A stretch of DNA of 64,000 bases from Octopus bimaculoides (Eukaryota), in NCBI RefSeq assembly GCF_001194135.2, contig NC_069003.1:35965191-36029190 (forward strand), written 5' to 3'. Every line of letters starts with the position of its first letter. The stretch's first letter is position 1. Below, piece by piece: positions 1 through 64,000 of this stretch. The translations under genes and the position numbers were made by a program. The notes under the pieces are model-generated. The model was not told where the DNA came from. It saw only the letters and a list, made by a program, of their open reading frames with translations, and made no database searches.

Positions 1-223
1 CACTTTGGAGGACTTCTAGGGGCCTTCATAAAATAGCTGGAGCGCTACAAGTGCCCTGGAGTCAGATGATCCTACTTTAAAGGAGATTAGAGTTTTGGAA
101 ATCTTTGAAATTAATAAATGTCCCTGCTGAAAGTCTGAAAACTTCATGAATACACCTTATGTGTATAAATATGTACAAACAAACACGTGTGTGCGCGCGT
201 GTTTATGTAGGCCTGGTAAATAA

Positions 224-259
<36 letters not shown>

Positions 260-785
260 CTTACGTAGATACGCACAACTATACTGTACACACGCACACA
301 CACAAACGCGAGTTTGTGTGTGTGTGTGTGTGCGTTGTTTATGTTTGTGGGTTTTAATATTTATGTACAGAAGCAGGCAAAAGTTTCCTGAACTGTTGAA
401 AGCAACTGAAGCAATCTCCGTTGCGATTCTGCTACTTTTATAACATTCACATGCTATGTGTTATTTTATGAAACTAATTCGGAATATTTACTAGGAAGAA
501 ACCTTGTATGCTACAGTAAACCTATAATTAAACATATTTAAAATATTTCTTCCTGCTGCTTATTATTATAAATTATAAGTACGTATGTATTTCACTGACA
601 TATTTGCGAGAAAAACAAAATTTCCACAGATAAAAAATAATCATAAGATTATTTTTTATCTGTGGACACTATTAATAATGAACTTGTTTAAGACAAAATA
701 TTTTTTTTTTAAATTGTGGTCTTCGCTTCTCTGTTGCCTGATACAGAACAATAATTTTGTACTCTGTGTACAAGGTTTGAAACTT

Positions 786-965
786 GAGGGAGTGGCTTAA
801 TCGATACCATCAATCTAGTACTTGACTGCTGCCTTATTTTATCTATCGGAAAAGGATGAAAGACAAAGCTGGCTTCGGCGGGGATTTGCAACCACAACGT
901 AAAGAGTCATTCATAACTGACTGAGGATTTGTGTTTTTTCTGACGCTCTAACGATTCTGCCATCT
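786..965 (-). mobile_element. tRNA-derived SINE family A, decayed copy
   Basis: Reverse complement aligns by eye to the best copy at 58821-59036 (aggatgaaagacaaag, ctaacgattctgcca). Confidence 0.7.
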
Positions 966-989
966 CAAATAAATATCATTATATCAAAT

Positions 990-1150
990 TTAGACATAAG
1001 GCCAGTAATTTGTAATACAGGGTTAGTGGATTATATCAACTGGTATTGAGTTTATCTAACCCTGAAGGCTGAAAGGGCAAAGTGAACATTGTTGAACTCA
1101 GAACATAGATATAACTAAATTGTTGAAGACGTTCGGCCGGTTCTGACGCC
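990..1150 (-). mobile_element. SINE family A, decayed copy
   Basis: Contains ttgaactcagaac (reverse-complement B box) and the aggccagtaattt tail motif. Confidence 0.6.
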
Positions 1151-1171
1151 GCACTAATAATAATAGCAGAA

Positions 1172-1270
1172 AGTATTTAGCCATTACTTCTTTATGTTCT
1201 TAGTTCATAATTGAATGATGTCGACTGTGATTTTCTCCATCTCTAGCTCGATAAAATAAATACCAGTCAT
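1172..1270 (+). mobile_element. SINE family A, decayed partial copy
   Basis: tttatgttcttagttcataatt...gtcgac...gataaaataaataccagt follows the family motif order. Confidence 0.55.
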
Positions 1271-1588
1271 ATACGAGAATTATTCAATCCATAATTCTCT
1301 ACCCTAAGCGCGTGTAGTCTCGAACCAACGTAATAAAGGATGGTTATTGTTGCTGTAATAGACACTGCAAAGTTCTTGACAGTTTTAGAACTAATTTCAA
1401 TCCATCGTGCGAAAACTACCTTTTATTTGTTGTATTTTCTATGTGTGTGTGTCTATATTTACACACACACACACACACATTGAACTAGTAAAGCTTCTTA
1501 TTATTTCAAGCCCAGCACAAACATTGTGGTGTTATTGATAAAACGATTAAAACCTTATTCAAAGAAATCAATACATGTCGTGTTCAAA

Positions 1589-1636
<48 letters not shown>

Positions 1637-2452
1637 ACATTCTGTTTATCGGAAATTATGCAAATCGAAATATAATGAAAATGAAAACACTAAACGCTGG
1701 AATATTAAAATCCTAAAACCACTTAAATAATACTACTTCTATAATAAATTCATCTCTGAAAAGCAAAAAAAAAATTTTTTAAAGTTAGGAAATTGGAACG
1801 AATTTTCCGACATTTTTCTCTTTCTGAGAGGAAATTAAGTATTAAGAATATTTCAGCCATTCTCATCTCGACTTAGTTTTCTAAAATTCGAAGCACATCC
1901 TTCAAACTAATTCTATCATATACCCTAAATTCTTTAAAGACTTCACCACTAACTCGTAAAATGGTTTTGGTGTACAGCCTGAAATCTTGAAAGCCTTTCG
2001 CTTTTAGCTTTGAAATTTTCAACAAAGTGTTGGATTCAGCATATCAATCCAGAAGCATTAAAAGCAAAGCAGACCTGGGGAGGGAAATTAAATAGAGAAT
2101 GGAACCAGGTGTAGATATGGCAAGGTATTTGTGTGTGATGCACTCCTAATTATGCCAGTCTGTTTACGCTCACGCTTTCATTTCTGTGTTGGGGTGACGT
2201 GAAATTAAGCTAGCAAAATTAATTTATATCATTCGAAATTAATATAGGCAAAGCAAGGAGGAGTAGAAAAACATAAAAGTGCTGTAGAGTTTGATATATG
2301 TTTATTCCTGTGTAAACATACTCTAAGTTTGATATATGCTTATTCTTGTGTAAGGTAAATAAGGATTAAATTTCCGAACCTCGGTTTCGTTCAATCAGTT
2401 GTACACATCGACCAAATATGTTTCGTTTCCTGGAGATATGTTAGCACAATTA

Positions 2453-2495
2453 CTGTGTTGATGACGCCTATCGAGACAGAAACACGTCTCCACAG
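2453..2495 (+). ncRNA. Decayed hammerhead-ribozyme-like motif
   Basis: CTGTG-TTGATGA-stem II remnant-GAAA-CACG-TC-TCCACAG. C3 is mutated to T and stem II is weak. Confidence 0.35.
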
Positions 2496-4836
2496 CTATC
2501 CCCAGTCTTCAGACAATTAGACTACCTTTTCTCGATGCCAATTTTGAAGAATTTTTAGTTCTTGAGATTACCTTCTCTTTCCATTTTGAGTTAGTCCAGC
2601 CTCCCTTGAAGCGGAGATACTTTCAATATTTCAATAGTTTATATTGTACGTTATTTAATATACCCTCATTCGTATAAATAAAATTTAAATAAAAAACATA
2701 CAGACTTTTTGCGTAAGTTTTAAGTAGTTAGGTATTTCAGGTGATTGCTCAATGCCATCAGAACACCTGGCAGAGAAGCATGCTAATGGACTTTCCAATC
2801 CGATACACACATCTATCATGGTGTGAGAAAGTTATCATGTTTTTTGACGTCATTATAATGAAGGAAATAGACGATAAGAAGATGGTATTGGGGCACTGTT
2901 AGTGCTTATCGTAACAATACTGACTTAGCATTCAGGGGTTGAGTGGCTGGATATATTGCGATTGCATAAGTATATTCAATATTCTAAAGTGCTTCGTTGA
3001 AAGTGTGTGGAATCATCTGTATTATGTCCATAACCCATAGCCTCAGCTAATATTTTGGCCTTGTATGTGTATAGTTGGTCCTGCATCAGAGTGTCCGAAT
3101 ATCTCCATAAATTTTATGCATCAATGCCAATACTTATATACTTACGTATGCATAACTATGTGCGTGCGTGCGTGCGTGCGTGCGTGCGTGTGTGTGCGTG
3201 CGTGCGTGTGCGTGTATTTACGTATATGCTTGAAACTACTTTATCTAAAAGAATCCAGTTCTCAAGATAAAAAGAATGAAGTTTTATCTGACTGTTTCAC
3301 GAACTCATAAACATCGTTATTTTTATTGTATATGAATGCGTTACTGTTATTGTATATGAATGTGTTTAAAATGGATGTAAAAGTCTGTTGTTTGTCTAAG
3401 GAGAATAGTTACTACAGAGAACAGTCCAAAGGTCAAATTAGAAATAGCTTCAAAGACATTACTCTGAGCATATTGACCCGTCCTATAAAGTGGACTTTAT
3501 TACAATGACCACTCATTTCTCCAGTGGATATTTGTGTCTTTCTACACACACACACACACACACACACTGAGAGACTCTTCGTCCACCAAACATTTTGTCA
3601 TCCTCCCTTTTGGTCAAGCTATTAATCTGCCTGAAACTGCCTCTGGTTCTTCGATACAAACTTCATAATCTATAGTGATCTAGATTAAATTTCACGTTAA
3701 TTTAAATTCTTAACACGAACTTAGTAGTCACGAAGATATTTAACTAAATTCTTCATTTTCAAAATTTATTGCAGCAAAGGGACAGTATTTCAACAATAAT
3801 GTGATAACAGGGTTAAACCGACCCTCCACTTCCGTAAAACGTTCGCTGTTTGAAGGAATGAAAAGGCCACCAGAAATATCGACATTTTTCGATAAGGATC
3901 ATGAACAAAAAGAAAACAAATGGCCATTCTTCTAGCAAGTGCACAGTCATTTAGGAAAGCTGCAATCTCTGACCCACCATCAACACCAACAATAAAAAGT
4001 TTTTTTCAAGTTCTGCGGTGCTCGAAATGTGAGGACGCATACAGACCTGCAGGCACTGATGCTCTTCTTCTTCTTCTTCTTCTTCGGCCACGAGTGGACG
4101 GCCGTGATATGTCGTAATATACGTTCGTATGCATGTATGCTTATATACGGGCTTATATGCGTGTATGTATGCACGGTCATACATTTTTGTTTTTTATTCA
4201 AGTCTTCGCAGAGTCCAAACCGTTTACTAACAGAGAGGCATTTTTTTATCATTTGAAACAAGACAATTCCATGTTATTTGTGAATAAGTGAGTGAATGGA
4301 TGTACATATATGTAGTAGATATATGTGTAGATATCATTTCACTCATATACTGGGTGTACATGGTTTTTCAAGTATCGATGTGAGATTGCTCATGTGTGTG
4401 TATATCATACACACATATATGCCTGTGAGTATATGGTCATTCCAGGAAAGACAAATAGAAAATATTTGGAATGTTCTACAAATCGATTGGATTTGAAGGA
4501 GGTCTGTTTTCTTTGAAGTTTCATGAGAAACCTCACCATTCTCAGGCTTTTAAAACAAATAAATCTGTTGTTACAAAGCGCATTCTATCCGCATTTGGTC
4601 ATTATTCTATTTTTCCTCAACTTTAACCGAGTCATTCACATCTGCTAGGTTCCTGAAGCATATAACAATGCATGTCTTGTTTCATATTACATGGAATATC
4701 AGATCTGTTGTGCTTTAACCGGATTGCTGTTTCTATTACAATATTCCAAAGGTATTTCTTATTTTTAAATATGTGAATACATTTTTGTTTTGATGTGACT
4801 TTAGTGTGGCTATCAGGATATTCCTCCTAACCCTAA

Positions 4837-5116
4837 CTCATGGACACAAGCAACGATTTCTTTACCGAATCGTTACTGGCGACGAAAAATGGTGCCTGTA
4901 CATCAATATGAAGCAGCGTAAGGAATGGCTTAGCCCCGGTAAACAAGCGACAAGTCGAAATACCAACGAGTTATTGAAAATCTTGTTGAACGATGGGAAG
5001 AAGTTGTAAACAACAAGGGTGAATACATTATTGATTAATTAGTTGTTATTTTTTATTAAACCTTTTAAAAAATTTTAATTTTAAAAAACGGCGGGAACTT
5101 AGTTGCCAACCCAATA
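4837..5116 (+). mobile_element. Mariner transposon remnant, 5'-truncated and internally deleted
   Basis: Encodes RFLYRIVTGDEKWCLYINMKQRKEWLSPG (first catalytic D motif), then jumps to the C-terminal ENLVERWEEVVNNKGEYIID* in another frame. Ends in a TIR-like ttagttgccaacccaa plus TA at 5115-5116. Confidence 0.9.
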
Positions 5117-7289
5117 TGATGTCACTATGTTAGGACCGTCTTGATTGATGTATCAGGTTTATTGGGAAATTTTCTCACCTAGCATAACAAGTATGTTTAG
5201 TTACATTCTTATATCGATTATGAATCATGGGGATTCTTAATGACTGATGTTTTATTAATAATGTTTATTAAAGAGTTACTGGATGTAAATAACATTTACA
5301 AAGCCATAGAAATAACAACACAAATATATAAACAGATAATACAAAAAAATCTAGAATCTATTCAGCTATTTTGACATAAGACGGCACCAAGTCGTTTTCT
5401 ACTTTTCTTATTGATGTCACTGATTCTTGTTTTGACAGTATTTTTCAACTATTCAAAAAATACTCTCTTGTTTCACTACGAACATCCCTTACTTTCTGAC
5501 AGCTCTAATTAATTTTCTGTTAGAATTTTTATTCTAAATGTGCTATGAATGCGTTTTGAATCATAAATCTGACAATATGATAAAAACCACTAAATATTAT
5601 CAGCAGCATCCTGTTTGGCAAAATAAAAACACTATTGCGTTGACAGTTCTAATTTATGTATCTGATACCATTATTCAACAAGAAAACAGTGGAGGATGAG
5701 AGGGTAAATGCCTGATGTATAAATTGAGAATACAACACACATTCCCTGTACCAAGTATTTTACCAAAATCCTTTCTAGAAATGCAGCCCTTTAGAACCCT
5801 ATCTCACATCGCATCTTCTCAGCAGATGTTAAAGTTGAACATCAATCAATTTCACCAGTGTAAGAGACTGCTACGCCCCTTACAATATATATATATATAT
5901 GAAACACACATATACAGTTAAAAAGCATATATCTTCATTAGTCCAAAAGTGAAATGGTATTGTTGTTTGTTTGTAATACACCAATATAAAGAGTTGGAGA
6001 TTAATAAACCTCCAAGCTATCTTTGAGATTTGTTAAACGAACTATTGGTACTGGTACTCTGCTTCCGGAAAAACAAAGATTTATTATATTCGACTTTGCT
6101 TCTTCGAATGATTGGCAGGTCGTAAGAGAGCCAGTCTACTTCGCCTGCGTACCTACAAATTGCTGATAATAGGTATGAACGTCGCTCAATTTCATTTCCT
6201 TCCCCCCCCCCCGCCACACCATAAATCTACGTCTCGTGAATAAGAAATTCGAGATTATCTTATCTCATTGTAGAGAGCGAAGACGCTTAGATCAATAGGT
6301 TGTCCAGAGAGCTCGGGGTTTCATATTCTGTCACTGATATTGCGTTGCCACAAAGTATGTTTCCAAAACAGAATATCAGGCAACAGCGGCGGTAACATTG
6401 TGAAAAAAAAAAGATGAGTGAAAGACTGCACTATTATCTCAGCAGAAGAAGTTGCTTTCGATCAACCCTCGTTCTATCCAAGGAGAAAGAGCTTTATTTC
6501 CATTGGGTTTTGCATTACGGAAACCTGAAATAAGTAATTCCTTGTGCATCCTTCTGCTATAATATTAAACTTCTTATTTGGTTAACCCTTATTTGCATTT
6601 TCAAAAAATGGAGGGGACCGTAAGCATTGTAGAGTGAAGCATCAAATTGCGAACGAGCTGAATCCACGAACCGGTCACGATTTCATGCCGGAACTGCTTC
6701 GTATAATTCCACGCTGCTAATGTCTTTCTGAACGACACAGTCTCGTTTTCCTCTTTGCATCTGTAAGATTTGGAGCAAATATAAGAAAACATTGGTAACA
6801 GGTCGTAAAAGAAAATAGCACAGGACTTCCCCTGGTTCGAATCCGGATACTGCTATCCCATTTGCAACTTTGTAGTCGAGTAAATAGAAACCAGTGACCG
6901 AATTGAATGTAAGCAGCAACATCCTGCCAAACGGCGAAAAGACACGAACTGTCAAAAAAATATATAAAAAGAAAAAAAAACATGTTTGCTGGTTTAATTG
7001 TAATAGATATACAGAATTCAACTTCAATCACGGAAATCAAGTGTGACTTTTAAATAGTACGTTTGCGCTCGCTCTCTCTTTCTCTCTCTCTCTCAAATAT
7101 TTTGGTGTTTCACTGTCCTAAATTCTTACAAACATTCTATCCCTCTCTCTTTGTATGTTTCTCATCTTTTATTATTTGCCTCACAAACTCTCACTCCAAT
7201 ATTTTCAATACAGAACAACATAGCGCTATCTTTAAAAACACACGCGTTTGTGTATGAGCCTATATGTACATCTGCCTAAATTAAACACA

Positions 7290-7332
<43 letters not shown>

Positions 7333-7848
7333 TCTATCATCGTTACAATCTGTGTTTGAATGGGAGGATATGTATGTGTATACGCGTGCATACATGTATA
7401 TGCAAATAGCTATGCATACCTTTTTTTTATGTCAGCTCGAATATCTTTGTATATAAACTTGCATATATATATCTCCATGCATTTGTGTGATTTCACTGTA
7501 TGTATGTATTTGCAATATGTATGTCTTTATGCATATGTCTCTACATACTCAAAGTGTGTGATCGCATGAAGTCCGACTCGGCTTTACACCATTTTTCATC
7601 TGGCGTAGCCTGCTGATTATTAAAAAGCCTGGCTGTTAACAAACCATCTGGCGAGACCAAAAACCGAGGGGAAGCAACATCCGAATTGCTCTAAACCATA
7701 TGCATCCTCCTGAAAATCACCAATTTATGATCACAAGAGCAGGCAAGAAGGAGGTTCGTGTCATCTCTGAAGGAAAAGGAAATATAGCTTTACGCACACG
7801 TATTTATATATGTGCAAGTCTATTTCACCTCAGTGTACGTATGTGAGA

Positions 7849-7850
<2 letters not shown>

Positions 7851-7908
<58 letters not shown>
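7851..7908. repeat. (GT)n microsatellite
   Basis: Long, near-perfect dinucleotide tract. Confidence 0.95.
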
Positions 7909-7910
<2 letters not shown>

Positions 7911-8554
7911 CATGTATTTGTTTGTACAGCCAGTTTACAAGGGTTCAAAGTGAGGGTGTGTGTGTGTGTTCAAGAATATGCGGTTATGTCTCGCTAAGAA
8001 CCTATGTCTGTATGTATATGTGCGTGGTGCGTACGCGGCAGTGCGTGCATTGTGCGAGAGTATGTTTTTCTTGAGGAATATTACTATCGGGCCATGTGAA
8101 AATAATAGTTCTTGGTGATGGCGGTGGTTGCTATGATGGTGGCGAAGGAGGAGGAGTAGAGGATTTCAGTAGTGACAGCGACGGTAGGGTCGTGGTGGTG
8201 GCTATGAAGGTGGGGAAGATGCGTTGATGTTAGTGATGAGGGTTACGGTAGTGTTGATATAGCAGGCGATGTCGACGGTGCAGACAACAGCGGTGAGGAT
8301 CGTCGATGGATGGATGGATGGATTAGAGACACAGAGGAAACGAAAGCAGACATTACAGACGTCAGACACCCAAATGAATGGGAGGACAGAAAGTCAGGTC
8401 GAACGGTCGATCGGTGAAATCAATTCGAAGGCGTGAAAGATACAATACACAAACCAACAGTAATGAACGATTAAACAAATAAAAAACAAAACTGACAAAT
8501 TTCTCTAATCTTTAGATAAGTGAAATATCCCTGAAGTACAAAAACGAATATATG

Positions 8555-8607
8555 GTTGGTTGGTTGGTTGGTTGGTTGGCAGACAGACAGACAGACAGAC
8601 AGACAGA
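8555..8607. repeat. Compound (GGTT)n(GACA)n microsatellite
   Basis: Directly visible tetranucleotide arrays. Confidence 0.9.
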
Positions 8608-9134
8608 TATAAGTATGCGAGTGTGTATGAGTGTAATTTGAAAGTGTGTGACATTATGGTTACAGTCTAGGGCTGGCGATCAAAAGGATGTGGATTCCAT
8701 TCCTGGACTAAGCAGCTGAAAACAAGTACCGGCTAAGTATAGATGCTGCCCTTTCTCCCTTCAGCTGCCAAACGTTTGATGTTCCACTGGCTCAAGGGGT
8801 GATGGTGTTGGTGACCGAAAGAGTGACTATGTCTACTCGCAAAACAACGAACTCTTGCAACAAGCTCCTAAGTCGTTCTCAAATAGAACGAACGACATCT
8901 ATAAGAGTAGAGCCAAACTAGGACAAAATACATCGGAAATAACCTTCGGTTTAAAATGTAAGACAGAAACCCCTACGATTTAAAAAAAGAAATATTAACA
9001 AATTACGTTTTTTGAGAGGAAAAAAATCATTAAACAATTAAGAATTCAATTAATTCATTAATTTTAGCTTTTAATGTAATTATAGAGAATAAAGACTACT
9101 AATGTTTTCGTTATGGAATATACATTATAAACTG

Positions 9135-9400
9135 ACACGCCGTCGGTTACGACGATAAGGGTTCCAGTTGATGCGATCAACGGAACAGCCTGCTCATGAA
9201 ATTAACGTGCAATTGGCTGAGCATTCCACACACACACACACGTATACCCTCAACGTAGTTCTCATGGAGATTCAACGTGAAACAGTATGTGATAATGCTG
9301 GCTTTTTGAAGTACAGGTGCTACTCTCCCTTGCTAGCCTAGTGGACTGGAGTAACGTGAAATAAAGCGTCTTGCTCAAGGACTCAACGCGTCGGTTATTC
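9135..9400 (-). mobile_element. SINE family B
   Basis: The reverse complement carries gagtccttgagcaagacgctttatttcacg and atcaactggaaccctt...gtcgtaaccgacggcg. The same motifs recur at 27225-27305 and 33388-33540. Confidence 0.7.
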
Positions 9401-9486
9401 CACTCGAAAACTTGAAAAATAATCCTTTCAGCTATAGGCACGATGCCAGCAAGTCCGTGGCAGTGAGTAATTGACCTCATGTTCAA

Positions 9487-9600
9487 TTTTATCGAACTCC
9501 GAAAGGATGAAAGGCAAAGTTGCCCTCTGTGGAATTTGAACTCAGAACGTAAAGACAGACGAAATACCGCTGAACATTTCGCTCGACATACTAACGTGTC
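9487..9600 (-). mobile_element. SINE family A
   Basis: ccgaaaggatgaaaggcaaagtt...ggaatttgaactcagaacgtaaagacagacgaaataccgct is the reverse complement of the family core. Confidence 0.85.
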
Positions 9601-11472
9601 TCAATGGAATAATGATTAGTCACAAAAGCTTTTTTTTTTTTTTTTAACCAAGGCTGTTTTATCTTTCTTTGGTTTTCATTGAGAGATACCTTGTTGAAAA
9701 GGTTTATTGTAACGGGTTTTGCCCAAAGGATTCTTTCCAGGGAAGAGTGTGTAAGATAATATAAAACAAAAATGTGGAACGAAAAGAGCGAGCGACACTG
9801 GATGCGTGCACGCTTCTCGAGATCGTTTTCGGGGTGAGAAGTCGGATGGAAAATTCGCCGAGAATTCATTAATTAAAAATTATTTTCCCCGTAATAATTC
9901 ACTTATCGCAGTATTTTAATATCTAACAGCATCCTAATACCTAACCAAACACAGAACCAAAGAATGAGCCTGGTCCAATTCACACCATTTGCAATCAACA
10001 GACAAATGTTGGTACTTTTTTTTTTTCTTAGTAACATTTATGCCCGAGTAAGAGGTTCAGCATGATAGTAGCGTGTGTGTGCAGGTAGGTAAGTTTCGTA
10101 GGCGCTGATATGCGTCTCCATCTTCAGACTCACAACGGATTTTCATACAGATTACGTTATAAATCTTAACTGAAAAGGCATTGGGTGACCGGAAGGCAGA
10201 GAACACGCCTCTTGCCCAGAGTGGAGAGCAGGATCGTGCGTACCCAAAGCCACTTGGTTATACAGATATCTTTAGTCGTATAGCCAAGATAGTTAAGAAT
10301 CAATAAAAGTACTCGATACTATTGAAGAGAGAGCGTCTAATTATATATTTCAGTGACTAATTGCAAATTGCAAGATGTTTCTTCTAGGACACAGGAAAAT
10401 TTGCTTCTTGTGTCATGATTGAAAAGGAATAAAGTTAAAAGATAATCACAGGCTGGTGGGGTTACGTGTGTTTGTATGTGCTTGCATGTCAACACACACT
10501 TATTTCCTATAACATGGCCAGATGTTTCAACCCGCTTTTCAAGCGTTTTACTGACTGCTTTTTTGTGGATAAAACAATAAGTGGGCCAACATTTTACTCC
10601 CGATCTCTTTCTCTCCCTTCACTCCCCCTCCCTCTCTCTCTCTCTCTCTCGCTCTCTCTGTATATATGTATGTGTGTGTTGATATAAAGGAAGAGGAAAA
10701 CATAATACCACGGTAGAGTAATTTATTTTGGTTATTTCCAATGGAGTTTTTTCCTCAGACAGGAGAATACTAGAACCAGTTTGGACTGCATTATATCGAT
10801 TGCATTTGTTGAATCGCTTTATGCATAAATAATGAGAGAGAGTTACCCATCCGTGGATCCATCCAGCATTCGCACATGTATAAGCACGTGAGGGGACAGA
10901 GAGCGGATCTCTCCCTCTCTCTTCCCTTCTCTCTCTTTCTCTCTCACTCACACAAACAAACACTGTGTGTGTGTACTCATACGCATACATACACGTATAA
11001 ACACGCACACGCAACCATATACACAAAACACAAGTACACACAAGGCGCATACACACTTCCTCCCCCTCCCCACACAAACATTGGTGTAACTGAAACATTA
11101 TGTAAACATAACTAAATATTGATGAGGCGAACGTGTTCTTCTTGAAGTACAGAATGTTGCGTGTGGGGGGGGGGGGCGTGTGTGTGTGCGTGTGTGTGTA
11201 TACATGTGCGCACACATACATACACACCAAAACCCTAGGATCTATTCCATCTCATTGAGATGGAATAGATCCAAACCCTACATACATGTACACATACACG
11301 AGCGCATACACATTATACATACATATACACATATATACATGTATATATGCACACATGCAGGTATACACACATACTAACAAACATACATTCATAAATTCAT
11401 TCATACATACACACATATGCACCGATACACACATACACATTTACACGCATACAAACATTTACACGCATACAC

Positions 11473-11513
<41 letters not shown>

Positions 11514-11561
11514 CTTCTGCACATGCACAAATGTATACATATACACGCACAGAGCCCACAT

Positions 11562-11609
<48 letters not shown>

Positions 11610-11767
11610 CAGTGCTTACAGATCTAAGTATGTTTTTTCTCTCATGCTAAGAGGAGAATTTCAATAAAATAATCCAGTTTCACAACACTCCTTAAATTAC
11701 AATAATGAATTCATGTCACTGAGAAGTTTTTGATATTTCATCAATAATAAAAATAAAAACGGTGGCA

Positions 11768-12716
11768 NNNNNNNNNNNNNNNNNNNNNNNNNNNNNNNNN
11801 NNNNNNNNNNNNNNNNNNNNNNNNNNNNNNNNNNNNNNNNNNNNNNNNNNNNNNNNNNNNNNNNNNNNNNNNNNNNNNNNNNNNNNNNNNNNNNNNNNNN
11901 NNNNNNNNNNNNNNNNNNNNNNNNNNNNNNNNNNNNNNNNNNNNNNNNNNNNNNNNNNNNNNNNNNNNNNNNNNNNNNNNNNNNNNNNNNNNNNNNNNNN
12001 NNNNNNNNNNNNNNNNNNNNNNNNNNNNNNNNNNNNNNNNNNNNNNNNNNNNNNNNNNNNNNNNNNNNNNNNNNNNNNNNNNNNNNNNNNNNNNNNNNNN
12101 NNNNNNNNNNNNNNNNNNNNNNNNNNNNNNNNNNNNNNNNNNNNNNNNNNNNNNNNNNNNNNNNNNNNNNNNNNNNNNNNNNNNNNNNNNNNNNNNNNNN
12201 NNNNNNNNNNNNNNNNNNNNNNNNNNNNNNNNNNNNNNNNNNNNNNNNNNNNNNNNNNNNNNNNNNNNNNNNNNNNNNNNNNNNNNNNNNNNNNNNNNNN
12301 NNNNNNNNNNNNNNNNNNNNNNNNNNNNNNNNNNNNNNNNNNNNNNNNNNNNNNNNNNNNNNNNNNNNNNNNNNNNNNNNNNNNNNNNNNNNNNNNNNNN
12401 NNNNNNNNNNNNNNNNNNNNNNNNNNNNNNNNNNNNNNNNNNNNNNNNNNNNNNNNNNNNNNNNNNNNNNNNNNNNNNNNNNNNNNNNNNNNNNNNNNNN
12501 NNNNNNNNNNNNNNNNNNNNNNNNNNNNNNNNNNNNNNNNNNNNNNNNNNNNNNNNNNNNNNNNNNNNNNNNNNNNNNNNNNNNNNNNNNNNNNNNNNNN
12601 NNNNNNNNNNNNNNNNNNNNNNNNNNNNNNNNNNNNNNNNNNNNNNNNNNNNNNNNNNNNNNNNNNNNNNNNNNNNNNNNNNNNNNNNNNNNNNNNNNNN
12701 NNNNNNNNNNNNNNNN
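11768..12716. other. Assembly gap (949 N)
   Basis: N-run. Other gaps lie at 13415-13459, 14976-14985, 21652-21701, 24055-24070, 30361-30553, 32387-32497, 43083-43092, 47048-47265 and 55213-55335, and most abut simple repeats. Confidence 1.
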
Positions 12717-12808
12717 TGTGTGTGTGTGTGTGTGGTGCGCGCATGCGTGTGTCACTGGAACTATCTGAGCTCTACGTTTGTATTGAATACTCTTCCAGAT
12801 CTTTACCC

Positions 12809-12859
<51 letters not shown>

Positions 12860-13043
12860 GGCGGCGAAGCTGGCAGAATCGTTAGCACGCCAGGCGCAAT
12901 GATTAGCGGCATTTCGTATGTCTGCACGTTCTAAGTTCAAATTCCGCCGAGGTCGACTTTGCCTTCCATCCTTTTGGGGCCGATGTAATCGACTAGCCCC
13001 TTCCCCCAAAAATCTTAAGGCCTTGCGCCTGTAGTAAAAAGAA
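12860..13043 (+). mobile_element. SINE family A with internal deletion and (ATT)n tail
   Basis: A-box-like tggcagaatcg and B box aagttcaaattcc are present. The ~37-bp segment between the two internal ggggtcgat-like repeats is missing. Confidence 0.9.
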
Positions 13044-13366
13044 TTATTATTATTATTATTATTATTGCTGTTGTTGTTATTATTATCGTTGTTGCTGTTT
13101 TTCCTTATATTTAATAATTGCTTTAAAAAAGTATTGTTTGCGTATTATTTTGTGTACATAACAGAGGCACACTACTGTCTATTTGTACACACATATATAT
13201 GTTTACATATCCATATGTAAATGTTTGTATTAATACATACATATGTGCCTGTGTGCATATACCTCCATGATTGCTGTTGACATCAGGTATCCGAATACTG
13301 TGGACCGGCTTTAAACAGCATACTACAAGATGTCTACTCTAATATAAAATTATTACACATATATGT

Positions 13367-13414
<48 letters not shown>

Positions 13415-13471
13415 NNNNNNNNNNNNNNNNNNNNNNNNNNNNNNNNNNNNNNNNNNNNNGTGTATGTGTGT

Positions 13472-13513
<42 letters not shown>

Positions 13514-14039
13514 TCGTTATATAAGATGCGGATGGAAATTCATAGCCTTTGAATTTCGTCCACAAGTCATAATCGTTGTTATTATTATATTTATCCTAGG
13601 CTGGAAGGGGCTCCACCCGTATAACCATTCCATCGGGTTACACTGAGGGATGAGATGTTTTGGGGTATATCTAAGCATATATATTTTGGAATTTATCAGG
13701 AACAAACTGTAGCTACTCCTCTCATTTGTAATCTCTTTCCATGCAAGTCCTGCCATGTCTTGCCAGGGCTTTCATGTGGGCCACTTTGCATTCATACTGA
13801 ACAATTATTTGGCACGTCTTAAGGACTTGGCCGGTTACTGATTTCTTGGCAATGTCCAAGTCTCTTTTGAACCCATGTCTAAGAGGAGTTTGAAACTATG
13901 CAGAAAGGAGTGTGGCAGCAATACCTAAAGAAAAATACAAATAAAATCAACTCCAATCGCCAGACATTTAAGTTGACGGAATTTGTCAAACAATGGATTG
14001 GTTTGGAATACCTTCCTATTTCCACCATAAATATTAAGC

Positions 14040-14230
14040 AAATACAAAACGAAAAGTTCCGGATCAGATACTGCAAAGCATTAGTTTCCTGACGTTCTCA
14101 CGATTCTAACAGCCATGTCACTTCGGTTTCTAAATTAGGCACAAAGCCAGCAATTCGGGGGGAGGGGGGTTACTTCATGCCATCGATATGTTGACGTATA
14201 TTTAATTTTGCCGATCCCTGTGTGATAAAA
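14040..14230 (-). mobile_element. Two adjacent decayed SINE family A fragments
   Basis: Head remnant (cctgacgttctcacgattctaacag) followed by a second copy's tail (taggcacaaagccagcaatt...ggggaggggg). Confidence 0.55.
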
Positions 14231-15802
14231 GGTGGCATTTCAAAAGAGAATGTAAAGAGCCAAACTAATACTGTCGTTTCTTATATTCGACGCTCTCACA
14301 AATCTGCTAGTTTATTACTTTGGGTTAATGTGTAATGATAAAAATAAAGTAGGGTAACCATGTCCGATTAGAAGGAACTTGTGAATCTAATTGTTCAACT
14401 CCTCAAGAAACTACACCGAACAGTAACTTTAGAAAATAAAAAACGAACCATTCAGAAGGTAAGGATTGTGCTACGGTTTGTGGGTCTGTGAATATGCCTC
14501 CGTCGGCTGCAACGACGACCGTAAAGTATGCAAAAAATTAATGAAAAATTAAATACAGCAAGCTACAAGAGCAAGTGTGGGGCAAGTGCTTTGTTCTGGT
14601 GATAAGCTACTGAAACAACTAAAAAAGTTATTAACTTCTGTGATTGGACATCAATCATTAAACCAAGACGCCGTTAGAAAACAGCAACAAAACGGTCCTA
14701 CAAAAATTGCACTGTCATCTTCGGCTCTGAATCACTTGATTATTCGTAATTCAAGCTGCATTTTATTTATTATGTTATATGAATTTAAAGAATATTGTAC
14801 TTATTAGTAAAAAAAAAAAAATAAAAAAAAAAAAACTTATGGTTTACATGCTTTTATTTTAAAGAAAAAAATAATAATTTTTTAACACCTTTCACTCCAT
14901 AATGAACTGAGGTACCGAATTCGTTCGTATCACCTCCTCTAGTAACACCTTTCTAGCACAAAATCAAAGCAGTATNNNNNNNNNNACTGAACAGCCTACA
15001 CACAGAGTTTGCTTTAGGTTTGTACAGAGTCTACCCGATTCTCTTAATTTGGTAAACTTGAACTGGTGCAGTGTGTCACGTGCCAGACACAAAAGGGTGC
15101 ATGCAAGGAAGGTAGGCATGCAAAATTTAGACAGATCGATGATGATCTCCCTTACCGTAAATGTCTTAAAATATATGACGTTAATTCACGTATCAAACTT
15201 TTGTTCGTTGGTTTCACTCTTTCTGTATCACTGGAAAGAGAAAGCAGTCGCTATGCTGAGATAAGTGAGAGAAAAAAGGAAGTATTATAAAGAGAAATGA
15301 ATTCGTTTGATAAATAAGCGATACATGGGTAGAGCAAGAGAGACAGAGAAAGATAACCAACAGTAGCTTGTATGGCAGGTAGTCAAGTGAGCAGACAGTG
15401 AAATAGAGGGGAAAACAGAGAAAAGAATGGGAAACAAAAGCATAGTGCGAGTAAATGAGGAAAAAAGGAAGAGGGCCAGACACCAACAAGAGAGAAAGAG
15501 AGAGAGTTAAAGAAATGGAAAGAATGATAGAAAGAGAGAGGGATGTGGGATGGGAGACGTTGAGAAATGAAGGGGAGAAATGGAAGCAGATTTGAGGAAA
15601 TATATAAAGGGAAAGAGCAGATGGAAAATGACTGGAGGTGGAAAGAAAGAAGACAAATTAAAAGACATGAAAAAAACTTGAAATGAAAAAAACGACATTA
15701 AAAACAAAGAATCATTAAGAGACAAAAATATATCAAGTCATTTCGATGAAAATCGAGCAGAATTAGTGGGACAAAGCTCTAGCTTTTGAATTACAGGCAT
15801 AA

Positions 15803-15975
15803 TCCACACAACGGGTTTCTATACAGTTTCCGTCTACATATTTCACTCAAAAAGTAGGGGTGAACCCAAGGCTATAGAAAAGGATATTTGCCGCCCAAGA
15901 TTCCACGCAAAAAGATCGAACTCGGGACGTTATTGTTGTGAAGTAAACTTCTTAACTATTCGGGCATCTTGCGCC
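15803..15975 (+). mobile_element. SINE family C, 3' half
   Basis: acaacgggtttctatacagtttccgtctac...ccaaggctatag matches the 3' halves at 32533-32696 and 57660-57811. Confidence 0.65.
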
Positions 15976-16018
15976 GATTACTTAAAGAGTAATCGAGTAT
16001 AAACGTATGAAAACAGAG

Positions 16019-16049
<31 letters not shown>

Positions 16050-16138
16050 GCGCGCGCAGTGTAGTAAAATGATATACACACTCAATTCATACACACACAC
16101 AATTTCATTTACATATTCACAAGCAACATGGAACTGTC

Positions 16139-16190
<52 letters not shown>

Positions 16191-16201
16191 TACACACAAA
16201 A

Positions 16202-16599
16202 AAAACCGGTCTCTTTGTCAATGACCGATTGGAATTCCGCGTAGAACTACTTAAAATCTCAAATATAAGAAAACATATGTACGTAGATACATACAAACAA
16301 AATAACCAGACACTCAAATTCGGATATAGACTAACGCATAAACTCATATTCACAGATTCAAGCATCCTTGGAACTGCTTTGACTCAACCAGAGGTCTAAT
16401 TTTACCATTTTGATAGTGTCCGGCTCGAATTCTGCGAAGAAGGATTTAAATATATCATGAGCAAAACTTATATGTATAAAACACACCCAAAATTTAAACA
16501 AAAATTACCAGATTCGAGTGCTCCTCTGTATAAAACAAGGATGAGTCACGATGGGAGATGCAGAGAGAATGAAAGTTGTAATAAAGCAGTAGATGAGTA
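16202..16599 (+). repeat. Diverged tandem duplication, period 195 bp
   Basis: ccgattggaattccgcgtagaa...atatgta...accaga versus ccggctcgaattctgcgaagaa...atatgta...accaga, with gaattc at 16232 and 16427. Confidence 0.55.
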
Positions 16600-16901
16600 A
16601 GGGTGTTAGTGTTAGTTATAGAAATGTTATCAGTTCCTTACATCAAACTCTGTTTTTCTTCCTTCTTCAATCTTTCTTCACTTTCTCTCTCATACACATA
16701 CACGCACACACACACACACACACAAGGCTGAGGGTACATACTCCTCGGGTGTGGTCCTGCATGCCAAATTCACATACACTAGAGTGTCACGTATGTAATA
16801 TAGTGAGTGAAAAGTTTTAGATTATCTTTGCAATTAGATCACAAAACTCCCTGTAGTGAAATTTAACATCTAAAAACAATTCTAATAATATCGGCCGATC
16901 G

Positions 16902-16934
<33 letters not shown>

Positions 16935-17094
16935 GAAGACGAAACAGTTTTGAGTGAATGATATGTTTAAAATCAACTGGTGAAAACAAAAGATGTGTTT
17001 CAATCTTGTTAGATCTCATTGGCGAGATGGTTCGACTTAGAAGTGACCAAATATAAATGTATGTATGTATGTATGTATGTATGTATGTATGGTT

Positions 17095-17618
17095 GACAAG
17101 GACGTCATTCTCCTAGATTTTCTGTGCTTTGAATAGTGTGCAGTACATTAAGACACTCAAAAAAGCTGAGACAAAGCCATTAGGAAAAAAGGACCGAGCA
17201 AGGATCTGAAAGCGATCCACGTTCACCAAGACAATGCACGACTAGACACATCTTTAGCAATAAATCAATCAATCGGCAAATTGGATTGGTCAGTGTCTCA
17301 CCACCACTGTAAAACCTGGATCTAGCCCCCATCCCCACCCCTCGACTGTTCAGTTCAATGACGGACAGTGTTCGAGAACAACGATTTGATGGCATGGACG
17401 AGGTGAAGGCGAAAGTGGAGAAGTGAATGCAACAGTGCACATCTGAATTCTTTGCCAAACAGGATCCGAAAGTTAGGTTCAACGATGCAGCAAATGTATC
17501 GTTTGATATGGAGACTAGGTTAAATGGTCGCTCTGCAGAGAGGAAAAGTCATTTGACCGGCTTGTGCAATTTGAATGACTTATCCTCACTTTTATATTAA
17601 TTTCGGTATAACCCACGT
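17095..17618 (+). mobile_element. Mariner transposase remnant (catalytic C-terminal half)
   Basis: Frameshifted translation DVILLDFL..YIKTLKKL..AIRKKGP..HQDNAR..DLAP..LFSSM..RFDGMDEV..EFFAK matches the DNARPH and YSPDLAP regions of D,D34D transposases. Confidence 0.8.
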
Positions 17619-17680
17619 GGTGTGTGGGTAGATAAATAGAGAGAGAGAGATAAAGAGAGAGATACAGAGAGAGAGGGGGG

Positions 17681-17718
<38 letters not shown>

Positions 17719-18350
17719 TAGACAGACAGACAGATAGATTGCACGAATCATTTGTGTTAATTCTCGAATCAAATCACCTGCGAAGTACCAAACATGTAGT
17801 GAGGTCGCTTGAATATTCCTATAAAACATCCTTGATGAGAATGGAATGAAAGAAAATGAAAGACGGAAACACAAAGAGTAAGACAGAGCAAAACGAGAAG
17901 GTGAGCGAGAAAGAGGAAATGAAGAAAAACCAAAATAAAACCTTGAAGAGTATGGAGGCTGGGTTGATCAGTTACCAGTTGTTGTGGAATATAGCAGTGG
18001 CTACATTTGTAAGACTAGTGGTTGGTGAGGAACAGTAGATATTTTCCGTCAAAATGTAAGACAACAACGCTTACATCATTTTCTAACAATGATGAGTAGA
18101 AATCCAACTTGTTAATGAGTTTGTTTGCCAGATGAATATATCACAGACACATATGTGCACGCACGCACACACACACACACACGCACACACACACGCACAC
18201 ATACACATTCTCTTTCTTTCTCTCTCTCTCATTGGTTGTACACATACAAACTGCACATAAGTGCATTCATTTCATGTTGCTATTAACGTGTGTGCGTGAA
18301 TATATATGTATCAGAAAACCTTAGTACATCTGATTCACGCTGTGTTGAAC

Positions 18351-18390
<40 letters not shown>

Positions 18391-19769
18391 GTGTACTTGA
18401 GTGTGTGACTATGTGCAAAGGGAACATGCACACAAACACACGCCTACATATAGAGAGCCATAATCATACAACACAGATGGAAAGGGGTTGTTAGATAGAT
18501 ACATAAACCTAGATAGAACGGTCATGTAGTGCATAAGAACGGAATCTAGAATAGCCAGGAATTGCAGCATAATGAGACACACCGGATGCCCGATTCTGTA
18601 CCAGTTTCTTGGATAAATTCAATGATATCTAGCGTATAATACTGGGGACTCACTTCCTCTTAGCTGAGAACCCAGATGTCAAACATACTTGAATGTTAAA
18701 CCAGGCTCATAGAGTAAACGCATAAACATTGGGGTTTGTTGGATGTCGACTTGAAGTGGAACAATGGTTGTCATAACAAATCACATTCATGTTTTTTTAG
18801 GTAATTCACTTGCAAAGCTGAAATTCTATACAAATGTTACCATACACGGAGAAACATGGATGTCACGCGGCATTAACATATATAATACATTAATCTCATG
18901 TCGGTTAAGCTGTTGTTGTAGTTGTTGTTGTTGTTGAATAGACCAGATCAGCCTTGGTTGAGCAGATCTATGACCAAAATTCGGCCGTCTTTTTTAAAGT
19001 AAAATGTATCTAGGATTCCATCACAGAGTCCAGTCTTTGTTGTGATGTGGAGGCTTGTATTCTTCGATCGCCTTGAGAGCTATGCCAGCGGAACGTAAGC
19101 TCTTGGTAGAGCTTCTCATGATGGACTGCTTGAAAGGATTGGAGCCAGACTAATAAGGACACTCTCTTCCCAGAAGTAAAAACAGCCTTACTTAGCAAAA
19201 AAGGAAACTTACAGAAGCTTTGATGACAATTCAAATCCCACAAAACCTGGCAGACGACAATCCAGAATGAAGAACAGTTATGCAAAAGTCGTTAATGGCC
19301 TAAGCTCCATGAAGAGCAAAGGACTTAAGTAAACACCAAGGATTACATTATTCAAAGTATTTTTTAAAGACAGTAAGGTGTTATTTGTGAGAACTTTCGC
19401 AGCTATATCTCCAAGTCATGTGACTGCGTGTAATCTTTTTATTGGTTAGCCATCAATGTGGTTGATAACGGAAGTCAGATGACAGTTTTATTTTGTTCTT
19501 ATCACAAGCGGAAACGCTGTGTAAGTAGAGCAGAATGAAATAATGTGTCTATAGAAATACTATTTCGTGACATTTGTTGATCTAAATCCTGGTTTCGAAG
19601 TGGCGGAAAATACTACAAAACTGTGAAGTTGAACATTGGCAGGGAAAGGAAACATTGGAGTAGAAGGAAACATGTTTCTGTAAATGCAACTACTGGAGAA
19701 AATTCCGTTTATATATTTTCTTCCTATCAGTTATATTCATCTTTTTTATCATTGGTCAAGGACTCATAA

Positions 19770-19835
19770 GTCCTGGGGTCGATTACTTCGACTAAAAGGC
19801 GGTGCTCCAGCATAGCCGCAGTCAAATGACTGAAA
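19770..19835 (-). mobile_element. SINE family C, 5' fragment
   Basis: ggcggtgctccagcatagccgcagtcaaatgactgaaa is the reverse complement of the head at 32159-32197. Confidence 0.8.
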
Positions 19836-21454
19836 AGAATTTAAAAATGAGAATGTGTGGTGTTTACGATGACTATGACGGCGAAACAGAAAGCGTCCAT
19901 TATAGTTTCTTAACGCTCGCCGCTTACAGTTGTGTTTAAAGCTATTCTACGAAAACTGATATTGCTCTCCAAAGATGCTGCGTCACCCCGCCATCGACAT
20001 CCTACCGTTACATACCCCTTCACATCGTCACATACACACATGTGAGCGTGTTTATGTCATATCCTGGTTCATTAAACAGATGCTACCAGTCCTTAACATT
20101 TGGTTCTCATGCAGAGCGCGTCCTTGCTTCTCACTGTTTATACACAAAACTAAATAAATAAATATATATATTATATACATACATACATACATACATACAT
20201 ACATACATACATACATACATGCACACAAACATACACATATATATTATGTCAACCCATCTTTATCTAAAATTGCTGGTATAGAGACTATAATTTGAGGTTT
20301 AATTAGGCCGAAACATAACTGAAGTTATCACTCGCCTATGGAAATATGCACTGTATGGTTCACATTTTACTTTTAATCAAGTTCAATTGATACTTTTTGG
20401 ATTGTCTCCCATATCATTCTTCACCAGGTTAATCATTAAACCAATGATCGTTCTCTTCTTTACTGTCGTAAATCTAATCAACTGGAATTTTCCGCCATTT
20501 ACATTTATAACGTATTTATATAGACATCTCTCTTACAGCACGAATGCAGCGTCAGTTATGAATAAATGAATAGATAAATAAATAAATAGGTTCATAACTA
20601 CATGTGTTTAGTCTCGCTGTGACATGAAGCGTTGTGGGGACGTTTTCAGCAGCTTGGGATGAGGATGGGACGATTTCACTGTTATTTAACAATTCATCAT
20701 TATTTGCTCACCGATCGCAATTACACTCATAGTAAAGAGAAAGAGCATTAGTGTTAATGATAATTTACGGCAACAAAGGTATGGAAAAGAAATATGAAAT
20801 GAAATTTCGTTATAAAAAGAATGGAAGAGTGCCGGGTAAAGGAGTTTGATATTTTTTAAGAACAGGAGACAATTCCGAACCTGTTTCTGTCTTACTAGAC
20901 CTCGTCGGCGAGTTACAGAAAGTAGTTTAAGATATGAACAAATATGTACCTCGGCATAACTCATTTACATAATCTAGCAAGTTCGACGGTCGGACAATTA
21001 CTAAAAATACATACGTAAGGATAAGCCCACACAAACACACACAAACTGATGCACTTATATTCTTATTGTCACATATATTTACGTGTAAGTGGGTGATTAT
21101 AAGATTATAAAGTATGGATGGACGGACGGATTAATGGATGTATGTATGAATGAAAATGTCCCTACAGTTGATGTTTATCTCCATACTTAGGACGGGTTTC
21201 CTTTCATGCGACCCATCCTGTATTACTGCCTTCACAGTTAAACACTTTACAAAGTTGATGTTTATTTGTTTTATGTGAAGCGGGAGTGCTTGGCAGTTAT
21301 TAATTACTAAATTAATTTAACCCTGGGCCATGATGATGTTTGGTTGTGGTTAATATTCAGATTAGCGTGGGTTTGCGGCGTCAAAAGACGAAAGTAAGAA
21401 AGAAAGAAATTTCAGGCCGAGCTGTTCCAGCAGAACAAATATTTCGCTTAGCCC

Positions 21455-21504
<50 letters not shown>

Positions 21505-21600
21505 AAGAGAGAGAGAGGGAGAGAGAGAGAGTAAAAGCAGTTTTATCTCTCGTCATTTCACAGTATACAAACCAAATAAACATATACCTCATTCGCATTG

Positions 21601-21643
<43 letters not shown>

Positions 21644-21701
21644 ATATACCCNNNNNNNNNNNNNNNNNNNNNNNNNNNNNNNNNNNNNNNNNNNNNNNNN
21701 N

Positions 21702-21742
<41 letters not shown>

Positions 21743-22352
21743 AAGAAAGAGGGCGGGGAATGGAACAATCACAAAAGCGAGTAGTAATTTTCACCATCAC
21801 TATTATTATTGTTATTGTTTGCGATGATTTTTCTCTTTTTAGTATAATGATGATGATGATGATGATATTGTTATTCATGATAGACACGATGTTTATGATA
21901 ATAAGCATGACAATGATGATGATGATAGAGTTCATGTCATTACTATTCTTGTTGTTGTTGTTGTCGTTATTGGTCAAAGCTATCCATAGAACGGAAGTCG
22001 ACAATCGTCTGTTTAATGAGACAATGACCCAGTAATTCAACCCGTCAACCATGAACTACTTTCTGGCCAGTTGTCAGCTGTCTCCGGTTTTTTTTGGATC
22101 GCTAAAATATAACCTTCAAATATAACGTGATGTAACGGTCACCATTCCAAGAGAAGCTACACTTCCTGTCGATATTAGCATCTTCCTGAAGTTTGCGGCA
22201 AATACACCCTTGCTTAACCCTTTATTAATGTTTTATCTCGAGACCTTTCTTGATGTGGACCAGTCCAGGAGTTTTATGGAACGTCATAGGGAAGTGAGTA
22301 GTTCTTGAGAAGGTTGATTTCGACCTCAAAGATTTTTTTCCCTTCCTGTAAA

Positions 22353-23625
22353 TTCGTCAAAGACATAAGAATAGGCCTGGCATTTGACAAGTGTGTCACA
22401 GCAATTAATTATAAGAAGAGAACTAAGAATATTTGACACTGAAATCAGAGAATTAAATTAGAATAATCAACACAAATATTTAGGGGTTGACAAAACTAAT
22501 AAGATATTTTTTACAAAAACGAAACGAGACAGGATAATACAACAAAAGTGTCAGATTAATATTAAAAAACTGAATTCAATACTAGTAATTATATAATTCA
22601 CATATATACATTAGCCATCCCTCTTAAAAACTACAGTTCAAACATGAACTCGAAGTTATATTAATTAAAAGGTGTTGACAAAAAAAAACTACTAAGACTG
22701 CTCTGAATCTTCCCAAAGTTCATGTAAATGGAATATATCAATCCTGCACATAAAGATGATGGGGTCTGGTACAAATAGAACACTATTACAAAGTAATACC
22801 AGTGGGACTTGGAAAAATAAGACTTAGAATAAAGCGAAAGGAAGCTAATAAATGTAAAAGAGAATCGTCAAAGAACGATTTAAAATGTTCCTCTATTAAT
22901 AAAATAGAAATATAAAACTAAGTACACCAAAATTAAATATTAGATAATGAGGAATACGACTGTAAAGGTTAAGTAAAACAAAAACAACAAAAGATAAAAT
23001 CAAAATGGATTTTCAAGATATATTTAAGAAAACAAAAATAGAGAGAAAAACCATTCCTAGGCCAATATCGTGCAAGAGGTAAACCAGAGTAAAAGGAAAA
23101 AAATGAATGAAATGTCTGGGTTAAAAACAGAAAGAGAAGGTCTACTTCTAGCAGCACAATTGCAATGTCTAACTACAAACAATAAAAGAAGATGCTTACA
23201 TTAAGTGCTGACTCTGCAAGCAGTACATCATGTTCGGTTGCCTAGTCCTTGTCATGCGCCACTTAAATGCACAGGCACGATCGAGTCAGCAACTGTACTC
23301 ACTGAGCAACATATCAACACTTTGGTGCGAACACAAAAAAGAAGTGATATGTAAAATATTCTGTACATGACAACAACGTGGCAGCAATCATCAGGTATAC
23401 CAGTCTAGACTGGGAGGGGAATAAAGGTCAACTGCCCAAATATAATTATAAAACGATATAAAAGGAGCTGAAAAGAAAATATCTGTCCCATAAAAGACAA
23501 TTCGATCCCTTTTGGTTAAAACATTCCCCGAAATTAAGCAGAGATATTGTCAAATAACAAGGATCTTGAAAACGATATTAGAAGCATGTAGGGCATGAAA
23601 ATGAAAACAACACCAAAAATAATTA
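22353..23625 (+). mobile_element. Decayed R4/Dong-clade non-LTR retrotransposon, 3' portion (RT end, CCHC, restriction-like endonuclease)
   Basis: Broken frames give FDKC, KYLGVD, SGLKTEREGLLLAAQ, LCKQY..GC, RHDRV, NCPNIII and KDLENDIRSM, in the order typical of RLE-type LINEs. There are many stops and frameshifts. Confidence 0.75.
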
Positions 23626-24165
23626 CAACAATAAATATAATAGAAGATATATATTTTGTAAGCATTTGAGAGAGGGAGAATACCGAGTGACTTTTATGTA
23701 GGTCAAAAGTAAGCAGGACAACGACGAAATTACGCCAACTCTATAAATTATTGTACTATATAAGAAATGTGTTAATTATTCCATTTTTAATCAGAACACC
23801 TGGAATTATGACTCATTCCTTCTGTAAAGACGTTAGCTCGTTACCTTTTGGTATAAGCACGGACATGTACAAGAAAGTTGTCATACTATGTCCAGTTGAT
23901 ATTGGTAGACCATTCCTTAAAAGCAGTTGTTAAACATGAACAGTTAAGTGAATACCTGTCTAGATTTATATCGTTTGAGTCATTAAGAAAAGAAAATTTT
24001 GGCTGAAGTAGCTGATTATGGTTCCTAACCCAAGCAGAAAGTCAATATATTGGCNNNNNNNNNNNNNNNNGGGGGGGGGGGGGTATCATGAAAAAAACTA
24101 CAACCAAATATTTTATTTTATTTTTCAACCCTTTAAAAACTGAAAGTCGATCTGGGTGAGATTGG

Positions 24166-24623
24166 GCGGCGGCGATGGCTTTCTCTCGTATCCGAGAACT
24201 TAGTTTCTTTTTTGCTTCCCTTATTCCTTTATGGTGATGCCGTTGATGACTCTGTAGACCAATTCCTGCATAGAAGAGTCGATGACATTAACTGCATGGT
24301 AATGTCGGTGGAGGACGAGGCTTATTTTGTCAAGCCGTTTTCTCTTGTCATTTGATTTCTTCCTTTTCTCTTCTGGTGGCTTCGAAGTTTTTGGTTCCGA
24401 TGGTGATGGAATACCACTTGTATCTCAAATGATTTAAGCTCAGAACTTCAATAAGCTAATGGCAATTTAATCAAACGCGTCTTAAATAACAAAGGTCTCA
24501 ACAACGAAAGTTATAGTCTATAACTTCCTATATTGCGATATGGCTGCGAAACCTGGAGTCTATATCGTCGCGGCATTCAGAAATTAAAAAGCTTTCACCA
24601 ACAAAAGCTTCGTTCAGTCTTGA
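24166..24623 (-). mobile_element. RTE-clade LINE insertion with 5' inversion and 12-bp TSD
   Basis: Minus strand 24166-~24420 gives the C-terminal PTLPCS*CHRLFYAGIGLQSHQRH and a (GCC)n tail. Plus strand ~24422-24623 gives LPILRYGCETWSLYRRGIQKLKSFHQQKLRSVL. GGGTGAGATTGG is present at both 24154-24165 and 24624-24635. Confidence 0.85.
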
Positions 24624-24686
24624 GGGTGAGATTGGTATAGAGAATGTAAAGAGATCAGAGGTGATCTAGAATTAAACAACACCAGT

Positions 24687-24717
<31 letters not shown>

Positions 24718-26029
24718 TGAGAGTAACAATTACAATAGCAGCATTAACAACAAGCGAAGTACCATTAACTTTTCTGTTTGTATTTCAAAAAGAAAAGAAC
24801 CTATAATCCTAGATACATAAAGGCTTAAAAAGGCGGAATGGTCGCAACTGGAACGCCTTTTATTATAGCTGGTCGGTAAGAGCTGAGCTCGATTTAAACA
24901 ACAACAGCAGGAACCTAGATAATATTGACAACAGCAACAACAAATTGCTTTCGTTGAGTGAAGTCTCCAACTCTACTCAGTGTCAAATGAAAGGTACTCG
25001 GCAAATTCTCTCTCCTCTACAAGCCACGTTCAAACCACCCGGAATCGGTTTTACTTTTCAACGTTCTCAGGGTTAAACAACAACAACAACGACGGCAGCA
25101 ACTATTTTCTGTCTTCTATGCCGAACTCAGAATTACTCGTGGTGCACGAGTCACTGAGGAAGCTCCTACACGGTAACTCGACCTGCTAGAAATAGCAACA
25201 TCTTTAAGTATTAATAGAGAATTTATACATGGTTGAATGCGAAAAGAGCTTTGTTGTTGTTGTTGTTGTTGCTGCTGCTGCTACCGCTGCCTCCCCAGTA
25301 TTGCAATACATGTTGAAATAAGAGAATGGTTTTCGACTTGAATTGAGATTTGAAATTTCTGGAGAGAAGTTGGCCTTGGGGAATGTGCCTGGGGTAAATT
25401 TGGTAGAGCAATTGGCATCCCATCTGGGATTTGGTTTCACATCGAAAACTTTGTTTCTTTGGAACCACAAGAACTTAAAACACCACGATGTCACTTGAAT
25501 GTTTAATGTGTGATGTGACTTTGTAAAGTGATATTCTGAGAGACATGGTAAGCAAATACTGTGACCTGGTTTCGATTCCCCATTGAAACAGATTCACTTG
25601 TTACTTTAAGAGGACATTTTTCCAAAATGAAACCATGGCAGTATAAATGCCACCTTCTGAGATTCATAAAATATACTGGCTTGTTTTTATTTTTATTTCA
25701 TTTCTGGTAGAATTGGCAGGAAGTCAGCTTGTCAGTGAGTACCAGTTAATTTCGCTCACTGTGATAGATATAAATATAAATATATTACAAGCGTCGATCT
25801 TGCTGCTGCTGCTGCTGCTGTTATGGTGAATGTACTGGTGATGACAATGATGGCAGTGATGATGTTGGTTTTAATTTACTCTACTCATCGAAGTTGCTGC
25901 TGCTGTTGTTTTCGTTGTCACTGCCGTTGCAGTTGTAAACTGTTTCACGAAGCAATCACAAATGAATTATTGAGGAGTAATAATGTTTAGTGACGTAACA
26001 GTTTTAAGATCGGTAATAGATTGGATTCA

Positions 26030-26213
26030 GATTTTGGCACAAGGCCAGCAATTTCTGGGAGAGGGTAAATCGATTGCATCGACCCCAGTGCTCAACCGGT
26101 TCTTATTTCATCGACTCCGAGAGGATGAAAGGCAGTGTCAACCCCGACAGCATTTGAACTCAGAGCGTTGGCATTTTGTCCGACGCGGTAACGATTCTGC
26201 CAGCTCGCCACCT
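26030..26213 (-). mobile_element. SINE family A, near full length
   Basis: Reverse complement of the head (acgattctgccagctcgcc) and tail (ggcacaaggccagcaattt) of the family. Confidence 0.9.
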
Positions 26214-27224
26214 TAGATTTGTGATATATTGCAGTTATTATAGCCATGGTTTGTTTTATGATCAAATGGGCCCCAGACGTGACCATGCCAGCATATTTCA
26301 TTCATTTTGAAGAAATATACAGATTTACTTAGTAAAGTCTAGCCACAAAATTGCCCAGTAAATAACATTGCCAACGCCACAAGAGATTCTGCTTTGGAGG
26401 AAATTGCTAAAACATGAAGCATGGCCAAAAACAATAACATCTTACACGAGGCGTGAAGTAGCATCTTCGGAACAATATGTGAAATGAGTTGGGGATACAA
26501 ACAACTAAAACAAAGTCACAGCAAGATTTGAGAACTTCACTTTTTACATCAATAGAAGAATGATTCAGGCACAACTCAATATAATTAGAAAAACTCTTCA
26601 TTTAACATTACCACCAATTCATTAAAGAGCTAATGAACACCGAGCACAAACTGGAGATTGCAAATATTGGACGCTGAGTGTCTTACTCTTATTGTGTGAT
26701 CATCTACCTTACCATAGATGACACTTTGTTATTTTCTTAATCTAATCAAGATACAGTGTAACTAGAGGAGATTTGAAAGCTCTTTACTTTAATGCAACAA
26801 AAAAAAAATGCAGTATCAAAGATGATTAACTTCCAAGAATCTGCAGCTAAAGAAGTATCAGAAAAAGACTTGATTACCTGCAGCTGGTATAAAAAGACTA
26901 AATTTTTACTGGCGATATTCTATCAAGCTCTACCAGCAACCATCAGACGGGTGATCTGCATGCTAACTTGGATGGCATTTAGCAGAAACGATTCTGCTAT
27001 GTAAGTATAAAATCACTTGCATAGCGATAAACTAATAAAACTAGCTACTAATTAATTGCATGACAGGACAAGCGTATAATGTAACAAGATTACGACTCGC
27101 GTCGAAACGGATGAAAAGCGAAACGTTTAGAAATGTTGTTAGAAAAACCTAATCATGTAAAAATGTAAATAATGTACATAATTCCTCATCTCTTGAATAG
27201 AGAACTGTATGATAAAGATCACTT

Positions 27225-27305
27225 CGTAAACACTTGGTTCCATGTTCGATCCCAATGCACTTGAATCAACTGGATCACTCGTCGTCGCAACTGACGGAGT
27301 GCCAG
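27225..27305 (+). mobile_element. SINE family B, internally deleted
   Basis: B-box-like gttcgatccc joined directly to the tail atcaactggatcactcgtcgtcgcaactgacggagtgcca. Confidence 0.55.
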
Positions 27306-52960: not shown

Positions 52961-54485
52961 CTATAATGCTGCTGATGTTGGTGCTGCCATCATTGTGATA
53001 AGTACCTTTTCCCGCCACGTCTCAGACAGCCATCTTGAACGTATAAATATTTTCAAATTCAAAATTATGTTATAATTATTCTTTGAAATGTCAAAGAAAC
53101 AGACATTTCCTTTACCCCAGGTAGTGGACTAGGCGTTCAAATATTCTGAAGATTTGGAGCCGTAAAAGAACAAAGCAAACAAAGAATTTCGTTTTCATAC
53201 GCTAATTCTAGAAAAAAATATCTTCAACGCAAAGTTTTATGTAATGTGACCTTTATGGAGAACAAAAACATCAACAGCAACAACAAATATGATGGGGGAT
53301 AGGAGATGAAGAGGAAAAGCAGCAGTAGTAGTAGTAGTAGTGGTGGTGGTGGTGGTAGTGGTGTTGGTGGTGGTAGTGGTGTTGTACTTTATGTTGTTCA
53401 TATTCGAGGAGGAGGAAGGAGAAGAAGAAGAAGAAGAAGAAGAAGAAGAAGAAGAAGAAGAAGAACAACAACAACAACAACAACAACAACAAGAGGCTAT
53501 AAAAGGAATACAAGTAAAGGGACAAAAAAGAGTTGTATAGATGTCCCTGTTGAGATTTTCTGTCTTCATCATCGCCATTATTGTCTACAAACGCAGTTTT
53601 TAGTGCGAATGACCTCGTTGTGCATGGCGTTTCCTTGCTTCCTTATTCCCATTTGGACTTAATATTCCCTTGATCTATGCTACATCGCCTCCAGTCCCAT
53701 CAAGCGGTGCCATGGTGCAAAAGTCGATCGGTCTGCTTAGATTTCCACTGAACTTTGAAGGTTCACTAAAAAAAAACTCTTTCTTATATTCTTCAATTTG
53801 TGTTGCAGACAAATCGACGCCAAATCTCAGCAATCTTATAATCATTTAAACTTTTCCCCTGGCAACCAATGGAATGATTCAGTACAATTTTGGTTTTATC
53901 TAGTCTTATTTATTTATTTTTTTTTAATTTATGCACGATAGAACAACATGCCGGAGATAGTCTAGCGACTGACAGACGATTTGCTTTGATTCGGGAATTG
54001 AGTTCGAATCCCTACGAGGTCACAGATCATCTGGGATAGACGACTAACCAAATTGAAGCAAGGTGCGGTGGAAAGAATTTTCCCCGCTTCAGACAATTCA
54101 AGGCTGTTCAGAGCGGTTCCGGGTTCCCGAGGCGTTTGCTTTATTTGCAACGCATTGATAAATACACAAGGATTACGCTCCGCTATCTTAAGACTGTCTA
54201 CACCTCAATGATTTACCATCTCAAGTCTTTACAAATGCTTAGAATTACAACAACTGCAACAACAGAAGTAAGAACAACACAGTAAAGAACGCTATCTCTA
54301 CCGTTTCCCTAGCTTCGTAAAGTTGTAGTTGATGAAGGTGTGAAACCACCATGTTATTTATTCATAGGCAGAATGTCTGCTAATCTATTGGGAAGTCAGA
54401 ACAACGAGAAATTTTTGTGCTGTAATTATTACATTTAGAATTTCCAGTTACAGTTTGACATTTTATAATTAATAAGAAGGCCAAA

Positions 54486-54615
54486 AGACAGGGAGCTGAC
54501 AGAATCGTTAGCGCATCGAATAAATGCTTACTGACATTTCTTCTGGCTCTTTATGTTCTGAGTTCAAATCCCGTCGAGGCCAACTTTGCATTTCCTCGCT
54601 TCTGGACTGATAAAA
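54486..54615 (+). mobile_element. SINE family A, 5' part
   Basis: gagctgacagaatcgttagcg...tatgttctgagttcaaatcccgtcgaggccaactttgc. Confidence 0.85.
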
Positions 54616-55181
54616 TATCTACGCTTTTTTGTTAACATCAAGCCGAGCCTTGAGTACTTCTACTAAATATATGAGTATGAATGCTTATATTTCTTCAGGA
54701 ATAATTCTGTGGGTACAGTTGTCACACCAACACCAAATTGTATGGTTATTGTCTTTATGGACACACGACGGCATTCTCAACCGACTCTGTTCTGACGTCA
54801 CTATCCCTCCCACACCCCTCATCGTCTCTCCCCTCCACCCTGCCGTCCTTCAACCTCTTGTGCCAGCGATAAACGGACGCTCGGCTCTTACAAATTAATC
54901 TAAGACCGACTGGAGCATTTCATACGTTTTTTGCCCAGGTTAACACACAACTTTATTGCATAGCAAATATCCAGATTCTCTTCCCGACCTGACTGCATTC
55001 CCCAAACTAGTCAAGTGAGACAAGCAGTGTTTTGCAGGGCGTGTTCAATGAACTGTAACAGCCACCTCCTTCAGTCTGGAATTTAAAAAAAAACAGTTTG
55101 CAGGTTATCTAATTAGATGTAGAAGATAACCTTCTGGAACATACTTCCAATGTATAAGAGGAATGCCTAAAGTATATGCAT

Positions 55182-55212
<31 letters not shown>

Positions 55213-55342
55213 NNNNNNNNNNNNNNNNNNNNNNNNNNNNNNNNNNNNNNNNNNNNNNNNNNNNNNNNNNNNNNNNNNNNNNNNNNNNNNNNNNNNNNNN
55301 NNNNNNNNNNNNNNNNNNNNNNNNNNNNNNNNNNNATATATA

Positions 55343-55557
55343 TTGTTGTACTTGGGGATGGTCATATTGCCAGTTTAGCCAATAAAAACACACGCACTGT
55401 ATATTTGGTGTTAATTTGCTTCAGCTTTATATTACATTAATCTTAATCTTATTTCGGCCAGAGTTCTTTCGTCACACTTCTGTGACCTCATCAGTGGTCC
55501 TTTGTTTCCTTCCTTCTTATGTGTGTCTCACCTTGCTAAATATCAGCCATTTTCGGA
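55343..55557 (-). mobile_element. ~215-bp (TA)n-embedded cassette carrying a hammerhead motif (Penelope-like pseudo-LTR or retrozyme-like unit)
   Basis: Bounded by (TA)n on both sides and contains the hammerhead at 55456-55500. The element class is an inference. Confidence 0.6.
55456..55500 (-). ncRNA. Minimal type I hammerhead ribozyme motif
   Basis: Minus strand GGACCA-CTGATGA-G-GTCACA-GAAG-TGTGAC-GAAA-GAAC-TC-TGGCC: intact CUGANGA and GAAA cores, perfect 6-bp stem II, CUC triplet, and a 5-bp stem I with one bulged A. Confidence 0.8.
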
Positions 55558-55589
<32 letters not shown>

Positions 55590-56279
55590 ACATATATATA
55601 CATGTATGTATGTATGAATGTATGTATGTATAGTCTCAGGTTATGAATGAGTTCTCTCTCTAGTTATAAAGTACTTAAATTATACATATACGTTATGAGC
55701 ATTTGTGAGTACAAATTTATTTCTAACACTATTCCAGGAATTTAGGACTGTAACGGATTATGTGTCTCTTATTGAAAGTTCTTTTTTTTTCCTTCCGTGA
55801 AGAAAACTCTATATAGACAGATTCCATCGACTTACATGTACATGAAACTGGATCTCGTTCCAATGTCAAAAATTCGTAAATTCTATAAATTGAAGTTTCT
55901 CATATAATGAAAAAAAAGTTTTATCTCCGCCACATGTTTACTGATCCACTGCTGCTGATTATTATTTCTAAAGATGAAAACAAGTTGTTGAAGAATACCT
56001 CTAAGAATATTTTTCAATTCTTTTCTTGTAACTTTTTATTATAAAGAATATTTACAGGCGACACCAGGCGACCAACAACAAGGAAAACAGAAGAAAAAAT
56101 ACTTAGAAAAATGGTATACCGAAGAAAATGAACCATTCAACAAAACCATCCTCGAATCGATTACATATCAAAGTAAGGTCCTTCCCACACCTCTGCATGC
56201 ATCGTAATCCCAACGACGCTGCCCACGGAGATGGAGATGCTTCGAAGAATGAAGATATGGAGGAGGGAGTTTTATCAAA

Positions 56280-56314
<35 letters not shown>

Positions 56315-56379
56315 CTGAAGAACGAAAATAGGAAAGAAAAGTTTGAAAGAATAAAAAGAGGAGGATAGATGATAATTTG

Positions 56380-56416
<37 letters not shown>

Positions 56417-56902
56417 GGCGAACATCATGACCACTATGCCACCAGCGCAACGACAAAGATGACAATGATGATGCTGATGGTGGTGACGATAACGGGGAAG
56501 AGGTGGAGCAGGAAGAGAAGGAAGAGGACGGGGAGGACGACGACGACGACGAGGAGAAGGGTGGGAGGAGAAAGATTGGATTTCGTCTACAAGTGTTTAT
56601 TATGGAATCACACGGTATTAAGTTGCTACAGTCACTGCTGCTGCTGCTACAGGGTGTCAAAGGAACGATCTCCACCTGTCAGTGATAGATTCTATGAAAG
56701 AAAGGAAGAATACATACATGCACACATACGTATATACATCCACGCATTCAAACATACATACAAATGTACGTACATACATTCATACACACAAATATTCTAC
56801 AAAAAAAAATTACAATGAAAGAGGAAAGGAAAATAACGAAAAAATATCAGGTTTAACCCTCGAAATAAAGACCCCAAATTTTTGACACACGCGCATGTTG
56901 AA

Positions 56903-57070
56903 GCACTAAGCACAAGGCGTGAAATTTGGTGGGGAGGGGGAGAAGTCTAGTCGATTACATCGACCCCAGAGTTCAACTGGTGCTTATTTCATCGACCCCG
57001 AAAGATGATAAAGGCGACATTTGCGGAATTTGAACTCAGAACATACGGACAAAAGAAATGTTGTTAAGCA
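56903..57070 (-). mobile_element. SINE family A
   Basis: gcacaaggcgtgaaattt...gtcgattacatcgaccccag...ggaatttgaactcagaac. Confidence 0.85.
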
Positions 57071-57311
57071 GTCTTGATTGTCTGCTGGCGGACAAAATGT
57101 CAAACTCGTTAAGTATAAATAGGAAACAGAAAGAGAGAAGGTCACTTGTAAAAGAGTTTTGGATTTAAATTTTGTGATGATCCTTGAGTATGCAACAACG
57201 GAGAAGCTGCTCTGATTGAATATAATCGAAACTTAAATCGAAGGCGTAAATGATTGAACCAACGAACCAAGAATAATCAGCGGGATGGAGTATTTATTTC
57301 TTCCACTTCTT

Positions 57312-57811
<500 letters not shown>

Positions 57812-58569
57812 GTTTACATTTCTCTGATTTCACTTTGACCTCGGCTGAATTCAACCAGGATATTGTACACATTATACATACAGTCAGACACTCAGTTGCT
57901 ACAATGTTGTTAAACTTGACTTCTATTTTAACTTAGACGGTTATCCACCCAAAACATTCCTTCGCAGTGAATAAAAATACTTATGTCTATAACTTCGAAG
58001 TAATTTATAACTAATATTACTGGAATGGCTTTTTTAGAATGTGAACTTCATATTTTGTTTTGTAACAGAGAAGAGAATCCGTAATTCTATCACTCAGTTC
58101 AACCCAATAAATCAGTCATTGCTGAAAACAAACTTTAAATACAATTTAAAATGACAAGTAGCTAACATCCATAGGCTTGGAGCCAAATGACGTAAATTCA
58201 CGTGAGTTGCTGAGATTTAATCAGTCGAAACGTCGTGTTTTTGTAAAACACAAAATTTGAGCGTTTTTAACAGTCTTGGAAGTCATTTTGCCAATAATAT
58301 AGGTTTACGGTTTTCTTTTTTCTTCATTCTCGGAGAATGGGAAGTGGCCGTAGTCTTCATTAGCTCTCGAGGTTGGGTAAGATGCCATTTATGGTGGTGC
58401 TGAATCTTTATAAGGCAACACCTATGGGAAAGAGAGAATTTTAGTGGGGCAAGTTTGAGGACGTCTTCACTGCTGTTTCTTCTAGCAGTCATACGATTAC
58501 GCAGAGGATCGCTTATTTCGTTACTGTTTGAAAAACGCCTTGGATTGGCTAAATAGTTATAGTATTAAA

Positions 58570-58737
58570 GAAAATGTCTGGCGGATTTAATCCGGTTCTT
58601 TATGCTCAGAGTTCAAATCTTGCTGTGGTCAACTTTGCCTTTCACTCTCCCAAGTTTACTAGTCGAGTACTAGAGCTGGAGTTGTCGACTATCGCTTTCC
58701 TGAAATTTCTGGCCTTGTGCCTATGCTAGAAGCAATT
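58570..58737 (+). mobile_element. SINE family A, older copy with (ATT/ATC)n tail
   Basis: agagttcaaatc...caactttgcctttca...ggccttgtgcct, followed by a trinucleotide tail at 58737-58819. Confidence 0.75.
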
Positions 58738-58746
58738 ATTATTATT

Positions 58747-58820
<74 letters not shown>

Positions 58821-59036
58821 GGCAGCGAGCTGGCAGAAACGTTAGCCTGCCGGGCAAAATGCTTAGCGGCATTTCGTCTGTCTTTACGTTCTGAGTTCAA
58901 ATTCCGCCGAGGTTGACTTTGCCTTTCATCCTTTTGGAGTCGATAAAATAAGTACCAGTTGAGCACCGGAGTCGAGGTAATCGACTTACCCCTTCCACCC
59001 GTATTTGCTGGTCTTGTGCCAACATTTGGAACCAAA
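58821..59036 (+). mobile_element. SINE family A, best-preserved copy
   Basis: A-box-like tggcagaaacg and B box gagttcaaattcc in a tRNA-like head, with complete body and tail. Confidence 0.92.
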
Positions 59037-60328
59037 ATTAATACACATTAATCCTGTTTCGATCTCTTCCGCACCATTTAAAAAAGAAAACATGACTACC
59101 CTCATTAAGCACTAATTCTATTTCATGAAAAGATATTCGACTCCATTCTTTTATCCTGCTCAGCAAAACCTTACCCAGTGCAATGTGCATATCTTTCTTA
59201 CCTTTCTATAATTAAGATCTTATCAGAGCAGGTTTACAATATCATCAGCCGAAGGAGTGTCTTCACAAAACAGCCAAAATATTTCTGAATGTTTCCATAG
59301 AATTATAAATATATAAAAAAGAAAAACAGCAATCTTTGATGGAATGTCGTCTATCAAAGGAAATACAATAAGAATGCTATTCTCGTGTTTAATAGGAAAC
59401 AAAAGATGAATGTTGCCGGGGAGGATCAGCTGGTGCAAGACTCACGTCTTCAGTAAACGCTACCCTCAGCTGCTTTATATGGGAGAGCCTACAACTGTCT
59501 TGATTATAGGTTTTCATTCATTAAAATATTCCTCAGTACAGTTAGTTACAGATTAAACAAAAATCAGTGTTGGGTCCTTCTATTTGGTGTAGGAACAATT
59601 TTTCAAGGTTTCGTCTTTAGTGAATTTACAAAAGTCGAAGCTATGTCTTGAAGGAAAGAAACTATTTCGTTCCCATTTTAGCATGTTGGACAACAGTTTA
59701 AAACTTCCTTCATCGGACTGTGTTGCTGATATTTTGCCAAACAAAATTCTGATGTGAAAAACACTAAATATCAACGGATCGTTATGAATAAGTATATACC
59801 TTGATAATCATCTGTCTGTCTGTTTGTCTGGCTGTCTCTCCCCCACACACAGACATACTTTCATCCACCCACACACAAATATAGGAAGAATAAACAGTCT
59901 TGGGATAAAGATTGCTGTAATCAATTCTCATTCCAAGGGATAAGTTTTTATGCTGAAGCAGGAAGTGGTTATCAAGTATCTCATAAGACACAGAGATATA
60001 AGATGATCGTGTGAGAAAATACTATAGACCACATGGGGAGGAAAGACGCTAATCATGTTATGTAATGTTCTCGACAAGTTCAGTTCTTCAACAATATCTT
60101 CATCTGAGCTATTGGATATATTTCTCAAATGTAGATATATATACTCGTTTCACAAGAAAGCTGTATTAGTTGAAAATTTATTTTATGTTCCATCAAATTC
60201 AAGCGAAACAGGCGCACGTTTTCTAAGGGACGTTAGAAAAGAAACAGCCGCTCTATTGTGGAATTCAGGTTGCTCATTCGACACATACTAGACATCAGAC
60301 ATTTTGATGTTTCTCTCGAACTCCGCTC

Positions 60329-60373
<45 letters not shown>

Positions 60374-60847
60374 TATGTATGTATGTATAAGTGGTGTTCC
60401 TGACAATCTCGGCGTTTTGTCCATCTACAAATATTTTATCCAATGTGTCCGCTCCTTCTCTTTCTCTCCCTCTCTCTCCTCCTCCCTCTCTCCCTCCCCC
60501 TCTCTCTTATCATCTCCTTCTAACAGCTCGAGTCCCCACGTCGAGAGTCTTCTGTTGATATGTAGTGACTTTGAGGATTTTAACTCCGTAATGTCTGGAG
60601 GAGGTGAGATACAATATTGTTTCCTTCTAGTGAGGAGCGATTGTGTCTGTGATATTTAAAAGAATCAAATTGTTCTGCAACTGTCGGCTAATATTTTCAA
60701 GGTCTCCGTTCATGAAGAGTATCAAGACTTGGTGTGAGGTGTCAAGGCTACATGTGAATGATGCCTGCATGTTGAAGTAAGAGTGGTTGTAAGCAGATTG
60801 TTAATTTATAAAAGAAAGTATGATTCCATAATTGATAAAATTTGAGT

Positions 60848-60882
<35 letters not shown>

Positions 60883-62624
60883 AGAAATGCCTATGCACAC
60901 AGGTACGATATAACAGGAAACTTCCAAAGTTGAGGGACAAATACAGTTCATTGTCGAGTTGCTTAACGAAGAGATCCACACACAAACATGGCCAAAGGTT
61001 TTATGACATTGCTGTCGCCGAACTTCTCAAGCTTGCTACACTACGAATGATTGACCTAGAAAAGCAAGTCCCATGGAGGCCTGCTTCTATGGAAGCTTAA
61101 CAGGAGGAGGAGGAGGAGGAGGTAGTCAGGTGTTGAGGGAGGTAATAGCTAATGACTGCATCATGTTGAGATGTTAAAAATATGAGCAAGCGGTCGTTGG
61201 CAGAGTTAAAGAGGCTTCCTTCCTTGAGGGTAGGACATGCTGTTATTAACTTATATCCTAATTGACTTATAATGTCTTGACACGCTTCATAAAAGAAATA
61301 TTTATCTTCACCAACCTTCCATTGCCGTGTCTCTTCAAAAATGTGGTAATGAGAGCAAAGCAACATTTCAGTGTTCATTTCAAAAAAACATACACTACAG
61401 CTTTTTATGACTGTGAACAAAAGTGCAATGCATTAAGTTGCTATTTCTGTTCTTGACATGATTAATCACATGACGACTGAATATCCTCGCCGTAAACGAT
61501 ATCCGCTGTATACAGCTAGTATAAACAACGAAGAAAGACAATTTGCCTGGCATGTCTTTTTTGTTTTTCTTTCTTTAGGAAATCTATCACAATCGAGTGG
61601 ATCCCCTGCTTTTCTATAATTAGCGACTAAGTAAACTACTTCAAAGTATTAAGCATACTTATTAGCTCACTTATGGAAAATATTACATCTACTAGGCATG
61701 AATTTTAAGCGTTTTTGTTTCGTAATCCAAACTGCTACGAAACCGGTCTCAGTGTATGGTTTCACTACTTATAACATAATTTTGTAAATCAGAACTTGTT
61801 TAACACATGCATCAAATTCTATTTTTTCCAGATGCTTGCTTGTCTATGACCACATTGTTGAGTTGTAAAAACCTTCACAGAAATAACGTTACTAATACAT
61901 CAGATGTCGAAATGCAATCATCTCACAGTTACATGCTTGGAATAGTGTTTCAAAAAAAGATGTCTAACATAACGTATTGTGAAGCGCACTGGATGTGTCT
62001 ATAACCTGTCTAAATGTTCCTAGCATATGTCCTTAACCAACACATTTAACCCTTGCTAGTTCACTCCATCTTTTGCTAGGAGTTACTGGGAAGCAGAAGC
62101 AGAGTACATATATTGAGACTTTGTACTTTAAAACTACGAGTCGACTTCGACGGAATTTGAATTCAGGGAGTAAACGGACATGACTCATTATTATAAGATT
62201 TTAAATCCGCCCCTTAACATGCAGTCCCGAGATTAAGTTTTATTAATATGGGATAAGCCGTTATAGAAGCCCTGAGCTGCTCCGTTCCTTCCACATCATA
62301 TCGAACTGGATTTGATGAAAATGAATAGGTTCGCATTTAATGCTGTAGTCATTGGTATATTTCGTCAGGTAACAAAACGTGTGTTCATCCCGCCTTATAT
62401 ACAAAATCTCTCCGAATAAAGACCAGACAATCATTTTGAATGACTGGAATTCAATGAATTTACACAAAACTATGAAAATATGTAAAACCTGTCATCTTGC
62501 ACAACAACAACAAGCTTCATCATTTGATATGGGTTTATTTTTCTAATGAAATGTGTCCAGAGTAGAGTTTCATTAAATAAAGCTGAAAGCAAATACTTAG
62601 GAATAGAGTGAGGCAATGAATAAA

Positions 62625-62785
62625 CCGAGTCTTTGGGGTGCAAGACAAACTGCCTTGCCGTATTTATTCCGGGTTTATTATGTTCTGGGTTCAAATCAGA
62701 CCGAGGTTCAACATTGCCTTCAGCCTTCGGGGGTTGATAAATAAAGTAGCAGCCGGGCGAGGTATGTGATAGGGGGGGAGGGAGG
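62625..62785 (+). mobile_element. SINE family A, decayed
   Basis: tatgttctgggttcaaatcagaccgaggttcaacattgccttcagccttcgggggttgataaa. Confidence 0.7.
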
Positions 62786-63127
62786 TAAATACAGGAACCT
62801 TTGGAACTTTGCAACTTTGGAGAGGATAACTTGTGGTATTTATTCCGGATGTTTGCGTTTTAAGTTCAAATACCCCACTGGCCTACTTAGTGGCATAGAC
62901 ATAATCCATGGCCCAGTTTCACGCCCCCACCCCACCTGATCCTTGGGTGCATTTAGACCTCCTGTTGCTGATATCTTCGTCGCATCACTCCTCGGAAGCT
63001 TTGAAAAGAATCATGGATACTGACCCCTCCCCTCACACACACACCTGACTTAGCGATAATAATTCTATAAATACACACACACACACACGCATTCATAATT
63101 TCTATACATGCGCCTATATGTGTATAT

Positions 63128-63163
<36 letters not shown>

Positions 63164-64000
63164 TATGTGGGCGTGCGTACATTTGCAAAGTATTTCTCAT
63201 AATACTATAATTCTCATATCTTCAAGTTGATTTTAAATTATTTTTAACTAGAAAACCTCAGTTATTAGACTCTGAAAAGTCTTTTACAAGCAAAACCATG
63301 GTAACAGACACCGTTGATATTTTCTCCTCGGTTTTCTATTTTCGCTTTCCGCATCGCGTTACGTATTTTTGCTTTGTCGCTGCTCAAAACAAATGGTTGT
63401 GCCTGTATAGTCCATATAGATGTATGTATTTATTTTGATACATGTGTCGTGATTTTATTTTCTACATTCCATTAGGCTTAACCGTCATTACATTTCATTA
63501 TATTCATTATATTACTGCTTCATTATTGAGCTCGTAGCGGAGGTGTGTCTATGCAAAAAGTATTTTCATTATATTTACGTGATATTTATATCGTGTGTGT
63601 GTGTATGTACGTATAACTCACATCTGCGGTGAGTTAACTTGGAAATTCCAAGCGACAATGTAACCTTCATTTTTAAAAAAATGAAAAAAATTACTTTATA
63701 TTTCACGGTCGGCATCCAAGGTTACCAAGTATGCGAATAATAATCCAAGAATTAAGGAATGAAGTAGATAAAATCCGTGCTACATATGCTTCATATATAC
63801 CGCAAGGTACTCTTCGGGCCGAGGGTATCTCGATTAAATGAAGGTTACATCGTCGTTAGGAGGCCCTTAATAAAAACACGCAGGATTCGATCAGAATACG
63901 TAGAGAACACAGTTTGAGTGGAGCGTCAAACTAATACACCTGTTTGTTATTCATACACCTGTCTTCGTCTTTTGTTTTTTTTTGTAAATTTCAACTATAT

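What the first reader, a model, noticed from the sequence alone, without database searches (positions are those of the whole stretch)
55343..55557. Near-intact minimal hammerhead ribozyme inside a ~215-bp cassette bounded by (TA)n
Seen in the sequence: minus-strand 55500->55456 reads GGACCA CTGATGA G GTCACA GAAG TGTGAC GAAA GAAC TC TGGCC. Both catalytic core strands are intact, with one extra G before a perfect 6-bp stem II. A CUC triplet puts the predicted cleavage site between 55461 and 55460, and stem I pairs over 5 bp with a bulged A. Stem III is only A-U plus G-C around a 2-nt loop. The cassette is flanked by (TA)n on both sides and has no coding capacity. Established knowledge: minimal type I hammerheads with vestigial stem III occur in Penelope-like element pseudo-LTRs and often cleave as dimers, and tandem hammerhead units in animals (non-LTR retrozymes) yield small circular RNAs. 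Inference: this may be one unit of a non-autonomous, microsatellite-targeting, self-cleaving retroelement family in this genome. The adjacent gap (55213-55335) could hide a second unit.
Basis: partly seen in the sequence, partly recalled or inferred. Interest (0 to 1): 0.85.

Follow-up and report, generated by a model that had tools for sequence, protein, structure and literature searches.

The report
Lone Penelope-type minimal hammerhead ribozyme relic
The hammerhead ribozyme motif is really there and is very unlikely to be chance, but it looks like a solitary, probably inactive leftover of a Penelope-like retrotransposon in a (TA)n microsatellite, a kind of element already known in thousands of copies in animal genomes.

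Summary
Minus strand 55500->55456 reads GGACCA-CUGAUGA-G-GUCACA-GAAG-UGUGAC-GAAA-GAAC-UC|UGGCC, inside 215 bp of unique sequence between two (TA)n tracts.

- **Not chance.** A strict descriptor matched 1 of 1500 shuffled windows. A version carrying the published class hallmarks matched 0 of 4,000,000 simulated core sites.
- **The "extra G" is not a defect.** A nucleotide between A9 and G10.1, a G10.1-C11.1 pair, a long helix II, a short helix I and a vestigial helix III define the minimal hammerheads of Penelope-like elements (PLEs) (Cervera & De la Pena 2014).
- **Rfam finds no hammerhead.** Its models are built on canonical hammerheads, and the papers read here find minimal ones with structure descriptors.

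(TA)n is a published preferred PLE target. The 118 nt from cut site to 3' boundary fits the PLE studied in vitro.

Most likely this is a severely 5'-truncated PLE insertion, or solo pseudo-LTR fragment. It is alone: no second hammerhead, no tandem unit, and no RT or GIY-YIG ORF in 64 kb. Its helix III segment AGAACU cannot self-pair, so dimer-dependent cleavage is probably lost.

Copy number and covariation could not be tested, because no collection held this genome. The retrozyme/circular-RNA reading and the idea that the gap hides a second unit are unsupported. This is a new member of a known kind, of low interest.

The parts
55343..55557 (-). 215-bp unique cassette. Proposed to be a severely 5'-truncated Penelope-like-element insertion or solo pseudo-LTR fragment: 57 nt upstream of the hammerhead, the 45-nt hammerhead, and 113 nt downstream.
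   Evidence: No other copy in the window.
55456..55500 (-). Type I minimal hammerhead ribozyme motif of the PLE 'min-HHR' architecture.
   Evidence: Chance estimates. The local minimum-free-energy fold forms exactly helices I and II and leaves the core unpaired.
55495..55500 (-). Helix I, 5' strand GGACCA (the A at 55498 is bulged).
55488..55494 (-). Catalytic core strand C3-A9, CUGAUGA.
55487..55487 (-). Unpaired G between A9 and G10.1. This is a hallmark of PLE minimal hammerheads.
   Evidence: Literature: PMC4209133.
55471..55486 (-). Helix II (GUCACA/UGUGAC, 6 bp, opening with G10.1-C11.1) and loop 2 GAAG.
55467..55470 (-). Core strand G12 A13 A14 A15.1 (GAAA).
55461..55466 (-). Vestigial helix III and cleavage triplet: G15.2, AA, C16.2, U16.1, C17. 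Predicted scission is 3' of C17, between 55461 and 55460. The segment AGAACU is not self-complementary.
   Evidence: Duplex energies: +1.4 kcal/mol as observed, against -5.0 (AGAUCU) and -4.8 (AGUACU) for palindromic versions.
55456..55460 (-). Helix I, 3' strand UGGCC.
55186..55342 (.). (TA)n tract interrupted by the 123-N assembly gap (55213-55335). Proposed target microsatellite at the 3' junction of the insertion.
55558..55631 (.). (TA)10 followed by (TATG)n and related repeats. Proposed target microsatellite at the 5' junction of the insertion.

Best explanation
The cassette is a dead, severely 5'-truncated copy (or solo pseudo-LTR fragment) of a Penelope-like retrotransposon. It was probably inserted into a (TA)n microsatellite by the element's GIY-YIG endonuclease and reverse transcriptase.

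It carries the element's minimal type I hammerhead ribozyme. In the parent element, two such hammerheads on tandem or pseudo-LTR transcripts pair through their helix III segments. That forms an active dimer, which cuts 3' of C17 (here between 55461 and 55460) and trims multimeric transcripts to unit length.

At this locus the motif is alone, and its helix III segment (AGAACU) has lost self-complementarity. It most likely does not cleave and has no host function.

- **Shown:** the motif, its class-specific architecture, its improbability by chance, its solitude in 64 kb, and the (TA)n flanks.
- **Inferred:** PLE origin, insertion mechanism, dimer mechanism and present inactivity.
For: **1. The motif is exact and improbable by chance.**
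- The strict descriptor matched 1 of 1500 shuffles.
- Monte Carlo gives 2.7e-4 strict matches per window.

**2.
- One nucleotide between A9 and 10.1.
- A G10.1-C11.1 pair.
- A long helix II (6 bp) and a short helix I (5 bp).
- Complementary 15.2/16.2 positions and a vestigial helix III.
- With these features added, 0 of 4,000,000 simulated core sites matched.

**3. The solitary state is the published norm.** The same paper reports that most such motifs occur as single copies, probably from truncated PLEs.

**4. The flanks fit.**
- (TA)n is a published preferred PLE target (PMC8557442).
- Only about 3% of this window lies in short TA-bracketed intervals.

**5. The geometry fits the Anolis PLE studied in vitro** (PMC11167929).
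- Stem II start to cut site is 26 nt in both.
- There, genomic 3' ends lie at +111-118 from the stem II start, with an optional 30-40 bp tail. Here the 3' boundary is at +144, which is 118 nt past the cut.

**6. The RNA folds as expected.** The local minimum-free-energy fold gives helices I and II with an open core, and the fold persists in the 215-nt context.
Against: - No homologous copy could be retrieved, so family membership, covariation and linkage to an RT/GIY-YIG ORF are untested.
- No RT or endonuclease domain appears in any ORF piece of >=60 aa in the window.
- Rfam gives no hammerhead hit.
- Loop 3 (AA) is not palindromic, unlike the class consensus.
- Microsatellites are so dense here that the (TA)n flanks could be coincidental.
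- The host taxon, and so its PLE load, is unverified.
Confidence: 0.65

Rival explanations
1. The cassette is a monomer of a short non-autonomous hammerhead-bearing retroelement: a non-LTR retrozyme, or a PLE pseudo-LTR-derived element mobilised in trans by PLE proteins. Elsewhere in the genome it would form tandem arrays, self-cleave and give small circular RNAs.
For: - The unit size of 215 bp and the low GC content fit the 170-400 bp retrozyme range (PMC7229834).
- A 2026 preprint derives non-LTR retrozymes from PLE pseudo-LTRs. It finds solo monomers dispersed along chromosomes.
- That preprint's pipeline accepts minimal hammerheads as well as canonical ones.
Against: - No tandem unit and no second hammerhead in 64 kb.
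- The hammerhead has the PLE minimal architecture, not the canonical helix I/loop 1 - helix II/loop 2 type described for invertebrate retrozymes.
- There is no Rfam Hammerhead_1 hit.
- The 215-nt RNA is not unusually structured (z = +1.0).
- The gap is a microsatellite assembly break of 123 N, too small for a unit.
Confidence: 0.17
2. The motif is a chance match in ordinary unique intergenic DNA lying between two independent microsatellites. It has no ribozyme ancestry.
For: - The motif is short. Scaling the rate to an assumed genome of about 2.7 Gb (about 42,000 windows), the strict descriptor expects about 10 chance matches per genome.
- There is no Rfam hit, no homologue and no nearby PLE ORF.
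- Loop 3 is not palindromic.
- The first-stage scan may have covered many windows.
Against: - With the independent literature hallmarks added, 0 of 4,000,000 simulated sites matched. On the same assumed genome size that gives an upper bound of about 0.3 expected matches per genome.
- The motif coincides with a TA-bracketed interval, which has about 3% prior probability.
- The geometry matches a characterised PLE.
Confidence: 0.13
3. It is a host-domesticated cis-acting hammerhead, for example in an intron or UTR, that regulates a nearby transcript.
For: Domesticated hammerheads exist in amniote introns and mammalian 3' UTRs (established knowledge).
Against: - No gene or exon was recognisable in the window.
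- There are no HH9, HH10 or other Rfam hits.
- Helix III cannot form in cis or in trans.
Confidence: 0.03

Closest known systems
Minimal hammerhead ribozymes (min-HHRs) in the pseudo-LTRs of metazoan Penelope-like elements (Cervera & De la Pena 2014, PMC4209133)
   Same: - Type I topology with an intact CUGAUGA/GAAA/UH core.
- One unpaired nucleotide between A9 and G10.1.
- A G10.1-C11.1 pair.
- A long helix II (6 bp) and a short helix I (5 bp).
- Complementary 15.2/16.2 positions and a 2-nt loop 3.
- Found as a solitary copy, as most are.
   Different: - Loop 3 is AA rather than palindromic, so the dimeric helix III is predicted unstable.
- No flanking RT/GIY-YIG ORF and no second pseudo-LTR.
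- No family consensus is available for this genome.
Hammerhead of the Anolis carolinensis Poseidon element PAc (Frangieh et al. 2024, PMC11167929)
   Same: - It has stems I and II and loop II but no stem III.
- Stem II start to cut site is 26 nt in both.
- The hammerhead sits roughly 90-130 nt from the 3' end of genomic copies. Here it is 118 nt.
   Different: - In PAc the ORF starts at stem II. Here the frame from the core AUG closes after 20 codons.
- There is no sequence similarity evidence.
- PAc hammerhead cleavage was dispensable for insertion in vitro.
Non-LTR retrozymes of animals (Cervera & de la Pena 2020, PMC7229834; Li et al. 2026 preprint)
   Same: - Short AT-rich units of about 170-400 bp carrying a type I hammerhead with a weak helix III.
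- Dimer-dependent cleavage.
- Solo monomers exist.
- Derived from PLE pseudo-LTRs.
   Different: - No tandem array here.
- The hammerhead is not of the canonical loop-loop type.
- The RNA is not notably structured.
- Circular RNA was not testable.
Rfam Hammerhead_1 (RF00163), the classical type I hammerheads of Schistosoma, newt and cricket satellite repeats
   Same: The same catalytic core and type I topology.
   Different: It does not reach even E<=10 against the Rfam models. By my reading of the motif, it lacks helix III and the conserved loops 1 and 2, and it has an insertion after A9.

Membership tests
PLE minimal hammerhead (min-HHR) | Intact catalytic core: CUGAUGA, GAAA and a UH cleavage site in type I order | tested here: met
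   The cleavage triplet is CUC.
PLE minimal hammerhead (min-HHR) | One unpaired nucleotide between A9 and 10.1 | tested here: met
   G at 55487. Criterion from PMC4209133.
PLE minimal hammerhead (min-HHR) | Conserved G10.1-C11.1 pair opening a long helix II (6-8 bp) | tested here: met
   G55486-C55471, 6 Watson-Crick pairs.
PLE minimal hammerhead (min-HHR) | [quoted passage not shown] | tested here: met
   5 bp with one bulged A.
PLE minimal hammerhead (min-HHR) | Palindromic 15.2/16.2 and loop 3, allowing a dimeric helix III | tested here: inconclusive
   G15.2/C16.2 are complementary, but loop 3 is AA. The AGAACU self-duplex is +1.4 kcal/mol, against -5.0 and -4.8 for palindromic versions. 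This is consistent with a single decay mutation, but that is not shown.
PLE minimal hammerhead (min-HHR) | Lies in a pseudo-LTR next to an RT + GIY-YIG ORF, or belongs to a genomic consensus family with covariation | not testable with these tools
   There is no RT or endonuclease domain in the window, as expected for the solitary majority. No collection held this genome.
PLE minimal hammerhead (min-HHR) | Self-cleavage, weak and dimer-dependent in vitro | not testable with these tools
   Needs transcription assays.
Non-LTR retrozyme | At least two consecutive head-to-tail units, each with a complete hammerhead | tested here: not met
   Single copy of the cassette, no tandem period of about 200-400 bp, no second hammerhead. 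The criterion is stated.
Non-LTR retrozyme | Canonical type I hammerhead (helix I about 6 bp with loop 1, helix II about 4 bp with loop 2) | tested here: not met
   The architecture is minimal-type. No Rfam Hammerhead_1 hit.
Non-LTR retrozyme | Expressed as linear and circular unit-length RNA | not testable with these tools
   No transcriptome access.
Rfam Hammerhead_1 (RF00163) | Covariance-model score at or above the gathering threshold | tested here: not met
   No hit at the gathering score, nor at E<=10 on 305-nt and 68-nt slices, nor window-wide at E<=0.05.

The most novel reading that the evidence does not exclude
The cassette is a founding example of an undescribed family of about 215-bp non-autonomous, PLE-derived hammerhead elements in this (possibly cephalopod) genome. 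Such a family would home to (TA)n microsatellites, form tandem arrays elsewhere and produce self-cleaved circular RNAs.
Probability: 0.12. Interest if true: 0.45.

Novelty: new member of a known kind. Interest (0 to 1): 0.25.

Why it matters
If correct, this is one more solitary Penelope-type minimal hammerhead, a class already reported in thousands of copies per genome across animals. Its value is for annotation. It marks a PLE-derived insertion that standard tools miss: Rfam gives nothing and there is no ORF. It also illustrates PLE insertion into (TA)n. It could serve as a seed for cataloguing hammerhead-bearing PLE fragments in this genome. It does not open a new question unless a genome-wide search shows a tandem, expressed, non-autonomous family.

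Tried and rejected
- **Rfam 15 covariance models.** Tried on the whole window at the gathering score, on the whole window at E<=0.05, and on 305-nt and 68-nt slices at E<=10. There was no hammerhead hit, only microsatellite-driven pseudo-miRNA matches. I rejected this as a refutation because minimal hammerheads lack helix III and the papers read here search for them with descriptors.
- **Copies in the window.** blastn of the cassette, a 3-mismatch pattern search, repeat finding and a relaxed hammerhead scan found none.
- **Copies elsewhere.**
  - A pattern scan of metagenome contigs gave 7 hits. All lacked helix II and the number is close to chance expectation.
  - Viral contigs gave 0 hits.
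  - Protein-database searches with the + strand ORF and with the minus-strand frame downstream of the core AUG found nothing.
  - Exact-product look-ups of two window ORFs found nothing.
- **PLE ORF in the window.** Pfam on all ORF pieces of >=60 aa found only a mariner transposase.
- **Supplementary sequence sets.** None is held for the two key PLE papers, so no independent covariance model of minimal hammerheads could be built.
- **Identifying the organism.** A search with a SINE-derived peptide gave a single hit, in a run labelled as a mealybug, so the taxon stays unverified.
- **Rod-like circular-RNA structure.** Rejected, since the 215-nt fold has z = +1.0.

Full report
**Observation**

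The minus strand 55500->55456 reads GGACCA CUGAUGA G GUCACA GAAG UGUGAC GAAA GAAC UC UGGCC.

- Helix II is six Watson-Crick pairs.
- Helix I is five pairs with one bulged A.
- The cleavage triplet is CUC, which puts scission between 55461 and 55460.
- The surrounding unique sequence is 55343-55557 (215 bp).
- On one side it meets ATATATA, a 123-N gap and (TA)13. On the other it meets (TA)10 followed by (TATG)n.

**Is it more than chance?**

- A hammerhead descriptor of my own finds only this site on either strand of the window. That holds when one core mismatch is allowed.
- In 1500 dinucleotide-preserving shuffles, a loose descriptor (helix II >=4 bp, helix I >=4 bp) hit 2.4% of shuffled windows. 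The strict one (>=6 bp and >=5 bp) hit 1 of 1500.
- A Markov Monte Carlo conditioned on the CUGAUGA core gives 2.7e-4 strict matches per window. For an assumed genome of about 2.7 Gb (about 42,000 windows) that is about ten per genome.
- I then added four features taken from the literature rather than from this sequence: one nucleotide between A9 and 10.1, G10.1-C11.1, complementary 15.2/16.2, and helix III region <=4 nt. With these, 0 of 4,000,000 simulated core sites matched.

**The covariance-model test**

Rfam 15 gives no hammerhead hit in any setting I tried. These were the whole window at the gathering score, the whole window at E<=0.05, and 305-nt and 68-nt slices at E<=10. The only matches are microsatellite-driven pseudo-miRNA hits.

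I do not accept it as such.

- This class lacks helix III and, by my reading, the conserved loops that the canonical models rely on.
- Cervera & De la Pena 2014 and Li et al. 2026 both searched with RNAmotif or rnabob structure descriptors, using minimal type I models.
- Canonical hammerheads do reach the Rfam model in a cephalopod: 235 Hammerhead_1 hits were reported in the giant squid genome. So the miss here says the motif is not of the canonical type, not that it is not a hammerhead.

**What class it belongs to**

Cervera & De la Pena (PMC4209133) describe the minimal hammerheads of metazoan Penelope-like elements (PLEs).

- They have a larger than usual helix II and a shorter helix I (4-5 bp).
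- They have a highly conserved G10.1-C11.1 pair.
- Positions 15.2/16.2 are palindromic, as is loop 3 when present.
- Helix III is too weak to act in a monomer.
- Most copies are solitary and attributed to truncated PLEs.
- A single motif showed no cleavage in vitro. Dimers and trimers cleaved weakly.

The window motif has every one of these features except a palindromic loop 3.

The paper on animal retrozymes separates these atypical minimal variants of PLEs and Terminons from the canonical type I hammerheads of tandem non-LTR retrozymes.

**Context**

- *Target site.* PLEs insert preferentially into microsatellites, and (TA)n is named as a preferred target (PMC8557442). The flanks therefore fit. 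The evidence is modest, because this window has a microsatellite about every kb (75 TRF rows). Short TA-bracketed intervals make up about 3% of it.
- *Geometry.* In the Anolis Poseidon element studied in vitro (PMC11167929) the cut site is 26 nt after the start of stem II. Reverse transcription, and hence the 3' end of genomic copies, starts 111-118 nt after that point, with an optional 30-40 bp tail. Here stem II start to cut is also 26 nt, and the 3' boundary lies at +144, which is 118 nt past the cut. That is what a copy truncated at its 5' end to its last 215 nt would look like.
- *The gap.* It has TA repeats on both sides, and 8 of 10 gaps in the window abut microsatellites or homopolymers. 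It is an assembly break in (TA)n and is too short for a second unit.

**Solitude**

- No second copy of the cassette.
- No tandem period near 200-400 bp.
- No second hammerhead.
- No RT or GIY-YIG domain in any ORF piece of >=60 aa in the window. The only Pfam hit is a mariner transposase remnant.

**Folding and likely activity**

- The local minimum-free-energy structure is exactly helices I and II with the core open (-12.3 kcal/mol, z = -1.6). It persists in the 215-nt context.
- The whole unit is no more stable than shuffles (z = +1.0). That does not favour a compact circular-RNA element.
- A 2-bp helix III closed by two nucleotides cannot form in cis.
- In trans, AGAACU against itself leaves two A.A mismatches. 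The duplex energy is +1.4 kcal/mol, against -5.0 for AGAUCU and -4.8 for AGUACU.
- I infer that this copy is one substitution away from a dimer-competent hammerhead and is probably inactive now.

**What could not be done**

No collection available to me holds this genome.

- The metagenome pattern scan gave seven hits without helix II, about the number expected by chance.
- Viral contigs gave none.
- Searching the protein database with frames that cross the cassette found nothing.
- Exact-product look-ups found nothing.
- Supplementary sequence sets of the key PLE papers are not held.

So copy number, family consensus, covariation and linkage to a PLE ORF remain untested. That is the main weakness of the conclusion.

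The host is also unverified. The window is about 36% GC, very rich in microsatellites, and carries several copies of a SINE-like repeat. From memory I associate that repeat with octopus genomes. The only database relative of the repeat sits in a sequencing run labelled as a mealybug. If the host is an octopus, PLEs are an established and recently active part of its repeat content: 31 families and 336 recent insertions in O. vulgaris.

**Verdict**

| Reading | Probability |
|---|---|
| Genuine Penelope-type minimal hammerhead in a severely 5'-truncated PLE insertion or solo pseudo-LTR fragment within a (TA)n microsatellite; solitary and probably catalytically dead | about 0.65 |
| Monomer of a non-autonomous, pseudo-LTR-derived retrozyme family | about 0.17 |
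| Chance match | about 0.13 |
| Domesticated host ribozyme | about 0.03 |

This is a new member of a known kind, and the interest is low (0.25). The most novel reading not excluded is a (TA)n-homing, circular-RNA-producing, non-autonomous family in this lineage. I give it about 0.12 probability and moderate interest if true.

Noticed in passing
window 25970-26215 (+), 12800-13145 (-), 58820-59050 (-), 37075-37300 (-); fragments at 54552-54573 and 57024-57045: There are several diverged copies of a roughly 200-bp SINE-like repeat, each usually ending in a microsatellite. Two oppositely oriented fragments lie about 1-1.5 kb either side of the hammerhead cassette. From memory it resembles an abundant octopus SINE. 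The only database relative lies on a Logan contig from run SRR16213284, which a paper lists as the mealybug Planococcus ficus. In the stretch where the two align well, about four in five bases are identical by eye. That could be contamination of the run or a wider distribution of the SINE, so the host taxon of the window is unverified.
   Followed up: partly
window 44419-44679 (+); also 44163-44280 (+) and 4794-5006 (+): A mariner-type transposase remnant matches Pfam Transposase_1 at E = 2.9e-21. Just upstream is a hairpin with a sub-threshold Rfam match to MIR7504 (67 bits against a gathering score of 83). I suspect it belongs to the same transposon. A second, weaker mariner-like peptide lies at 4794-5006.
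   Followed up: partly
whole window; gaps at 11768-12716, 13415-13459, 21652-21701, 24055-24070, 30361-30553, 32387-32497, 43083-43092, 47048-47265, 55213-55335: Microsatellite density is extreme (75 TRF rows in 64 kb). Eight of ten N gaps abut a microsatellite or homopolymer, so the gaps are repeat-induced assembly breaks. The repeats also produce dozens of spurious sub-threshold Rfam miRNA matches such as mir-297, mir-466 and mir-3149.
   Followed up: yes
window 45306-45492: A 43-bp tandem repeat of about 4.5 copies at 67% match lies just downstream of the mariner remnant. Its nature is unknown.
   Followed up: no
window 55384-55392 with 55521-55529, and 55373-55378 with 55535-55540 (minus-strand RNA): In the 215-nt fold, the hammerhead is enclosed by a long-range pairing: GAGACACAC with GUGUGUUUU, and UUUAGC with GCUAAA. 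It could be a distal closing stem of the element RNA or a coincidence. The overall fold is not more stable than shuffles.
   Followed up: no
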